IMG/VR virus record: IMGVR_UViG_3300047312_000028
Coordinates: 64,001-128,000 of that record
Direction: 5' to 3' (one strand)
From: a virus
DNA: 64,000 bases
Shown here: positions 1 through 64,000 of the stretch, in pieces
Position numbering within the stretch: the stretch's first letter is position 1
How the letters are laid out: every line of letters begins with the position of its first letter
Notes under the pieces: model-generated
The model's input: the letters and a program-made list of their open reading frames with translations, nothing else
Told to the model about the DNA's origin: nothing
Database searches by the model: none
Made by a program: the position numbers and the translations under genes

Positions 1-9
1 GGTCTAGCA

Positions 10-17
10 TATAAATA
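10..17 (+). promoter_or_regulatory. T4-type late promoter TATAAATA
   Basis: Exact T4 gp55 consensus just upstream of the gp25 start; gp55 is encoded in the window. Confidence 0.8.
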
Positions 18-22
18 GAACC

Positions 23-412
23 ATGGCTACACCAACGATCTATCAAGACTTTCTCTTAGACTTTACGATACACCCTATCCGCAAGGATTTGGTGCTCACG
101 ACTAATGAGGATTCGGTCATTCGATCAATCATGAACTTACTCCGAACGAATCACTATGAAGTGCCGTTCCATCCTGAAGTCGGATGTAACATTCGTAAAC
201 TCTTGTTTGAAAATATCTCTGACTTCACGGCGCGTGATATTTCACGTTTCATTCAAGAAACGATTGAGAACTTTGAACCTCGTGCTACGATCCAATCATT
301 GGTCGTGGTACCTAACGAAGATTTGAACGCTTACAATATCAAGTTACGAGTCTTCATTAACACATTTGCCAATCCATTATCTGTAGATTTCTTATTAGAG
401 AGGGTCCGCTAA
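23..412 (+). CDS. gp25: Baseplate wedge subunit, gp25-like
   Basis: SIMNLLRT...PFHPEVGCNIRKLLFE...IENFEPR motifs; directly upstream of gp6. Confidence 0.9.
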   Translation: MATPTIYQDFLLDFTIHPIRKDLVLTTNEDSVIRSIMNLLRTNHYEVPFHPEVGCNIRKLLFENISDFTARDISRFIQETIENFEPRATIQSLVVVPNEDLNAYNIKLRVFINTFANPLSVDFLLERVR

Positions 413-2451
413 TGTCTGAGAAATTAGTTATCAGCGATTTAGAGTTTGAAACGATCAAGACCAATCTCAAGGCCTTCCTTCAGTCTCAAACCACCTTTCT
501 TGATTACAACTTTGAAGGGTCTGCCCTTGCCACGCTTATCAATTTGTTGGCGTATAACACATACTATAATGCGTATTACATGAACATGGTCGCCAACGAA
601 CTGTTCATTGATAGTGCGCAGGTCCGCAACTCGCTCCTATCTCATGCGAAATCGTTGAACTATACACCTGTTAGCCGTCGCGCTCCTACCGCTATCGTTA
701 ATATTCTCGTGACTCCTCCAGGTGGTAACAGTCAAGCGGTACTCACGTTAGATCGTTTCACTGAGTTCCAGTCACAAGCGATTGACGGAATCAACTACAC
801 CTTTGTCACCACAGGTGCACAGTCACGATTCAAAGAGAACGGTGCGTTCCCATTTGAAGACATTGAAATCAAAGCAGGTACCCCGCAAGTCGCTACGTTC
901 ACGTATGATGCGAACGCGCACCCGGTACCAAGATTTGAGTTGCCTAACGACGATATTGATACGAGTACGTTGTTGGTGACCGTGCAAGCGTCAAGCGTCA
1001 ACACGGCATCTGAAGTCTTTGCACAATCTGTAGATATCACAGATTCAGATTCTAACACCGCGGTCTACTACTTAAGCACAAGCACCAGTAATAAGTATCA
1101 ACTCACATTCGGTGATGGTGATATCTCGAAAGCATTAGCGAACGGTAATATTGTCATTGCGAGTTACTTATCTACAACAGGAGTAGACGCGAACAAAGCC
1201 AATTCGTTTGCTACGGGATCAGTCGGTGGGTTCTCGAACGTGATTATCACCCCAATCTCCTCAGCATCGGGCGGAGCAGAACGCGAAACAGATGATTCGA
1301 TCCGAGTTCGTGCACCATTAGCGTACACGTCACAGAACCGTGCTGTGACACAAAAGGATTACGAATCACTCTTGAAGTCACTCTATCCGAACATTCAGAG
1401 CATCTTTGTGTGGGGCGGTGAAGATAACATTCCCCCTGTCTACGGTAAAGTGTTCGTATCGATTGCACCAAAAGAAGGTGTCATTATCAATGATGCAGAG
1501 AAGGTCAGAATCGTATCAGAGATTATCTCTCCAATCTCAATTTTGACAATCACTCCAGAACTTGTTGATCCAGATTATGTGTATCTCAAGTTCCAGACTG
1601 CGGTTGAAGTTGACGGTAAGTTGACACTCTTGACTACACCTCAGATTGCTGAAGTGGTCAGAGCGGCCATTATCAATTACACAGATGCCACATTCAATCA
1701 GTTCGGCGCCATCTTCGTCATTTCAAAGTTTGGTCGCACTATCGATGATTCATTGTCAGCGATCTTGGGATCCGATACGACCTTGCGATTAGAGAAACGA
1801 TTCGATCCAGTCTTCAATGTCAGCACCACTTACACGGTCAGCTTTGCAACTGAATTGCGACATGCACCTATTCAGAGTGCGTTGAAGTCAACAGCATTCA
1901 CGGTGATTGATGGCACAGGCGTTTCACGCACCGCGTATATTGAAGAGGTGTTCAATTCATCGACTGGTGTTGATTCAATCAATATCACGAATCCTGGATT
2001 TAATTATACTGAAGCGCCAACCGTCACGATCACAGGCGACGGTACAGGTGCCACCGCAATCGCTACAATAGTCAATGGTCGTATCGAATCAATCGATATG
2101 GTGAAGCGCGGTACAGGATACACGTCTGCATTAGTCACGATCACTGGTGGTAATGGTCAAGCTGGTGAAGCATCTGCCGTGGTGCAATCGAAGTTCGGTA
2201 CATTGAGACTATTCTATTACAACAGCAACTCAGAAAAGGTAGACATTAACGCAGCAATTGGTACCATTGATTACTTCAAAGGTGAATTGATTATTTCAGA
2301 TTTGACGGTGGTCTCTTCATTGACGGATACTGAAGATGTAAGAATCAGCGTCGAGCCAGAAGCATCGATCATCGAAACCCAACAAAATCAATTGTTGATT
2401 CTTGATTCAAATGATGCCAGCGCAATCAACATTTCTGTAGTCGTTCGATAA
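412..2451 (+). CDS. gp6: Baseplate wedge subunit gp6
   Basis: LEFETIKTNLKAFL..DYNFEGS, FGDG, SQNRAVTQKDY, WGGEDN.PP.YGKVF motifs. Confidence 0.93.
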   Translation: MSEKLVISDLEFETIKTNLKAFLQSQTTFLDYNFEGSALATLINLLAYNTYYNAYYMNMVANELFIDSAQVRNSLLSHAKSLNYTPVSRRAPTAIVNILVTPPGGNSQAVLTLDRFTEFQSQAIDGINYTFVTTGAQSRFKENGAFPFEDIEIKAGTPQVATFTYDANAHPVPRFELPNDDIDTSTLLVTVQASSVNTASEVFAQSVDITDSDSNTAVYYLSTSTSNKYQLTFGDGDISKALANGNIVIASYLSTTGVDANKANSFATGSVGGFSNVIITPISSASGGAERETDDSIRVRAPLAYTSQNRAVTQKDYESLLKSLYPNIQSIFVWGGEDNIPPVYGKVFVSIAPKEGVIINDAEKVRIVSEIISPISILTITPELVDPDYVYLKFQTAVEVDGKLTLLTTPQIAEVVRAAIINYTDATFNQFGAIFVISKFGRTIDDSLSAILGSDTTLRLEKRFDPVFNVSTTYTVSFATELRHAPIQSALKSTAFTVIDGTGVSRTAYIEEVFNSSTGVDSINITNPGFNYTEAPTVTITGDGTGATAIATIVNGRIESIDMVKRGTGYTSALVTITGGNGQAGEASAVVQSKFGTLRLFYYNSNSEKVDINAAIGTIDYFKGELIISDLTVVSSLTDTEDVRISVEPEASIIETQQNQLLILDSNDASAINISVVVR

Positions 2452-2459
2452 GGTGAACA

Positions 2460-4808
2460 ATGGCCAATACATTATCGCTGTTAGTACGACAACAACTGCC
2501 GGAATATATCCGCAGTGACTACGATACATTTGTAGAGTTTGTCGAAAGCTATTATGAATGGATGGATCAGACCGGCAACGCTATTGACTTAGGCAAGAAC
2601 ATCCCAACGTACATGGACCTGGATACCACGTTGGATGATTTCACTGAGTTCTTCACGAAGCAGTTTCTTCCGTTGTTCCCACCGGACCGCCTCAGTAACC
2701 CAACGTTCTTTATCCAGCACGCCAAAGAACTATACAGAGCAAAAGGCACCGCGAAAGCGACGAAGTTATTCTTTCGATTACTCTATGGTCAAGACATTGA
2801 TCTGTTCTTCCCAAAAGAAAGTATCCTTAGGGCATCGACCAGCGGCTGGACGAATACACCTTCACTCAGACTTGATCCCACGATGTGGACAATTCAACTT
2901 GGAGATGGAGTCACCACACGCTTCCGAGCACTTGATACCTCTCAAGGCGTGACACCTACCGTTTACTTGAACGGGGTCTTACAGGTCAGTGGATATTCAC
3001 ATTCTCCTAACCAACCGTTTATCACATTTACCTCCGCTCCTGCGTTAGGAGTTGAGATTAAGGTCACGTATAACGGACAAGACTTGATCGATCTATTCGA
3101 CACACGCACGATTATTACTCGCTTTGTGGGGCAATCGTCTGGTGCCAGTGCTATCAGCGAATCGTTACAGCAGATCATAAGCGAGAACATCACACAATTA
3201 GACTTAGGTGTATCGTCTTCCCGTGGTACATACACCCAGTTTGAAGTGGTCAAAGGTCGTTGGGTCTATGATATCGACACGCATGAATACTTGGATATTT
3301 ACGGTCGATTAGTGTCATATCTTGCAGGGATTAAACTGGTAGACGGTGGATTGAGCTATAACGTTGGAGACACCGTTGTTATTACGGGTGGAAACCCCAC
3401 AAACGCCGCTACAGCGGTCGTTGAATCAGTCTTCAATGCGTTGATCTCTAATATCACGGTAATCGATGGTGGAGTAGGGTATCAGCCCGGACAAGCTTGT
3501 TACATCACCTCGACTCCAAACACCGGTCTGAACGTCTTTGTGCTCTCTGTAGACACGTCTGAAGCGATACATCCTAACTCATATCCGATCAACCAGGATG
3601 TTATCTCACTCTGGGCAAACACTGCCATGTCAGATAGTGACTTCTACTTTACACCTGGAGTGTCTGAGAACGTCAACACAGTCATGGAAATAGCATTCAC
3701 TGATTTCATTCTCGGTAAGCATCCAATTGAGCGAATCGGTCCTATCTCAACAGTCACGATCACAGCAAGCACCCAGGTATTCAATCCACCACCAACACTA
3801 GCGATTGATCCTTTGATTGTTGTAGTCACAGGAAACACGGCGAATGGAAATGTTGCGACGGCAAACGTGCCATTGAATTACTTCGGCATCATGGGCCGCA
3901 TGAATGTGCTCTCTGGCGGCACCGGATATCAGGTGGATGATGAAGTTGGGTTTGAAAACATTCCAGGGGTTGGATTCGGTATCGGAGGAGCAGCAGAAGT
4001 CACCAGCGTTCATGCAGCGAATTCAGGAATCAAGACGGTTAATTTCAGACCTTACCGTGTTTCAGGAAACGTGACAGTCAATACTTCGGTCTCCAATGTA
4101 GAAGTGATTGGTGTAGGTACAGAATTCACCACAGACTTGAGCGTGAACAATCATATCGAAATTAACAGCGAATCAACCTATGTACAAACTATCACGAACA
4201 ACTTTCACTTGATTGTGAATACCGCGTTTACTCGTTCTTCAACATCACGAAAGCTCGGTCGTTATGGGAAGTATTTTGTCGGTGGTATGAACTATCGCGC
4301 GGATGCAATGCCAACCGTGACTGTTTCATCTGGCAACCCATTTGCAGCAGATGCACATATCATTGTTGAATTGATTCTTCCTAGTGGGGCTGAGTTTGAA
4401 CTTGACTCACAGACAGCAGAACCAGTAGGCAAGATCCGAACGATCAGAATTACAAATCATGGATACGGGTATCAGACTCCACCAATCATCGACTTGAGCG
4501 GTAGTGGTAACGGTAAAGCGAATGCACTAGCGATCATGTTGAGCAACATCTTTCAGGCACCTGGACGATTCCAGACCACTGAGGGATTCTTAAGTTCAGA
4601 TCGTAAGTTACAGAATGATGGGTACTACACAACATTCTCCTATGTGGTACGCTCTCAGACCGCACTTGATAAGTATAAGACGATCTTAAAAGACCTCGTG
4701 CACCCAGCAGGTGTGAAGTTGTGGGGAGAATACGTGGTGGACTCAGAAATCGCAGCAGGAAGTAGTCTATCCGCGAATATCGCCAACACATATAGCACCA
4801 CCTCCTAA
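2460..4808 (+). CDS. Baseplate wedge initiator, gp7-like
   Basis: N-terminal QQLPEYIR..Y..FVEFVESYYEW, YRAKGT; C-terminal LQNDGYYTTFSYVVRS...LVHPAG; lies between gp6 and gp8. Confidence 0.75.
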   Translation: MANTLSLLVRQQLPEYIRSDYDTFVEFVESYYEWMDQTGNAIDLGKNIPTYMDLDTTLDDFTEFFTKQFLPLFPPDRLSNPTFFIQHAKELYRAKGTAKATKLFFRLLYGQDIDLFFPKESILRASTSGWTNTPSLRLDPTMWTIQLGDGVTTRFRALDTSQGVTPTVYLNGVLQVSGYSHSPNQPFITFTSAPALGVEIKVTYNGQDLIDLFDTRTIITRFVGQSSGASAISESLQQIISENITQLDLGVSSSRGTYTQFEVVKGRWVYDIDTHEYLDIYGRLVSYLAGIKLVDGGLSYNVGDTVVITGGNPTNAATAVVESVFNALISNITVIDGGVGYQPGQACYITSTPNTGLNVFVLSVDTSEAIHPNSYPINQDVISLWANTAMSDSDFYFTPGVSENVNTVMEIAFTDFILGKHPIERIGPISTVTITASTQVFNPPPTLAIDPLIVVVTGNTANGNVATANVPLNYFGIMGRMNVLSGGTGYQVDDEVGFENIPGVGFGIGGAAEVTSVHAANSGIKTVNFRPYRVSGNVTVNTSVSNVEVIGVGTEFTTDLSVNNHIEINSESTYVQTITNNFHLIVNTAFTRSSTSRKLGRYGKYFVGGMNYRADAMPTVTVSSGNPFAADAHIIVELILPSGAEFELDSQTAEPVGKIRTIRITNHGYGYQTPPIIDLSGSGNGKANALAIMLSNIFQAPGRFQTTEGFLSSDRKLQNDGYYTTFSYVVRSQTALDKYKTILKDLVHPAGVKLWGEYVVDSEIAAGSSLSANIANTYSTTS

Positions 4809-4813
4809 TCACG

Positions 4814-4821
4814 CATAAATA
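4814..4821 (+). promoter_or_regulatory. Late promoter CATAAATA
   Basis: Variant of TATAAATA recurring in intergenic gaps; upstream of gp8. Confidence 0.75.
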
Positions 4822-4851
4822 GACTGTCTGTGCTTTCACTAAGGGAATTCT

Positions 4852-6189
4852 ATGGCGAACTTTGCAAATGTCTCCCGTCGCTTAGGGTACGAGAGGGCGT
4901 TTACCTTCCTCAATAGCTTCATCACTTCATCGAACGATGCTGTGGTAGGCTATGTTATGTTGGGTCGTAATATCGCCTGGGATGCAAACGATGCTCCTCC
5001 CGCGATCTATGACACTGAAAACACCATATTCGATACCTATGACAATTTCATTGGCGGCAAGAAGATCACTGGAAACGACGTGTACCTTGTGGTGCCCCGT
5101 GTCAACTGGGAAGCTAACGTAGTCTGGACCCAATATGATGACGCAAGCAATGCGCAGTTCTCTTCTGCTAATTCCATGTATGTCTATGCGTCTGGTGGCA
5201 ACGTCTATAAATGTCTAGACAACGCGAATAACTCGTTAAGTACGATTGAGCCAGCAAACAACTATACCAGTGCGAACGGATTTACCGCTCCAGGTGACGG
5301 ATATCTCTGGAAATACATGTACAAGGTGCCTAGCGGCAGCAAGTTCTTGACTTCAGCGTGGATGCCCGTGCCATCGACTCAGAGTGAAGCTTACTTTGGA
5401 TTCGCCAATAATATTGTCGTAGGTGCGATCTCACGATTGATCTTAACAGACGGCGGGGCTGGGTACTCAAATACAAATACTGTTATTCAGATTACAGGTT
5501 CTGGTCAATCCGGTAATGCAACAGCGAACGTGAACGCCAACGGTAATGTCATTGCGGTGACTCTGAACAACAAAGGCGTCGATTACCTACGTGATAATGT
5601 CAGGGTTATCGTGGTAGGATCAGGGGCAAACGCGACTATCCGTACAGTTTTATCACCATATGGTGGTCATGGATTCAATCCAGCACGAGAATTGGGATCC
5701 AACACAGTCATGATCTCAGTCAAAGTTGGAGAGGTTGATTCTACTGAAGGGGATAAGATTACATCGAATAATGAGTTCCGACAGATCGGATTGCTCCTAC
5801 GCCCGCATAAATACGGAGAGGACACTGCGGTTGCTTCAGCAAATGCAAATATCGCCGTCACTATGATGACGCAGATTATTCTTACATCGGGTCCTTCGTA
5901 TCTCAATGATGAATTAGTTTATCAGGGTAATAGTTTCGCTAACTCAACATTCTCCGCTAACGTTGCAGATGTTTTCACGAACGCAGTGCGCACGACAAAC
6001 AGACGCGGCACTCCGATCCCAGGAGACTTGTTGATTGGCCAAACGTCTGGAATTTCTCGTACAGTAGTCGCATACGACAATCCGGACCTCGATGAAGAGT
6101 CTGGTGATTTAGTATACAGTGAGAATCGGGTAGCCGTTCAGCGATCAGACGGACAAGCTGAATGGGTCAAGATCGTGTTAAATTTCTAA
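4852..6189 (+). CDS. gp8: Baseplate wedge subunit gp8
   Basis: VPRVNW, VYKCLDN, DGYLWKYMY, GGHG..PARELG, FRQIGL motifs. Confidence 0.88.
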   Translation: MANFANVSRRLGYERAFTFLNSFITSSNDAVVGYVMLGRNIAWDANDAPPAIYDTENTIFDTYDNFIGGKKITGNDVYLVVPRVNWEANVVWTQYDDASNAQFSSANSMYVYASGGNVYKCLDNANNSLSTIEPANNYTSANGFTAPGDGYLWKYMYKVPSGSKFLTSAWMPVPSTQSEAYFGFANNIVVGAISRLILTDGGAGYSNTNTVIQITGSGQSGNATANVNANGNVIAVTLNNKGVDYLRDNVRVIVVGSGANATIRTVLSPYGGHGFNPARELGSNTVMISVKVGEVDSTEGDKITSNNEFRQIGLLLRPHKYGEDTAVASANANIAVTMMTQIILTSGPSYLNDELVYQGNSFANSTFSANVADVFTNAVRTTNRRGTPIPGDLLIGQTSGISRTVVAYDNPDLDEESGDLVYSENRVAVQRSDGQAEWVKIVLNF

Positions 6190-6197
6190 GATAAATA
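6190..6197 (+). promoter_or_regulatory. Late promoter variant GATAAATA
   Basis: ATAAATA core in a short intergenic gap upstream of a structural gene. Confidence 0.55.
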
Positions 6198-6215
6198 ATA
6201 CAAAGGTGGGAATTC

Positions 6216-9200
6216 ATGGCAATCGATTTGAACCAAAATCCATATTTTGATGACTTTGATCCAGCGAAGAATTATCACAAGATTCTTTTTCGCCCAAGCT
6301 TCGCCGTGCAGGCACGTGAACTTACGCAGGCACAGTCGATCATGCAGGATCAGATCACAAAGTTTGGAAAGAACATCTTTCAAAACGGTTCAATAGTCAC
6401 AGGAGGACAGACGGTCCTTGAAGTCACCGCCACCAAGTATGTGTGTATTGAAGCCACGGCTCCAGACGGCAGCGTAATTGATGTGGATAACTTCATTGGG
6501 AAGTTTGTGATTGACGGAGATGGGGCAGGGGTTCGTGCTTATGTCATTGCAGGTGCCGCAGCTACCATCACATCACCAACAGTTCTCATTGTCAAGTATA
6601 CTTCTGGTGCACCATTTAATCCGGCAACCTTGCTACCTATCTCCACAGAGGATGGTACATTCTCAGCGACTCTTTTGACAAGCCTCACCGGATTTACAGA
6701 TGTAACCAGTGGGTTGATCCTCGGTGATGCTTCTATTTGTAGCGTCAATGAAGGTGTATTCTTCATCGATGGTTACTTCGTATCTGTGGCAGCACAGACA
6801 GTCATTCTTGACGCATTCGGTAATACCCCAACCTTCAGAGTCGGTCTCGAATCTGAAGATTCTATTGTTGACGCGACTGAGGACGCAAGTCTTTTGGATC
6901 CTGCACAAGATGCCACAAACTTCCAGGCACCTGGCGCAGACCGATTCAAAAAGTCTCTAACATTTGTTAAGCGATTACTTACATCTACCGATGATAGCAA
7001 ATTCATCGAATTGCTCCGTGTGGTCAATGGTGGATTAACCAAACAGGTCACCTATCCAACTTATTCAGTGTTGGAAGATACATTAGCGCGTAGAACCAAC
7101 GATCAATCTGGATCGTTCACAGTTCGACCATTCAAGCTTGCGCTTACTGCCCATGACACATTTGCCAATGCGTACAATGTCATTGTTGAGCCTGGTAAAG
7201 CTTATGTATTGGGATATGAATTTGAAACCATTGCTCCATTCATTGTAAAATCTGAACGTGCGCGTGATGTAGCGAATGTACAGAACTACAATACCACCAT
7301 CGATTATCAAAACTGGCTCGAAGTCACAAACCTCGAAGGCCCAATCCCATTCAAGACGTTACAACCTGGAGTCTTACATTGCGTCGATAGTGCGAACATT
7401 GCTATAGCTAACGCGGCCGTTGCTGCTAACACGATGACGGGTACCATCCGTATTCGTGCTCTCGATTACAGCAGTGGTGCAAATAGCACGTCAATTAAAA
7501 CTGCCGTATGGCGAGCTTACATGTTCGATGCAAACGTTGGTGCGAGTCGCGTCTGTAACTGCGGAAGCACAGGGTCTTCCAACACCATGTTTGTCGCTCC
7601 TAACTTTTCTGCCGTAGCGAATGCCTACGCAGGTGTAAAGTTCACGATCACCACACACGCTGGCGTTATCGTCAATGAATCACATACGATTGGACAATAT
7701 GATGGTCCAAATAACAAAGTTACCCTTCAGGGTACTGAAACATTTGCTTTTGGTACACCAAGTATTGCAACACAATATCGCTTTGACTACGAATTCAAAG
7801 ATACAGATGCGATTGTCTACGCGAACACCTCAGTCAATCAACACCTCTTCTCAACGAAGATGGATGTGGCAGACTCTAGCCGTGAAGCATTTTTGGTCGA
7901 TCAATACCAGGGCGCCTTCTTGACTGACACGGGGTTCAATAAGTTAATTCTAAAGTTCCCATACTCAACAATTGCTAATCAATCGGTGGTGGGTGGTACG
8001 CCTATCAGAAACAGCACCTACCAAGGTCGTAAGGTATACACAGGTCAGGGATTCACTCAGAATGTGACCACAATCACCAGTGCAGCGGGTATCACGTCGA
8101 TCTTGAATGGTGCCCTCTCTGGTTCAGATGCTATCGAAAATGTTTTGGTCGTTGTCAGAAACAACACAGGATCTCCTCTTTCAAATAACCAAGTCATTAA
8201 CTTTGAGTCTGGCAACCCAAATGGTAATACCGTTTCAATCACAACGGTTAGTAACACGTCAACATGGACAATCACCGTCCCTGATATGAACAGTGCAGCC
8301 TCAGCAGACGTATATGTGAAAGTGGAATTACCATTCTCGGATGCTTTGGGTAATATTATCAAGAGTAAGACGGCGCGTATTGCGAACGTTGCAAGTGGAT
8401 TGAACTCGGGTGGTATTCAAATTCCAGATCCAACAGGATTGGTTCAGTGGTATTCTCAGGGTGGTGGAACACTTGGAGCGCAAATTACAATCTATGCTAA
8501 CTCTGCCGCATGGTTGAACCTCAAAGATCCAACTAAAGTCACATCACTTTACACATCGGATGTTATTGCTCTTCGTAAGGTTATCGACGTGGGCACGAAT
8601 GTTATTGAAGATGGTAACGTAGCTATTGCCACAGATATCACAAGTCGTTATACACTTGATAGTGGTCAACGAGACAACTCTTACGATCACGGTAGCATAG
8701 TCTTGAAGCCAACATCACAAGGCCCAACAGGCAACGTAGTTATTTACGTAGACTACCTTGCGCACTCTGGATTGGGATATTTGACAGTCGATTCTTATAC
8801 ATCTGCCAATATCGCCTATGCCAACACACCAACTTATACATCCGTTACAACAGGTATCACATACGTCCTTCGTGATTGTATCGATTTCCGTCCTCGCCGA
8901 CAGGATGCAGACTTCGTAGGCGCGTTTGATGAAGAATTATTTGGTATCTCCGGACAAGCGTTTGATACAGACTTCTCCTACTACTTGTCTCGTGTTGATA
9001 AGGTTGTATTGACAAAGGATCGTACCTTTGAAGTGTTACAGGGTATATCAAATCTATTCCCTGTGCCACCAAAAGACAAAGACAATGCGATGACGCTATA
9101 CTCCCTCTACTTGCCTGCGTACACTGCCAACACATCGGAAATTCGTCAAACCTATGTGGATAACCGTCGCTACACGATGCGCGACATTGGCACACTTGAA

Positions 9201-12200
9201 AAGCGTATCACGAACCTTGAATACTACACATCTTTGAACTTGTTAGAACAAGCGGCGAAGAATCAAGAAATCACAGATGACACAGGTGCCAACAGATTCA
9301 AGAATGGTATCTTGGTTGATCCATTCACTGGTCATTCTATTGGTGATGTGCTCAATCCAGATTATCATTGTTCAATGGATCCACAGAACACAGAATTACG
9401 TCCTCCGTTCCTCATTGAAAACTTGGCGTTGGAACTTAACACCACCAATTCATCGAACTTTGGACGCACCGGTGCGATGCTTTCGTTACCTTACACTATC
9501 GCAACATTTGTGGATCAACCATACGCTGCATTGGCGATCAACGTCAATCCATTCAATACCGTGCAATTCATTGGTACGATCTCACTTGATCCATCCTCAG
9601 ATACATGGGTAGACACGAATCGCGTACCAGATGTAACCGTCAACCTCCAGGGTGACAATGATGCCTGGGAAGCTCTCGGAAAAGCCGTCAACCAAAACTT
9701 GGCAGGTACCGGAGCCTTTGGAACACAATGGAATTCATGGCAGACCTCATGGACAGGTATATCCAAAACACAGTACAACTACATTGTACCTGGTGCTCCT
9801 GGATTTGAGGAAGGTGCACTCCCATTGGTTCAGCGTACTACAACCAAGACCACACAGCAACAGGTTCGCACGGGTATCCAAAGTGCCTTTGCACCTGAAA
9901 CCATCACAGCATCTATTGGTGATAAGATCATCGATCAATCTGTTATTGCCAAGATGCGCTCCAAGGGAGTTGTATTTGTTGGTAAGATGTTTGCGCCAAA
10001 CACAAATCTCTATGCTTTCTTCGATGGTACTGCGGTCACAAGCTACTGTAACCGAACTAACATCGTCAAGGTGGCTTCTAGTGTTGTGCAATATAAAGAC
10101 ACCTATCAGGAAGGTGAAACAGTACGAGTCTGGGATCCAGCTAGAAACCAGAACACAGGTGGCGGTGTAGTTATATTGAGTCGCAATGAATCAGACCATA
10201 GCAATGTCAGCATCCTCAACATCACGGGTGGAGATGACAGCAATGTTGCGAATGCGTATTTCATGCACACCACCAACACAACATTCTTGATTGGAAACAC
10301 GACAGGCGCTAACTCTCAGATAGTTGGATACTACCATAACTCAGGATTTGTTACGAATCCAAATGTGTCAAGCATCCTCTTGTCGCATGACATTGCAAAC
10401 TCAAACGTGGGTGTATCGAACACAACCATTGTGGGACTTCCAATCTACTTCACAAGCGCAAATGGATTGGGACAGAGTGCAACCATTACGTCCTACAACT
10501 TCGTGACACGCAACGTGGCATTCACCCCTTCATTGTCTGTGACACCAAATACACAAACATCATACTCGATTGGTCAATTACAATCTGACTATCGTGGAGA
10601 AATCAGCGGTCTCTTTGTTATTCCTTCAACCACAGACTTGAGTTTCAGAACAGGAGAACGTCAATTCTCATTGCTCGATTCATCGTCTGGATCACTTGAA
10701 TTCTCGGCCACAAACGGATCGGTTAAGTATTTTGCCTCGGGTCTCTTACAGACTGTTGAAAATACCTTAATATCAACACGTCAACCAGGCATCCAGCGCA
10801 CCACGTTGACACAGAACCAAACTGTTGTGAGCACGAAGGTATCTGATACTCTCGTTGGGTTCGTGTGGTATGATCCTCTTGCTCAGACATTCCTAGTGGA
10901 CCAAAAGTTCCATCCATCTGGTGTCATGTTGACTGGTATTCGTTTGTTGTTCAAGACAAAGGACGATAATATCCCTCTACAAATTCAGCTTCGCCCAGTG
11001 GTCAATGGATTCCCACATTCTAGCCAGGTCATTCCTGGAACAGATACCGTGGTGAACCCAAGTGATATTATCACAGTCTCAGAAGAAGTCTTGGGTGCAA
11101 AGTATTCAGATACAAGCTCCGGAGGAAACAATCCATTTGACGATGCTTCGATGTACACCGAAATCAACTTCGGAGGACCAGTCTATTTGGCACAGGGTGC
11201 AGAATACGCTGTGATTATCATTGCCAACTCTGTGAAGTATCAGATGTACATTTCCAACATGGGTAGCAAGATCATCGGGACAAACCGATTGATTTCCAGC
11301 CAGCCATATCTTGGAGTATTCTTTAAGTCACAGAACTCCAGCACCTGGAATCCAATTCAGGAGCAAGACATGGCATTCCGATTGCTCTATGCTCAATTTG
11401 ATACTTCGGTACAAGCGAATGTTGAATTGCGTTTATCTAGCTCCAATGCGATCACTGCGAATGTGCCACTTGATACAATGTTCATAACATCTGGTAACCT
11501 CTTATTGCCAAACACAACGATTGTAGGACTCTTTGCAACTACGACCGCCGCAGGTGTAAAGGAAACCAGTAAGACATTCCAGTTGGATGAAAACGTATAC
11601 TTCGATGACATACTTGGTCGCCGTGTCGCCACATCGGATAACAACTCATTCAAATTGAGATTCTTACTTTCAACTCTCAACGTCGATGTATCTCCAGTTA
11701 TCGACATGGACCGTCTGTCACTCTTAGCGATTGAGAATAAGATCAATACATTAGGATTCGATAATACCTCTGCGGTCGTGATACAATCGAGTAACAATTG
11801 GGTGAGTGCAGCGAACTTGACACTTACTGTTTCTGGTGGCGGCGGTTCTAGTGCCAATGCGTATGTCTCAAACAACCAGATTGATAGCGTCAATAAGGTG
11901 CTTTCAAATGTGGTGATTGACATAGCAGGTAGCGATTACACCACATCACCAACAGTCGTATTGTCGGGTAACACTGCATTAACTGCAAATGTCTTAATTG
12001 TTGGAGAAGATCAACCATTCGGTGGACCAGCCGCGGCGCGTTACATCACACGTAAGGTCACCTTGGCAGACGGATTAGACGCCGGAGATTTCAGAGTTTA
12101 TTTGTCAGCCTATAAGCCATCGAACGCAAAAATCTATGTATATTATAAGATTCTCAGTGCCGATGATCCAGATTCGTTTGATAACAAGAGTTATCAGCTT

Positions 12201-12425
12201 ATGACGATCATCCAGGGGCAGAATAATATTTCTCGTAACCAGGGCGACTTCAAAGACTTTGTGTACGCACCAGGTTCAGATAACGTGGCAGATGATCGTG
12301 TGCAGTATGGTACATTTGTGAGCTTCAAGTATTTTGCGATCAAGGTGGTCTTAACGTCAACCGACACAACACGAGTACCACGAGTACGCGATTTCAGAGT
12401 GGTCGCAATTCCAGCACTCTCATAA
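6216..12425 (+). CDS. Large virion structural protein (VrlC/DUF4815-like), probable baseplate/fibre hub
   Basis: N-terminal PYFDDFD..KNYHKILFRP..AVQARELTQ, APGADR, RRYTMRDIG.LEKRI..LEYYTSL, RFKNG.LVD.F, DPLAQTF; typical of cyanophage-type T4-like genomes. Confidence 0.8.
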   Translation: MAIDLNQNPYFDDFDPAKNYHKILFRPSFAVQARELTQAQSIMQDQITKFGKNIFQNGSIVTGGQTVLEVTATKYVCIEATAPDGSVIDVDNFIGKFVIDGDGAGVRAYVIAGAAATITSPTVLIVKYTSGAPFNPATLLPISTEDGTFSATLLTSLTGFTDVTSGLILGDASICSVNEGVFFIDGYFVSVAAQTVILDAFGNTPTFRVGLESEDSIVDATEDASLLDPAQDATNFQAPGADRFKKSLTFVKRLLTSTDDSKFIELLRVVNGGLTKQVTYPTYSVLEDTLARRTNDQSGSFTVRPFKLALTAHDTFANAYNVIVEPGKAYVLGYEFETIAPFIVKSERARDVANVQNYNTTIDYQNWLEVTNLEGPIPFKTLQPGVLHCVDSANIAIANAAVAANTMTGTIRIRALDYSSGANSTSIKTAVWRAYMFDANVGASRVCNCGSTGSSNTMFVAPNFSAVANAYAGVKFTITTHAGVIVNESHTIGQYDGPNNKVTLQGTETFAFGTPSIATQYRFDYEFKDTDAIVYANTSVNQHLFSTKMDVADSSREAFLVDQYQGAFLTDTGFNKLILKFPYSTIANQSVVGGTPIRNSTYQGRKVYTGQGFTQNVTTITSAAGITSILNGALSGSDAIENVLVVVRNNTGSPLSNNQVINFESGNPNGNTVSITTVSNTSTWTITVPDMNSAASADVYVKVELPFSDALGNIIKSKTARIANVASGLNSGGIQIPDPTGLVQWYSQGGGTLGAQITIYANSAAWLNLKDPTKVTSLYTSDVIALRKVIDVGTNVIEDGNVAIATDITSRYTLDSGQRDNSYDHGSIVLKPTSQGPTGNVVIYVDYLAHSGLGYLTVDSYTSANIAYANTPTYTSVTTGITYVLRDCIDFRPRRQDADFVGAFDEELFGISGQAFDTDFSYYLSRVDKVVLTKDRTFEVLQGISNLFPVPPKDKDNAMTLYSLYLPAYTANTSEIRQTYVDNRRYTMRDIGTLEKRITNLEYYTSLNLLEQAAKNQEITDDTGANRFKNGILVDPFTGHSIGDVLNPDYHCSMDPQNTELRPPFLIENLALELNTTNSSNFGRTGAMLSLPYTIATFVDQPYAALAINVNPFNTVQFIGTISLDPSSDTWVDTNRVPDVTVNLQGDNDAWEALGKAVNQNLAGTGAFGTQWNSWQTSWTGISKTQYNYIVPGAPGFEEGALPLVQRTTTKTTQQQVRTGIQSAFAPETITASIGDKIIDQSVIAKMRSKGVVFVGKMFAPNTNLYAFFDGTAVTSYCNRTNIVKVASSVVQYKDTYQEGETVRVWDPARNQNTGGGVVILSRNESDHSNVSILNITGGDDSNVANAYFMHTTNTTFLIGNTTGANSQIVGYYHNSGFVTNPNVSSILLSHDIANSNVGVSNTTIVGLPIYFTSANGLGQSATITSYNFVTRNVAFTPSLSVTPNTQTSYSIGQLQSDYRGEISGLFVIPSTTDLSFRTGERQFSLLDSSSGSLEFSATNGSVKYFASGLLQTVENTLISTRQPGIQRTTLTQNQTVVSTKVSDTLVGFVWYDPLAQTFLVDQKFHPSGVMLTGIRLLFKTKDDNIPLQIQLRPVVNGFPHSSQVIPGTDTVVNPSDIITVSEEVLGAKYSDTSSGGNNPFDDASMYTEINFGGPVYLAQGAEYAVIIIANSVKYQMYISNMGSKIIGTNRLISSQPYLGVFFKSQNSSTWNPIQEQDMAFRLLYAQFDTSVQANVELRLSSSNAITANVPLDTMFITSGNLLLPNTTIVGLFATTTAAGVKETSKTFQLDENVYFDDILGRRVATSDNNSFKLRFLLSTLNVDVSPVIDMDRLSLLAIENKINTLGFDNTSAVVIQSSNNWVSAANLTLTVSGGGGSSANAYVSNNQIDSVNKVLSNVVIDIAGSDYTTSPTVVLSGNTALTANVLIVGEDQPFGGPAAARYITRKVTLADGLDAGDFRVYLSAYKPSNAKIYVYYKILSADDPDSFDNKSYQLMTIIQGQNNISRNQGDFKDFVYAPGSDNVADDRVQYGTFVSFKYFAIKVVLTSTDTTRVPRVRDFRVVAIPALS

Positions 12426-12432
12426 GGATATC

Positions 12433-12675
12433 ATGTCTGGTCTAAATAATATCGTACCTATCGAGAATACCGATCTTGTAAGAGATATGGATAGCAAAGC
12501 GGTAGTGAGTACAGACCTTGACGGTCTTCGTCGCTATAAAGAATCACGACGAAGAACGCTTGCAGCCAATAAAGAGTTGCAAGAGACTAAAAATCGCCTG
12601 GAAGTTATTGAAGGCGACATGCGAACATTGAAAAGAATTGTGGGTGAACTTACCACATTGAGGAGCCGCGGATAA
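12433..12675 (+). CDS. Small coiled-coil hypothetical protein
   Basis: 80 aa, AAGGA RBS, LVRD..SKAVV motif and C-terminal coiled coil; commonly follows the VrlC-like gene. Confidence 0.7.
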   Translation: MSGLNNIVPIENTDLVRDMDSKAVVSTDLDGLRRYKESRRRTLAANKELQETKNRLEVIEGDMRTLKRIVGELTTLRSRG

Positions 12676-15017
12676 TGTCGATTGAACAGATATCTACACT
12701 AAACACATTCGGTCAACTTATCACCACAGTCTCCGCTTTGGTGGCCGTGGCGAATAACTTCACTGACGGTCCTCAATCACAGACGGGATCGACTTGGACA
12801 TTTACAAACGCCAACGTGGGCGTCAATGTCTTAGGTACGTTGCTTGCAACCACAGGAAACATCGGCATCCTTAATGCTTCCCAGGCGAATCTTACTAACG
12901 AGACAGTAGGTACTTCAAATATTTCCAGTGCTAATGTGACCGTTGCCAACATTGGTGGAGCGACAATCACAAATATCTATAGCACAGATCACTCAACAGC
13001 TAACGCGAACGTATCTGGCCTGTTACAAGTCAGTGACCGCGCGAACATCTATTCCGCAAACATTCAAACAGCAAACATCGGCTCTCTTGTTATTACATCA
13101 TTGATTGCCACATCATTGACGGTACCTGTATTGAATGCCAGCTTTGCCAACGTTACTACATTATCTGTCACAGGCACCTCGCAGCACAATGCGCTCGTGG
13201 CAACATTACTCACAGCGACCAATGCAAATGTAGGAATTCTAAATTCATCCACAGCGAATATCACAGGAGAAACTGTAGGCACGTCGAATATCTCTGTGGC
13301 GAATATCACATTCTTGACTGTCGGTACTCAGAATATTTCATTTGTTAATATCACAAGCGCAACCCTTGTAACATTAAACACAAGTTTCGCCAACGTTACA
13401 GTCTCAAATGTATTATCTGAAACTGTGGGTGTGTTGAATGCTGGCTTTGCGAATATCCTATCAGCAAATGTCGTATCTGTGAATACCTCTGTAGCAAATA
13501 TCACGACGATTCTTTCCAATACCGTCATGTCATTTAACCCAACAGCGAACTTGGGTATTGCGACAAAGAACTATGTAGATACAGGCGCCGGAGCAAACCT
13601 AGTCAATAAGTTATCTTTTAATTCCAAGGGTGATATTATTGTTGGTACCGGGGCGAACACCTACGCTGCACAGAATGTAGGAACGAATGGACAGGTTGTT
13701 ATCGTCGATACAAACCAACCAAATAGCTTAAGATATGCGCCTCGTCCTTCACAGATGTTCCGTGGTTTAATTATGGGTTCTTCTCAAGCAGACAAATCAG
13801 CAAACGGAACACAATTGACTATTACTAGATTGGATGAAGTTACAATGGACGATGGAGAAGTTGTAACAGGCTGGGCGCCAGCTACAATCGATATCAGTTC
13901 AAACGGTGCGGTCAACCTTCTTGACACGGGAGTTGTGCTTGCAAATACCTGGTATGAAGTGTACGCCATTCGTAAGCGTGTAGATGGAACGAAGGGATTC
14001 TTAATCCATCGTGCATTAGATCGTAAACCAGATCAGAACACCATGAACGCGATCACCTATCCAACTGTGGCAGGTGCTACGCTGGGAGTTGGTGCCAACA
14101 CTCCAAACACAACCTTATATACACGTCTTGGACAGAGTTTTACACCAAACGTTGCAGGCCCTCTCACTAGCATCGAAGTCAGAGCATTCAAGGTTGGCGC
14201 AACCGCAAATGGAAATGTCTGGTTGACTCTACATGCTAACACAGCAGGATCTCCTAACGGAACTGCATTGGCTACAAGTAGAAAGATGGATATTACACGT
14301 CTTCAGGTCACCACCGCCTCGAACTTGAGATTTATATTTGATACTACATCAAACGTAGCATTGGCTAACTCTTACTTCTGGGTGTTCAATGTGGATTACC
14401 CAAGTATCTCAGGATTGTCTGTGAACCTCGTATCCTCTCTAGCCAATACAGAATTGAATGCGAATGGTGTAAATAGAGGATTACCATACGGAAACACTGG
14501 CGCCTCATGGGTCAGCCTGGCACCAGGCGTCGGCACCTTCATGTACAAAACCTACGTTGAGGCGAATAGTACAGCAGTGACTCTACCAGCCGGGTACGAT
14601 CAGACATGTTTGATAAGCTATGTCGGAGTTGATAGCAACACAAGAATTAAAGAATACACCCAAAAAGATCGAACGATTTATACCTATTACACTGCCCAGT
14701 GGGCAAGTCCTCCGATCTTCCAGATTCAGAATCCTGAAGTTGTGGACTTATTATTCAATCTTCCTCCAGTGCCAGTGACAGCGCAATTCTTACACACTGG
14801 TGGTGGTTCCCCATTGATCTACACCTTGGGTAGATTCTGGGCGCTTGACTTGGGAACGACATTCGTGGAAGGTGCCTTCGGTGGAGGATATCAGATGGGA
14901 CAAGGAGGAGGTGGCACATCCGCTATGTACCTTTCATTCTGGGTTGAACAACAGGCAGTTCTGACCAAGACACAAACAGCTTCATCCAAACTCTATCCAG
15001 TGTCCTGGACTTTCTAA
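12675..15017 (+). CDS. Tail fibre / receptor-binding protein, paralog 1
   Basis: Asn/Thr-rich beta-repeat stalk, then TKNYVD, KGDIIVG..GQV and a C-terminal region shared with the next three ORFs. Confidence 0.7.
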   Translation: MSIEQISTLNTFGQLITTVSALVAVANNFTDGPQSQTGSTWTFTNANVGVNVLGTLLATTGNIGILNASQANLTNETVGTSNISSANVTVANIGGATITNIYSTDHSTANANVSGLLQVSDRANIYSANIQTANIGSLVITSLIATSLTVPVLNASFANVTTLSVTGTSQHNALVATLLTATNANVGILNSSTANITGETVGTSNISVANITFLTVGTQNISFVNITSATLVTLNTSFANVTVSNVLSETVGVLNAGFANILSANVVSVNTSVANITTILSNTVMSFNPTANLGIATKNYVDTGAGANLVNKLSFNSKGDIIVGTGANTYAAQNVGTNGQVVIVDTNQPNSLRYAPRPSQMFRGLIMGSSQADKSANGTQLTITRLDEVTMDDGEVVTGWAPATIDISSNGAVNLLDTGVVLANTWYEVYAIRKRVDGTKGFLIHRALDRKPDQNTMNAITYPTVAGATLGVGANTPNTTLYTRLGQSFTPNVAGPLTSIEVRAFKVGATANGNVWLTLHANTAGSPNGTALATSRKMDITRLQVTTASNLRFIFDTTSNVALANSYFWVFNVDYPSISGLSVNLVSSLANTELNANGVNRGLPYGNTGASWVSLAPGVGTFMYKTYVEANSTAVTLPAGYDQTCLISYVGVDSNTRIKEYTQKDRTIYTYYTAQWASPPIFQIQNPEVVDLLFNLPPVPVTAQFLHTGGGSPLIYTLGRFWALDLGTTFVEGAFGGGYQMGQGGGGTSAMYLSFWVEQQAVLTKTQTASSKLYPVSWTF

Positions 15018-15023
15018 GTGACT

Positions 15024-15031
15024 CATAAATA
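15024..15031 (+). promoter_or_regulatory. Late promoter CATAAATA
   Basis: Intergenic, 9 nt before ATG at 15041. Confidence 0.75.
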
Positions 15032-15040
15032 CCTTTCACT

Positions 15041-16921
15041 ATGCCATTTGTATGGAATAACAATCCAAATCTCCCAATCGTTATACCTCCCGAGGTCTTA
15101 GGACCAACGGAGGTTTCTACCGAGGTGCACGTTGTCGCAAACACCGTCAATGTGAGCCCACTTCTTGGCGTCCTCTCTTACAACACTACTAACATTGGGT
15201 ACGACGTAATCTACGGATACGATTCTCTCAATGTCACAAACTTTCATACTGACCATCTGATTGGTGATAACTTACGAGTGGGTGTGGCTAACCTCAATGT
15301 GGCAGTCATTAACACAGCCGTCATTGGAAATGCTACCATCGCTAATTTAACGGCTCAACAAATATTCATGAATACCACACCATCTGCGAATGAGCATATG
15401 GTGACCAAGGGGTATGTGGATACTCTCGTAGCCAACTCTACACCACAGGGCGGCAACTTACAACTTCTGATTCAGCAAGCAGGAGATTTGTTAGTGGGCA
15501 TCGCCGATAATACAGCCAGCCGACTCGCAGTGGGTAATAGTGGGCAAGTGTTGACAGCAGGCGGTGCAGCTACCACGAATGTTCAATGGGTATTGTTTTC
15601 TGGCGGAGGCGATCAATCATCATTTAGAAATTTGGTTATCAGAACACACACCGATTATCCACAATCCAATACCAAAGTACAATTACTCCATGCCGATGAA
15701 ATTGTTATGGACGATGGGACTGTCACAAGAAACTGGTCACAGACAATCGCCGACATTACAGTGAATGGAGTAAATGGATTAGACACCGGGACTATGACTT
15801 CCAATTCATGGTATGAGATTTATGCGATACGAAATCCTACCAGTAACACTCAGGCCCTTCTATTTCATAAAGCGTTAGATAGAAAGCCCTGGATCACGGC
15901 TAATGATTTCTTTACTTTTTCTGTGGCGCAACCGGTAGGGAGGGCGACTAACGGATTTGATACGGTGTTAAAGGCATCCCAACAGTTTATTCCCCCCATT
16001 ACAGGAAATGTGACAAGCATTGAAATGTCAGTCAATCGTACCGCGAATGGCCCGTCGGGAAATTGCTGGGTCACGATTGAAGCACAGGATGCACAGGGTA
16101 ATGCTAGTGGGGTGGCTCTTGCAACAAGCAGTTATAGGTTTGCTCAGGATTTACCGATAGAGACAAACGCTGGACGATTACGATTTGTTTTTGATCCACC
16201 CACTCAAGTTGTGGCGGGTAATGGTTACTGTATGGTATACAACACAGATTATTCGTTGTCGGCCGATCGGTACACACAATTATACGGCATCGCCACGAAT
16301 ACGTACCCAGACGGAAATGCTAAGATATTCAGCGCGAACACAAATACGTGGCGTCCAATCACTGGCACTATCATAAGTGATTTTAATTTCCGTGTGTTTA
16401 TAGAAGCCAATAATACCCCACTGGTGATGCCAAGTGGATATACACAAAAATGCTTACTGAGTTATGTCTCGACTGGTCATGGAATGTGGTTTCGTGAGTA
16501 TAGCCAGAGAAATCGAAAAATGTCCATGTTGCACCATTGGAATTGGAGGTTTATTGATTTCAATAGCGGCGCGGCGTATGAGCCATACCTGCAACCACAT
16601 CTAATCCCTTCGGGTACTACATTCACGATAGATGCTTCATTTGGAGTGCCCCCGACTCCTTGTATGGTGCAACTTGCACATATCACCAGTGCAGATAGTT
16701 TCCTTCATCGCTTTGCTGATATTCATGCTCCTGCAATAACAGGAAACGTGGTTACCGCAGGGGGGAGTATCGTTGAAGCGGATGGGGCGATCTATGCGAA
16801 TAGCCCACAGGGGTCCGGCATCTATCATAACAATCCCCTACTTGTTGAAGAACAAGCATTTTTGTATTACGTCACGTCTTTTTCATTTGCGTTACTGATG
16901 CCTGCAACCATAGAGTTTTAA
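15041..16921 (+). CDS. Tail fibre / receptor-binding protein, paralog 2
   Basis: MPFVWNN N-terminus, TKGYVD, AGDLLVG..NTASRL.VG.SGQVL, GLDTG..WYEIYAI, PSGYTQKCLLSYV. Confidence 0.7.
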   Translation: MPFVWNNNPNLPIVIPPEVLGPTEVSTEVHVVANTVNVSPLLGVLSYNTTNIGYDVIYGYDSLNVTNFHTDHLIGDNLRVGVANLNVAVINTAVIGNATIANLTAQQIFMNTTPSANEHMVTKGYVDTLVANSTPQGGNLQLLIQQAGDLLVGIADNTASRLAVGNSGQVLTAGGAATTNVQWVLFSGGGDQSSFRNLVIRTHTDYPQSNTKVQLLHADEIVMDDGTVTRNWSQTIADITVNGVNGLDTGTMTSNSWYEIYAIRNPTSNTQALLFHKALDRKPWITANDFFTFSVAQPVGRATNGFDTVLKASQQFIPPITGNVTSIEMSVNRTANGPSGNCWVTIEAQDAQGNASGVALATSSYRFAQDLPIETNAGRLRFVFDPPTQVVAGNGYCMVYNTDYSLSADRYTQLYGIATNTYPDGNAKIFSANTNTWRPITGTIISDFNFRVFIEANNTPLVMPSGYTQKCLLSYVSTGHGMWFREYSQRNRKMSMLHHWNWRFIDFNSGAAYEPYLQPHLIPSGTTFTIDASFGVPPTPCMVQLAHITSADSFLHRFADIHAPAITGNVVTAGGSIVEADGAIYANSPQGSGIYHNNPLLVEEQAFLYYVTSFSFALLMPATIEF

Positions 16922-16922
16922 T

Positions 16923-18734
16923 ATGCCATTTATTTGGACCAATCAACCACAACTTCCGTCACCACCACAAATCGAAACCCCCGGCCCTCTAGAGGTTTCG
17001 ACCCTTGTGGATAAGGTTGCCAACACTGCGAATGCTGGCGACACACTACTCTATTACACTCCAAATACACAATACAACGTGGTGCATGTTATTCCCCAAA
17101 TGAATGTTCGTACAACCAGATTAACAAATGCCAACGTTGGTCACCTCACGGTCAATGCGTCTATCAATATCGAACACACCTATATCAACACCGCAGTATT
17201 TGGTAGTGTGACTGCAAACGTACTCTACCTTGAAGTGGGCACGATGGGGCGCGCTCCAAATTCAAATAATGAAATAGCCACAAAAGAATATCTCGATTCT
17301 CTTGTATCCAACATTACTCCTGGTGGGAGCGATCTTCAAAACCTTATCGATGCTGCGGGAGATTTACTTGTGGGGGTTTCCCCCAATACCGCGGTACGGT
17401 TACCTGTAGGGAACAGTGGACAAGTCTTGTCTGTTGATTTTTCTGAAACGTCTGGGTTGCGTTGGAAAACTATTGGTTCAACTGGTAGTGAAGTGTTTTC
17501 GGGGCTGTGGTTACAAACTCACCAGAAGCGTTACCTTCAAAATACACAAATATGGCTACGACATTGTGCGGATGTGGTTTACACTGATGGGAGTCATGGA
17601 CGCGGGTTAAGTAACTTGGTCTGTGATATCACTGTCTCCGGGGTAGGTGGACTTGATACTGGCGTCGAACGTAACTCCCAGTGGTATGAGATTTATATGA
17701 TCCGAGACACAGCGAACAGCGCCAATGCGTTATTGTTACACCAATCCACCAATATTGTCAATGAGGCCTCATTAACTACCGTAACAGACTTTTCACGAAT
17801 ATTGAGAGGGGCCACCGATCCAAATGATCTTTTAGGACAATCATTTGTGTCAGCCAACGGAGGACTGATACATTCTGTTGAACTTGAATTTTCTTCTGTT
17901 GGATCGCCTAATGGTTTACTGTGGGTAGAAATAAGGGATGATAGTGGGCAGGGTGGAGGATTTCCTGGTAACACTATTGTAACCAGTCGTGTATTCGATA
18001 CAACAAGAATTCTTTCTGAGAATTCTAGAATTCGATTTATCTTTGATACCGATGCGGCATTGCTAGCGAATATCTCATATCATATAGTCTTGACCGCGGA
18101 CTACACACGAAGCGATTCAAACTATATACAACTAAGGGGGCTCGCTGCTGGTGGCTATCCTTCTGGAAAAGCAATAGAGCATCATTTTAATGATGGAGTG
18201 TGGTTCAACTGCTCGGATGTATCCGGGCCTGGTGATTTTTATTTCAAGGTATTCATTCAAAATATTCCTGCAACAAATATTGTTCTTCCTAGTTCATATG
18301 ACGTATATTGTCTGTTGGGATATGTCTACAACAATAGCGCGGGGAATTTTAAGCATTTTATTCAACGTGACCGTCACCTCTTAGCATTTATATCGCAGGA
18401 TTGGAGAGGATATACAACCGCAACTGGTGCAATTGAGGCAGCAGATTTGTCGACCGTGCTACCCCCAAGAGATGGAATGGCACTTGTTGAGGTGATGTAT
18501 CGATCCCCCGCGGCACTACATATTCCTATCGGTGGAATCGATTGCACAGATATGCCCGTCACTCTTATCACAAAGAATGGTTATACCACAGCGAACACCC
18601 ACGGACTTTTTGGTCCTGCAAGTGGTGGGGCAGGATTATACAAATACGCTCCCATTATCATAGAGAATCAAACAATGCTCGTTCGTTCCAATGTGCCCAA
18701 CTGTAATGTGTATGTAACAGATTTTGCTTTTTAG
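16923..18734 (+). CDS. Tail fibre / receptor-binding protein, paralog 3
   Basis: MPFIWTN N-terminus and the same motif series as paralog 2. Confidence 0.7.
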   Translation: MPFIWTNQPQLPSPPQIETPGPLEVSTLVDKVANTANAGDTLLYYTPNTQYNVVHVIPQMNVRTTRLTNANVGHLTVNASINIEHTYINTAVFGSVTANVLYLEVGTMGRAPNSNNEIATKEYLDSLVSNITPGGSDLQNLIDAAGDLLVGVSPNTAVRLPVGNSGQVLSVDFSETSGLRWKTIGSTGSEVFSGLWLQTHQKRYLQNTQIWLRHCADVVYTDGSHGRGLSNLVCDITVSGVGGLDTGVERNSQWYEIYMIRDTANSANALLLHQSTNIVNEASLTTVTDFSRILRGATDPNDLLGQSFVSANGGLIHSVELEFSSVGSPNGLLWVEIRDDSGQGGGFPGNTIVTSRVFDTTRILSENSRIRFIFDTDAALLANISYHIVLTADYTRSDSNYIQLRGLAAGGYPSGKAIEHHFNDGVWFNCSDVSGPGDFYFKVFIQNIPATNIVLPSSYDVYCLLGYVYNNSAGNFKHFIQRDRHLLAFISQDWRGYTTATGAIEAADLSTVLPPRDGMALVEVMYRSPAALHIPIGGIDCTDMPVTLITKNGYTTANTHGLFGPASGGAGLYKYAPIIIENQTMLVRSNVPNCNVYVTDFAF

Positions 18735-18741
18735 GTGACTT

Positions 18742-20673
18742 ATGGCTTTTATTTGGAATAATACTCCAAAAACACCTGCTCCGAATATCCCTATTCCCGT
18801 TCCCCCTTCTGAAATCAGTTACAAGGTGGGTGCAGTGGCGAATAGTGTGGACTACGGTGGAGAAGTGCGTTACAACACCGCCAACAAATCCTATGATGTG
18901 GTGTATGAATTTCCAACACTGAATGTTGGGGATGTGAATATCGATAACCTGATATTTGATACTGCCGACGTTCAGACCCTTCGAGCGAACATTGCGGCGG
19001 CTAACACCGTCACACTCAATACCGCGAATATCTCCAATGCGAATGTTCTTGTTGGTGTTATCATCGGCAATGCCATCTCAAATTCTAGTGTAGTCACAAA
19101 AGAATATGTGGATAATGCTATTGCAGCGATTTCTGGTGGATCTGGATTTGATACCACCGCGAATATCTTTTTGCAAAAAGGAGATTTGTTAGTCGGAATC
19201 AGTCAAAACACCGCTCTACGTTTACCCGCAGGTAGCAATGGACAAGTCTTGACAGTGAATACCGCTGCCTCATTAAAAGTCTCTTGGATGGATTCTCCGA
19301 TCTCACAGGAAACCCTTGGGTTGTCCATTGGGAGCCACTGGCACCCATATAAAAAGACCACCACGATTCTATTGAAGAACGCCAATGCGATTGTTATGGA
19401 AAATGGCGATCATGTGAGTGGGTGGAGTAACTTAACAGCAAATATCACAACCAGTGGTGCCGGTGGGCTCGATAGCGTAAGTGGTTTAGCCGCCAACACA
19501 TGGTATTCGGTATATGCGATTTACAATCCAGATACCGGAAACAAAGCGTTACTCCTTCACCAACTTGAAACCCGGGTCATAGATCAGAACTGGCCAATTG
19601 CCATCGATACAGAAGTCGCTTTTCTTGGGTTTAATGCCACAAACGCCACCAATCCATTTACAAGATACGTTACAAAACTTTCTCAAAGTTTTGTTCCTAC
19701 AGTCACAGCCCCCGTGTATGGTGTAGAAGTGAGAATGGGTTGCCAATTGATAGACGCTGGGAACTGTTGGATCACTCTAGAACATGATGATGGGTTTGGA
19801 AATGCTAGCGGATCAGTGGTTGCCACAAGCAGAGTCATATCAACCTTGGAGAGAGGGCCCGTGGGTACAAGCCCAGGTACATGGAATACCCTCTTTCTAT
19901 TTGATACCCTCACTACACTTGGATCAGGTGGTCGTTATCATTTTGTGGTCAATACCGATCGTCTACCCGCGGTGACACTCGATGCAAATGCTATTACAAT
20001 TGAAGGGAACACGGCGCCGACCACTAACATACTCCAGAGAAATTTTATGGCATCCGTTGGTTATAATGCGTTTCCAGGAAATGATATTTATTCAGGCTAT
20101 GGAGATTGCCGATCTTGGAATGCTGTCAGCCAAAGTTGGTGGACCACCTCTAATACTGGAACGGGGTTTGCAGAACCAACGGATTTGTATTTTAAGATTT
20201 GGCATATCTTTAACAGAAACAACGTGGTGTTGCCCGCTGGCTATACACAAAAGGCACTCATTGGATATGCGTGTACTAATGTGAACAGTCGCCTAAAGGA
20301 ATACAAACAAGTTGATCGTACTATGTGTACAGGGTATAGCGACGATTGGTGGGGTTGGACAAGTTCCGCCTCCCCTCAAGGTAATGAGCTTGTTCTCTTG
20401 TCACATGTAATTCCTCCGGTCACTTGTTCGGTGCAATTACTCACACAACAAGCGCCTACTGGATTCCAGGGTCCAGGATGTTTTACGCCTGCGATCACCT
20501 CAACCACGGCTTTTAATATCCCTATGTTTTCTGCAAGAGGAGTTGTTAATTATCAATCTAGAGGTAGTGAAATTTTTGTTTCTCAACCAGTGGAGGTGTT
20601 GGATTATCAACGAATTCTAGCATACCAGATCGATACCTCCACAAAAATGTATATTGCAAGCATCACCTTCTAG
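18742..20673 (+). CDS. Tail fibre / receptor-binding protein, paralog 4
   Basis: MAFIWNN N-terminus and the same motif series. Confidence 0.7.
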   Translation: MAFIWNNTPKTPAPNIPIPVPPSEISYKVGAVANSVDYGGEVRYNTANKSYDVVYEFPTLNVGDVNIDNLIFDTADVQTLRANIAAANTVTLNTANISNANVLVGVIIGNAISNSSVVTKEYVDNAIAAISGGSGFDTTANIFLQKGDLLVGISQNTALRLPAGSNGQVLTVNTAASLKVSWMDSPISQETLGLSIGSHWHPYKKTTTILLKNANAIVMENGDHVSGWSNLTANITTSGAGGLDSVSGLAANTWYSVYAIYNPDTGNKALLLHQLETRVIDQNWPIAIDTEVAFLGFNATNATNPFTRYVTKLSQSFVPTVTAPVYGVEVRMGCQLIDAGNCWITLEHDDGFGNASGSVVATSRVISTLERGPVGTSPGTWNTLFLFDTLTTLGSGGRYHFVVNTDRLPAVTLDANAITIEGNTAPTTNILQRNFMASVGYNAFPGNDIYSGYGDCRSWNAVSQSWWTTSNTGTGFAEPTDLYFKIWHIFNRNNVVLPAGYTQKALIGYACTNVNSRLKEYKQVDRTMCTGYSDDWWGWTSSASPQGNELVLLSHVIPPVTCSVQLLTQQAPTGFQGPGCFTPAITSTTAFNIPMFSARGVVNYQSRGSEIFVSQPVEVLDYQRILAYQIDTSTKMYIASITF

Positions 20674-20677
20674 AACA

Positions 20678-20685
20678 CATAAATA
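20678..20685 (+). promoter_or_regulatory. Late promoter CATAAATA
   Basis: Intergenic, upstream of GAGGTG RBS and GTG start. Confidence 0.75.
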
Positions 20686-20720
20686 CACCTGAAATCCCAA
20701 AACTTCAAACGAGGTGTATT

Positions 20721-21053
20721 GTGGCTGGATACGTTCCCCTTGAAATCGAGCAATATTCTAACTTTTCCCGTATCATTACCATTAAAGACAGCGCCGGGGT
20801 CGCTCAGAATCTATCTGGGTACTCAGCGAACACTTTAATGAAGAAGTCGTTTTATTCTTCCCAGTCAAACACAATCACCACCACAATCAGCGATGCGTCA
20901 AATGGAGAAATTACACTCTCCATGACCTCAGCGAACAGTTCTGGTCTCACGCCTGGACGCTACTGGTATGATTTGACCACCACGACCCCGGGTGGTATTG
21001 TACAACGTGTTATCGAGGGTATTGTGGTCGTGAGCCCAGGGGTTACGCACTAA
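20721..21053 (+). CDS. Small structural/adaptor protein (BppU N-terminal-like beta sandwich)
   Basis: L.IEQ...F...I...NLSGY.A...G.ITLS.T......L..GRY.YD......V.RVIEG.V.V.PGVT pattern common in T4-like structural regions. Confidence 0.65.
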   Translation: MAGYVPLEIEQYSNFSRIITIKDSAGVAQNLSGYSANTLMKKSFYSSQSNTITTTISDASNGEITLSMTSANSSGLTPGRYWYDLTTTTPGGIVQRVIEGIVVVSPGVTH

Positions 21054-21235
21054 TGCCGATTAGAGACGTGCCTGATATTGTTGTAACAGTAAAGGGGGAC
21101 AGGGGAGTTATAATCTCTTCTATCAGTCCCGATGCCGCACGTACTATTCAGTTATCAGGGTCTTCCTCGACTGTTACAGCAAATGCAGACCTTATTGTTG
21201 TACGAAATCAACCTCAGCGTCAAAAGACAAGCTAG
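21053..21235 (+). CDS. Hypothetical 60-aa protein
   Basis: ATG overlaps the upstream TAA; fills the gap; N-terminal motif resembles the start of the next protein. Confidence 0.55.
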   Translation: MPIRDVPDIVVTVKGDRGVIISSISPDAARTIQLSGSSSTVTANADLIVVRNQPQRQKTS

Positions 21236-21248
21236 GAGATAGTTACAC

Positions 21249-24200
21249 GTGGCAAGTCCTAACATCACAGTACAAGTTAAAGGTGGCATCACCAAAGTTG
21301 TTACCGCAGATAAGCTCCAGGTATCTGGCGCCCCGGCGTCCAATTCGTTTGGTGTGGTCGCGGTAGTTGGGCAAAATAATGTCGTCGCCCATATCGCTTC
21401 AGATACGCTTGAAGTGAAGTCTGGTTCCGGAATCCTTGTCACTACAGATAGTCCTAATAACGCCGTAACTATTTCTGCAACTGGTGGTGCGGCATTCGAT
21501 CAGTTTGCCCGCGATCATGCGAATGCAGCATTTGACCAGGCGAATGGCGCGTTCGATCAAGCGAATAATGCTACACTCACTGCCCAGGAGGCGTTCGATC
21601 AAGCCAACACAGTCTACGATACCGTCAATACAACCATTCTAGTTACACAATCTTCCTACGATCACGCGAATGGGGCATTTGATAAAGCCAACGGAGCAAT
21701 CTTTACGGCCGCGCAGATTCGTGCCAATCTTTCCAACACGGCGCCAATCAACTACGATTCAGCCACAGGTACAATCAGTCACGCGGATTCCAGTGTCACA
21801 CCTACGACCTATGGCAATACGACCTTTGTTCCAACCATCACAGTCGATGCAAAGGGGCATGTCACGTCTATTACCAACACCGCGATTGCACTTCCACCAA
21901 GCTTCGATCAGTTTGCACGAGACACCGCGAATGGTGCATTTTTAGAAGCTAACGCGGCATACAATCAAGCGAACACTGCAAATGTTACGGCCCAAGCTGC
22001 ATTCAACAAAGCAAATGCTGCCAACGTATTAGCGAACACTGCAAACACAACTGCGCAAGCCTCGTTTGACAAAGCCAACAGTGCAGGAATTACAGCACAG
22101 GCAGGTTTCGATAAAGCTAATTCAGTAAATGTTACGGCGCAGGGAGCATTCGATAAAGCAAACGCGGCCAATGTCTTAGCGAATACCGCAAACACCACAG
22201 CACAGGCAGCGTTTGATACAGCGAATGGCGCCTACAGCGAAGCAAACACAGTACTCATTATAGCTCAGGCCGCATACGATCAAGCAAACGATGCGGGGGG
22301 AATCGCTGTTACCGCGCTTATCGTAGGACATGCGGCGTTTGACAAAGCGAACACCGCCAATGTCACTGGGCAATCTGCCTTTGATAAAGCGAATGGTGCA
22401 GCACAACTTTCCTTTGTCACGGTTAATGTAGCAGGACAGAGTGATGTAGTTGCCGACTCGAATTCTGATACATTGGTTATCGTAGCTGGGACGGGTATTG
22501 TTATCACCACCGATTCACCAAACGACACGATCACCTTTGCGGCGACCGGTGGTTCGGCAATCGATCAATTCTCTAGGGATCATGCTAACGGCGCCTTCGA
22601 TAAGGCGAATGGAGCAGCACAGAATTCATTTGTCACCTTTAACGTCGCCGGTCAGAATGATATCGTAGCAGATTCTAATACGGACACTCTTCAACTTATC
22701 GCTGGCACGGGAATGGTCATTACGACTGATTCAACGAATGCTACAATCACCTTTGCGGCGACTGGTGGGTCAGCCGTCGATCAGTTTGCGCGAGACCAAG
22801 CCAATGCGGCATTCAATCAGGCAAATACCGCGAACACAACAGGGCAATCTGCCTTTAACAAAGCGAACGCAGCAAACGTTCTTGCGAATACGGCCAATAC
22901 AACTGCCCAGGCTTCGTTTGATAAAGCCAATAACGCAGGAGTAGTGGCCTCTTCCGCATACAATCAAGCGAATCTAGCCACCAGCAACGCGGACGCAGCA
23001 TTTGCCAGAGCGAACGTGGCTAACGTACTTGCGAATACTGCCAACACGACTGCACAAGCGGCGTTTGATAAAGCCAATACAGATGCGGTTATTGTAACTT
23101 CGGCTTACAATCAAGCCAACATAGCAACTAGCAATGCAGATGCGGCATTTGCTGAGGCGAACGCTGCCTATGCGAACGCAAATACCGCAATCTACACGGC
23201 GGCACAAATCCGTGCGAACGTTTCCAATACCACACCGATCAACTATGATCCGGCAACTGGTGTTATCAGTCACGCGGATTCTGGTGTAGTAGCCACGACC
23301 TATGGCAACACGACTTTTGTTCCTGTTATCACAGTGGACGCGCAGGGCCACGTCACGGCGATTACGAATACGGCAATCGCGCTCCCACCAAGCACGGATG
23401 AATTTGCACGGGCGACTGCCAATGCTGCCTACAACCAAGCTAATGTTGCAACCACGAATGCAGATGCAGCCTTTACCAAGGCGAATGGTTCTGCGCAACT
23501 CTCGTTTGTCACGGTCAATGTGGCTGGGCAAAGCGATATTGTAGCAGATTCAAATTCAGATACTCTAATCCTTGTTGCCGGATCAGGTATCTCTATTAGC
23601 ACAGATTCCCCAAATGATATAATCACGATTACCGCAACGGGGGGATCGGCATTTGACCAGTTCGCCCGCGATCAGGCCAATGGTGCGTTTGATAAAGCTA
23701 ACGTTGCAACGACCAATGCAGATGCAGCCTTTCTAGAAGCCAACGCAGCATTTAGTAAAGCCACTATAGCAACGACCAATGCAGATGCAGCGTTCGCGCA
23801 AGCCAATTCTGCATTCAACAAGGCCAGTATAGCAACGACTAATGCAGATGCGGCCTTTTTAGAAGCTAATGCTGCCTACGCCAATGCGAACACCGCGATT
23901 TATACCGCTGGTCAGATTCGTGCGAATCTCAGCAATACGGCTCCAATCAATTACGATCCTACAACTGGAGTTATCAGTCACGCCCTATCAGGAGTCGCAG
24001 CATCCGGATACGGAGATGCCGCGACAGTTCCAAAGGTTGTCGTAGACGATAAGGGGCATGTCACCAGTGTCACCAACACTACCATTGCCATTGACACCTC
24101 ACAAATCACCTCTGGTACTTTAGCTGTTGGTCATGGAGGCACTGGACAAACCGCAGCCTCTATTGTTAATGGAGCAGTTCTCATTGGGAACACAGTCTCA

Positions 24201-26177
24201 GGCGGCTATGATCTGAATACATTAGTTCAGGGCACTGGCATTGTTATCACGAACGACAAGGGATCGATCACTATTGCTGCTACTGGCGGCGCTGCCGCCG
24301 ATCAGTTTGCACGAGACCAGGCAAATGCAGCATTCAACCAAGCCAACGTAGCAACGACTAATGCAGATGCGGCCTTTTTAGAAGCTAATGCAGCATTTAC
24401 TCAAGCGAGTATTGCCACGACAAATGCAGATGCCGCCTTCGCACAAGCCAACAGTGCATTTAGCAAAGCCAGCATAGCAACCACGAATGCCGACGCAGCG
24501 TTTACAGAAGCCAACGCGGCATTTAACAAAGCTAGCATTGCAACGACCAATGCTGATGCGGCTTTCGCGCAAGCCAATGCTGCATATGCGAATGCCAATA
24601 CAGCGATTTATACTGCCGCGCAAATCCGAGCCAATCTCAGTAATACGGCTCCGATCAACTACGATCCAGCAACAGGTATCATAAGTCATGCGGTATCTGG
24701 CGTTACGCCTGGATCATATGGAGACGCTGCCACCGTAGCGAAGGTTGTAGTGGATTCTGATGGGCATGTTACCTCTGTGGTGAATACTGCGATTGCTATT
24801 GATACTTCACAGATAGCAAGTGGTACACTCTCAACGGGCCGCGGAGGCACTGGCCAAACCGCAGCCTCTATTGTCAACGGTGCATTGCTTATCGGGAATA
24901 CAGTCTCAGGTGGATATGACCTGAACACTATCACTCAGGGTACAGGTATTCTTGTAACAAACGATAAAGGAACGATCACTATTGCCGCGGCGGCTTCTGG
25001 TAGTGGTAATGCCTTTGGGGTAGTGAATGTTTCAACACCTGGGCAAAGCAACATCGTCGCCTCGGGTGCCACGACTTTGATTTTGGTACCGGGCACGGGT
25101 ATCATGATGACCACGGATGCTACCTCGAATGCCATCACGATCACGTCGGCCGGATCTGTACCATTTCCAAAGAGTGTGGATATTCTCTTCCCAACAACAG
25201 GGGATGAAATTACTTTCTTCTATACCAATACTGCTATCACCTTCTCTCGTGTAGTGTCTGTGGTCAAGGGATCGGCACCCAATGTCGTATTCTCCTTGAG
25301 CTATGCGAACACACGAGCCCCTGGAACAGTTGGTACAGCAATCACAGGGCAGGTCGTATGTTCTAACACCACAAACGGAGTCTACACTACCGCATTCACT
25401 AATGCCACCGTCCCAGCAAACAACTATGTCTTTTTGGATATCGTATCGTCCGTAGGTAATGAAACAGAATTCCATGTGACAATGGAAATTGCGACAGTGA
25501 GTACCTCATTCGTCGATCAATATGCACGAGACAAAGCCAATGGTTCAGTGCAAACTGGATTTGTCACAGTCAATGTGGCCGGTCAATTAGATGTGGTGGC
25601 TGATTCTAACACTGATATCCTAACATTGGTGGCTGGTAGTGGAATCAACATTACAACTGATGCCCCAAACGATACAATTACTTTGGCAACCACAACCACT
25701 CTGGCAACTCCGGTTAATACAACATCTGGCACATCCATTGATTTCACAGGAATTCCAGCAGGAACCAAGAAAATCTTCGTGATGTTCTCCAATGTTTCAA
25801 CAAATAGCACTTCATCACTTATCCTTCAAATTGGAGATAGCGGAGGGATTAGGAACACAGGGTATGCCAGTATCGGTACAACCATAATCAATGGTGCGGT
25901 TCCTGGGGTCTTAGCATACACCACGGGCTTCGGCCTGATGGGAACCACATCGACTACCGATGCTGCTCATTGGAATGGTACTGTTATGCTAACATTACTG
26001 GATGCCTCTGCCTTTACGTGGACCGCTAGCGGCACTATTTGTCGCACCGATGTAGCCACAACTGGTATATGCACAGGCGCAAAATCACTCCCTGCAACGT
26101 TAGACCGATTGCGTATCACAACGGTCTTGGGCACCCAGGCATTTGATGCTGGATCAATCAATATCATATATGAATAA
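21249..26177 (+). CDS. Long repetitive fibre protein (coiled-coil stalk with repeated beta modules; fibritin/whisker-like or long tail fibre)
   Basis: AGGAG RBS; Ala/Asn heptad repeats alternating with two repeated module types; C-terminal TSGTSIDFTGIP..fibre-tip domain. Confidence 0.75.
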   Translation: MASPNITVQVKGGITKVVTADKLQVSGAPASNSFGVVAVVGQNNVVAHIASDTLEVKSGSGILVTTDSPNNAVTISATGGAAFDQFARDHANAAFDQANGAFDQANNATLTAQEAFDQANTVYDTVNTTILVTQSSYDHANGAFDKANGAIFTAAQIRANLSNTAPINYDSATGTISHADSSVTPTTYGNTTFVPTITVDAKGHVTSITNTAIALPPSFDQFARDTANGAFLEANAAYNQANTANVTAQAAFNKANAANVLANTANTTAQASFDKANSAGITAQAGFDKANSVNVTAQGAFDKANAANVLANTANTTAQAAFDTANGAYSEANTVLIIAQAAYDQANDAGGIAVTALIVGHAAFDKANTANVTGQSAFDKANGAAQLSFVTVNVAGQSDVVADSNSDTLVIVAGTGIVITTDSPNDTITFAATGGSAIDQFSRDHANGAFDKANGAAQNSFVTFNVAGQNDIVADSNTDTLQLIAGTGMVITTDSTNATITFAATGGSAVDQFARDQANAAFNQANTANTTGQSAFNKANAANVLANTANTTAQASFDKANNAGVVASSAYNQANLATSNADAAFARANVANVLANTANTTAQAAFDKANTDAVIVTSAYNQANIATSNADAAFAEANAAYANANTAIYTAAQIRANVSNTTPINYDPATGVISHADSGVVATTYGNTTFVPVITVDAQGHVTAITNTAIALPPSTDEFARATANAAYNQANVATTNADAAFTKANGSAQLSFVTVNVAGQSDIVADSNSDTLILVAGSGISISTDSPNDIITITATGGSAFDQFARDQANGAFDKANVATTNADAAFLEANAAFSKATIATTNADAAFAQANSAFNKASIATTNADAAFLEANAAYANANTAIYTAGQIRANLSNTAPINYDPTTGVISHALSGVAASGYGDAATVPKVVVDDKGHVTSVTNTTIAIDTSQITSGTLAVGHGGTGQTAASIVNGAVLIGNTVSGGYDLNTLVQGTGIVITNDKGSITIAATGGAAADQFARDQANAAFNQANVATTNADAAFLEANAAFTQASIATTNADAAFAQANSAFSKASIATTNADAAFTEANAAFNKASIATTNADAAFAQANAAYANANTAIYTAAQIRANLSNTAPINYDPATGIISHAVSGVTPGSYGDAATVAKVVVDSDGHVTSVVNTAIAIDTSQIASGTLSTGRGGTGQTAASIVNGALLIGNTVSGGYDLNTITQGTGILVTNDKGTITIAAAASGSGNAFGVVNVSTPGQSNIVASGATTLILVPGTGIMMTTDATSNAITITSAGSVPFPKSVDILFPTTGDEITFFYTNTAITFSRVVSVVKGSAPNVVFSLSYANTRAPGTVGTAITGQVVCSNTTNGVYTTAFTNATVPANNYVFLDIVSSVGNETEFHVTMEIATVSTSFVDQYARDKANGSVQTGFVTVNVAGQLDVVADSNTDILTLVAGSGINITTDAPNDTITLATTTTLATPVNTTSGTSIDFTGIPAGTKKIFVMFSNVSTNSTSSLILQIGDSGGIRNTGYASIGTTIINGAVPGVLAYTTGFGLMGTTSTTDAAHWNGTVMLTLLDASAFTWTASGTICRTDVATTGICTGAKSLPATLDRLRITTVLGTQAFDAGSINIIYE
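23700..23890 (+). repeat. 63-bp coding tandem repeat (21-aa unit, three heptads)
   Basis: GCAACGAC(C/T)AATGCAGATGC at 23706, 23769 and 23832. Confidence 0.85.
24340..24600 (+). repeat. 63-bp coding tandem repeat, about 4 copies
   Basis: IATTNADAAFxxANxAFxKAS repeated. Confidence 0.85.
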
Positions 26178-26192
26178 TTGTGTGCATCCCGT

Positions 26193-26200
26193 AATAAATA
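26193..26200 (+). promoter_or_regulatory. Late promoter variant AATAAATA
   Basis: Intergenic, immediately before GAGGA RBS. Confidence 0.6.
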
Positions 26201-26207
26201 GAGGACT

Positions 26208-27032
26208 ATGTTAATTCAATCACTCACAACCGATACCATTACTCTCATTACAGACGTGACCTGTAACGTGGATGTAATGACGTGTTACATTGATCGAAAC
26301 CAATCCAACGGAACAGTTGGTATGGCGGATCGAACACTCACGTCTATTGCCACCGCAGCGACCACCACCATTGTTGGGGCCCCAGGTGCCAGCACTACAC
26401 GAAATATCAAAATGATGAGTATACGCAACACGAATGCGTTCAACTCTGTCTTTGCTACGATCCAATACAATGCGAACGGAACCGTGTATCAGATGCACAC
26501 CGCACGGTTATTGGCGGGCGAGTCAATAGAGTATACAGAGGAAATAGGATTTTTCAAGTTAATTGATTCCAGCCGCTTAGATCGTGTGTTTGTTGCGAAC
26601 GTCGATTCCACGTTTGCCACAGCGGCCACGTTCGCCGATATCACGGGATTGCAATGCCCAATGTTATCGGGGGTCACATATGGATTTTTGGCATGTGTCT
26701 ATCATATAGGAAACGCCACGACCACCGGGGCACAGTTTGGTGTGAAAATGAACGGTGGCACTCCTACGAATCTCAGGGCATCTATCGTGGACCCCGTGCT
26801 TGGAAGTACCTCAGCAGCGGTCTGGTCAGCAGGTTCAACGTCGGCAAATGACGTAGCGATGACCTTACAAACCACAGGCGCTGCCACCCTCGTTATGGGT
26901 ATCATCTCAGGGTATGTTACCCCTTCGGCTGATGGCACCTTCTCTCTTCGAGCGACTTCGGAAGTCACAGTCGCCGCTGGATTGGTTGTGAAGGCTGGTT
27001 CATGGTTACGTGTGTTCAGGCAAACAGGATAG
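26208..27032 (+). CDS. Virion-associated protein, ~280-aa family paralog A
   Basis: Shared ~115-aa N-terminal domain (TAATTTIV..P..STTRN.K, ANGT) with the next two ORFs. Confidence 0.65.
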   Translation: MLIQSLTTDTITLITDVTCNVDVMTCYIDRNQSNGTVGMADRTLTSIATAATTTIVGAPGASTTRNIKMMSIRNTNAFNSVFATIQYNANGTVYQMHTARLLAGESIEYTEEIGFFKLIDSSRLDRVFVANVDSTFATAATFADITGLQCPMLSGVTYGFLACVYHIGNATTTGAQFGVKMNGGTPTNLRASIVDPVLGSTSAAVWSAGSTSANDVAMTLQTTGAATLVMGIISGYVTPSADGTFSLRATSEVTVAAGLVVKAGSWLRVFRQTG

Positions 27033-27039
27033 GAACATT

Positions 27040-27864
27040 ATGATCTTTCAAACACTCACTACTGATACCATTTCTCTTATCACCGATGTTGCGTGTAGCG
27101 TCGATGTTGTGGCATCCTTTATCGACCGCAGTCAAAGTACCGGATTAGCTGGCCTGGCGGATAAGCAATTAACCAACGTAACGACGGCGGCGACCACGAC
27201 CATCGTGAGTGGCCCAGCTTCTTCCACCACCCGTAACCTGAAAGCCCTAAGTGTACTCAATACGAATACCTTTTCTAACGTGGCGGTGACAGTCCAATTA
27301 AGTGCGAACGGAACACTTTTTGAATTACACAAACAAACCCTCAATCCACAAGAATGTCTTAGATACACAGAGGGATATGGGTTCACCTCGGTTCGAGACT
27401 CCATCCGTTTGGAACGAACCTTCATTATGACCGCCAATTCTGTCCATACAAATACATCACCCTTTACCAATGTGGGTAATTTGTCATGCGCTCTCAAGGG
27501 AAATGTGATTTATGGATACATGGCATGTTTGCATCATATCAGTAACGCCACGACCACGGGGGCACGTTTCGCTATTGGGTATACGGGATCTGGAAATTTT
27601 ATAGTGGGATTGATCGATACGGTGACAGGGAACCCCACCGCGTCCATCCATTCAACGAACACTCAGAACAATCCGAACACAGCCATTTCATTACAAACTA
27701 CCGGATGCGCTAATATCCAAATGGGCATACTCTGTGGAACTTTCGCTCCATTGTCTGATGGGACCCTTTCAATCAGAGCGACACCATCCGTCAATAACGC
27801 CGCTGGGTTGACTGTGGTGGCTGGTTCATGGCTCAAGGTGTTTCGACGCACAGCGGAGGGGTAA
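27040..27864 (+). CDS. Virion-associated protein, ~280-aa family paralog B
   Basis: Start moved to ATG 27040 (AGGA RBS; aligns with paralog A); similar to paralog A over its full length. Confidence 0.65.
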   Translation: MIFQTLTTDTISLITDVACSVDVVASFIDRSQSTGLAGLADKQLTNVTTAATTTIVSGPASSTTRNLKALSVLNTNTFSNVAVTVQLSANGTLFELHKQTLNPQECLRYTEGYGFTSVRDSIRLERTFIMTANSVHTNTSPFTNVGNLSCALKGNVIYGYMACLHHISNATTTGARFAIGYTGSGNFIVGLIDTVTGNPTASIHSTNTQNNPNTAISLQTTGCANIQMGILCGTFAPLSDGTLSIRATPSVNNAAGLTVVAGSWLKVFRRTAEG

Positions 27865-27866
27865 TT

Positions 27867-28736
27867 GTGTTAATTCTTACCAACACAACTGACAGTATTT
27901 CTATTATCACGTCACAGGCTTGTCAGTTGCATATCCAGGCGTTTTTCAATGATCGAAACCAAAGCACAGGATTGGTAGGCCTCACAAGCAAAGAGCAACA
28001 TAATATCAGCACGGCGGCGACCACCACGATAGTAGCAAGTCCTGCGGCGACCACCACTCGTAATATCAAGTCGATTGACATACGAAATGCCAACACGACG
28101 ATAGACGTGGATGTTACCATTCAGTATAACGCAAATGGAACACTCTATCAGATACATGCCGAACGATTATATGGAAACCAAATGCTCCAGTTTGTCGAAG
28201 GAAAGGGGTTTTCAAAAATTGGGGATCTACCTTTCTACGCGGTTGGGTTCGCAGATAACATTATCACAACCACACAAACAAATGCAGGTGGGGCAGCATC
28301 ACAAGCCATTGGAGGTTTGGTTCATGTCATAAAGTCAACTCCGGTGCATAGAACGTTTGCATCATTCGCTGTGCCTTTTTATAGGAGCGTCATTAACACG
28401 ACGGGCTCACAATTCGCGCTCAGACAAGAGAAGTTCTCGCAAGACTTTATCATATCGGGGGGCCTCGCTACTGCCGAAAATAGCCCGACGGGTTCCACAA
28501 AAACAGCAGGGGTTTCCTCTGGTGGATCTCTTCCCATAATTGCTCAGACGGTTAATCCCGCAACCAGTGGCATCACCATTGGTCTATTCTCGGCGCCTCT
28601 AGTCGTATCGTGGTCAGGAAGTTTTCAAATCAACGAGAAGCAAGTCACTTGGTACTTCGGGCAGTGGTCTAGTGTGGCAGCTTCGGGATGCGATATCATC
28701 GACGGTTGGCACATGGTCTTTGAACACACGGGGTAA
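27867..28736 (+). CDS. Virion-associated protein, ~280-aa family paralog C
   Basis: Start moved to GTG 27867 (GGAGG RBS); conserved N-terminal domain, divergent C-terminal domain. Confidence 0.65.
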   Translation: MLILTNTTDSISIITSQACQLHIQAFFNDRNQSTGLVGLTSKEQHNISTAATTTIVASPAATTTRNIKSIDIRNANTTIDVDVTIQYNANGTLYQIHAERLYGNQMLQFVEGKGFSKIGDLPFYAVGFADNIITTTQTNAGGAASQAIGGLVHVIKSTPVHRTFASFAVPFYRSVINTTGSQFALRQEKFSQDFIISGGLATAENSPTGSTKTAGVSSGGSLPIIAQTVNPATSGITIGLFSAPLVVSWSGSFQINEKQVTWYFGQWSSVAASGCDIIDGWHMVFEHTG

Positions 28737-28739
28737 TGT

Positions 28740-28895
28740 ATGTCTTTAGGAGAAGGATGGTTTGATACAGAAGTTATAGCGAATTCTTCTTTTGACGTGG
28801 AGGCCACGCAAGGGGGATGGTGGGATCAAGAGTTTGTCTCTGCAACAGAGAATGTGCCAAACACAGCAAAACGTAGAGTTATTATTATCGCATAA
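28740..28895 (+). CDS. 51-aa hypothetical protein not in the ORF track (MSLGEGWFDTEVIANSSFDVEATQGGWWDQEFVSATENVPNTAKRRVIIIA)
   Basis: Manual translation; fills the gap between paralog C and the gp13 promoter. Confidence 0.6.
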   Translation: MSLGEGWFDTEVIANSSFDVEATQGGWWDQEFVSATENVPNTAKRRVIIIA

Positions 28896-28898
28896 ATA
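28891..28898 (+). promoter_or_regulatory. Late promoter CATAAATA
   Basis: Upstream of gp13. Confidence 0.75.
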
Positions 28899-28913
28899 CA
28901 CATAGAGGGTACA

Positions 28914-29873
28914 ATGGCAACACCGACAACCAGAAAAGAATTTATTGATTACTGTAAGCGCCGACTTGGGCATCCAGTGATTGAAATTAACGTGGACGAC
29001 GATCAGGTGGATGATCGTATTGACGATGCTTTAGAGTTTTGGTCTGACTATCACTTTGATGGTACAGAAAAGCTCTACCTCAAGCATATAATTACACAAG
29101 CCGATCATGACAGACGTTATCTGATTATTCCAGAGCGTATCATTGGCGTGACAGGAATCATGGATCTTGACGGTTCCGCCTCTAGTGTGAACATGTTCGA
29201 TTTGCGTTATCAATTGCGCTTGCACGATCTCTATGACTTCACCAGTGTCAGTTACGTGCCATATACCATCACGATGCAGCACTTGCGCACGATGCAGCTT
29301 CTTTTCTCAGGCACACCACAGACTCGATTCCAGCGTCATAAGAATCGACTCATGCTCGATATTAACTGGGAACAAGATGGTCTAGTTGGTACGTATGTCA
29401 TTATTGAGTGTTACGGAACAATCAATCCAGAACGTATCACAATCCCAGGTACGTTCAGTGTTGGTGTAGGATCTAGCGAAGTGATTGGTACCGCAGTCGA
29501 TGGGCAAGTCAACAAAGACGATGAAATTATCATCACGACCAGCACAGGCGACGTATCTACCATTGTCACCAAAGTCAACTCAAACGTATCATTTAATGTC
29601 GCGTATTCATTTGCGAATACAGAAACAGGTCTCTCCGCATTCACACCGGGCAATTCAGATGTTTGGAATGACCGTGTGCTCAAGAATCTTGGTACGGCAT
29701 ATATCAAGAGACAATGGGGAGAGAATTTGAAGAAGTTCGGAAATATTATGATGCCAGGCGGAGTCGTACTTAACGGACAGATCATATTCGACGAAGCCAC
29801 AGCAGAGATTAAAGAAATGAAAGATGAATTTGTATCATGGAATACACTACAGAGTGATTTCTTAGTTGGCTAA
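28914..29873 (+). CDS. gp13: Neck protein gp13
   Basis: YCKRRLG.PVIEINVDDDQV.DRIDDAL..YHFDG; KRQWGENL.KF....PGGV.LNG. Confidence 0.92.
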   Translation: MATPTTRKEFIDYCKRRLGHPVIEINVDDDQVDDRIDDALEFWSDYHFDGTEKLYLKHIITQADHDRRYLIIPERIIGVTGIMDLDGSASSVNMFDLRYQLRLHDLYDFTSVSYVPYTITMQHLRTMQLLFSGTPQTRFQRHKNRLMLDINWEQDGLVGTYVIIECYGTINPERITIPGTFSVGVGSSEVIGTAVDGQVNKDDEIIITTSTGDVSTIVTKVNSNVSFNVAYSFANTETGLSAFTPGNSDVWNDRVLKNLGTAYIKRQWGENLKKFGNIMMPGGVVLNGQIIFDEATAEIKEMKDEFVSWNTLQSDFLVG

Positions 29874-29882
29874 GGAGGTATT

Positions 29883-30200
29883 ATGGTCACTGTGACAGAA
29901 GCAGCCGCGAAGAAAATTAAAGAGTTTTTGAAAGATGATCCAGACGCAATCGGATTACGTGTCTATGTGAAGGGTGGTGGTTGTTCAGGATATAGCTACG
30001 GCATGAAGCTTGAACCCACTCAAACCGAAGATGATACAGTCATTGTGAAAGATGATATCAAGGTGTTCATCGATCCACAAAGTATACCCCTCATAGCTGG
30101 TGCTGAAGTTGATTATGTTGAATCTCTTCAGGGATCTGGATTTGCGATTAAGAACCCTCAAGCAAAGACCACATGTGGGTGTGGCAGTTCCTTCTCATAA
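29883..30200 (+). CDS. iscA: A-type Fe-S cluster carrier (IscA/ErpA/HesB family)
   Basis: GLRVYVKGGGCSG and NP.A..TCGCGSSF motifs with all three Cys; strong AAGGAGG RBS. Confidence 0.93.
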   Translation: MVTVTEAAAKKIKEFLKDDPDAIGLRVYVKGGGCSGYSYGMKLEPTQTEDDTVIVKDDIKVFIDPQSIPLIAGAEVDYVESLQGSGFAIKNPQAKTTCGCGSSFS

Positions 30201-30481
30201 TGGAACTGATAAGCTGGTTATTATGGGCAATCGTCGAAACGGCGAACCCGAATGTGAATGCAATCCTTCTGGTAGAAGAATTCTTACAGCGTGATAGCTG
30301 CATAAAGATTGCGAAGAGTCTATCAGAAATGAGTAGTGAAGATATGAATATTCAGCCAGGATCCCCGATCACGGGAATTACCCTGGCCTGTATTCCAGTC
30401 ACAACAAGGACAAACGATGCCAACGAACCTGTACTTCAACCACTTCCCAGAAAAAATAACCAGCGAACAACTACTGGTTGA
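30200..30481 (+). CDS. Small hypothetical protein, possibly exported
   Basis: ATG overlaps the iscA stop; hydrophobic N-terminus and two Cys; 3' end overlaps gp14. Confidence 0.5.
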   Translation: MELISWLLWAIVETANPNVNAILLVEEFLQRDSCIKIAKSLSEMSSEDMNIQPGSPITGITLACIPVTTRTNDANEPVLQPLPRKNNQRTTTG

Positions 30482-31310
30482 AGACCTGGTTATCGAAGCG
30501 TTGAAGATTTACTCCATGGACGTATTCTACTTGCCTCGTGAATCACGGGACAAGATCGATAGACTCATGGGTGAAGAGCAATTAAAGAGCTACGGCTCAG
30601 CATACACCATTGAAGTTTATGTAGAGAACGTCTCCGGTATGGAAGGCGAAGGAGACATTATCAGTAAGTTCGGTCTTGAAATACGTGATGAAATGACGGT
30701 CTTAGTCAGTCGCCGCCGATTTATCTTCACTGTGCCGCTTCCACGACCACGTGAGGGGGATATCATCTACATGCCATTGGTGCAGAACTTCTTTGAAATC
30801 ACCTTTGTAGAGCATGAAAACAGTCAAGCAATGTTCTATACATTAGGCAGGGGGCGTGGCGGGAACGTTTATGTCTACGCACTACGCTTGAAGCAATATG
30901 TGTTCTCCAACGAACAAATCCAGACAGGTATCGACGAAGTGGACAGTCAAATTCTCGAATCATACCAGCTTACCAATCTTGTGTTGACTTCTGGTACTGG
31001 AGCGTTCGACGTAGCAAATAATGAACTTGTTTATCAGGGAAGCAGCTTAGCCACCGCGAATGCGTTTGGGACTGCACATACATGGGATAGCGGTAACACA
31101 ACACTCAGCATTGCATTAGTCAATGGCATCTTCTCTAACACAGCAAATGTTGTGGGTGCGAACAGCGGAGCGCAATGGATCATGGCAAGTTTGGATAGCG
31201 ATACACCATTGGATACACAGTTTGAAGACCTTTCAGATAACAAGACGATTGAGACTGAATCTAACGATGTACTCGATTTCAGTGAATCAAACCCATTTGG
31301 TGAGCCATAA
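30417..31310 (+). CDS. gp14: Neck protein gp14
   Basis: EQLLVEDLVIEALKIY..DVFYLPR, SKFGLEIRDE, RPREGD.IY, DFSESNPFG. Confidence 0.92.
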   Translation: MPTNLYFNHFPEKITSEQLLVEDLVIEALKIYSMDVFYLPRESRDKIDRLMGEEQLKSYGSAYTIEVYVENVSGMEGEGDIISKFGLEIRDEMTVLVSRRRFIFTVPLPRPREGDIIYMPLVQNFFEITFVEHENSQAMFYTLGRGRGGNVYVYALRLKQYVFSNEQIQTGIDEVDSQILESYQLTNLVLTSGTGAFDVANNELVYQGSSLATANAFGTAHTWDSGNTTLSIALVNGIFSNTANVVGANSGAQWIMASLDSDTPLDTQFEDLSDNKTIETESNDVLDFSESNPFGEP

Positions 31311-32332
31311 TGCTTGGGCATCGACCATACTACCACAGAACAATTAGAAAGTACGTCACGATCTTTGGTGCCCTGTTCAATGATGTGTTCTATGTCAGAG
31401 AAACACAAGCAGGCGCAAAGAAAGAGAGACAGAAGGTTCCTATTGCCTACGGCCCAAAAGAGAAATGGGTGACCAGGATCTATTCTGACCCGAATCTTAC
31501 GAAGTCTGTGGCGACTACGGTACCTCGTATGTCATTTGAAATGACTAGTTTGACCTATGATGAATCACGTAAACAACAGTCTACGATTCGTCACCGATCA
31601 AACAATCCATTAAGCGCCAGCACGCCACAATCACAATATGTTGGGGTGCCATACAACTTTGATTTTTCACTCAGCATTTATGTGAGAAACATCGAAGATG
31701 GATTACAGATCGTCGAACAGATTCTTCCATTCTTCTTGCCAGATTACACCCTTACAGCACAAGTCAGTCAAGAAGTGGATATCACAAAAGACATTCCTAT
31801 TATCCTCAAGAGTGTGGAAGAGAAGATCGATTTTGAAGGAGCTTTCTCTGACGGTACCCGTATGGTGACCTGGGATCTTCAATTCACATTGAAGGGATAT
31901 TTGTTTGGACCAGTTAGTAACTCAGCAATCATCATGGGTATTCAGACAGGTAACACAATCACAGGCGGAGTGTTCACAAATATCTATGAAGATGTGAATA
32001 GCAAAACATTACAGAAAGTGATTATGACTTCCGGCAGCGGGATCTTCAAAGAGGATGAAGTTGTTCGAGAACCCAACCGCGATCTTGTGGGTAAAGTATT
32101 CTCATGGACCCCTAGCACGAACACTGCATACTTTAACAGCATGACAGGTGTTCTCAGAGCGAACGACGAAGTGTGGGGACTGGAAAGTGGTGCACATTGG
32201 GTAGTACAGAGTGTTGAGGTCACCAATCAGAAAGATGCGCAGATACACATTTATCAGAATCCAATCACAGCAAACCAATATTCAGACTATGGATATTCAA
32301 CAGTCATAACTGAATTCCCAGACACTTTATAG
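31310..32332 (+). CDS. gp15: Tail sheath stabilizer/terminator gp15
   Basis: YYHRTIRKY...FG.LFN, VPIAYGPKEK, PRMSFE, QIVEQILPFF.P. Confidence 0.92.
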   Translation: MLGHRPYYHRTIRKYVTIFGALFNDVFYVRETQAGAKKERQKVPIAYGPKEKWVTRIYSDPNLTKSVATTVPRMSFEMTSLTYDESRKQQSTIRHRSNNPLSASTPQSQYVGVPYNFDFSLSIYVRNIEDGLQIVEQILPFFLPDYTLTAQVSQEVDITKDIPIILKSVEEKIDFEGAFSDGTRMVTWDLQFTLKGYLFGPVSNSAIIMGIQTGNTITGGVFTNIYEDVNSKTLQKVIMTSGSGIFKEDEVVREPNRDLVGKVFSWTPSTNTAYFNSMTGVLRANDEVWGLESGAHWVVQSVEVTNQKDAQIHIYQNPITANQYSDYGYSTVITEFPDTL

Positions 32333-32339
32333 GTGAAAC

Positions 32340-32861
32340 GTGAAATTGAATCAAATTCTTGACCTAGATGTAACAGTGCCTTCAGCGTCGAATACCGGTA
32401 ATGCCACGACCACTGTGGCGATTATGGTGCCTGTGAACCTCGTCCCAGATGTGAGCGGAAGCGCGAACAACACGATTGAACAGGACGCTGCCGAGACACG
32501 AAAGAATGTCCGCACACTCATTGCTCAAGGTACACAAGCTGTTACAGAGTTGTTGGCACTTGCCCGCGATCTCAAAACACCACGCGCCTATGAAGTCGCA
32601 AGTAACATGCTGAAAACCATGTCGGATCTCAGTCAGGATCTTCTAGTCGTTCGACAACAAGAGAAGACACTTGAAGAGACAGCAGACACAGGTGATATCA
32701 CGATTCAACAAGCTGTGTTTGTGGGGTCGACGGCCGACCTAGCTGAGTTAGTGAAACTGAAGAGGGCTGAGAGAAAAAATGCAAACACCATCACGGTCAA
32801 AGCCGAAAGCGTCACAGACGTTCAAGGTACGACCAGTCTCCAAGAAATTCTACCTCACTAA
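32340..32861 (+). CDS. gp16: Terminase small subunit gp16
   Basis: PRAYEVA and VFVGSTADL motifs; upstream of gp17. Confidence 0.85.
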   Translation: MKLNQILDLDVTVPSASNTGNATTTVAIMVPVNLVPDVSGSANNTIEQDAAETRKNVRTLIAQGTQAVTELLALARDLKTPRAYEVASNMLKTMSDLSQDLLVVRQQEKTLEETADTGDITIQQAVFVGSTADLAELVKLKRAERKNANTITVKAESVTDVQGTTSLQEILPH

Positions 32862-34512
32862 TCCTAGGCTGAAGGCCGCAGGGGTTCAGGTACAATTCTC
32901 ACAAGATCAAGTAAACGAATGGGTGAGGTGTTCACAGGACCCCGTCTACTTCGTCACAACCTATTGTAAAATCGTCCACGTAGATCGTGGTATCATTGCA
33001 TTCGATCTCTTTGACTTCCAGAAAGAGATTATCGAAACCTATTTCTGTGAACGTAAAGTTATTGTTAAACTTCCTCGACAGATGGGTAAGACCACCACGA
33101 CTGCCGCGTTCTTCTTATGGTACATTCTCTTTAACGACAACAAGGTCTGTGCGATCCTCGCTAACAAGGCACCTATCTCTCAAGAAATCTTGGGTCGTAT
33201 TAAAATGATGTACGAACACTTGCCCCTCTGGCTTCAGCAGGGGGTAGTTGAGTGGAACAAACGTTCGATCACTGTTGAAAACGGATCACGTATTCTCGCT
33301 GCCGCAACCAGTTCAAGTGCGATTCGAGGATTCTCCTTGTCTCTGGTGTTCATGGACGAATTTGCGCACGTACCAAACAACATTGCAGAAGAATTCTTCA
33401 CCTCCATCTATCCAACGATTACCTCTGGTAAGGAAACAAAGATCCTTATTGCAAGTACACCAAACGGCTTGAACCACTACTACAAGTTCTGGACTGAAGC
33501 GGAAAGCAAGAGTAACGACTTCGTTCCCCTCTATTACAAGTGGGATAAGATGCCAGGACGCGATCAGGCCTGGGCAGATGAACAGTTACGCGCTTTGAAG
33601 GAAATGAAGTATCGCCAGGAAGTGTTGTGTGAATTCTTGGGATCAAGTGACACACTTATCTCAGGAAGCAAACTCTCAACGATGGCGATTAAGCAACCAA
33701 TCGTGTCAGAAGAGGGATGGCAAGTCTACGAACACCCACAAGAGGGCCACACCTATATCATTTGCGTCGATCCCGCCCGTGGTATCAATCGGGATGCTTC
33801 AGCATATTGGGTCATTGACGTGACACAGATTCCATATCGTGGAGTCGCCAAGTACCACAGTCATACAATTGCCCCGATGATCTTCCCAAATCTTATCTTT
33901 AACGCAGCCGTGAAATACAACCATGCGTTCGTGCTGGTTGAAATCAACGATAACGGACAACAGATCGTTGATATGCTGCACTATGATCTAGAATATGAAA
34001 ACATCTTCAAGCTTGAATCATCCCAAAAGGGAGGATCGAAGATTGCCGCAGGTTACAAGAAATCTATGCGCTTGGGTCTTCGTATGACCGAATCTGTCAA
34101 ACGTATCGGTTGTTTGAACCTCAAGACGTTGATTGAACAGGATAAGCTCTTAATTGAAGACTTTGACACCATTTCAGAGTTTTCGACGTTCACCCAGCAA
34201 CTCCAGACATTCAAAGCCGAAGAAGATCACTATGACGATTTGGTCATGTGTCTTGTCAGCTTTTCGTGGTTAGTGACTCAGAAGTACTTCCGAGAAGCCC
34301 AGGGGCGTAAGGTAGATATCCGAAAATCGCTCGAAACAGACCAGACGGCGCTGGTCGAGGACGATATCGTTCCGTTTGGGGTTATCGATACCGGTCTGGA
34401 AGATCCTATAAGTTTCGAGGACGGGGAGCTTTGGATACAAACTCGCAGCATGGATCCCGAGGAATTACAGCAGGCCATGAAGCGTTACGTTGAACGAGCA
34501 CATGGTATTTAG
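32779..34512 (+). CDS. gp17: Terminase large subunit gp17
   Basis: PRQMGKTT Walker A, FMDEFAH Walker B, STPNG, DDLVM nuclease motif. Confidence 0.95.
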   Translation: MQTPSRSKPKASQTFKVRPVSKKFYLTNPRLKAAGVQVQFSQDQVNEWVRCSQDPVYFVTTYCKIVHVDRGIIAFDLFDFQKEIIETYFCERKVIVKLPRQMGKTTTTAAFFLWYILFNDNKVCAILANKAPISQEILGRIKMMYEHLPLWLQQGVVEWNKRSITVENGSRILAAATSSSAIRGFSLSLVFMDEFAHVPNNIAEEFFTSIYPTITSGKETKILIASTPNGLNHYYKFWTEAESKSNDFVPLYYKWDKMPGRDQAWADEQLRALKEMKYRQEVLCEFLGSSDTLISGSKLSTMAIKQPIVSEEGWQVYEHPQEGHTYIICVDPARGINRDASAYWVIDVTQIPYRGVAKYHSHTIAPMIFPNLIFNAAVKYNHAFVLVEINDNGQQIVDMLHYDLEYENIFKLESSQKGGSKIAAGYKKSMRLGLRMTESVKRIGCLNLKTLIEQDKLLIEDFDTISEFSTFTQQLQTFKAEEDHYDDLVMCLVSFSWLVTQKYFREAQGRKVDIRKSLETDQTALVEDDIVPFGVIDTGLEDPISFEDGELWIQTRSMDPEELQQAMKRYVERAHGI

Positions 34513-34525
34513 GAATCACTAGAAG

Positions 34526-34533
34526 TATAAATA
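34526..34533 (+). promoter_or_regulatory. Late promoter TATAAATA
   Basis: Exact consensus upstream of gp18. Confidence 0.85.
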
Positions 34534-34606
34534 GACTTACGAAACCAGATTTTCGACAAATTATGACTTCCACTGTAGCACACTAATCCTATGTAAGGAG
34601 ATAACC

Positions 34607-36508
34607 ATGGCATTCCAGCTTAGCCCGGGCGTAAATGTTTCTGAAATTGATGCCACAACCATCGTTCCTACCGTTTCGACAACGACAGGCGCGGCAGTTG
34701 GGCAATTCAATTGGGGTCCTGTTGAGACTCGCCAACTTATCGACACAGAAGTAAAGCTGGTCACCTGGTTCGGTAAGCCAGACTCCAACACATTCGTTGC
34801 ATTCTTCTCAGCGGCAAACTTCCTTGCCTATGGCAATCAGCTACGTGTCACCCGTGCAGCAAACTCTGCCACGAAGAACGCGGTGGCAAACAATGCTACA
34901 GGCGCAGCATTACAGATCAAGAACGAAACCCTCTATGAAGCCAACTACTACGCAGGAGAAGGCGACTTCGGTTCCTTCGCGGCTCGCTACCCAGGCGCTC
35001 TTGGTAACAACTTGAAAGTGTCTGTTTGCGGTAGCTCGAATGTATTTGCTAGCAACGCTTCATTACAAACTGGCGCAACAGCGAACACAGGTAATGCAGG
35101 AGACTTAGTAATCAACACAACCGGTAACTCTGCTCCAGTCGTTCGCACAGGTGATTATGTGAAGGTTGGTACCAACCCTTACGTCCAAGTCGCTTCTGCA
35201 AACGCGACCGCGATTGTCATTGCCAGTGCATTGACTGTAGCGATCACAGGTCCTACATCGATCCTTCGCAAGTGGGAGTATGCCGATCAGTTCGACAGTG
35301 CTCCAGGCACCTCTGACTACGCAGCCGGCCACAACGGGGTGAACGATGAATTACATGTTATCGTCCTCGACGAAGACGGCGGAATCAGCGGAACAGTCGG
35401 TCAGGTTCTTGAGAAGTACCCATTTGTGTCAAAAGCATCCGATGCGAAGAGCAATGATGGATCAAGCATCTACTACCCAACCGTACTCTTCAACAAGTCG
35501 CGCTATATCTACTGGGGCGATCATGATGCCAACGGTACAAACTGGGGCAACACAGTCACCGGAACGACCTTTACTGATGTAACACAAGCACAGCGATTGA
35601 GTTTGGCGGGTGGTACAGATCAGACAGTCACAGACGGAGACTTGCAGAATGCCTGGGCTCTATACATTAACGCAGAAGTTGTGGACGTATCACTCTTAGT
35701 CTTGGGTGAAGCCGATGCAACAGTGCAGACTTATGTTCTCAATAACGTGGCCGAAGTGCGTAAGGATTGCGTAGCGTTCTTGTCACCAGCAAGAGCCAAC
35801 GTGGTTAACAACATTGGATTTGAAGCGGATGCTGTTGTGACCTATCGCAACTCACTCCCATCATCCAGCTACGCTGAAATCGATTGTAACTGGAAGTACC
35901 AGTATGATAAGTACAATGACACCTATCGTTACTTGCCATTGAACGGAGATATCGCAGGACTCTGTGTTCGCACAGATACGACCCGTGATGCTTGGTTCTC
36001 GCCAGCAGGTTACGACAGAGGGCAGATCAAGAACGTTGTCAAGCTTGCTTGGAACCCAACACTTGCAGAGCGCGACACTCTCTACAAGAACGGTATCAAC
36101 CCTGTGGTCACATTCCCAGGCGATGGTACGGTCCTTTACGGAGACAAGACAATGCAGAGCAAGCCAAGCGCATTCGACAGAATCAACGTGCGCAGACTCT
36201 TTATCGTCTTGGAAAAGGCAATCGCCCGTGCTTCAAAGTTCAGCTTGTTTGAATTCAACGATGAATTCACCAGAGCACAGTTTGTGGCAATGGTTGAGCC
36301 ATTCCTTCGTGATGTGCAGGGCCGCAGAGGTATCTTTGACTACCGCGTGGTAGCAGACACAACCAACAACACACCTGATGTGATTGATGCCAACAGCTTC
36401 GTAGGAGACATTTACGTTAAGCCAGCACGTTCGATCAACTTCATTCAATTGAACTTTGTGGCAGTGAGAACGGGTGTGAGCTTCGATGAAATCGTAGGGA
36501 AGTTCTAA
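34607..36508 (+). CDS. gp18: Tail sheath protein gp18
   Basis: SPGVNVSEID, FNWGP, WFSPAG..RG, FDRINVRRLF, KPARSINFI.LNFVA. Confidence 0.96.
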   Translation: MAFQLSPGVNVSEIDATTIVPTVSTTTGAAVGQFNWGPVETRQLIDTEVKLVTWFGKPDSNTFVAFFSAANFLAYGNQLRVTRAANSATKNAVANNATGAALQIKNETLYEANYYAGEGDFGSFAARYPGALGNNLKVSVCGSSNVFASNASLQTGATANTGNAGDLVINTTGNSAPVVRTGDYVKVGTNPYVQVASANATAIVIASALTVAITGPTSILRKWEYADQFDSAPGTSDYAAGHNGVNDELHVIVLDEDGGISGTVGQVLEKYPFVSKASDAKSNDGSSIYYPTVLFNKSRYIYWGDHDANGTNWGNTVTGTTFTDVTQAQRLSLAGGTDQTVTDGDLQNAWALYINAEVVDVSLLVLGEADATVQTYVLNNVAEVRKDCVAFLSPARANVVNNIGFEADAVVTYRNSLPSSSYAEIDCNWKYQYDKYNDTYRYLPLNGDIAGLCVRTDTTRDAWFSPAGYDRGQIKNVVKLAWNPTLAERDTLYKNGINPVVTFPGDGTVLYGDKTMQSKPSAFDRINVRRLFIVLEKAIARASKFSLFEFNDEFTRAQFVAMVEPFLRDVQGRRGIFDYRVVADTTNNTPDVIDANSFVGDIYVKPARSINFIQLNFVAVRTGVSFDEIVGKF

Positions 36509-36516
36509 ACCGTCGT

Positions 36517-36524
36517 CATAAATA
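36517..36524 (+). promoter_or_regulatory. Late promoter CATAAATA
   Basis: Upstream of gp19. Confidence 0.8.
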
Positions 36525-36551
36525 ACGATATCAAGAACAGAGGAGACGCAC

Positions 36552-37106
36552 ATGCCATTCAATTCGTATGAATTTAGAGCACAGATGCAAGGAGACGGCG
36601 CTAGACCAAATCTCTTTGAAGTTCAATTAGTGTTCCCTACGTTTATCAATCCAGGTAACGCAAATCGCAAATTGACCTTCATGGCGAAGACCGCTTCATT
36701 GCCAGGTTCGACTATCGGTCACGTACCGGTATTCTACTTTGGTCGTGAAACGAAGCTTGCAGGCAACCGTACATTCCCAGAATGGACGTTGTCCATCTTG
36801 AACGATGAAGACTTTGCAATAAAGAACGCATTCGAGAAGTGGATGAACGGTATGAATCGTCATGTCAGCAACGTGCGCGATCTTTGGGCTGGTAACTCAC
36901 TTGGATACTCAACACAAGCAACAGTCAAGCAATTCTCCAAGACCGGTGGTGTGTTGAAGACGTATACCTTCGAGGGTATGTTCCCAGTTGACCTCAGTCA
37001 AATCGACCTTGATTGGGGATCGAACGACACGATTGAAGAATTCAGCGTGACACTCGCCTATCAGTACTACACCGCTGTAGCCAAAGATAACACCGTTATC
37101 GCATAA
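36552..37106 (+). CDS. gp19: Tail tube protein gp19
   Basis: GARPNLFEV, GR..K.AG.RTF.EW, IEEF.VT..Y. Confidence 0.95.
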   Translation: MPFNSYEFRAQMQGDGARPNLFEVQLVFPTFINPGNANRKLTFMAKTASLPGSTIGHVPVFYFGRETKLAGNRTFPEWTLSILNDEDFAIKNAFEKWMNGMNRHVSNVRDLWAGNSLGYSTQATVKQFSKTGGVLKTYTFEGMFPVDLSQIDLDWGSNDTIEEFSVTLAYQYYTAVAKDNTVIA

Positions 37107-37111
37107 ATGGA

Positions 37112-37139
37112 ATGGGGGTACCTTCGGGGCCCCCGTTTT
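37112..37139 (+). terminator. Rho-independent terminator with C(UUCG)G tetraloop
   Basis: ATGGGGGTACC-TTCG-GGGCCCCCGT-TTT downstream of gp19. Confidence 0.8.
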
Positions 37140-37183
37140 CGTGAATTCATAATGCTCAACCCAAAAAAGAAGGTGGGAATATA

Positions 37184-38893
37184 ATGGCCTGGAATCTTTT
37201 TGGCTATCATCTCGGTAAGACTCCTGATGTTACAAAAGTTGAAAAACCTTCAGTACAGAACCTCGTCATTCCGCAAGCGCAGATTGATGACGGTGCAATC
37301 ACTATTACACAAGGCGCCTACTACGGCACCTATGTGGACCTCGAAGGTTCGGTTCGTAACGAACTCGAACTAATCACCCGCTACCGTGAAATGGCCCTTC
37401 ACCCAGAGTGTTCAGAAGCGATTGAAGAAATCGTAACTGAATCTGTCACGCAAGACGATGATGGTGAAGTGGTTGAAATCAACCTCGACAAACTACAAGT
37501 ACAAGCCACGATCAAGAAAAGCATCCAAGCTGGGTTCGATAAGATCAAGAACATGCTCAGTTTTCAAGACTTAGGTGAAGACTTGTTTAAGCGTTGGTAT
37601 GTCGATGGTCGTTTGTATTTTCAAGTAGTCGTGGATAAAGAAGATCCAAAGAAGGGTGTTCAAGAACTTCGCTACATCGATCCGCGCAAGATCCGCAAAG
37701 TACGAGAAATCATGAAAGAGCGCGACCCTAAGAGCGGGATTGAAGTTATCAAAGCAGTTAGTGAATACTACGTATATAATGACAGAGGATTAACAGCGCA
37801 ATCATACACAGCAAGCGTGAACCAGGGCACCAGAATCTCACCAGACAGTATCGTTTTCGTGCCGTCTGGCCTGCTTGACGCCAAATCTACGATGGTTATT
37901 GGTTGGTTGCATAAAGCGATCAAGCCTTTGAACCAGCTTCGCATGATCGAAGACGCTATCGTTATCTACCGACTCTCCCGTGCGCCAGAACGTCGCATAT
38001 TCTACATCGACGTGGGCACCCTCCCAAAGATGAAAGCTGAACAGTACTTGAAAGACGTAATGTCCAAGTACCGTAATAAGCTGGTCTATGATGCAAACAC
38101 TGGTGAACTCAGAGACGAACGCAAGCACTTATCAATGCTTGAAGACTTCTGGCTCCCACGGCGCGAAGGTAGCAAGGGAACAGAAATCACAACATTACCT
38201 GGTGGTGAAAACCTAGGCAAGATGGAAGACGTGGAGTACTTCCAGAAGAAGCTCTATAAGTCATTGAACGTGCCAATCGGTCGTCTTGATACACAGTCTG
38301 CCGGTGGTGGTCTTGTCGGTCTTGGCCGAGTCGCTGAAATCACCCGCGATGAAGTCAAGTTCAATAAGTTCATTCACAGACTCCGTAATAAATTTGCTCG
38401 CCTATTCGACGAAGCTCTCAAGCAACATATGGTTCTTACAGGCGTATGTTCACTTGAAGAGTGGGAAACGTTCCGTGAGAATATCGCTTACGACTTCAAG
38501 AGTGATAACAACTTTGCCGAACTGAGGGATGCTGAACTCGAACGTGAACGCTTAACGTTACTTCCAATGATTCTTCCTTATGTTGGGATCTATTACTCGA
38601 ACACCTGGGTCAAGCGTCATATCTTGCACCAGTCTGATGATCTCATTAAAGAGATGGCAGATGAAATCGACGAAGAAACAGAGCGTGGAGAACTTCCATT
38701 ACCTCCTCCACCAGGATCTGAAGTGCCAGGACAACCGGGTCAGCCAGGTGCACCAGGCGGCGGCGGAGCAGGCATGCCTCCAGCCGCTCCAGTCAACAAT
38801 GTAGCTGATGCGCAAGAGCAACCAAATGAGTCATTGACGCCTGGATTAGACAAATCGGTTGAGAAGAATCTGTTCCCAAAGAGCGGTCGCTAA
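37184..38893 (+). CDS. gp20: Portal protein gp20
   Basis: WYVDGR, ELRYIDPRKI, NQLRMIEDA.VIYR..RAPERRIFYIDVG, EDFWLPRREG. Confidence 0.96.
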   Translation: MAWNLFGYHLGKTPDVTKVEKPSVQNLVIPQAQIDDGAITITQGAYYGTYVDLEGSVRNELELITRYREMALHPECSEAIEEIVTESVTQDDDGEVVEINLDKLQVQATIKKSIQAGFDKIKNMLSFQDLGEDLFKRWYVDGRLYFQVVVDKEDPKKGVQELRYIDPRKIRKVREIMKERDPKSGIEVIKAVSEYYVYNDRGLTAQSYTASVNQGTRISPDSIVFVPSGLLDAKSTMVIGWLHKAIKPLNQLRMIEDAIVIYRLSRAPERRIFYIDVGTLPKMKAEQYLKDVMSKYRNKLVYDANTGELRDERKHLSMLEDFWLPRREGSKGTEITTLPGGENLGKMEDVEYFQKKLYKSLNVPIGRLDTQSAGGGLVGLGRVAEITRDEVKFNKFIHRLRNKFARLFDEALKQHMVLTGVCSLEEWETFRENIAYDFKSDNNFAELRDAELERERLTLLPMILPYVGIYYSNTWVKRHILHQSDDLIKEMADEIDEETERGELPLPPPPGSEVPGQPGQPGAPGGGGAGMPPAAPVNNVADAQEQPNESLTPGLDKSVEKNLFPKSGR

Positions 38894-38896
38894 ACG

Positions 38897-38904
38897 CATA
38901 AATA
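38897..38904 (+). promoter_or_regulatory. Late promoter CATAAATA
   Basis: Upstream of the prohead-core genes. Confidence 0.8.
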
Positions 38905-38938
38905 GTACCGAACAGTTGTCTTTATACGGAGAAAAGCT

Positions 38939-39646
38939 ATGCAAATTACCGAAGTGCATATCAGCACAAGACATTTTGAATTTGCGCATGGTAAAAAGCC
39001 CAGAGGCACAGGATCATGGGCCTTCGGTACACACCCTAATCAACCTGTAGATAAGTTATTCTGGCACAATGGTCCTTATGGTGAGGCCGCAAAGGCTGCC
39101 AAAGAACACGCCAAGAAGAACGGTCATGGAGAAATGCACGTCATGTCTGAATCAAAAGAAGACGATATCAGAGATAGATCCTTAAAAGTCAAACGAGAGT
39201 TGGATGCCGCAGCGCGTTCAAAAGTTGCAAAGAAAACCTTAGACGCGGCCGCAGCCGCAAAGAAGGCAAAAATGATGAAGGAAGATTTTGCTCCAATCGG
39301 TGATGTGATTACATTGGTGGCCAACGATCAGCGTTCTGAAGCGACCTCAATTGTCAATGACCTTTTGAGTGCCCGAGTACTCGACGCACTCCAGGGGCAT
39401 AAGCAAGACATTGCCAAGTCGTTGTTTGCACCAGGCACAGAAGCCTTGCAAGAAGAGACTGAACAACTTGACGAAAAGAATTGGATTGCAGGCGCCGTAA
39501 AGAACAAGGGTGGATTGCATCGTGCGTTAGGTGTCAAGGAAGGCGATAAGATTCCTGAAAGCAAGATCGACGCCGCAGCACACAAAAAGGGTAAGGTTGG
39601 TAAAGAAGCTCGCTTGGCAAAGACGCTCAAGGGATTCCACAAGTAA
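38939..39646 (+). CDS. Modular prohead core / internal head protein containing a gp67-like segment
   Basis: gp67 position; helical segment DLLSARVLDALQGHKQDIAKSLF flanked by basic modules and [ILM]-x-E sites. Confidence 0.6.
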   Translation: MQITEVHISTRHFEFAHGKKPRGTGSWAFGTHPNQPVDKLFWHNGPYGEAAKAAKEHAKKNGHGEMHVMSESKEDDIRDRSLKVKRELDAAARSKVAKKTLDAAAAAKKAKMMKEDFAPIGDVITLVANDQRSEATSIVNDLLSARVLDALQGHKQDIAKSLFAPGTEALQEETEQLDEKNWIAGAVKNKGGLHRALGVKEGDKIPESKIDAAAHKKGKVGKEARLAKTLKGFHK

Positions 39647-39650
39647 TTCA

Positions 39651-40505
39651 ATGAAAGAATTTACAGACCTACGCAAGCAATTGTATGAAGGGGTGGAGGA
39701 CTTGGCGGAGCATATTGCAATCGCCACTAGTTCTATGCCTCCCAACATTCTGATTCTTCGTAGGAAGACTGTACGACAGTTCCCAAATCATACGATGGTT
39801 GCCTTGTATTACAATGATAAGCTCGACCAATATTTCAGCATTCCTTATGGCGGTGATGCTAGCGCAGTGGTCACTCCAGTCTCATTGAGAGAAGAAGAAC
39901 AGCTTCAAGAAGTTTCTGATAAGGTGGCTACCTCAGCATTCTATGCCCGTCTTGGTCGTTCTAAGTATGCGTCCAAGAAAGGTGACCGCGTTACGGCCGA
40001 TAAGCACATGACAAAAGCTATGCAGACGCATGAGCGCATTAAGAAAAAGCATTTGGAAGAAGACATAGAAGAACTCGACGAAGCCGGCTATCGTACAAAT
40101 CCAAAACGTGCCGCATGGATGTCCGAATTTGAAACTCATGTAGTCAAGCAGGCGCCTGAACACACTGGGAAGATCGATTGGGATTCCGCGCACCATATGC
40201 ACTTTTCTGGCAAGGGCGCAAAAGAATCAGCAGACCAGTATGTAAAGAGCCGACACCAGTTACCTGAATCAGTCGAACACAACGCGATTGATACACTACG
40301 ATCAATCAGAGACTTTCACGCGATTAAGCATATCAAACATGACGATGGAACAAAGACGCATGTAGACCCAACGACTGCCCATGCACTCTTAACGGTTCAT
40401 GATGCGTTGAAGCCAGAGCACCAAACAAAGTTTGCAGAGCATTTGAAAGCCTCAAAGCCAAAGTTTAACAAGATGCTTGATTTTACATGGAAGTCGGTGC
40501 ACTAA
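39651..40505 (+). CDS. Modular internal head protein with CTS-like N-terminus
   Basis: Start at ATG 39651 (MKEFTDLRKQLYE); modules separated by LRE/LQE/LEE/LDE/LPE. Confidence 0.6.
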   Translation: MKEFTDLRKQLYEGVEDLAEHIAIATSSMPPNILILRRKTVRQFPNHTMVALYYNDKLDQYFSIPYGGDASAVVTPVSLREEEQLQEVSDKVATSAFYARLGRSKYASKKGDRVTADKHMTKAMQTHERIKKKHLEEDIEELDEAGYRTNPKRAAWMSEFETHVVKQAPEHTGKIDWDSAHHMHFSGKGAKESADQYVKSRHQLPESVEHNAIDTLRSIRDFHAIKHIKHDDGTKTHVDPTTAHALLTVHDALKPEHQTKFAEHLKASKPKFNKMLDFTWKSVH

Positions 40506-40909
40506 TGCACCCGATTACAGCAATCGTGACCGGGGAAGGCGCGATAGCTAAAAAGATTATTTCTGAAGCGTTAAATAGTATTGTGTTAGAGAAGATTGCC
40601 ATACTACGAAAGATCATGTCGAATCGAGTACATGGAACGCTTGCAGAAGCAAACAGAATGCGCCAGGGTCGTACAGTTTTAATTCGTCGCCGCATTCGTA
40701 AAGGGAAGTTACAGCGTAACATTCGACGATCCGCCGTCAAGGGATTCACATTGCGCCACGGTAAGATTACTCGTATCCCAGTGGCCAGACGTGTGCATAT
40801 GAGAATCGTGCAGAGGAGAGCCGCACGTAAACGTAAGGCACATATGCAGCAGACACTCCGTAAGAGAAAATTGAGTCTTAGAAAACGCAAAGCATATGGA
40901 ATCAAGTAA
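40505..40909 (+). CDS. Prohead core protein, gp68-like (Arg/Lys-rich)
   Basis: ATG overlaps the upstream stop; highly basic C-terminus ending RKRKLSLRKRKAYGIK; located before gp21. Confidence 0.7.
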   Translation: MHPITAIVTGEGAIAKKIISEALNSIVLEKIAILRKIMSNRVHGTLAEANRMRQGRTVLIRRRIRKGKLQRNIRRSAVKGFTLRHGKITRIPVARRVHMRIVQRRAARKRKAHMQQTLRKRKLSLRKRKAYGIK

Positions 40910-40917
40910 GGAGCACC

Positions 40918-41298
40918 ATGTCATACGAACTTCTCAATAAACTTCGTGGGCCATCGACAATCAAGTTAGTTGATAGCACAACCGTATCAATTAACTTGTC
41001 ACAATTGTCCGTCACTGTCTCAGGCAACACTCAGGTCGAAAACGTGTACTCTGCGGCAATCACCTCTATGAAATGGTCGTTGCACCCAACAACAGGATCG
41101 TTGCAAATTTCACGACAGAATGCAGGCAGCGCAGCAAACGTGGTGGCGAACGTATTTCAGACAGGATCTTGGAAACACGATGAAGTCAACATTGCAAACT
41201 CTGCAACCGGTAATATTATTTTCACGATGGTAGGTCCTGGTAGTGCGTTCATCACTCTTTCAAAGGTCGCCGATTACAACGTAAGTACACAATTCTAA
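40918..41298 (+). CDS. Hypothetical protein in the head module
   Basis: AAGGAG RBS, 126-aa beta-rich ORF. Confidence 0.6.
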   Translation: MSYELLNKLRGPSTIKLVDSTTVSINLSQLSVTVSGNTQVENVYSAAITSMKWSLHPTTGSLQISRQNAGSAANVVANVFQTGSWKHDEVNIANSATGNIIFTMVGPGSAFITLSKVADYNVSTQF

Positions 41299-41305
41299 GG
41301 ACACC

Positions 41306-41959
41306 ATGAAACTAATAAGAGAAAGCGTCGAACAAGTCAAGGTGCTCACAGAATCCGATAAGATTTCGGGTAAGAAGCATTACTACATTGAAGGTATCTT
41401 CATGCAGTCTGACCGCCCGAATAAGAATCGCCGTCAATACCAGTTTGAATCACTCAATAAAGAAGCAGACCGGTATCGTTCTGTGTATATCGATAAGAGC
41501 CGCGCATTTGGCGAACTTGGTCATCCTGACTCTCCAACGATTAACTTGGAACGAGTTAGTCATATGATTAAGGAACTTCGTCCAGATGGCAAAGATTTCT
41601 ACGGCAAAGCGAAGATTCTAGAAACTCCATACGGCAAAATCGTGCAAAGTCTTCTTGATGAAGGTGCGATGATTGCAGTCAGCACCCGCGGATTGGGTTC
41701 ATTGGTCAAGGGTTCAGACGGTATTGATATCGTACAAGACGATTATCAGTTGGCTACAGCGGCCGACATTGTAGCAGACCCTTCTGCCCCTGATGCTTTT
41801 GTGCATGGCATCATGGAAGGCAAGGAGTGGATGTGCGTTGAGGGTAGATATGTGGAATGCGACATTGAACGCGCAAAAAAGGTCATCGAAGCGGCCCCAG
41901 GTCGTCGATTACAAGAAGTTGCCGTTCGCCTATTCTCAGAGTTTATGAGAAAACTGTAA
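41306..41959 (+). CDS. gp21: Prohead protease gp21
   Basis: IEGIFMQ...N.N.R.Y, GELGHP, VSH.I, VSTRG.GS, DIVADPSAPDA. Confidence 0.95.
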   Translation: MKLIRESVEQVKVLTESDKISGKKHYYIEGIFMQSDRPNKNRRQYQFESLNKEADRYRSVYIDKSRAFGELGHPDSPTINLERVSHMIKELRPDGKDFYGKAKILETPYGKIVQSLLDEGAMIAVSTRGLGSLVKGSDGIDIVQDDYQLATAADIVADPSAPDAFVHGIMEGKEWMCVEGRYVECDIERAKKVIEAAPGRRLQEVAVRLFSEFMRKL

Positions 41960-41960
41960 T

Positions 41961-41991
41961 ACGGTACTCAAAATACCGTGTTTTATAAATA
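41961..41991 (+). promoter_or_regulatory. Short hairpin (ACGGTA/TACCGT) followed by late promoter TATAAATA at 41984-41991
   Basis: Inverted repeat plus T-run, then exact consensus upstream of gp22. Confidence 0.75.
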
Positions 41992-42022
41992 ACAATTACT
42001 TGTGTAGCCTAAGGAGAACCTC

Positions 42023-43120
42023 ATGAAAAATGCGTTGTTAGAAGCTGCCGCTGAAATCTTAAAAGCTAGCCATTCGAGTGCACCAAAAGAAGAAATGCAC
42101 AAGATGGCCGGTGAAGTTGAAGACCTCGGTGGAGATACTCCACAAGAGCACAGCGATAAGAAACTTGACGTACATGCCAAGGAAGCAACTCCTCCAGGCA
42201 AGCAACCAGATTCGAGCACAAAAGCCGCAATGCCAACCGTCGCAGGAAAGCCAGGCGAGGCCATCGATCCAACAGAGGCTGGTGAAAAGACAGCAGAAGA
42301 GTTGGAAAGAGAACGTCGCATTAACGCCGGGTTGGAAGCAGGCGATTTGAAAGAGGGTAAGGTAGTCAGTGATGAAACATGGAAGAAGAATCTCAAAGAA
42401 GACGTTGCCGCAATCTTGGCGTCTGAATCAGGACTCTCACAAGAGTTTTCAGCCAAAGTCGGTACCATCTACGAAGCCCGCGTTACCGATAAAGTTCAGA
42501 GCATTCAGGAACAGTTAGAGAAATCTTACGAGACGAAGTTTGCCGCTGCCGTTATCGAAGTCCGCGACAGCTTGACCGAGCAAGTCAATGACTATCTCGA
42601 TTATGTTGTTGAAGAGTGGATGAAGCAGAACGAATTGGCAATCGAAAAGGGTCTCCGCTCGGAGTTGACCGAAGAGTTTATTACATCACTTCGCAACGTA
42701 TTCTTGGAACACTATATCGACATTCCTGCCGAGAAGGTCAGCATCGTTGACGAACTCGCAACGAAGGTCGAAGAGTTGACCACTTCATTGAATGAAGAAG
42801 TTGCCAAGGGTGTTGAACTCAAGAAGCAACTCGGCGAATCGAAGAAGTCAGAAATTCTCAACAGCGTATGTGATGGATTGACACAGACGCAAGTTGAAAA
42901 AGTTCGTACACTCGCAGAGAGTGTCGAATTCACCGCAGAAGGTGATTACAAGGGTAAGGTTTCAACAATCCGAGAGAACTACTTCCCAGTGTCTACAGGT
43001 AAAAAGATCGACGCGAAAGTGTTGACCGAAGCATCTGAACCATTGGCGGAAGAGAAGCCAGCAATTGTTGATGCAGGCGTGGCAAGTGTCGCTGCCTCAC
43101 TCAGCAAAATTATGAAGTAA
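42023..43120 (+). CDS. gp22: Prohead scaffolding protein gp22
   Basis: YLDYVVEEWM..NELAIE.GLR.E..E.FI..L..VF.EHYID.P. Confidence 0.93.
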   Translation: MKNALLEAAAEILKASHSSAPKEEMHKMAGEVEDLGGDTPQEHSDKKLDVHAKEATPPGKQPDSSTKAAMPTVAGKPGEAIDPTEAGEKTAEELERERRINAGLEAGDLKEGKVVSDETWKKNLKEDVAAILASESGLSQEFSAKVGTIYEARVTDKVQSIQEQLEKSYETKFAAAVIEVRDSLTEQVNDYLDYVVEEWMKQNELAIEKGLRSELTEEFITSLRNVFLEHYIDIPAEKVSIVDELATKVEELTTSLNEEVAKGVELKKQLGESKKSEILNSVCDGLTQTQVEKVRTLAESVEFTAEGDYKGKVSTIRENYFPVSTGKKIDAKVLTEASEPLAEEKPAIVDAGVASVAASLSKIMK

Positions 43121-43152
43121 TCACCAATACCAAAGAACGAAGGAGCATACAC

Positions 43153-44502
43153 ATGTTTTTATCAGAGAATCTAGAGAAAAAGTGGGCAGCAGTGCTTGAC
43201 CACGAATCCCTCCCAAAGATCACCGACAAGTATCGTCGCGCGGTCACTGCGATTGTTCTTGAGAACCAAGAAACCGCATTGAAGAGCGAAGCGAGAATGT
43301 TGAACGAATCTGCCCCAACCAACTCCACAGGTGGTGGGTTGACAGGTGGATCCGCCGCAGCAGGTCCAATGGCTGGTTATGATCCAATTCTTATCAGCTT
43401 GGTCCGTCGTTCCCTTCCAAACTTGATTGCATACGACGTATGCGGAGTGCAGCCAATGACCGGTCCAACAGGATTGATCTTCGCAATGCGTTCCAATTAT
43501 GCCAATGCGACAGCGGGCCGCTTGGATGAATCCTTCTACAACGAAGCCAACACTGGTTGGTCTGGTAACTTGGTTGCACAAACTGCAATCAGCTTGGCAG
43601 CAGATACTTCCCTCGGTTCCCAGAACGTGTTTGCTAGCACCATGACAACAGGTGGTGGTATCAACACAGTCACAGCAGAAGGTTTGGGTTCAGGTGGTGG
43701 TATTCCTCCATTCCAGGAAATGGGCTTCAGCATTGAAAAAGTCACGGTTACTGCAAAGACCCGTGCTTTGAAGGCTGAATACTCACTCGAACTCGCTCAG
43801 GATTTGAAGGCAATCCACGGTTTGGATGCTGAGACAGAATTGTCCAACATTCTTTCCGCAGAAGTGCTTTCTGAAATCAACCGCGAAGTCATCCGCACAA
43901 TCTACACGGTTGCGAAGGTTGGCTGCCAGGTTGGTACAACGACACCAGGTACTTTCGACCTTGACACCGACTCAAACGGTCGTTGGATGGTTGAAAAGAT
44001 CAAGGGTCTTGTATTCCAGATCGAGCGTGAAGCCAACGTCATTGCAAAGCAAACCCGTCGCGGTAAGGGTAACGTGGTCATCTGCTCTTCAGATGTGGCC
44101 TCGGCATTCGCACTCGCCGGCGTGCTTGACTATGCAGGAGCGTTGAAGGACAATGTGAACTTGAGTGTGGACGACACAGGTAACACCTACGCAGGTACCT
44201 TGCTCGGACGCTACAAGGTCTACATTGACCCTTACTTCCCAGCAGCCCAGTCAGCAGAATTCGCAGTTGTGGGTTACAAGGGTACGAACGCATTTGATGC
44301 GGGACTCTTCTACTGCCCATACGTTCCTCTCCAGATGGTTCGTGCTATTGACACGAACACCTTCCAGCCAAAGATCGGCTTCAAGACCCGATACGGTTTG
44401 GTTGCGAACCCATTCGCAGAAGGTCTCGTACAGGGTCTTGGTGCATTGAACGCAAAGGCGAACATGTACTACAGAGCATTGAAGATTTCCAACATTGCAT
44501 AA
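43153..44502 (+). CDS. gp23: Major capsid protein gp23
   Basis: LENQE, CGVQPMTGPTGLIFAMR, RALKAEYS.ELAQDLKAIHGLDAE.EL, FQPKIGFKTRYG. Confidence 0.98.
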   Translation: MFLSENLEKKWAAVLDHESLPKITDKYRRAVTAIVLENQETALKSEARMLNESAPTNSTGGGLTGGSAAAGPMAGYDPILISLVRRSLPNLIAYDVCGVQPMTGPTGLIFAMRSNYANATAGRLDESFYNEANTGWSGNLVAQTAISLAADTSLGSQNVFASTMTTGGGINTVTAEGLGSGGGIPPFQEMGFSIEKVTVTAKTRALKAEYSLELAQDLKAIHGLDAETELSNILSAEVLSEINREVIRTIYTVAKVGCQVGTTTPGTFDLDTDSNGRWMVEKIKGLVFQIEREANVIAKQTRRGKGNVVICSSDVASAFALAGVLDYAGALKDNVNLSVDDTGNTYAGTLLGRYKVYIDPYFPAAQSAEFAVVGYKGTNAFDAGLFYCPYVPLQMVRAIDTNTFQPKIGFKTRYGLVANPFAEGLVQGLGALNAKANMYYRALKISNIA

Positions 44503-44531
44503 GCAATTTGGGACTTGAATCTCTCAAACAC

Positions 44532-44566
44532 AGGGGTGCTTCCGTAAGGGGCACCCCTTTTGTTTT
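44532..44566 (+). terminator. Rho-independent terminator after gp23
   Basis: AGGGGTGCTTC...GGGGCACCCCT stem followed by TTTGTTTT. Confidence 0.85.
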
Positions 44567-44578
44567 ATCCGAGGACCT

Positions 44579-44887
44579 ATGCAAATCAGTCTATATCTTC
44601 GCACGACAGAGACAGGACACCTGCACTGGTGCCCGGCCTGTGATTGGGCCCATGGCATCCCATATACTTGGAAGTTCGACGGAAATGTAGATAGCCCAAC
44701 ATTTGATCCCAGTGTCAAAATTCAATGGTGGGATCGTAAACTTCAAGGTATCAGAAACTACGAATGTTGTCACTACAATCTAATCGCTGGTAAGTTAATC
44801 TTTCACGAAGATTGCACACATGCAATGCGTAACAGTACTGTCCCCCTTCCATTACTCCCAAAACATCTGCTTGACAACCCCTCATAA
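44579..44887 (+). CDS. Small Cys/His metal-binding protein (DUF6527-like)
   Basis: WCPAC..AH, W.FDG....PTF.PS, CH..L..G...F..DCTH pattern. Confidence 0.65.
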   Translation: MQISLYLRTTETGHLHWCPACDWAHGIPYTWKFDGNVDSPTFDPSVKIQWWDRKLQGIRNYECCHYNLIAGKLIFHEDCTHAMRNSTVPLPLLPKHLLDNPS

Positions 44888-44899
44888 ATAGAGTACAAT
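44871..44899 (+). promoter_or_regulatory. Composite promoter: sigma70 TTGACA-17-TACAAT with late CATAAATA in the spacer
   Basis: TTGACA 44871-76, CATAAATA 44883-90, TACAAT 44894-99. Confidence 0.7.
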
Positions 44900-44916
44900 G
44901 ACCCACTGGAGAACCT

Positions 44917-45402
44917 ATGTCAGTAATTGTCTGGGCGCTCTTCTTCGTACTCACAAGCCCGGTAACGGGTCTTGACCGCACCACCCTTCTCAATAAATAC
45001 GAATCTGAAGAACAATGTGAGAAGAGCAAAGTGAAGGTCACGGAAGGCATGGAAGCCACGTATCCCAATGATACGTCTTTCAAACTTGTCTGCCGGGATA
45101 TTACACCAAGTCGGTATACAAGCTATCATGAACTGTTACTCACATGGGCAGATGAACAGCGCCCAGGTGAACGTTATACGATCTCGGTACGCAGAGTTGC
45201 AGAATTCTATACACCAGAAAACGATGGCGCGATTGCCATAGGTGTCACGATCAGATATAAAGATGGCAAACAAGACTATATGGTCATGTTCAGTGGCGGT
45301 GATGTAGTCAAAGTTCTCGGTGCAGTCGAAATGCAATTTGCTGATGAAGAAGATGAAGATAATGAAGGAGAAGGAGTATTCTCCGGTAAGGATCAAGCGT
45401 GA
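44917..45402 (+). CDS. Hypothetical exported/membrane-anchored protein
   Basis: GGAG RBS, hydrophobic N-terminus, two Cys, acidic tail. Confidence 0.6.
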   Translation: MSVIVWALFFVLTSPVTGLDRTTLLNKYESEEQCEKSKVKVTEGMEATYPNDTSFKLVCRDITPSRYTSYHELLLTWADEQRPGERYTISVRRVAEFYTPENDGAIAIGVTIRYKDGKQDYMVMFSGGDVVKVLGAVEMQFADEEDEDNEGEGVFSGKDQA

Positions 45403-45917
45403 AAGTGATTAACTTGTTTGCGGGCCCGGGTTGCGGAAAGTCAACGACAGCAGCAGGCCTGTTTTTCTTAATGAAGCATGAAGGGTATCGTGTTGAATTA
45501 GTTACGGAATATGCCAAAGATATTACCTGGGCAGATCGTTGTAAAGAACTCAATGACCAACTCTACATTACTGCCAAACAGAACCATCGACAGTTCTTGC
45601 TTCGTGATAAAGTAGACTATTGCATCACTGATAGCCCACTGTTGATTTGTTTGGTCTATGCACGAATGATGCCAAGTAGCTTTGCTCCACTCGTGAAAGA
45701 TTTGTTTCAAGAATACGACAATCTGGCAGTCACACTGAAGCGCGTCAAGCCATATGTTGTGTTTGGTCGCACACAAACAGAAGAGCAAGCACGAGAACTC
45801 GACCGTCAAATAGGACACCTTGTAGATTCATGTGTCTCCCCCGATAAGATCATGGAGACTGATGGAGATTTCAGGGCCGCAGAGAATATATTTACCTGGA
45901 TCAAGGAGCGAGAATGA
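45399..45917 (+). CDS. P-loop NTPase / nucleotide kinase-like protein (NadR-type AAA_28)
   Basis: INLFAGPGCGKST Walker A, ELVTEYAKD, ITDSPLL. Confidence 0.8.
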   Translation: MKVINLFAGPGCGKSTTAAGLFFLMKHEGYRVELVTEYAKDITWADRCKELNDQLYITAKQNHRQFLLRDKVDYCITDSPLLICLVYARMMPSSFAPLVKDLFQEYDNLAVTLKRVKPYVVFGRTQTEEQARELDRQIGHLVDSCVSPDKIMETDGDFRAAENIFTWIKERE

Positions 45918-46453
45918 GTATTCCATCGGTGCCGCATACCCCGCAAAATCCCAATGTCTTGCATCCAAATAAGTTCGTGGTCAGCTTTGCTGCTCTACCT
46001 GATGTAGAATACTGGTGTCAATCAGTAAACGTCCCAGGCCTTACTTTGGGAGAAGCTATACGAGCCACGCCATTCATTGACCTCTATTCACCAGGTGACA
46101 AGCTCATTATTAACCCATTCGCTATCACATTCACAGTAGATGAAGACTTACTTGGGTGGCTTGAAGTTTACAAATGGATGCGAGGTATTACATTCCCAAA
46201 AGAATTCAGCGAATACGCAAATCTCGACAAGCGATTCGCCGCATGGAAGACACCTATGCCACAATTCTCAGATGCCACATTGGTCATTCTTGACTCAAAA
46301 CAGAACGCAAGAATTCGCGTCAAGTTCCACAATTGTTTCCCTACCAGTCTGACGGATCTTCTCTTGTCAGCAACAAGCTCTCCAGAAAGTCCAGTTACCG
46401 CCGATGCAGTCTTCCGATTCGATTTGTATGAAATCGAGCGGCTAAGACCTTGA
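45914..46453 (+). CDS. gp3: Tail completion / tube terminator gp3
   Basis: N.L.PNKF, CQSVNVPG, PGDKL, F.VDEDL..W.E.Y.W, FPTSL; precedes uvsY. Confidence 0.82.
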   Translation: MSIPSVPHTPQNPNVLHPNKFVVSFAALPDVEYWCQSVNVPGLTLGEAIRATPFIDLYSPGDKLIINPFAITFTVDEDLLGWLEVYKWMRGITFPKEFSEYANLDKRFAAWKTPMPQFSDATLVILDSKQNARIRVKFHNCFPTSLTDLLLSATSSPESPVTADAVFRFDLYEIERLRP

Positions 46454-46478
46454 CTTTTAAGATAAAATCTGATATACT
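46450..46478 (+). promoter_or_regulatory. Sigma70-type promoter TTGACT-17-TATACT
   Basis: Near-consensus with 17-bp spacer; ATG follows 6 nt after the -10 box. Confidence 0.75.
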
Positions 46479-46484
46479 GCTTCT

Positions 46485-46949
46485 ATGATACTTGACACCA
46501 AAAATCCATCCAGTGAGCAAGTGGATGCACTACTCGCTGAATGGGCGACAGATGCGAAAATGGACCGTATAGAAATCTCTTCTGAACTCAAGAAGATCGG
46601 TTCACTACACTCTAAATACCTCACGATTCTATCTGCCCATCGTCGCGCTCTCAAGGAGAAGGAGCGAATCTATCACAAACTCTACAGAGTCAAGTATGAG
46701 TATTATACAGGCCGCCTGGACCAAGACACACTCAAGAAAAATAACTGGCAGCCATTCCCCTATACATTGAAGTCTGATATCTCGACATATATGAACAGTG
46801 ACCCAGACATTCTTAATGCGAAACGGGTTCTAGGCATTCACGAAGAAGTGCTTGAAATCTGTCAGATGATCTTGAAAGAACTCGGATCGCGCACGTTCCA
46901 ACTCAAAGATATCAGTCAGTGGGAACGATTTATAGCTGGCGTACATTGA
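46485..46949 (+). CDS. uvsY: Recombination mediator UvsY
   Basis: W..D.K.D, LHSKYL, EYYTG, R.FQ.K....W..F.AG. Confidence 0.88.
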   Translation: MILDTKNPSSEQVDALLAEWATDAKMDRIEISSELKKIGSLHSKYLTILSAHRRALKEKERIYHKLYRVKYEYYTGRLDQDTLKKNNWQPFPYTLKSDISTYMNSDPDILNAKRVLGIHEEVLEICQMILKELGSRTFQLKDISQWERFIAGVH

Positions 46950-47335
46950 TGTTTGGCAAATCTCTCGATGAAATCTTAGGATCCCAAGTAAGATTAACAG
47001 ATAAAGATAAGAATAAGTTTTTATCTGATTGTGGCACTCCGATTTCTAGTGTAGAAGCAAAAAGAAGAAATTTAGTCATAGTCGAATGCCCCAAGTGCCA
47101 TGTGTCTGGTAATGAACCGAACATGCGCCGATGGCACTTCGATAGATGCGCCCAGCCTTTACTCAATTGCAAACAATGTACAACAGTCATAAAGAGACAA
47201 GGAATTAAACCTTGGCTCTATAAGCAGAAAAAATACTGTAGCAAGAAGTGCTTCCAGGAAAGCAGCAGAGGGGTTAAAAGATCCCCATTATCAGAAGAAA
47301 CTAAAAAGAGAATAAGTATAGCCAAAAGAAGGTAA
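46949..47335 (+). mobile_element. Homing-endonuclease-associated gene (Zn fingers plus NUMOD3), no evident catalytic domain
   Basis: CPKC..G...MRRWHFDRC, CKQC...YCSKKC, SEETKKRIS; flanked by a recoded duplicate of the uvsY 3' end. Confidence 0.65.
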
Positions 47336-47341
47336 TTGCAG

Positions 47342-48805
47342 GTGTTCATTAGCACTATTTTTGTCTCAAAAAAAGATGAATCATTCATACAAATCAGCGC
47401 AGAAGACTCCGTTGGATATGAACTATCGGAGTACTTCTCTTTCTACGCGCCTGGCTATCAGTACACCCCTCTCTTCAAAAACGGCATGTGGGATGGTAAG
47501 GTACGTTTGTACAACCGTCGCTACAACACTCTTCCAGCAGGCCTCATAGGATATCTACAGAAGTTCGCTGCCGATCGCCAGTATAACATTACCATCGACG
47601 ATGCTGTTCTTATTACCACTAACTTCTCAATCGCTGAAGCGGATGCTTTTGCAAAAAGTTTAAGTCTTCCACACATTCCACACGATCACCAGATTGAAGC
47701 ATTTGCGAAGAGCATTCGTAATCGTCGAATTTTGGTGGTCAGCCCTACAGGATCTGGCAAGTCACTCTTGATGTATATGATTGTTCGGTATCTGCAATTG
47801 AGTTATAAACGCGGCTTGGTGATCGTTCCTACCACGTCATTAGTCGAACAACTATTTACAGACTTTATCTCCTATGGATGGAACTCAAACAAATATGTTC
47901 ACAGAATGTACGCTGGCAAGTCAAAGAAGATTGAGCATTTCTTAACGATCTCGACATGGCAGACATTGCATCTACAAGACCCAGAATACTTGAAGCAGTT
48001 CGACTTTGTACTTGGTGATGAAGCACATAACTTCAAAGCAAAGTCATTGACGGATATCATGGGTGGTCTCACCAATGCAGCGGTTAGAGTGGGTACGACC
48101 GGCACACTTGACGGTACCAAGGTGCATAAACTTGTACTTGAAGGTCACTTCGGACCTGTGTTCCAAGCCGCAACAACACGACAACTTATGGATGAAGGGA
48201 AGCTGGCGGATCTGAAGATCAAGTGCTTGATTCTGAAATATCCGGAAGAGACCTGTAAGAGTTTGAAGAAATCAACCTATGCCGAAGAGTATGAAGCTGT
48301 GATTCTCTCTGAATCACGCAAGAAGTTCATCCGCAATCTTGTCTTGTCACTCAAGGGGAATACGCTGATTCTGTTTCAGCTAGTGCGGAAGCACGGCGGA
48401 CCGATGTACGACGATATTGTGGCACACACCAAAGACCGTAACATCTTTTTCGTGCATGGTGGCGTTGATACGATGGACCGTGAAGACGTTCGACGAATCA
48501 CTGAAGAAAGCACTGATGCTGTGATTGTGGCATCATATGGAACATTCAGCACAGGCACGAATATCAAGAACATCGACAATGTAATTCTTGGTGCTCCATC
48601 GAAAGCGAGAATCAGAAACCTGCAATCAATCGGGCGAGGATTGAGAAAAACAGATACCAAAAATTCAGTCATGTTGTTTGATATCGTCGATGATCTACGA
48701 GTTGGTAAACATGTCAACTTCTTATTGAAGCATTTTGTCGAACGTGCCAACATCTATAACGAAGAAAAGTTTCCATTCAAGCAATACATGATAGACCTCA
48801 AATGA
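47342..48805 (+). CDS. uvsW: DNA helicase UvsW (start GTG 47342 or TTG 47336)
   Basis: WDGKVRL, SPTGSGKS, DEAH, TGT, QSIGRGLR SF2 motifs. Confidence 0.93.
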   Translation: MFISTIFVSKKDESFIQISAEDSVGYELSEYFSFYAPGYQYTPLFKNGMWDGKVRLYNRRYNTLPAGLIGYLQKFAADRQYNITIDDAVLITTNFSIAEADAFAKSLSLPHIPHDHQIEAFAKSIRNRRILVVSPTGSGKSLLMYMIVRYLQLSYKRGLVIVPTTSLVEQLFTDFISYGWNSNKYVHRMYAGKSKKIEHFLTISTWQTLHLQDPEYLKQFDFVLGDEAHNFKAKSLTDIMGGLTNAAVRVGTTGTLDGTKVHKLVLEGHFGPVFQAATTRQLMDEGKLADLKIKCLILKYPEETCKSLKKSTYAEEYEAVILSESRKKFIRNLVLSLKGNTLILFQLVRKHGGPMYDDIVAHTKDRNIFFVHGGVDTMDREDVRRITEESTDAVIVASYGTFSTGTNIKNIDNVILGAPSKARIRNLQSIGRGLRKTDTKNSVMLFDIVDDLRVGKHVNFLLKHFVERANIYNEEKFPFKQYMIDLK

Positions 48806-49182
48806 AAATGACCAAAGAAGAGGTGGCGTCTTACCATGCCAACTATTACCGCAACAACAAAGATAAATGGAAGCCCAACACAAGAACCAGTGCAGTAAGA
48901 AGAGCGGACGGTCAAAAACTAAAAAATCTAGTGTTCAGTCATTATGGAACAGTTTGTCAATGTTGTGGAGAATCTAGATTGGTGTTCTTAGCTTTGGACC
49001 ACATTCATAACAATGGAAAAGAAGACAGAAAAATTACTGGGCTGGGACAAAATCTCTATCGATGGCTGAAACTTAATAATTACCCAGACGGGTATCAAGT
49101 GTTATGTCATAATTGTAATTGGGCAAAAAGAGATGGAATATGTCCCCACAAGATAGAGAATGTCATTGATCTAAAAGGATAG
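48802..49182 (+). mobile_element. Free-standing HNH endonuclease
   Basis: CQCCGE...LALDHI.N.G...YQVLCHNCN.AK. Confidence 0.85.
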
Positions 49183-49194
49183 TTGTGCTATAAT
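49166..49194 (+). promoter_or_regulatory. Sigma70-type promoter TTGATC-17-TATAAT with extended -10 (TG)
   Basis: Boxes at 49166-71 and 49189-94. Confidence 0.7.
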
Positions 49195-49202
49195 TACTTT
49201 CA

Positions 49203-49754
49203 GTGAAACCTCTCACAAGAAAGATGGACATGGTTGAATCCAAAGCTGATAACGACATAGCAATGGTGATGCTTGAGAACAGAGATGTAATTCTAACTGA
49301 GGTACAATCAGAAGATACGACAGGACCGATAGGACAAACACGCATTCATATATTCATCACACCAGCTTTAGTCATTGCGCAGCGCGGCCTGCATGGAAGT
49401 TTGGGACTACAACTTACCCCGTGGCTCCCATATGAAATCATGTCTGGCTCACACATTGAATACAGAAAAGATAAGATTATCGGCATATTACAACCCAATC
49501 CCCATCTTGTGACATATTACAAATCGTGGGCGAAGATCGAACGAGACAAACAGGTAGAGTTTGGTAAAGACTTTGCCAGTCAGATCGGAGAACTTCAAGA
49601 GTACCACGATCAGAAATATGCACGAACAAAACAAATGCACCAAGAGGAGAATGCTGCATCGCCTGTACCAAATCAGCACTCCGCACTGACACCGATTATC
49701 TATCAAATGTTCGACGAGGACAAGGATTGGGGAGACTCAGGCACGACCCATTAA
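49203..49754 (+). CDS. Hypothetical protein between uvsW and gp55
   Basis: 183-aa ORF; L.PW.P motif; slot often occupied by a small conserved gene in cyanophage-like genomes. Confidence 0.6.
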   Translation: MKPLTRKMDMVESKADNDIAMVMLENRDVILTEVQSEDTTGPIGQTRIHIFITPALVIAQRGLHGSLGLQLTPWLPYEIMSGSHIEYRKDKIIGILQPNPHLVTYYKSWAKIERDKQVEFGKDFASQIGELQEYHDQKYARTKQMHQEENAASPVPNQHSALTPIIYQMFDEDKDWGDSGTTH

Positions 49755-49762
49755 GGAGATTC

Positions 49763-50317
49763 ATGGCCCAGGCTCATTATGTCAATAATCAAGATTTATT
49801 GAAAGCACTCATTGAACACAGACAAGCACTGAAAGAAGCAAAAAAGACCAAGCAAACTCCACCTGAATTGAGTGAGTATCTTGGTACCTGTTTTCTCAAG
49901 ATCGCCGAGCATCTTTCGCGCAAACCGAACTTCATGTCCTACACGTTTCGTGAGGATATGATTTCCGACGCGGTAGAGAACTGTATTCAGTATGTCAACA
50001 ACTTCAATCCAGCGAAGTCCAAGAACCCCTTCGCCTACTTCACCCAAATCATCTACTTCGCTTTTCTGAGACGAATCAGCAAAGAGAAGAAACAACTTTA
50101 CGTTAAATACAAAGCGACTGAACAGCTTGGTATCTTACAGAACACTGAAATGCACGACCTCGATGGGATAGGTCAAGGAGGCGGTAAAGCGTTCCAAGTA
50201 TATGAAAACATTACAGAATTCATTCAAACGTTCGAGCAGGGGCGTAAAAACAAGAAACGTACCAAGAAGTCAACGAAGACAGCAACGCGCGGAACACTTA
50301 AATTTATAGGTGACTAA
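49763..50317 (+). CDS. gp55: Late transcription sigma factor gp55
   Basis: Start at ATG 49763 (AAGGAG RBS); HYVNN, LKIAEHLS.KPNF..Y..REDMISD..ENC, NPFAYFTQI...AFLRRI.KEKKQ. Confidence 0.95.
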   Translation: MAQAHYVNNQDLLKALIEHRQALKEAKKTKQTPPELSEYLGTCFLKIAEHLSRKPNFMSYTFREDMISDAVENCIQYVNNFNPAKSKNPFAYFTQIIYFAFLRRISKEKKQLYVKYKATEQLGILQNTEMHDLDGIGQGGGKAFQVYENITEFIQTFEQGRKNKKRTKKSTKTATRGTLKFIGD

Positions 50318-50559
50318 TGTCCAAAGGTAAATTTCAACCGCAACCACAACGTTCTCAGATCGATCAACTCGAACAGAGAATGGAAAAGCTTGAGAAACGA
50401 ATCGAAGCATTAGAACGACAGCAACAAAGCGACCACGGCAGACTCGGTCCAGCAGTCATGGGATCGGGCAAAGATAGTCCGTTCTTGGAAATGCAAGACC
50501 GCATTAAAGAACTCGAAGATCAGAATATCTTTGGTCTCAACCAACGAATAGGTTTTTAA
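50317..50559 (+). CDS. Small coiled-coil hypothetical protein
   Basis: Stop/start overlaps on both sides; LEQRMEKLEKRIEALE. Confidence 0.65.
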   Translation: MSKGKFQPQPQRSQIDQLEQRMEKLEKRIEALERQQQSDHGRLGPAVMGSGKDSPFLEMQDRIKELEDQNIFGLNQRIGF

Positions 50560-51641
50560 TGAAGCTGGCACTAATCAACGACACGCACGCCGGAGCGCGT
50601 AGTGATAACCCACAGGTGAATGAATATTTCTTTCGTTTCTGGAACGATATCTTCTTTCCTTCGCTCACCAAATATAATATCGACAAAATCATCCACTTGG
50701 GTGATGTAGTCGACCGTCGCAAGTTCATTAACTTCGCAATTTGGTATAAGTGGAAGAAGGATTTCTTTGATCGTATTCAGAACGAATTCAATCTTCCTAT
50801 AGACATGCTCTGTGGTAACCACGACGTATACTATAGAAATACCAATGATGTGAATGCGTTAGATGAATTGCTGGGTAACTATCCCAACATTCGTATCTTC
50901 AAAGAAGCGCAAGACATGCAATATGGTAGCTTGAACGTCGCCTTAATCCCGTGGATTAACTCAGGCAACCTTGAGCGCAGCATGACCTATATTAACGAGA
51001 CCAAGGCGCCTGTGATCTTCGGTCACTTAGAAATCTCAGGCTTTGAGATGGACAACGGCAACGTGTGCCTTACCGGTTTGACCAAAGATGTATTTGATCG
51101 ATTCGACATGGTTCTGTCAGGTCACTTTCATCACCGATCAAGCGACGGATCAATCTTCTATCTCGGTAACCAATATGAAATGACATGGGCCGACTACAAG
51201 GACCCGCGCGGCTTCCATATCTTCGATACCGAAACAAGAGACTTGACTTATATCGAAAATCCATATAGACTGTTCCATAAGATTACTTACGATGATAGTC
51301 TCCAGAGCTTTGAATTCTGGAAGAATCATGCGTTCAAAAAGTACACAAGTTCGTATGTGAAAGTCGTAGTCGTTCGCAAGCAGAATCCTTATCTATTCGA
51401 CACGTTCATGGACATGCTGTACAAGGCATCCCCTCTCGACGTGACTACAGTAGAAGATTACACAGAGACCGCACTAGATGCCGCACAAGGTGTAGTCAAT
51501 CAGGCAGAAGATACCGTGACCATCATTCGCAAGTGCGTCGATGGCATGAAGATGCCTGGTGGTGTGGATCCAGAAAAGCTCAAAGGTATTCTGCAAGAGA
51601 TTTATGTTGAAGCGGTAAATACGGAAACGGACGCGCAATAA
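50559..51641 (+). CDS. gp47: Recombination endonuclease gp47 (Mre11/SbcD-like)
   Basis: DTH.G, HLGD..D, GNHD, GH.E, SGHFH. Confidence 0.95.
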   Translation: MKLALINDTHAGARSDNPQVNEYFFRFWNDIFFPSLTKYNIDKIIHLGDVVDRRKFINFAIWYKWKKDFFDRIQNEFNLPIDMLCGNHDVYYRNTNDVNALDELLGNYPNIRIFKEAQDMQYGSLNVALIPWINSGNLERSMTYINETKAPVIFGHLEISGFEMDNGNVCLTGLTKDVFDRFDMVLSGHFHHRSSDGSIFYLGNQYEMTWADYKDPRGFHIFDTETRDLTYIENPYRLFHKITYDDSLQSFEFWKNHAFKKYTSSYVKVVVVRKQNPYLFDTFMDMLYKASPLDVTTVEDYTETALDAAQGVVNQAEDTVTIIRKCVDGMKMPGGVDPEKLKGILQEIYVEAVNTETDAQ

Positions 51642-53350
51642 TGCTGCATTTCAAAAAGTTGAAGTGGAAGAACTTTCTTAGCACTGGGAACTACTGGTCA
51701 GAAATCGTATTCGACCGCAGCCAGAACACACTGGTTGTAGGAGAGAACGGTTCTGGTAAGAGCACAATGCTGGATGCTCTCTGCTTTGCTCTCTATAATA
51801 CACCGTTTCGTAACGTCAACAAGGGAACTCTAGTCAACTCTATCAACCAACGCGATTGTTCGGTTGAAGCTGAATTCACTACCGATAACCATGAGTATCG
51901 AGTCGTTCGTGGAATCAAGCCTGATGTGTTTGAAATCTACAAGGACGGAGTCCTCGAGGACCAGACTCCTTCTGTGGACTATCAAGATCATCTAGAGAAG
52001 TTCATTCTTAAGCTGAACTATAAAAGCTTCACCCAGATCGTGATTCTTGGATCGGCTTCGTTCACTCCGTTCATGCAATTGAAAGCCAGTGATCGACGCG
52101 CCATCATTGAAGACTTGCTAGACATACAGATTTTCTCGTTGATGAACAAGATAGTCAAGACTAAGCTTTCAGAACTCTTGAACGGTAAGCTTTCAAATAA
52201 GCTCCTGATTGATGCCTGTGCAGATAAGATTACCATACAAGAACGATATATTGCTGAAGCGCAGCAGGATGTCCAGGCACGTATCTCAGAGCACAATGAA
52301 GAGCTACGAAAGAACATTGAAGAGATTACAAAACTCAATATGAATATCGCAGTCTCTAAACGTTCGCTCTCTGACATGAGCTCCAAGATTGCCGACAAAG
52401 CGAAAATTGAAGCGTCCTTAAGAAAAGTGACTCAATTGGAAGCTCAGATCGAAAACAACACAAGTAAACATAAAAAGAATATCAAGTTCTTTGAGACAGA
52501 AGATCAATGCCCAACCTGTACACAGGTGATCGATTCGACATTCAAGACAGCGCAAATCACAGGATTGACTGCTAAAGTATCTGAGTGTCAGACGGGTCTA
52601 ACCCAACTTGAACAGAAAGCAATCACCTATCAAAAGCAGTTGAGTGATATCGCCGTTATTGAACAGGAGATGAATCTACATGAAGTGGGTATCTCTGGCT
52701 ATGAAAATTCGATTGCGCAGATCGAACGATTCAACCAGGTCTTGACAAATAAACTGAACGAATTACAGAACAACCACCACTCGACAGTGCGTGAACAAGA
52801 TCGACTCAAAGAACACCAAGACGAACTCGCCAAGCTCATTGCTGAGAAACAGGTGCTGATTAGCACCGAAGCGTATTATGAAGCGTCTAGCACTCTTCTA
52901 AAGGACACCGGGATCAAGACAAAGATCATTCGACAGTATTTGCCAATTATCAATACATTCTCGAATAAATACCTTGCCAGTATGGACTTCTTCGTGAACT
53001 TCAACCTGGACGAGACATTCAAGGAAACAATCAAGTCTCGATTCCGTGATGAATTCACATATCATTCGTTCTCAGAAGGACAGAAGCAACGCATTGACAT
53101 GGCCCTGATGTTGACCTGGAGAGGAGTCGCTAAACTCAAGAACTCAGCAGACACCAATCTGTTAATCCTTGATGAAATATTCGATTCCAGTCTTGACAAT
53201 GCGGGCGCCGAAGAACTGATGAAGATTCTGTATTCCCTTGAAGGCACAAATGTCTTCGTCATTAGCCACAGAGGAGACATTTTACAAGACAAATTCAGAA
53301 CCGTCATTAAGTTCGAGACTCACCAAAACTTTTCACGTATTGCATCATAA
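51641..53350 (+). CDS. gp46: Recombination ATPase gp46 (Rad50/SbcC-like)
   Basis: GENGSGKS, CPTC zinc hook, FSEGQK, LILDEIFDSSLD. Confidence 0.96.
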   Translation: MLHFKKLKWKNFLSTGNYWSEIVFDRSQNTLVVGENGSGKSTMLDALCFALYNTPFRNVNKGTLVNSINQRDCSVEAEFTTDNHEYRVVRGIKPDVFEIYKDGVLEDQTPSVDYQDHLEKFILKLNYKSFTQIVILGSASFTPFMQLKASDRRAIIEDLLDIQIFSLMNKIVKTKLSELLNGKLSNKLLIDACADKITIQERYIAEAQQDVQARISEHNEELRKNIEEITKLNMNIAVSKRSLSDMSSKIADKAKIEASLRKVTQLEAQIENNTSKHKKNIKFFETEDQCPTCTQVIDSTFKTAQITGLTAKVSECQTGLTQLEQKAITYQKQLSDIAVIEQEMNLHEVGISGYENSIAQIERFNQVLTNKLNELQNNHHSTVREQDRLKEHQDELAKLIAEKQVLISTEAYYEASSTLLKDTGIKTKIIRQYLPIINTFSNKYLASMDFFVNFNLDETFKETIKSRFRDEFTYHSFSEGQKQRIDMALMLTWRGVAKLKNSADTNLLILDEIFDSSLDNAGAEELMKILYSLEGTNVFVISHRGDILQDKFRTVIKFETHQNFSRIAS

Positions 53351-53361
53351 AGGAGATTGCT

Positions 53362-54057
53362 ATGAATGATCTGACCGTCAATCAGCCAACCGCACCGAAG
53401 AGCTTTTCATATAATACAGAAGCCCCTCCTACGATTGCACCTAAGCAGCCACCTAAGTTGCTTCCGTTGTATAATGAAAATAATCCCATGTTGGCACTCA
53501 AGCAGCCAGAGTTTGATGTAAAGAACCCACCAGTCAATATTATAGACTTTGCTAATCAGCTTCTCTACACCATGAGTCATTACGGTGGAGTAGGTCTTGC
53601 GGCACCACAATGCGGATTCCCTTTCCGTATGTTTGTCATGACGGGCGGGATCGTCTGTATCAACCCAGTGATCGTAGAACGATCAAAAGAAACAATATAC
53701 ACAAAGGAAGGGTGTCTCAGCTTCCCAGGTCTCTATTTGCCTGTGACCCGTCCCGAAACAGTCTTGATTCGCTACACCAACGAGTATGGAAAAGAAGTTG
53801 AAGTGCGATGGACAGGCGCCACGGCTCGATGTGCGCAACATGAGTACGATCATTTGGAAGGGAAAGTCTACACTTCACTAGTTGGTAACCTGACTCTTCA
53901 GATGGCGAAGAAGAAGCGACAGAAGCTTTTCAAGAAGATCCAACGCGCTGTAGAAATCAAGCAACGCAACCTTCGTATCGCTGGAAAAGATAAAGCATAT
54001 GTCGCCAAGACAGTTGAAAATAGACCGGTAGAGATTGAAACACATAGGCAGGGATAA
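53362..54057 (+). CDS. def: Peptide deformylase
   Basis: GVGLAAPQ, EGCLS and QHEYDHLEG motifs. Confidence 0.93.
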   Translation: MNDLTVNQPTAPKSFSYNTEAPPTIAPKQPPKLLPLYNENNPMLALKQPEFDVKNPPVNIIDFANQLLYTMSHYGGVGLAAPQCGFPFRMFVMTGGIVCINPVIVERSKETIYTKEGCLSFPGLYLPVTRPETVLIRYTNEYGKEVEVRWTGATARCAQHEYDHLEGKVYTSLVGNLTLQMAKKKRQKLFKKIQRAVEIKQRNLRIAGKDKAYVAKTVENRPVEIETHRQG

Positions 54058-55196
54058 TGAAAGACTGGCAACACGGTATTGAAATCGACTATCTCAAGGC
54101 GCAAGAACGATTCTATGAACCGTTCAACAAACATGCTTTGTCGGTCTTTGGTAAGTTCAAGAAAAACGACATTGCTGCCAAATTGTATGCTGGTGTGTGG
54201 AAGAGAATGCGCGACTGTGCTTATGTCGTAGAAGAAGCGAAGGTAGCTACCAAGATCAGTATGCACGGCAGCACGATCATCGGTCAGAAAGAAAAAGGAG
54301 ATTTGACATTTTCTAAGCTTGTAGGTGATCTGATAGAGTTGACTTTTGCATTTCACGCATTACACTATAAAGAACGAAACTGTTTCATCGTCGCGTATGC
54401 TGGTCAAGAAGATATCTGTGCATTTGCCGAATACCAGGGATTCAGAAAGCTTGGTTATAAAGTTACTTCGTTTGCAGAGATTCTAGCAGTCTACTATCGT
54501 GATTCAGATTTAAGTCTCGCTCCACGCGATCATCCTAGAGCGTCTACTGCCGATCTTGTCGGCATGGCACAAGTCGGAATAGCGAATCATAAACTCCTAT
54601 TAGCCATTCTAGGAAAACTTCAATCACTTGACCCTAAGTTCACGAACCACTATAGCAACTACAATGCGAAGAATGCGTGGTCCGCTCTTTCACTTCGTGG
54701 CTACTCAGCAGATCCGGGCTTCATTATCAAGCCCGCTGAGATGAATGATAAGTGGTTAGCTGAACACAAAACTGAGAACTACTTTCTACAAGATACACCT
54801 TTATATACCCAATTCCCCGAGGTCCGACAATTATTGTCGTTCTTAGATGGGGAAGTGCACCGGGTACGATTTATGCAATTAGCTCCTGGCGGGGGAGAGT
54901 TACAAAGACATACAGACCAGGTCGATCCTGATGCTGGCAACTCGTTAGGCGCCGTGGCTCGCTTGCACTTCCCTTTAGTCACAAATGAACGAGTGATCTT
55001 CAGTACATGGAATGAGTTTGACAAAGAAGAAAACTATCATTATGGATTCGGTGAAGTGTGGGTGATCGATACACGCAAACCACACAAAGCAGTCAACGGT
55101 GGCAAAGACAATCGTATACATCTTGTGGTTGATGTAGTTGTCACACCTAAGATTGAAAGGATAATTTGTGAAGGTACCTCAAGACGTATTGAATAA
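54057..55196 (+). CDS. Fusion of an N-terminal GNAT-like(?) domain and a C-terminal 2OG-Fe(II) oxygenase (Asp/Asn beta-hydroxylase-like)
   Basis: C-terminal RVRFM.L.PGG.L.RHTD...RLH.P..TN...GE.W.ID..KPH...N.G...RIHLV.D facial-triad pattern; the GNAT call rests only on a GF..LG strand-loop motif. Confidence 0.7.
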   Translation: MKDWQHGIEIDYLKAQERFYEPFNKHALSVFGKFKKNDIAAKLYAGVWKRMRDCAYVVEEAKVATKISMHGSTIIGQKEKGDLTFSKLVGDLIELTFAFHALHYKERNCFIVAYAGQEDICAFAEYQGFRKLGYKVTSFAEILAVYYRDSDLSLAPRDHPRASTADLVGMAQVGIANHKLLLAILGKLQSLDPKFTNHYSNYNAKNAWSALSLRGYSADPGFIIKPAEMNDKWLAEHKTENYFLQDTPLYTQFPEVRQLLSFLDGEVHRVRFMQLAPGGGELQRHTDQVDPDAGNSLGAVARLHFPLVTNERVIFSTWNEFDKEENYHYGFGEVWVIDTRKPHKAVNGGKDNRIHLVVDVVVTPKIERIICEGTSRRIE

Positions 55197-55611
55197 GATG
55201 TTTGAGACGGCAGACCTCTCAAAGGATGAACTCTATGATGCTTTGAGAAAGATGGGTGCCAAAGCGATCAAGCCCAAGTTCCGATTTGGTTGGTCTGAAG
55301 AAGTGCCTACGTGGTGCACTTGCTACTTTGTCTCTGAGTTTGCCTACTTCTATCTTGCACCGAAGGGAACGAAACCCTATTCAGTAAAAGTGCCTGGTGA
55401 TCCTGGGACGCATAGATTCTTGATGTGGCCAGATTCCATCATTGTTGATTTAACAGCAGAACAATTCCCAGATTATGGACTGGTGAGAACAGCCTACTCA
55501 AAAGCTAGAGTTACAATGTTCATGCAAACAGGATGTGTCGGTCCATCACAGAGAGCGAAGGAGCTAGCCGGGATCCTTGGCTTTAATGAATCAGCCTGGT
55601 CAAAACCTTAA
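55168..55611 (+). CDS. Hypothetical protein, possible papain/transglutaminase-like Cys-His-Asp fold
   Basis: CYFVSE...TH.FL....IVDLTAEQF pattern. Confidence 0.5.
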   Translation: MKVPQDVLNKMFETADLSKDELYDALRKMGAKAIKPKFRFGWSEEVPTWCTCYFVSEFAYFYLAPKGTKPYSVKVPGDPGTHRFLMWPDSIIVDLTAEQFPDYGLVRTAYSKARVTMFMQTGCVGPSQRAKELAGILGFNESAWSKP

Positions 55612-55621
55612 AGGAGAAGCT

Positions 55622-56239
55622 ATGAAGCAGAATTACACACATATGATTTTGGTGCTCGACGAATCAGGTTCCATGGCATACACCGCGGCCGCGACACGAG
55701 AAGGCGTCAATGGATTGCTCGATACGCAGCAAGCGGTGCCTGGCGATCTCACGACAGCGTTGTATAAGTTCTCAAACTCAGTATCGGAAGTAGCGACCCT
55801 CTTGGCGCTCACGACAGACAACTATCGTCCAAGTGGTGGTACAGCATTGAATGATGCCGTATGCCAAGCGATTGACAAAGAAGGTGCGCGCCTTTCTGCA
55901 TTGCCAGAAGAACAACGACCGGATAAGGTTGTGGTAGCGATTGTGACTGACGGATTTGAAAATGCGTCAATCAAATTCAAGAAAGCAGATGTGAAGGATC
56001 GTATCACCCGCCAAGAAGCACAGTACCAGTGGCAATTTGTATTCTTGGGTGCCAACATGGATGCGTTCGCTGAAGCAGAATCCTACGGCATCTTGAAAAC
56101 GTCAGGTTATGCGTTCAATATGACAGCAGACAGCATTAAGACCTCTTATGATGTTACCTCGAAAGCGTTTGCTGATTACAGAGTGGGAACGAAAAAGACA
56201 GTCAACATGGCAGACGCCGCAAAGGACCTGGGTAAATAA
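55622..56239 (+). CDS. vWA domain protein
   Basis: Start at ATG 55622 (AAGGAG RBS); MIDAS DESGSM, GGTAL.DA, TDG.ENAS, W.F.FLGAN. Confidence 0.88.
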   Translation: MKQNYTHMILVLDESGSMAYTAAATREGVNGLLDTQQAVPGDLTTALYKFSNSVSEVATLLALTTDNYRPSGGTALNDAVCQAIDKEGARLSALPEEQRPDKVVVAIVTDGFENASIKFKKADVKDRITRQEAQYQWQFVFLGANMDAFAEAESYGILKTSGYAFNMTADSIKTSYDVTSKAFADYRVGTKKTVNMADAAKDLGK

Positions 56240-56240
56240 T

Positions 56241-57068
56241 ATGTTTTACAAACCCCTCTCAGTTATGCCTGGTATGTTTGATTTTCTGCATGAATCGATT
56301 GCAGAGATAGAACATTCTGGATGGCAAGACCCAAACCCACCAATTCAAGTCATGGATCATGAGGGCTTCCTCGTGGTCCGTGATGACCTCCTCGGATACG
56401 GATCGAAAGCTCGATTCATCGATTATATGATTAAGACAGCACCACAACAGCAATTCGTATTCGGTGCCTGTCCTGCGACTGGTTACGCACAGATCAGTTT
56501 ACCCGCCGTCGCTACTCGGTATAATAAGCAGGTGCATTTGTTCATGGCACAACGAAACATGAACAAACTTCACGACTATCAGAAGCTAGGAGCGGACTTA
56601 GGATCGATCTATCACTGGGTGCCTTCTGGTATGCTGAACGTAACCAAAGCCAGAGCAATGGAGTATGCCGCAGAAGATCCAATCAATCGCGTCTTATTAC
56701 CTATCGGTCTTGAGAATCCCACAGTCATTGCCAGCATCGTCAAAGTGGCAAGAGACCAAATAGGATTCACACCAGATCATGTATGGACGGTTGGTTCTAG
56801 CGGTACGCTGAACAGAGGTCTGCAACTTGCCTGGCCGACTGCCGAAGTACATGTAGTCTCTGTGGGTCATAAAATGAGTGAACGAGAAATAGGCAGAGCA
56901 ATCATACATACCGTTCCGTATAAGTTCGACAAGAAGCTGAAGCCAATCGATGCACCACCGTTCCCAAGTGCGCCGACATACGATGCAAAGGGATGGCGTC
57001 CGATGGTTGATTGGTATAAGACACATGAACGACCTGAGAAGGTTCTCTTCTGGAACGTCGCCGCATAA
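56241..57068 (+). CDS. PLP-dependent fold-type II enzyme (D-cysteine desulfhydrase/ACC deaminase-like)
   Basis: VVRDDLL..GSKAR (PLP Lys), TVGSSGTL phosphate loop, YDAKGW, LFWNV. Confidence 0.8.
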   Translation: MFYKPLSVMPGMFDFLHESIAEIEHSGWQDPNPPIQVMDHEGFLVVRDDLLGYGSKARFIDYMIKTAPQQQFVFGACPATGYAQISLPAVATRYNKQVHLFMAQRNMNKLHDYQKLGADLGSIYHWVPSGMLNVTKARAMEYAAEDPINRVLLPIGLENPTVIASIVKVARDQIGFTPDHVWTVGSSGTLNRGLQLAWPTAEVHVVSVGHKMSEREIGRAIIHTVPYKFDKKLKPIDAPPFPSAPTYDAKGWRPMVDWYKTHERPEKVLFWNVAA

Positions 57069-57072
57069 TTCC

Positions 57073-57101
57073 TTGACATTTCAATTCACTTGTGGTATAA
57101 T
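57073..57101 (+). promoter_or_regulatory. Consensus sigma70 promoter TTGACA-17-TATAAT with extended -10
   Basis: Perfect -35 (57073-78) and -10 (57096-101), TG at 57093. Confidence 0.88.
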
Positions 57102-57109
57102 TCTCACTT

Positions 57110-57499
57110 ATGCGTCTACTTGTCTGCGGCGACCGTGAATGGTCAGACTACATTATGATCGAACGTGAAATCAAAAATCTCAAGCCCGCCATCGTGATTG
57201 AAGGTGAAGCTAGAGGCGCAGACAGTCTTGCCCGCAAAGCTGCCGAAACTCTCGGCATTCCAGTTCTCCCCTTCCCCGCTGATTGGGACCAGTATGGTCG
57301 ATCAGCGGGGCCCATTCGCAATCGCTTGATGTTAAGTAAAGGTATGCCTACACTTGTACTTGCGTTCCATGATAATCTAGCGAAGTCAAAAGGCACTCTT
57401 GATATGGTGAATGCTGCACGAAAGTACGGCGTAGAAGTGAGAGTGATTGGACATGGCTCAACCGTAACCTACCCCGCAACAGGAAGACTTGATCTATGA
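57110..57499 (+). CDS. SLOG-superfamily protein (DUF2493/YspA-like)
   Basis: LLVCGDR, GEARGAD, ADW..YG.SAGPIRN..M, SKGT.DM. Confidence 0.85.
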   Translation: MRLLVCGDREWSDYIMIEREIKNLKPAIVIEGEARGADSLARKAAETLGIPVLPFPADWDQYGRSAGPIRNRLMLSKGMPTLVLAFHDNLAKSKGTLDMVNAARKYGVEVRVIGHGSTVTYPATGRLDL

Positions 57500-59172
57500 A
57501 TTGGTTTTATGAAAAGAACAACGAACTCTTAGAGTCACCCGTCAACAAGACGTTTGAAGAACTCTTGTGGATGACGAAAGATGAATTCAGACAATGGGTG
57601 ATTGATCTCCGCAAGACGGTGGTATACCTATGGGATGAGAAAGGCCAGCCACCTCGTGTTGGATATAACGAGAATGAAATTATCGAACAGTTCAACGATC
57701 TTGAGCCATTCATGGTCGATAGCTTCTTGAAACTTGATGAATACACAGGCGACAAGAATATCATTCGCAACACATCCAATCTTGGTAACGCGGTCAATCA
57801 GTTCTTCCCTACTATGATGAAGACTCGTATCAACTACACAAAAGACCCAAGTGCAGGTAAGTCCATCTATGACTTCTTCGCAAAGCCAGAGCTACTTGAT
57901 ACATTCATCACGTATGCTTCGCGGCACTTTAAGCGCGACAGCTTCTATCATTACTCTGTACCAATCAAGACGTTTGATCGAACGCGCATGGGATTGCTGC
58001 CAGTGACACAGACTGGTATTGAGTGGATCAAAGAGTTTGAAGCTGGTGTATTCAGAAAGAAGAACTGGGACTACTGGCTGGCGCCACGAGAAATTGAATC
58101 AGAATACACAGGTTACAACGAAGACCTGAAAGGCCAGTCCTACCTTCGTGTAACCAAACAAGAACTCGACACACTCACTGTACCCGACAAATGCAAGACT
58201 AATGTTCGAGAACTCAAAGACAATGAATCATTCTTGATCCGTGTGTTTGAGAAGGGACAGAAAGTATTCCCTATCGGTCTCAAAGCGTTTCGTGTCTCGT
58301 TCTGTCAATACGCTGTGAACTTCCCACCGTTGACTGCAAAGTTCATTTATGAGAAGTATACCCAAGAGTGGAAAGATGAATCGATGATCTATGTCTGGGA
58401 CCCATCGTCTGGTTGGGGTGGTCGTTTGCTCGGTGCATTGTCTGTTGCCGATACTTTGCGACTCACCTACCTAGGCAACGATCCTAATACCGATCATAAC
58501 ATCGGTCACGGGAAGACGAAGTATCACGCTATTGCCGACTTCTATCATGAACATGTGCAGAAGGGCGGCGGGACCATGATGAAGTATGCAGAAAGTCCAC
58601 GACCGCATAACAAGTTCGTCTTCTGGCAGAAGGGTTCTGAGGAGATGCAGTATGAACTTGAGTTTCTGAAGTATAAAGGAAAGTTGAGTCTGGTATTCAC
58701 AAGTCCTCCGTACTTTGCCAAAGAAGCGTATTCAGAAGACAAAGAGCAATCTTATAAGAAGTTTTCACAGTATGATCTGTGGCGCGATGGTTTTTTACAA
58801 GAAACACTCAAGACCGCAGTTGAATGGTTGCGCCCAGGCGGATATCTCGCGTGGAACATTGCCGATGCAGACTTTGGTGGGCAGACACTTCCACTAGAAG
58901 GAGATTCGCGTAAGTTCCTTGAAGATGCCGGTATGATCTACGTTGAGACTATGAAAATGTCACTCGCACAGATGCCTGGCGGTAATCGACTTGACACTGT
59001 TACCGGTTTGCCGAAAGCTAAGAACTTCTGCAAAGTCGATGGATTGTGGCTGAAGTACGAACCCATCTTTATCTATCGCAAACCCGGCACATCCGGCGCA
59101 CAACGGCGCAAAGAGACAACACCCGACAGACAGATCATAGTCAGACCTCCGGCAGGGAAGCTAGACTTTTGA
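57496..59172 (+). CDS. SAM-dependent DNA amino-methyltransferase-like protein (N4-C/N6-A)
   Basis: Motif I WDPSSGWGGR followed by motif IV FTSPPYF; long N-terminal region. Confidence 0.8.
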   Translation: MNWFYEKNNELLESPVNKTFEELLWMTKDEFRQWVIDLRKTVVYLWDEKGQPPRVGYNENEIIEQFNDLEPFMVDSFLKLDEYTGDKNIIRNTSNLGNAVNQFFPTMMKTRINYTKDPSAGKSIYDFFAKPELLDTFITYASRHFKRDSFYHYSVPIKTFDRTRMGLLPVTQTGIEWIKEFEAGVFRKKNWDYWLAPREIESEYTGYNEDLKGQSYLRVTKQELDTLTVPDKCKTNVRELKDNESFLIRVFEKGQKVFPIGLKAFRVSFCQYAVNFPPLTAKFIYEKYTQEWKDESMIYVWDPSSGWGGRLLGALSVADTLRLTYLGNDPNTDHNIGHGKTKYHAIADFYHEHVQKGGGTMMKYAESPRPHNKFVFWQKGSEEMQYELEFLKYKGKLSLVFTSPPYFAKEAYSEDKEQSYKKFSQYDLWRDGFLQETLKTAVEWLRPGGYLAWNIADADFGGQTLPLEGDSRKFLEDAGMIYVETMKMSLAQMPGGNRLDTVTGLPKAKNFCKVDGLWLKYEPIFIYRKPGTSGAQRRKETTPDRQIIVRPPAGKLDF

Positions 59173-59176
59173 GCAA

Positions 59177-59189
59177 TATCAATGACTTA
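59177..59189 (+). promoter_or_regulatory. IHF consensus site (WATCAANNNNTTR)
   Basis: TATCAATGACTTA, about 40 bp upstream of a -35 box. Confidence 0.5.
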
Positions 59190-59228
59190 CCCTCCAACAT
59201 TATAATCCTCTAATCTTCACACAATTTC

Positions 59229-59257
59229 TTGACTAACCCCCTATGCTCTGATATTCT
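59229..59257 (+). promoter_or_regulatory. Sigma70-type promoter TTGACT-17-TATTCT
   Basis: Boxes at 59229-34 and 59252-57. Confidence 0.65.
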
Positions 59258-59266
59258 CTAACCATA

Positions 59267-61774
59267 ATGAGCAACAAAATAGGGGAGACAAAAAGCATGT
59301 TCACAGTCGAAACAAAAAGCATGTTGGCAAAGTTGATGGCGACTGAGAATATCAAGGTCGAACATCGAAACTGCAAGACAGCGGGATTCAATCTGAAGAC
59401 CCGCACCTTGATTTGCCCAATCTGGAAAGACATGTCAGGTGATCTGTATGACATGTTGATGGGTCATGAAATCTCACATGCTCTTCGTACCCCTGTTGAT
59501 GGTTGGCACGATTCAGTTGTCTACGCTGGCGGCGACAAGAAAGCGAGCCCGGAAGCTCAACGCGCATTCAAGCATTTCCTGAACGTTGCTGAAGATGCAC
59601 GAATTGAAAAGCTTGTGAAGCGCCAGTATCCCGGCATTCGTCGACCCATGGTCAATGCGTACAAAGAACTGCTAGCAAAAGACTTCTTCGGTCTTTCTGC
59701 CATCACAAATTTCAATGAACTCTATTTGATCGATAAGCTGAATCTTGCCGCGAAGTGTGGAACTCTTGTAAACATTCGCTTCTACGGCAAAGAAAAAGCA
59801 CTCTATGATGAAATGATGGGCACAGAGACATGGGATGAAGTGGTCGCGTTCACGCGCAAAGTGTACGAATATAGCAAAGAAGAACAGCAACAAGGCGAAC
59901 AGAAGCGCAAAGAGCTTGCCGATCATTTGAAAGAAATGTATGAGCAGGAGCAAGCTGAAGAGGACGAACAATGCGACGATGACGAAGATTCTTATTCTTT
60001 TGAGGGTGAAGGCGACGATGAAGACGGCGAAGAAGGTGAGGATGGCGACAGCGACGGAGAGAGTGATGAAGATGAAGACGGCGAAGATGGCGACGGAAAA
60101 GGTGAAGATGGGGAAGACGGAGAAGAAGGCGATGGTAAGAAAAGTAAGTCAAAGGGTGAAAATGCCAAAGATGACAAAGAAAAGAAAGCTGATGACAAAG
60201 CAGTAGACAAAAAGAAAGATGACGGCAAGGGAAATCGAAGCAAGAAGTCTGATTCGACAAAACCGGCTCAGGTTGGCGAAGATAAGGGTCAAGAGAACTC
60301 GAACGAGAAAGGCGACTTTGTTCCTAAAGCAAAGACAGATGAAGCGTTCCGTGCTCGTGAGGAACGATTGATCGAAAAGACCAAGACTGAATCATATTAT
60401 GTAAATATTCCTCTAGTCACGTTGAAGGATGTTGTAGCTCCTGCGGAGATCGTGAATCGTGGGCTCACGTACTACTACGCGGCGCGAAAAGAAGAAGGAT
60501 ACAAGCTCTTCAACGAATTCAAGAAGAAGAATGAGGACTATATCTCATTGCTGGCAAAAGAATTTGAAATGAAGAAAGCTGCACGATCATATGCGAAAGC
60601 GAAGATTTCAGATTCGGGCGATATCAATATCAACAAGCTGGCAAACTATCGCATGGAAGATAACATCTTCAAGAAGATGATTCAGGTTCATAAAGGTAAG
60701 TCTCACGGTCTAGTCTTGATTCTCGACAAATCTGGTTCGATGCACCAGCACATTGAAGGGGCAATGGAACAGATTCTTGTCATGGCGCTCTTCTGTCGTA
60801 AGGTCAATATCCCGTTCGTTGCGTATAGCTTCACAAGCAGTGGGTGTGGTTCGATGGAACATGACTTTCCAGGACGTGGACATGGATCAAAGAATCCTTT
60901 AAGACCATTCAGCAAGCGCCCCCTCGACATGATAATGGGCAATCTTGAACTTCGTGAAATGTTCAACTCAAAGATGCCCGCTAGCGAGTTTACACAATCA
61001 ATTATGAACCACTTGATGGTAGCGAAAGCGTTATCAAGTCGCCAAGGGTATTCAGCACCCAATCATGAACGCATGGGCGGCACCCCGCTGAACGAAGCGT
61101 TGGTAGCCTTGCGTGATCTGATTCGCCAGTTCAAAGGTCAACATCGATTAGATATCGTGAATGCTGTAGTCGTGCATGACGGCGATTCTGATGGTAACAG
61201 CAGAGCCTTTGCTGAGAATAGCAATACCAAGGGCAACGAGGGCGACCATTCGTATTCATACAACACAATCCATTTTCATCCAGAAATCAATCGTCTGACT
61301 CTTGTGGACACGAAAGAGAAGATCCAGATTGATGTGCCGAAAGAAAGCCGGGGCCTCACGATTGCATTGATGAAGTGGATTCAGATGACCGCCGATTGTG
61401 GAGTCTTCGGATTCTACATCACAGGCGCTACAGCATCGACGGCACGTGGTGGGATCATGAATCTCTTTCAGAATGAGCAGGGAATTAAATTAGAGCATGT
61501 GCGCAAGCATAATACAAATGAAGCGGGGATGTTGATTGACAAGCTCTGCCGCGAAGTGATCGAAAAGAAGTTCCTTGAATCATGGACTTCAGGCTACACG
61601 CGGTTCTATTTCATTCCCGGTTCAGTTGAGTTGAAGACCGAGAATCTTCAGATGGTTGAGAACGGCAAGGGTTGGACCCCTTCGCGTCTTCTGACGGCGT
61701 TTAAGCGGGTCAATCGACGTAAACAAGTGTCTCGCGTTCTCGTGAACAAGTTTATTGAGCTAATCGCCGTCTAA
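59267..61774 (+). CDS. HExxH metallopeptidase-like domain + acidic linker + vWA domain (CobT-like partner of MoxR ATPase); start may be ATG 59297
   Basis: GHEISHAL, NVAEDARIE, D/E-rich linker, LDKSGSM MIDAS, GGTPLNEA, HDGDS. Confidence 0.8.
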   Translation: MSNKIGETKSMFTVETKSMLAKLMATENIKVEHRNCKTAGFNLKTRTLICPIWKDMSGDLYDMLMGHEISHALRTPVDGWHDSVVYAGGDKKASPEAQRAFKHFLNVAEDARIEKLVKRQYPGIRRPMVNAYKELLAKDFFGLSAITNFNELYLIDKLNLAAKCGTLVNIRFYGKEKALYDEMMGTETWDEVVAFTRKVYEYSKEEQQQGEQKRKELADHLKEMYEQEQAEEDEQCDDDEDSYSFEGEGDDEDGEEGEDGDSDGESDEDEDGEDGDGKGEDGEDGEEGDGKKSKSKGENAKDDKEKKADDKAVDKKKDDGKGNRSKKSDSTKPAQVGEDKGQENSNEKGDFVPKAKTDEAFRAREERLIEKTKTESYYVNIPLVTLKDVVAPAEIVNRGLTYYYAARKEEGYKLFNEFKKKNEDYISLLAKEFEMKKAARSYAKAKISDSGDININKLANYRMEDNIFKKMIQVHKGKSHGLVLILDKSGSMHQHIEGAMEQILVMALFCRKVNIPFVAYSFTSSGCGSMEHDFPGRGHGSKNPLRPFSKRPLDMIMGNLELREMFNSKMPASEFTQSIMNHLMVAKALSSRQGYSAPNHERMGGTPLNEALVALRDLIRQFKGQHRLDIVNAVVVHDGDSDGNSRAFAENSNTKGNEGDHSYSYNTIHFHPEINRLTLVDTKEKIQIDVPKESRGLTIALMKWIQMTADCGVFGFYITGATASTARGGIMNLFQNEQGIKLEHVRKHNTNEAGMLIDKLCREVIEKKFLESWTSGYTRFYFIPGSVELKTENLQMVENGKGWTPSRLLTAFKRVNRRKQVSRVLVNKFIELIAV

Positions 61775-61812
61775 GTGTACAAAAATGTACAGAAAATACG
61801 TGGTATTTGAGC

Positions 61813-61841
61813 TTGACTTTGTGGTGTGTCTTTGTTAGACT
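61813..61841 (+). promoter_or_regulatory. Sigma70-type promoter TTGACT-17-TAGACT
   Basis: Boxes at 61813-18 and 61836-41. Confidence 0.7.
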
Positions 61842-61880
61842 TCTACCAGATTGACACACATATCAACAAAAGGAGCGAAT

Positions 61881-63116
61881 ATGACAGAGCGAATTGAATC
61901 CCGTGACAAGTTTCTGGCTCTCTTAGTCTCGACTGGCAAGAGTGTCATTACGAAACAAGAGATACGGGACTTGTGTGAAGCGAATGATATGAAGGTCCCT
62001 CAGTGGTTCACGAAAGACGATGTGAACCGCGCGGGTCGCGGGATGTTCAGAGTGCCAGGTGTCCCAGTGTCAATCACAGCAGATAATCACGTATCAACTC
62101 AAGAAGAGAAAGAGGAGGAGATTGTGGAACAAGTTGCTATGCAGCCGTTGGCATTGGCGCCTGTGACAAAGAAACTCAAGATTGCGACGATTGCAACCGA
62201 TCTTGAAGAGCAGGGGATTATCCCGCTCAAGTATAAGAACTATGTTCCCTTCGGCAACTTTGATGATCTGAAGGCGATCATTCTTTCTCGACAGTTCTAC
62301 CCCGTGTTCATCACAGGCCCGTCTGGTAACGGCAAGAGCTTGTCAGTTGAGCAGGTCTGTGCAATGCTCGGGCGTGAATATGTGTGTGTTAGTATGACGC
62401 CTGAGACTGATGAAGGTGACTTGCTCGGCAACTACATCTTGCTTGACAATCAGATGATTTGGCGAGACGGTGCAGTGACTACAGCGGCTCGACGTGGCGC
62501 GGTTCTTTGTATCGATGAAATTGACTACGGCGCACAGAATCTTTCGTGTCTGCAACGAGTGCTTGAAGGAAAGCCGTTCTTGCTTAAGAAGAAAGGCGAA
62601 CTTGTGACCCCGGCTCCTGGGTTCCAGATCATTGCGACTGCGAACACAAAGGGGAAGGGATCTGAAGACGGACGCTACATGTTCACGAACGTCTTGAATG
62701 AATCGTTCCTTGAGCGATTCCCTATCACGTTCGAGCAAGAATGGGCGCCGAACAATGTTGAGCGACGTATTATCAAGAAAGAACTCGAAACGTCTGGTCG
62801 TGAGGATGATGACTTTGCGATGAACTTGGTCACCTGGGCTAGCACGATTCGCAAGGCCTACGAAGAAGAAGGTGCTTCAAGTGAAGTAGTCTCGACTCGT
62901 AGACTGGTGCACATTGCCCGTGCGTATCCGATATTCAACGGAGATCGTATCAAGGCCATCACGTATTGTTTGAACCGATTCGATGAAGAAACCAAGAAGT
63001 CATTCATCGATTTGTACACGAAGGTGGATGCCAGCGTGACTGTGAACAATACAGTGAACTCTACCGATCCGAGTGCGATACCAGACCCTGATGCGGCGAC
63101 TATAGTGGTAACATAA
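61881..63116 (+). CDS. MoxR/CobS-like AAA+ ATPase
   Basis: Start at ATG 61881 (AAGGAG RBS); GPSGNGKS, LCIDEID, ATANTKG, FLERF, STRRL. Confidence 0.9.
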   Translation: MTERIESRDKFLALLVSTGKSVITKQEIRDLCEANDMKVPQWFTKDDVNRAGRGMFRVPGVPVSITADNHVSTQEEKEEEIVEQVAMQPLALAPVTKKLKIATIATDLEEQGIIPLKYKNYVPFGNFDDLKAIILSRQFYPVFITGPSGNGKSLSVEQVCAMLGREYVCVSMTPETDEGDLLGNYILLDNQMIWRDGAVTTAARRGAVLCIDEIDYGAQNLSCLQRVLEGKPFLLKKKGELVTPAPGFQIIATANTKGKGSEDGRYMFTNVLNESFLERFPITFEQEWAPNNVERRIIKKELETSGREDDDFAMNLVTWASTIRKAYEEEGASSEVVSTRRLVHIARAYPIFNGDRIKAITYCLNRFDEETKKSFIDLYTKVDASVTVNNTVNSTDPSAIPDPDAATIVVT

Positions 63117-63123
63117 AAAGTTC

Positions 63124-63152
63124 TTGACAGTTCGTCCGAGTTGTGTTATCAT
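63124..63152 (+). promoter_or_regulatory. Sigma70-type promoter TTGACA-17-TATCAT
   Basis: Boxes at 63124-29 and 63147-52, TG extension. Confidence 0.8.
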
Positions 63153-63159
63153 GCGTCAT

Positions 63160-63250
63160 TGAATGTACATGCTGCCGCCTGAAAGAGTGCAGCATTAAAC
63201 AAATTGAGGGTGGATCGACCTCCTTTTCGATCCGTTAAACAATGAGGTGT
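63160..63250 (+). ncRNA. Structured 5' leader or small RNA with two hairpins, one carrying an anti-SD loop
   Basis: ATGCTGC/GCAGCAT and GGATCGA/TCGATCC stems; second loop is CCTCCTTT. Confidence 0.45.
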
Positions 63251-63254
63251 TTTG

Positions 63255-63539
63255 ATGGCGAAGGTAGCAAAGGTTTCTGGCAAGTCACGCATTTTGGCAT
63301 TCTTGCAGAAGACTGAGGGTTACAACACTCTCAGCGTCCGTCAGGCTCAAGCCCGCTTTAGAGTTGCAAACGTGTCAGCAACGATTGCGAAGCTCAGAGC
63401 AGAAGGATATTCCATCTACACAAACACGCGCAAGCGTGGCGATGGAAGTGCAGTGGCAGTGTATCGCTTGGGTCGTCCGTCTGCGTCCTTTATTGCGCAG
63501 TGTGAATTGCGGAACGTCACCCCGAAGGGCACGAACTAA
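63255..63539 (+). CDS. Winged helix-turn-helix DNA-binding protein
   Basis: ILAFL...LSV.QAQARF.V.NVSATI.KLR.EGY.IYT...YRLG; GAGGTG RBS. Confidence 0.75.
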   Translation: MAKVAKVSGKSRILAFLQKTEGYNTLSVRQAQARFRVANVSATIAKLRAEGYSIYTNTRKRGDGSAVAVYRLGRPSASFIAQCELRNVTPKGTN

Positions 63540-63569
63540 TCCAAGTTCGTTTCTGTCCTTCTAGTAGTC

Positions 63570-63605
63570 GGCGGAGGTCTCCAATCGGGGGCCTCCGCTT
63601 TGTTT
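63570..63605 (+). terminator. Rho-independent terminator
   Basis: GCGGAGGTCTCC-AATC-GGGGGCCTCCGC-TTTGTTT. Confidence 0.85.
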
Positions 63606-63625
63606 CGTCTTCTGGAGAACCCACC

Positions 63626-64000
63626 ATGACTCAATCATTTAGAAAATGGGACCTGCGTTTCATCGAACTCGCCAAACATATTTCCACATGGTCAAAAGAT
63701 CCCAGCACTCAGCTAGGTTCAGTGATCGTTGACAAGCGCAATCGAGTTATCTCTATGGGGTACAACGGTTTCCCTCGTGGCGTGAAAGACACACCTGAAC
63801 GACTGAATACCAGAGAAGTCAAATATAAGATGATCGTTCATGGTGAAATGAATGCCCTAGTGTTCGCAACGCAACCCCTCAAGGGAACCACCATGTACAT
63901 CTGGCCGTTTATTTCATGCTCTACATGCACAGCGGTTATTATCAATGCGGGTATACAACGAGTCGTAGCACCTGTGAATGACAACCCACGATGGAAAGAA
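63626..64000 (+). CDS. cd: dCMP deaminase (truncated by the window end; not in the ORF track)
   Basis: Manual translation MTQSFRKWDLRFIELAKHISTWSKDPSTQLG...GYNGFPRG...HGEMNA...SCSTC. Confidence 0.9.
   Translation, partial: MTQSFRKWDLRFIELAKHISTWSKDPSTQLGSVIVDKRNRVISMGYNGFPRGVKDTPERLNTREVKYKMIVHGEMNALVFATQPLKGTTMYIWPFISCSTCTAVIINAGIQRVVAPVNDNPRWKE

Follow-up and report, generated by a model that had tools for sequence, protein, structure and literature searches.

Protease-motif-bounded cassettes in putative prohead-core proteins of an uncultured T4-like phage lineage

Among the closest described systems to the locus considered here are those of phage T4, in which the gp21 protease cuts after L/I-x-E and gp22, gp67, and gp68 are cleaved to fragments (PMC9026906; PMC5694885). 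These fragments are reported mostly to exit the head (PMC5694885), and multiple cut sites help in their clearance (PMC9026906; PMC5694885). The gp67 and gp68 proteins have, in addition, been implicated in head-size determination (PMC9026906). A second group, the internal proteins, is sent to the core by a short N-terminal capsid targeting sequence (CTS) (PMC9026906; PMC5694885), a leader of about 10 residues in which positions 4 and 7 serve in targeting (PMC9026906). Across the T-even phages these proteins are diverse and have only the CTS in common, and one of them, IPI*, blocks a restriction enzyme (PMC3012670; PMC9026906). Beyond a very few model phages, the loading of proteins into the capsid is poorly understood. 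The studies of Mullaney and Black from 1996 and of Repoila et al. from 1994 reportedly treat the T-even internal proteins IPI, IPII, IPIII, and Alt as carrying such a capsid targeting sequence.

The window that we analyzed is a stretch of 64,000 nucleotides, positions 64,001 to 128,000 of the IMG/VR virus record IMGVR_UViG_3300047312_000028. Its portal-protease gap holds four genes, here called A, B, C, and D, and downstream of the S77 protease gene lie a gp22 scaffold gene (42023-43120) and then a gp23 capsid gene, the whole forming a T4-type head module. The original prediction had described three ORFs in the gap; A, B, and C are indeed present at the positions it gave, with every [ILM]-x-E motif it listed, but the gap holds four genes in all and D had been missed. 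The features are as follows.

37184-38893, + strand: portal protein of gp20 type (PF07230, 2.4e-173; phrog_213, 1.2e-197), the upstream anchor
38939-39646, + strand: ORF A (235 aa), gp67-like prohead-core protein plus three modules
38954-39151, + strand: A1 (residues 6-71), His/Lys-rich, net charge +3, ends MSE
39152-39283, + strand: A2 (residues 72-115), 44-residue Lys/Ala/Arg helix, net +6, ends MKE
39284-39454, + strand: A3 (residues 116-172), acidic gp67-like helix of the core, net -5
39455-39475, + strand: acidic linker (residues 173-179), contains EQLDE and ends LDE, pLDDT about 49
39476-39643, + strand: A4 (residues 180-235), small basic helical domain, net +10
39651-40505, + strand: ORF B (284 aa), constant ends B1 and BC with variable middle cassettes
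39651-39710, + strand: N-terminus of B, with a peptide resembling a CTS at residues 1-13 (last three LYE), followed by acidic residues 14-20 (last three LAE)
39711-39893, + strand: B1 (residues 21-81), small beta domain with an invariant PPNILILRR, ends LRE
39894-40082, + strand: linker and cassette Bm1 (residues 82-144), basic helical hairpin, ends LDE
40083-40268, + strand: cassette Bm2 (residues 145-206), small helical domain rich in His, ends LPE
40269-40502, + strand: BC (residues 207-284), alpha/beta domain forming the constant C-terminus, contains 10 His
40505-40909, + strand: ORF C (134 aa), probable gp68 homologue
40918-41298, + strand: ORF D (126 aa), fourth gene in the block, conserved
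41306-41959, + strand: prohead protease of gp21 type, S77 (PF03420, 3.8e-31; phrog_207, 9.8e-69), presumed processing enzyme of the block
43300-43308, + strand: LNE of the major capsid protein (MCP, residues 50-52), presumed maturation site; [LIM]xE/[STA] is kept in relatives (a slash marks the cut)

We read A, B, and C as proteins of the prohead core, or inner scaffold, in a T4-like phage, with cassettes bounded by protease-type motifs spliced into A and B, and we put the probability of this reading at roughly 0.6. The three genes are seemingly coupled in translation: GGAG stands 9 nt 5' of the ATG of A, the start codon of B lies 5 nt past the stop of A, and the start of C overlaps the stop of B (TAATG). 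For comparison, related loci were taken from IMG/VR, and gene order is identical across 41 such metagenomic phage loci. None of A, B, or C gave a tblastn match among 50,697 phage records, and no cultured phage with A or B was found there.

Protein A appears to be built around the gp67-type helix A3, through a weak sequence link of 8-14 bits. A3 matches phrog_683 (6.8e-6), a family that T4 gp67 itself matches at 1.1e-3, and gives a weak match to phrog_1064 (E = 3e-3); its 22.2 bits against DUF7216 fall under the cutoff of 27, and the Pfam GP67 model PF17634 gives no match to ORF A. An HMM of A3 scores a weak 8.1 bits against T4 gp67, a score reached by 3 of 2000 shuffles, and 14.3 bits against 'gp130' of cyanophage S-RIM8, which none of 2000 shuffles reached. 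Each of the 28 loci whose interval is complete has the helix, and in the relatives L040-L043 only, it stands alone as a 64-aa gene. The gp67-like helix originally proposed for A is supported at the strength of these matches.

ORF C is probably a homologue of T4 gp68. It consists of a propeptide (residues 1-48) that ends in LAE and an 86-residue basic domain (residues 49-134; net +34, pI 12), a layout recalling T4 gp68, which has INE and LNE at 59-67 and its basic part after them. The basic domain sits C-terminally in 233 cluster representatives, and [LIV]xE-A-N is conserved immediately ahead of it. By hhalign, C and T4 gp68 align over the last 30 residues and 30 columns (48% probability, E = 1.8e-4), and an HMM of the C-terminus of C scores a weak 10.1 bits against gp68, with 2 of 2000 shuffles scoring as high. 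BLASTP of C against T4 gp68 gave no match, and C itself has no PHROG match; some members of its family match phrog_3503 and phrog_33445, as does T4 gp68. ORF D, which has a match in almost every related locus that extends that far, has no [ILVM]xE motif and matches phrog_10468 ('virion structural protein') only weakly (0.0096).

ORF B belongs to a new family, defined by its sequence: the domains at its two ends are constant, and the cassettes that they enclose vary. We infer that it is a clade-specific third core protein. The B1 strands are modelled at residues 37-66, after a stretch with pLDDT below 50 (residues 20-29), and the Bm1 helices at 81-144; Bm1 occurs in only 21 relatives, and Bm2, modelled at pLDDT 90-95, in 34. 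BC (pLDDT above 90) gave 131 matches, almost all at the protein end, and 14 of 35 members match phrog_4187. Foldseek with the B model found no match in the PDB below E = 0.099, and a BFVD search matched uncharacterised viral proteins only. A GTG start for B at 39531 was rejected, as the extension would run out of frame over A, and homologues start with MKE or have the A2 leader.

A key finding is that A and B are mosaics. Cassette families were defined by iterative seed-HMM masking, an alternative clustering by 25-residue bins having merged everything into one giant component, and about 20 families resulted. Between relatives, cassettes come and go, are duplicated, change order, and pass from A-type to B-type carriers or the reverse; in the 41 loci the distance from portal to C varies about three-fold, from 869 to 2923 bp. 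Minimal forms consist of A3 alone (64 aa) or of B1 and BC (160 aa), and expanded forms reach 538 and 510 aa. For example, the order of Bm1 and Bm2 is flipped in L022 and L027, BC is doubled in L017 and L018, one B-type protein contains A1, and cassette X1 is shared by the two types of carrier. Cassette content varies even among closest relatives. The idea of a swappable cassette set, put forward from the sequence at the outset, therefore agrees with what the related loci contain. Of the three proteins first described as strings of modules, A and B fit the description and are not colinear in relatives, but C is a two-part protein that is colinear in all related loci (35-72% identity).

Single modules gave nothing above cutoff in Pfam, and weak matches to DUF968, HNH, and SutA were dismissed as chance. 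A1, modelled at low pLDDT as three strands and a helix, is found elsewhere in only two proteins, the nearest relative and the B-type protein P0056 (residues 275-345), and both of these copies terminate in [ML]xE/S. An atlas lead for A1 is a free-standing viral cluster (75 aa, TM 0.87), and an atlas label of 'AP2/ERF', likewise only a lead, scores 0.78. A2, whose modelled helix spans residues 73-113, lies immediately upstream of A3 or B1 in relatives without exception, and so its sequence context suggests a leader or adaptor, the longer conserved leader of the block. No other gene in the 176,325 bp of the genome, all of which was searched, holds a further module copy or an A2 leader, and the carrier system is accordingly limited to the block.

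What marks the borders between modules? A count of the motif over whole ORFs, compared with shuffles, gives a modest excess in A (p = 0.025) and B (p = 0.002), but the tail sheath, used as a control, is also 'enriched' (p = 0.004), so that the count by itself proves little. Tests of border occupancy were adopted in its place. Among 175 related proteins, [ILVM]xE is present at the end of A2 in 49 of 49 cases, at the start of A3 in 28 of 28, at both the start and the end of Bm1 in 21 of 21, and at the end of B1 in 117 of 124. Occupancy is thus 94-100% against a background of 0.196, figures that overstate significance because related sequences share descent, and the module borders are marked by conserved protease-type sites much as had been predicted. 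The junction EQLDE occurs 57 times in the 175 proteins, where it precedes at least 10 different cassettes. In AlphaFold models (pTM 0.30-0.35) the motifs fall in low-confidence linkers between separately folded modules; those at A 199, A 205, and B 157 lie inside confident folds and, on the models, are probably not sites.

These borders could in principle mean something other than cleavage. If the proteins were left unprocessed, as flexible multi-domain core or virion proteins, the junctions would be linkers and stretches of recombination microhomology. Indeed, the presence of EQLDE at so many borders could favor shuffling, and the motif is short and frequent in Glu-rich helices. We nevertheless regard this explanation as improbable. 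All 29 proteins with an upstream leader have LKE/F at the B junction, whereas position 3 is Glu in only 27 of 60 leaderless B-type proteins (Fisher p = 4.7e-8); the Glu is invariant, in other words, only where there is something upstream to remove. The same motif recurs at the border of the C propeptide and at the presumed MCP maturation site, where LNE/S aligns close to the LTE/AE of the T4 gp23 N-terminus, a correspondence that the original prediction had also drawn. Furthermore, the S77 protease gene adjoins the block, and free-standing A4 proteins start exactly at the predicted cut.

The free-standing copies of A4 deserve particular attention. They number at least 235 proteins of 57-62 residues, 65-84% identical, and they begin with MAKNWIAGA, where the LDE/K site predicts. 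A4 was found on 410 viral contigs, within structural modules of other phages, and its best BFVD match is a 58-aa protein (72% identical, TM 0.74). At least one module, A4, is thus a gene of its own elsewhere, as is the gp67-like helix. That A4 is kept at such identity as its own gene in unrelated phages suggests a function of its own.

This bears on a second alternative, in which the cassettes are disposable scaffold mass that sets core volume or head size and is cut small for expulsion, with nothing functional staying behind or leaving with the DNA. The fate of T4 gp22, gp67, and gp68, which become short exiting fragments cleared with the help of multiple sites, is a precedent for such a role, and the involvement of gp67 and gp68 in head size would suit an interval whose length varies three-fold. 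However, A4, Bm2, and BC fold confidently (pLDDT about 90), the cassettes are basic and, judged by their charge, would bind DNA, and the conservation of A4 outside this lineage is not what would be expected of mere bulk. We consider it unlikely.

Alternatively, perhaps the cassettes are anti-defence or host take-over effectors, injected in hundreds of copies like T4 IPI*, and their turnover reflects an arms race. The T-even internal proteins, diverse and sharing only a CTS, together with the IPI* precedent, make this attractive, as do the differing cassette contents of closest relatives and the resemblance of the B N-terminus to the T4 CTS. Yet Pfam, PHROG, and fold searches linked no cassette to a known family of anti-defence proteins or enzymes, most cassettes are very small and basic, with a generic character closer to that of DNA-binding peptides, and A4 is highly conserved and not fast-evolving. 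As a general account of the cassettes, this too seems doubtful.

It is tempting to speculate that the block is a polyprotein loader: carriers that bind the core and supply each capsid with a few hundred copies of every member of a changeable set of small folded proteins, some of which were once free-standing phage genes, to be released by the protease and co-injected to act on the host, for instance by shielding DNA or countering defences, with EQLDE-type junctions making the set evolvable. Taken in full this proposal is tentative; by analogy with T4, the proteins may be cleaved and their peptides may be kept in the head, condense DNA, or be injected or act against defences. On our main reading the carriers would co-assemble into the core via A2, A3, the MK-x-F N-terminus of B, B1, and BC, and the activated gp21-type protease would then cut after every exposed Glu. 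By charge computation the predicted fragments are basic and the linkers acidic. The acidic linkers and helices would exit the head, and the basic domains of 45-85 residues would stay behind, where they would serve the incoming DNA as counter-ions or condense it; they could also exit the capsid together with the DNA. With standardised EQLDE-type junctions, the gain and loss of cassettes, and their transfer from one carrier to another, would be easy.

This T4-like lineage, widespread and uncultured, has a hypervariable, protease-delimited cassette array on gp67/gp68-type carriers inside a conserved head module, in what looks like a built-in means of loading varying peptides into the capsid. The model predicts defined cut sites and peptides; should the stoichiometry be like that of T4 gp67 and gp68, each head would contain roughly a few hundred copies. 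It also provides new families for unannotated proteins (B1/BC, A2, A4, and about 12 further cassettes) and ties A4, a very common free-standing phage protein of 58 residues, to a probable head-internal role. A standard junction and leader could, in addition, help in designs for phage capsid loading.

How, then, does the block compare with the systems described above? T4 gp67 (PIP) and gp68 are placed, like A and C, between portal gene 20 and protease gene 21; the helix families of gp67 are matched, weakly, by A3, and gp68 resembles C in length, in its N-terminal part with [IL]xE, and in a basic C-terminal domain ending in an RKRKALG-type motif. However, T4 gp67 (80 aa, a helix and an acidic tail) and gp68 (141 aa) are without extra folded domains, whereas A has the helix and a short acidic linker but is 235 aa long with three extra modules. 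The gp67-type gene is here fused to cassettes, and in relatives its product reaches 538 aa; a third carrier (B) is added, and a fourth gene (D) stands between C and the protease gene. Cyanophage S-RIM8, by comparison, has a single gene between portal and protease, of the same type as A3.

The T-even internal proteins are likewise small, mostly basic passengers whose content differs between related phages, and they bear a short conserved leader ending in [IL]-x-E that is removed by gp21; in T4, Asp in place of this Glu reportedly blocks processing and leaves targeting intact. The resemblance of this leader to the N-terminus of B, which had been noticed at the outset, is real: MKTYQEFIAE does begin T4 ipII and ipIII when checked, and the two share M1, K2, an aromatic residue at 4, a hydrophobic one at 7, and a terminal L-x-E (in B: M1, K2, F4, L7, and L-Y-E ending at residue 13, with K2, F4, and R8 almost invariant in the family consensus), over a stretch too short to prove homology. 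In T4 every passenger is encoded separately with a leader of its own, in variable regions outside the head module; in the block, one carrier within the conserved head module strings together several passengers, with internal sites and with A2 as a further leader.

In the giant phages phiKZ, 201phi2-1, and SPN3US, many head proteins are processed by a gp21-related protease, which cuts each of them after Glu at several sites; they lose long propeptides, and what remains, the basic mature part, is DNA-associated. Searches of the PDB and BFVD gave no fold or family match to giant-phage proteins. The giant-phage motif is S/A-x-E, whereas the block borders show L, M, or I (P3 being L/V/I/M by construction), and those phages have large paralogue families in a different lineage, in contrast to the shuffled 45-85-aa cassettes on gp67/gp68-type carriers found here. 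The block is thus a variation on known kinds, namely the core and internal proteins of T4 and the multi-site processing of the phiKZ type.

The genes of interest lie in a T4-type morphogenesis block on an IMG/VR source record of 176,325 bp, with a completeness rating of 100%; the window covers bases 64001-128000 of this record.

T4-type morphogenesis block, with the ORFs between portal and protease (coordinates, strand, feature)
32779-34512, +, terminase
34607-36508, +, sheath
36552-37106, +, tube
37184-38893, +, portal
38939-39646, +, ORF A
39651-40505, +, ORF B
40505-40909, +, ORF C
40918-41298, +, ORF D, 126 aa, between C (probably gp68-like) and the protease gene
41306-41959, +, S77 prohead protease
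42023-43120, +, gp22-type scaffold
43153-44502, +, gp23-type capsid protein

Capsid proteins of T4-like cyanophages and of the Methylophilales phage Melnitz share 62-63% identity with the one encoded here. At the DNA level, only the portal, protease, scaffold, and capsid genes resemble cultured phages, and A, B, and C had no tblastn match among 50,697 phage records. The three genes appear to be translationally coupled, as B begins 5 nt past the A stop codon and the B stop codon overlaps the start of C. The T4 late-promoter consensus, TATAAATA, occurs only once in 36001-45000, at 41984-41991 (+), just 5' of the scaffold gene, and A-D and the protease gene would thus be transcribed from a promoter farther upstream. 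Where the original prediction counted three ORFs between portal and protease there are four, the extra one being D, which has a strong AAGGAG ribosome-binding site, is matched in nearly all related loci extending to its position, and contains no [ILVM]xE motif. Among protein families it matches only phrog_10468 ('virion structural protein'), and that weakly (0.0096); cyanophage ACG-2014f encodes an 85-aa protein at the equivalent position, a possible counterpart of D.

We conclude, with a probability of about 0.95, that A and B have a mosaic carrier architecture. Their relatives (53 of A and 114 of B) vary greatly in length and cover the two proteins only partially, and the limits of the modules were derived by mapping the local alignments of these relatives onto A and B.

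Modules of A and B from local alignments of relatives (residues, strand, module)
A 6-71, +, A1
A 72-115, +, A2
A 116-172, +, A3
A 180-235, +, A4
B ahead of B1, +, N-terminal short peptide
B 21-81, +, B1
B 88-144, +, Bm1
B 145-206, +, Bm2
B 207-284, +, BC

In AlphaFold models built from alignments of relatives, the units fold separately (pTM 0.35 and 0.30, with module pLDDT up to 95), A1 being modelled poorly, and confidence dips at motif positions, namely about 61-72 and 164-181 in A, and 20-29, 78-80, 145-148, and about 205 in B. Motifs at A 199, A 205, and B 157 fall inside confident folds and are probably not sites. Within this genome each module is present only once.

The B alignment, used to scan IMG/VR, recovered 41 loci; the relatives are all metagenomic. 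Contigs of sufficient length show the order tube, portal, A3-containing gene, B1...BC gene, C, D, protease, scaffold, and capsid, and among 28 complete loci the stretch from portal to C measures between 869 and 2923 bp. The A type extends from A3 alone, a 64-aa gene in loci L040-L043, to 538 aa (L022), and the B type from B1 and BC only, at 160-163 aa (L031 and L032), to 510 aa (L027). Module order is indeed shuffled among relatives, with Bm1 preceding Bm2 in the window, L003, and L004 and following it in L022 and L027; two copies of BC are present in L017 and L018. Modules also change carriers, as A1 is found within a B-type protein (P0056, residues 275-345). P0002, which at 80% identity stands nearest to A, stops just past A3 and has no A4, an absence that marks a recent gain or loss. 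Iterative seed-HMM masking recovered 13 more seed families, 12 of them (X1-X12) within 175 A/B-type proteins, and the large family X1 is common to both carriers (26 A-type and 35 B-type hits). L040-L043 form a sub-clade farther removed from the window, with 73% identity in the capsid protein, in which the gp67-like gene is bare and the B-type protein has an N-terminal extension of 118-146 aa (X3, X4) replacing the middle cassettes.

The occurrence of a module as a standalone gene was borne out for A4, whose free-standing counterparts, 57-62 aa long and 65-84% identical, number at least 235. A4 is present on 410 IMG/VR contigs; the best 80 of these loci mostly encode it as a 55-72-aa ORF, and the T4-type head genes of the window are absent from all 80. 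Recurrent neighbours of A4 are capsid protein, large terminase, portal, 'internal virion protein', and virion structural protein. The top BFVD structural match is a 58-aa protein (TM 0.74), and the fold is also seen in a 56-aa protein of Prochlorococcus phage Syn1 (TM 0.83). According to leads from the atlas, A1 and BC may likewise occur as viral proteins of about 75-83 aa, and no cassette matched an enzyme or known defence-related family in family and structure searches. Free-standing A4, at about 58 aa, is a very common small phage protein (loci L049-L128); the 410 viral contigs are mostly 35-70 kb, with A4 in structural modules, often about 0.8 kb 3' of an 87-aa domain that also ends several large PHROG families (phrog_3477, phrog_727).

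Around these exchangeable cassettes are more constant parts. The gp67-like helix proposed for A corresponds to A3, which matches phrog_683 (6.8e-6), as does T4 gp67 (1.1e-3); matches to the T4 gp67 family phrog_1064 (3e-3) and DUF7216 (under cutoff) are weaker. The A3 HMM scores 8.1 bits on T4 gp67, equalled by 3/2000 composition-matched shuffles, and 14.3 bits on the lone portal-protease gene of cyanophage S-RIM8 (0/2000). On these weak profile scores and synteny, A3 is classed as gp67-like. ORF C, by comparison, is not the string of modules first proposed but is colinear across related loci at 35-72% identity, and 233 cluster representatives of widely differing length carry at their C-terminal end the domain that corresponds to its residues 45-134. 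T4 gp68 is built in the same way, with [IL]xE at residues 59-67 and then a basic tail with the same terminal motif. The hhalign probability between the two is 48% over the last 30 columns, the C-domain HMM scores 10.1 bits on gp68 (equalled by 2/2000 shuffles), and phrog_3503 and phrog_33445 are matched by some C-family members and by gp68. Again from weak profile scores and synteny, C is probably gp68-like. For B1 and BC, no annotated relatives were found; phrog_4187, whose function is not annotated, is matched by 14/35 BC members, and a BFVD search returned uncharacterised proteins, some from Synechococcus phages ACG-2014d and ACG-2014e. The 263-position family phrog_696, 'major head protein', is matched at its start by capsid residues 53-80 and at its end by BC (40269-40502), and may be a mislabelled head-internal protein sharing pieces with both.

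A2, a 44-residue basic helix, looks like a leader or adaptor: it always directly precedes A3 or B1, and always ends in [LM]xE. Most relatives have it at the N-terminus, the window's A has it internally, and the window's B lacks it. In the B family the N-terminal consensus has K2, F4, and R8 nearly invariant and closes with L-x-E. Like the ipII/ipIII leader of T4, a sequence we confirmed in the T4 genome, it begins with M1 and K2, carries an aromatic side chain at position 4 and a hydrophobic one at position 7, and finishes with the same kind of site; T4 studies assign positions 4 and 7 to targeting and positions 8 and 10 to processing (PMC9026906). The proposed likeness to the T4 capsid-targeting leader is suggestive, although the stretch is too short to prove homology. 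Outside the window, the sole other ORF in the genome with an N-terminus fitting the T4 leader pattern (about 0.2 expected by chance) encodes a 144-aa acidic protein beginning MKAFDLFLKE, then HAMGEE (L129:1540-1974, genome 160039-160473); it has no PHROG match, adjoins a head-closure-like gene, and may be a separately encoded capsid-targeted protein.

The gp21-type motifs listed in the original prediction are all present in the ORFs. Compared with shuffles, [ILVM]xE is in modest excess in A (p=0.025) and B (p=0.002), but the tail sheath, used as a control, is likewise enriched, and the count per ORF is unconvincing alone. When module HMMs were projected onto all relatives, the motif was found at the end of A2 in 49/49, the start of A3 in 28/28, the start and the end of Bm1 in 21/21 each, and the end of B1 in 117/124, against a background of 0.196 at any position; because the sequences are related, the extreme nominal binomial values are taken as descriptive. 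Cassettes X1-X12 are flanked by the same motif type, and the junction pentapeptide EQLDE occurs 57 times, preceding at least 10 different cassettes. Less dependent on lineage are four observations that support a functional site. First, B-type proteins with an upstream A2 leader have the junction LKE|F in 29/29, whereas in leaderless ones the equivalent position, residue 3, is Glu in only 27/60, with Asp (16) and Asn (10) among the replacements (Fisher p=4.7e-8); in these alignments Glu is fixed only where a putative leader stands to be removed. Second, the capsid site LNE|S, proposed as a match, falls near LTE|AE of T4 gp23 when the N-termini are aligned, and capsid relatives retain [LIM]xE|[STA], Met at P3 included. 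Third, [LIV]xE-A-N stands directly ahead of the basic domain in most members of the C family. Fourth, free-standing A4 begins MAKNWIAGA, the exact point at which LDE|K would free the module. Cleavage at module borders is judged probable.

Homology and position would place A, B, and C in the prohead core, of which they are likely components; the T4 prohead contains about 341 copies of gp67 and 240 of gp68 (PMC5694885). There, the S77 protease would cut after exposed [LIM]-x-E, much as T4 gp21 cleaves gp22, gp67, and gp68 to fragments (PMC9026906, PMC5694885), and independent basic domains held by the carriers would be freed within the shell. Among the predicted fragments the folded modules are basic (A1 +3, with 8 His; A2 +6; A4 +10; Bm1 +7; C 49-134 +34), and the linkers and gp67-type helix are acidic. 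The freed basic domains would most likely stay with the DNA and serve as counter-ions or condensing peptides, their retention in the head being given about even odds. Co-injection with effects on the host is possible, and an effector role after injection, as suggested originally, seems unlikely.

Several ingredients of this scheme are already known, including the L/I-x-E specificity of gp21 and the core proteins gp67 and gp68 (PMC9026906, PMC5694885), multi-site processing of head-internal proteins in phiKZ-like phages (PMC9026906), and leader-mediated loading of diverse internal proteins (Mullaney and Black, 1996; Repoila et al., 1994, cited in PMC3012670). Their combination appears not to have been described in the literature searched. 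What differs here is a cassette array within a conserved head module, in which several passengers stand in series on gp67-type and B-type carriers, with standardised junctions, exchange of cassettes between carriers, and at least one passenger that a free-standing gene family either donated or received.

Follow-up and report, generated by a model that had tools for sequence, protein, structure and literature searches.

Background

An ORF accompanied by a duplicated, synonymously diverged terminus of its host gene, the other copy of which is left stranded downstream, is an established arrangement in fungal mitochondria, where such elements are called mORFs (PMC3630166). They are described from atp6, atp9, cox2 and nad3 of Glomus sp. 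and, as cited by the same source, from atp6 of Allomyces macrogynus. The Glomus comparisons revealed that the DNA differences between the duplicated termini are largely synonymous (PMC3630166), and one mORF nuclease has been shown biochemically to drive mobility.

Bacteriophage T4 carries free-standing homing endonuclease genes of the Seg and Mob families, associated with intronless homing; among them, segE adjoins uvsW and cuts within it (PMC2988022). The T4 review does not describe a duplication of flanking gene ends (PMC2988022), and in the literature that we searched, the coverage of which is limited, no phage with duplicated, synonymously differing gene ends beside homing endonucleases was found. 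The DNA-binding part of a homing endonuclease may also serve as a sequence-specific regulator without cleavage, for which I-TevI, a transcriptional autorepressor (PMC2988022), and CapR, one of the HEG-associated zinc-finger domains of ICP1 and its satellites (PMC10055350), provide the precedent. Here we analyse the uvsY-uvsW junction of an uncultured T4-like phage, at which a small ORF is flanked by two copies of the end of uvsY.

Layout of the junction

The locus lies in a 64,000-nt stretch of viral DNA, referred to below as the window, which covers positions 64001-128000 of a viral record of 176 kb. This T4-like phage is remote from cultured ones (uvsY at most 37% identical to any); a blastn comparison of the region with 50,697 phage records gave no match, nor did scans of viral contigs with the single protein of uvsY or of the inserted ORF. 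A second copy of the inserted ORF was sought in the phage's own 176-kb record and is absent from it. The features of the junction are as follows:

46450..46478, + strand: sigma-70-like promoter (TTGACT-17-TATACT), 5' of uvsY
46485..46949, + strand: uvsY, 154 aa (Pfam PF11056, E 1e-23)
46932..46949, + strand: functional upstream copy of the uvsY terminus (IAGVH-stop), with no internal GTG; colinear with the uvsY end of locus L100
46949..47335, + strand: inserted ORF, 128 aa, with a C2HC finger, a C4 (FCS/MYM-like) finger and a NUMOD3-like C-terminal helix
47328..47332, + strand: GAAGG, Shine-Dalgarno-like, 9 nt 5' of the uvsW GTG, made by the last codons of the inserted ORF
47335..47352, + strand: relic of the uvsY terminus on the downstream side, reading IAGVH-stop in the former uvsY frame; colinear with the overlap of loci L006, L039, L041 and others
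47342..48805, + strand: uvsW helicase, probable GTG start (Pfam UvsW_N, ResIII, DEAD, Helicase_C); start aligned with those of L006 (GTG) and L004 (ATG)

Both flanking genes match their Pfam families above the gathering score (UvsY, PF11056: 84.4 bits, cut-off 22.8; UvsW, PF21241: 72.8 bits, cut-off 25.3, with the helicase domains also present). Since no promoter or terminator of quality comparable to that of the promoter 5' of uvsY was found between uvsY, the inserted ORF and uvsW, the three genes are probably co-transcribed. The GC content of the insert is 0.387, against 0.44 in uvsY and uvsW.

The end of uvsY (46932-46949) reads ATA GCT GGC GTA CAT TGA, and the stretch at 47335-47352 reads ATT GCA GGT GTT CAT TAG. 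The two copies differ at 6 bases, 4 of them third positions and 2 in the stop codon, so that direct reading bears out an earlier note on this DNA, in which the peptide was said to recur behind the inserted ORF with differences confined to third positions and the stop. The ATG of the inserted ORF at 46949 shares its A with the uvsY stop (TGATG), while the second copy begins with the final A of the ORF's stop codon, TAA at 47333-47335. The same note had the downstream copy overlap the start of uvsW; the overlap is there, with the start placed at GTG 47342 instead of TTG 47336, the former being favoured by the alignment with the starts of insert-free relatives. The most likely uvsW start thus lies within the second copy, bases 47342-47352 of which now code for the first uvsW codons, and 7 of the 18 relic bases remain outside the uvsW coding sequence. 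In insert-free relatives GAAAGG, contained in the W-E-R codons of uvsY, stands at the same distance from the uvsW start as GAAGG in the window, which suggests that the ribosome-binding site of uvsW may now be supplied by the last codons of the inserted ORF. The boundaries of the insertion are as nearly exact as the earlier note had proposed, the right one at about 47324-47335 and the left one within a few bases of 46949. Whether the relic reaches further upstream, into the W-E-R-F codons (about 47324-47334), was considered, and the similarity there is too weak for such a claim.

Could the downstream IAGVH-stop be merely the N-terminal codons of uvsW read in another frame? From GTG 47342 on, 11 of the 18 bases belong to the uvsW coding sequence, and conservation of the uvsW start is enough to produce GVH-stop. 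However, the conservation of that start is itself the ancestral overlap, the match runs 7 nt 5' of the start codon, where it codes for Ile-Ala, and only a minority of the relatives have Ala at this position of UvsY. A chance test, in which the last five residues plus stop of every window ORF of at least 80 aa were searched for a recurrence within 700 nt, identified the IAGVH-stop flanking the insert as the sole such repeat. The same search gave no matches in 100 shuffled windows, and even four residues plus stop recurred there at only 0.01 per window. A coincidence is hardly credible.

As in mORFs, the ORF lies near the 3' end of a conserved gene and the C-terminal segment of that gene is present on both sides of it, the upstream copy being in the uvsY frame and in use. 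On the other hand, the duplicated segments of mORFs are much longer than the 18 nt found here, mORFs encode LAGLIDADG or GIY-YIG nucleases whereas the window insert carries no nuclease domain, and the downstream copy in the window bears the start of the next gene, unlike the dead relic of mORFs. Like Seg and Mob genes, the window ORF is small, wedged between conserved T4-like genes and patchily distributed among relatives, and it may share with them zinc-finger and NUMOD3-type DNA-binding modules, though no site-specific nuclease domain was detected in it. The overlap of its start codon with the upstream stop has a parallel in nrdA/mobE of T4 (PMC2988022).

Junction states among relatives

UvsY relatives from metagenomes are 60-79% identical to the window protein and have C-termini of the form ...WERFI[SAGQ]GVH. 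From the relatives 118 non-redundant uvsY-uvsW junctions were gathered (individual loci are given below by L numbers). No insert is present in 92 of them; the others are occupied by an SNase-like gene (13), the zinc-finger ORF (8, a share that is overestimated, because these loci mostly came from searches with the ORF itself), an intact GIY-YIG/NUMOD3 gene (1) or other genes (4). The empty junctions include that of L004, which is sister to the window in the tree of concatenated UvsY and UvsW (ultrafast bootstrap 100), and this shows the ORF to be an insertion as opposed to a core gene of this position.

The insert-free junctions reveal what the insertion interrupted. In many of them, found at various depths in the tree, the final codons of uvsY contain the GTG at which uvsW begins; insert-free relatives with 51-72% uvsY identity carry GGT GTN (CAT) stop enclosing the uvsW GTG, as exemplified by L006, in which uvsY ends ATA TCT GGT GTC CAT TGA with the GTG within. 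In a MAFFT alignment the insert-free uvsY ends align to the downstream copy of the window, and the colinearity runs on into uvsW, which identifies the downstream copy as the ancestral overlap of the uvsY end with the uvsW start. The comparison proposed in the earlier note, that uvsY of insert-free relatives should end like the downstream copy and adjoin uvsW, thus came out as predicted.

The grouping of the window with L004 is also supported in the tree of UvsW only (100/99). In the tree of uvsY only, the two stand apart, though their grouping is not rejected by the AU test (p 0.2). The test for a mosaic across the junction, in which the uvsY and uvsW trees were compared, revealed no significant conflict (AU p 0.2), and the expected mosaic is at most hinted at.

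L004, the sister, has nothing inserted; among the next relatives the occupant is an SNase-like gene in L003, a GIY-YIG gene in L002 and the zinc-finger ORF in L100. As five close lineages show four junction states, the uvsY-uvsW junction is a hot spot of turnover. The SNase-like ORF of about 105 aa (PHROG 452, E 6e-28), found at L003:2976-3293 and at 12 other junctions, is the commonest occupant among the relatives. In L002 an intact GIY-YIG/NUMOD3 homing endonuclease gene (L002:1746-2333) directly follows the uvsY stop and gives uvsW a new ATG. Loci L018-L020 retain only the first ~30 codons of such a GIY-YIG gene (VYWIHYKEH motif), followed by an SNase-like gene (in L018 the truncated GIY-YIG start and the SNase-like gene occupy L018:2911-3387). 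The pattern of L002 and L018-L020 indicates that cassettes were replaced one after another. In Sinorhizobium phage phiN3 (KR052482.1 / NC_028945.1) an annotated MobE-type homing endonuclease overlaps or adjoins uvsY; therefore the uvsY neighbourhood draws such genes in cultured phages too.

Homologs of the ORF and its C-terminal truncation

Although the ORF is not a core gene, its site is specific: the family recurs at the exact position in at least 6 other lineages. Homologs between uvsY and uvsW were found in L100, L095/96, L097/98, L009/10, L011/12 and L094, and L099 has a homolog directly 5' of uvsW. One comparison is offered by L100, the flanks of which are 72-73% identical to those of the window. 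Both share the left junction, with the ORF start at the uvsY stop and similar first ten codons; L100 has no relic, and the 3' end of its full-length ORF provides a new start for uvsW. Of the 18 other family members in the alignment, 17 exceed the window ORF at the C-terminus, most of them by 10-45 residues. Since these 17 run past its end, the window ORF is cut off exactly at the relic.

Some of the homologous loci have peculiarities of their own. In L098 (L098:1280-1345; L097 is alike) the interval between uvsY and the zinc-finger ORF has an ATG that overlaps the uvsY stop; codons reading M-A-D-G-Q-I-R-L come next, and this peptide weakly resembles the UvsW N-terminus of insert-free relatives, e.g. 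M-I-D-I-R-L of L043. This suggests a possible mirror-image scar, in which the 5' end of uvsW would have been duplicated instead of the 3' end of uvsY. In two distant lineages an 80-nt spacer precedes the zinc-finger ORF (L009:1469-1549 and L011:1154-1236), in both cases with TTTTTACTAAATA, which we take to resemble a T4-type late promoter; the window copy of the ORF has no such spacer.

The zinc-finger ORF could also be an old, vertically inherited resident of the junction that has often been lost, with the relic arising by a local rearrangement in the window lineage. It occupies the same position in lineages with uvsY only 30-73% identical to that of the window, the ORFs of L100 and L095 are 69% identical, close to the 68% of their uvsW genes, and the conservation of eight zinc ligands in the family implies selection for function. 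Pairwise identity of the ORFs tracks that of uvsW weakly (Spearman 0.37, p 0.05), a pattern compatible with mobility as well as with vertical inheritance of a gene that evolves fast, to saturation. However, on the tree the lineages with the ORF lie scattered among many empty ones and among junctions bearing unrelated nuclease genes, the empty overlapping junction occurs at several tree depths, and a relic of the overlap arises only if an overlapping junction was interrupted. We regard long residence as very unlikely, and take the ORF as an arrival at a junction that was formerly empty.

The inserted protein

Searches of Pfam, PHROGs and NCBIfam assigned the inserted ORF to no family (Pfam gave only sub-threshold matches to VATC and DUF7101) and detected no nuclease domain in it or in the proteins P0124-P0126, P0129 and P0134. 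A profile built from the ORF and two relatives matched 1099 proteins. The 16 with E <1e-30 are stand-alone proteins of 120-175 aa, while in the longer matches 2-8 copies of the C2HC finger follow, on the C-terminal side, a GIY-YIG domain (P0149, P0152, P0161 and P0164) or an HNH domain (P0145 and P0148). Residues 3-67 of the window protein resemble the C-terminus of T4-type SegD. The C-terminal helix shares 9 of 13 positions with the NUMOD3 repeats of L002, a similarity at the motif level only, with no Pfam match at E <=0.1. Neighbors in the Atlas are viral NUMOD3, HNH and GIY-YIG clusters, with scores below 0.9, and are to be taken as leads only. In the alignment of 19 family members all eight zinc ligands are conserved, together with the motifs EA..RN and NM.RWH; no nuclease motif (GIY-YIG, HNH or other) was detected in any of the 19.

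The AlphaFold model of the 128-aa protein has a pLDDT of 83.7. Foldseek found no convincing neighbor of the model in the PDB (best E-value 0.15), and a wide search with VIA gave Z values of at most 3.1, to YacG and zinc fingers of the FCS/MYM/TRASH type and for residues 67-113 only. The structure searches with the model did not recover the DNA-binding domain of I-TevI, and no sequence relationship of the protein to I-TevI, CapR or DUF723 was detectable.

We read the product as a putative DNA-binding protein of the homing-endonuclease type without a nuclease, judging from its modules and the company they keep. Its likeliest function would be sequence-specific DNA binding at or near the uvsY-uvsW junction. 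A more specific proposal, which we consider rather doubtful, is that it descends from a homing endonuclease, lacks the nuclease and is specific for the junction, being either a passenger or a domesticated junction binder. As a passenger, it might be spread via breaks made by nucleases encoded elsewhere, such as the GIY-YIG enzyme at the junction of relatives or the HNH enzyme encoded behind uvsW. Or perhaps, once domesticated, it binds the junction, either shielding it against such nucleases or tuning the expression of uvsW? If true, either option would make the gene selfish or protective, specific for one site and lacking its own nuclease.

Origin of the insert and the duplicated terminus

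The origin that we favor, and hold to be probable, is recombination between two phages, which would yield both the insert and the duplicated overlap, the insert being a nuclease-less cassette of homing-endonuclease DNA-binding modules. In the ancestor uvsW would have begun at the GTG within the last uvsY codons; now a cassette of ~385 nt lies between the two genes. One parent would have carried the ORF directly behind the uvsY stop, as in L100, and the other an insert-free, overlapping junction. The left join would have been homologous, within uvsY; the right join would have been illegitimate, removing the C-terminal part of the ORF and entering the partner five codons short of its uvsY stop. 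The upstream copy completes uvsY, and the downstream one retains the uvsW start and its spacing to the putative ribosome-binding site. A double-strand break made by a homing endonuclease may have played a part.

Whichever history holds, there is a simple reason for the persistence of both copies: the ancestral 18 nt did double duty, as the end of uvsY and as the start of uvsW, and any viable insertion had to duplicate these bases. As the start codon is no longer needed in the upstream copy, its third positions are free to vary, and under the two-parent origin the differences would be purely synonymous because the copies would be orthologous alleles of two phages. In fungal mORFs the donor and native copies can be told apart through a close relative, whereas both copies in the window match the uvsY end of L004 alike (13 of 18 bases for the upstream copy and 12 of 18 for the downstream one, in a segment that is too short and saturated at synonymous sites). 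The recombination scheme agrees with the core of the earlier note, the arrival of an insert together with a differently coded terminus. The note had also regarded the insert as a mobile element whose recoding destroys the target site; this may be so, and we keep it conditional given that the insert has no nuclease domain.

The order of events could have been the reverse: a tandem duplication would have split the overlap in the common ancestor of the window and L004, and the ORF would then have landed between the drifting copies without bringing a donor terminus. In the insert-free L004, 12 nt of the overlap do occur as a tandem repeat (GAGTTCATTGAT then ATGTCCATTAAC), through which its uvsY and uvsW abut instead of overlapping (L004:2948-2990), and purifying selection would by itself leave only synonymous differences in the upstream copy. 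However, the repeat of the window is 18 nt long, the upstream 7 nt of which are without equivalent in that of L004, and the TGA-T-ATG of L004 equals the left junction of L100, so that the footprint of a deleted ORF fits equally well. The truncation of the ORF exactly at the relic would also be left unexplained. We consider an initial tandem duplication unlikely and retain recombination between two phages as the preferred origin.

Another kind of split is reportedly found in Aeromonas phage Aeh1, in which nrdA is divided by a mobE-type gene. There too, a cassette, that of a homing endonuclease, lies in a conserved phage gene, and newly acquired signals for translation preserve the function of the parts on either side. 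In Aeh1 nrdA became two polypeptides, whereas uvsY and uvsW of the window are whole because the overlap was duplicated.

A second scar at the 3' end of uvsW

The other end of uvsW has also received an insert:

48802-49182: HNH endonuclease gene, inserted at the 3' end of uvsW (PHROG HNH, E 2e-12)
49166-49194: promoter overlapping the relic IDLK (TTGATC-17-TATAAT)

The functional end of uvsW, IDLK-stop, occupies 48791-48805, and at 49165-49176 a synonymous variant of IDLK forms the end of the HNH ORF. From 49165 on, the sequence is colinear with the uvsW end of L004 and with the promoter overlapping that end. To judge from the sequence, this is a scar of the same type as that between uvsY and uvsW, with duplicated bases that would be dual-use, here as a gene end and the -35 box of a promoter. 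Homologs of the HNH gene are also located behind uvsW in L022, L023 and L036.

Conclusions

Gene mobility of this kind is already familiar in phages, and the scars found here are unusually clear. What is new is the phage context with an 18-nt duplication that resolves an overlap, the nuclease-less, site-specific family, and the two scars that flank one gene. Scars of this type could aid annotators in defining gene boundaries and detecting insertions in uncultured T4-like phages. Base by base, they document the entry of a cassette into overlapping essential phage genes, neither of which was broken: the bases that both used are now present twice, one copy for each of the two earlier functions. 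In close relatives the uvsY-uvsW junction has 4 or more alternative occupants, which marks it as a hot spot, and the occupant in the window points to a predicted family of nuclease-less, homing-endonuclease-like DNA-binding proteins tied to one genomic site.
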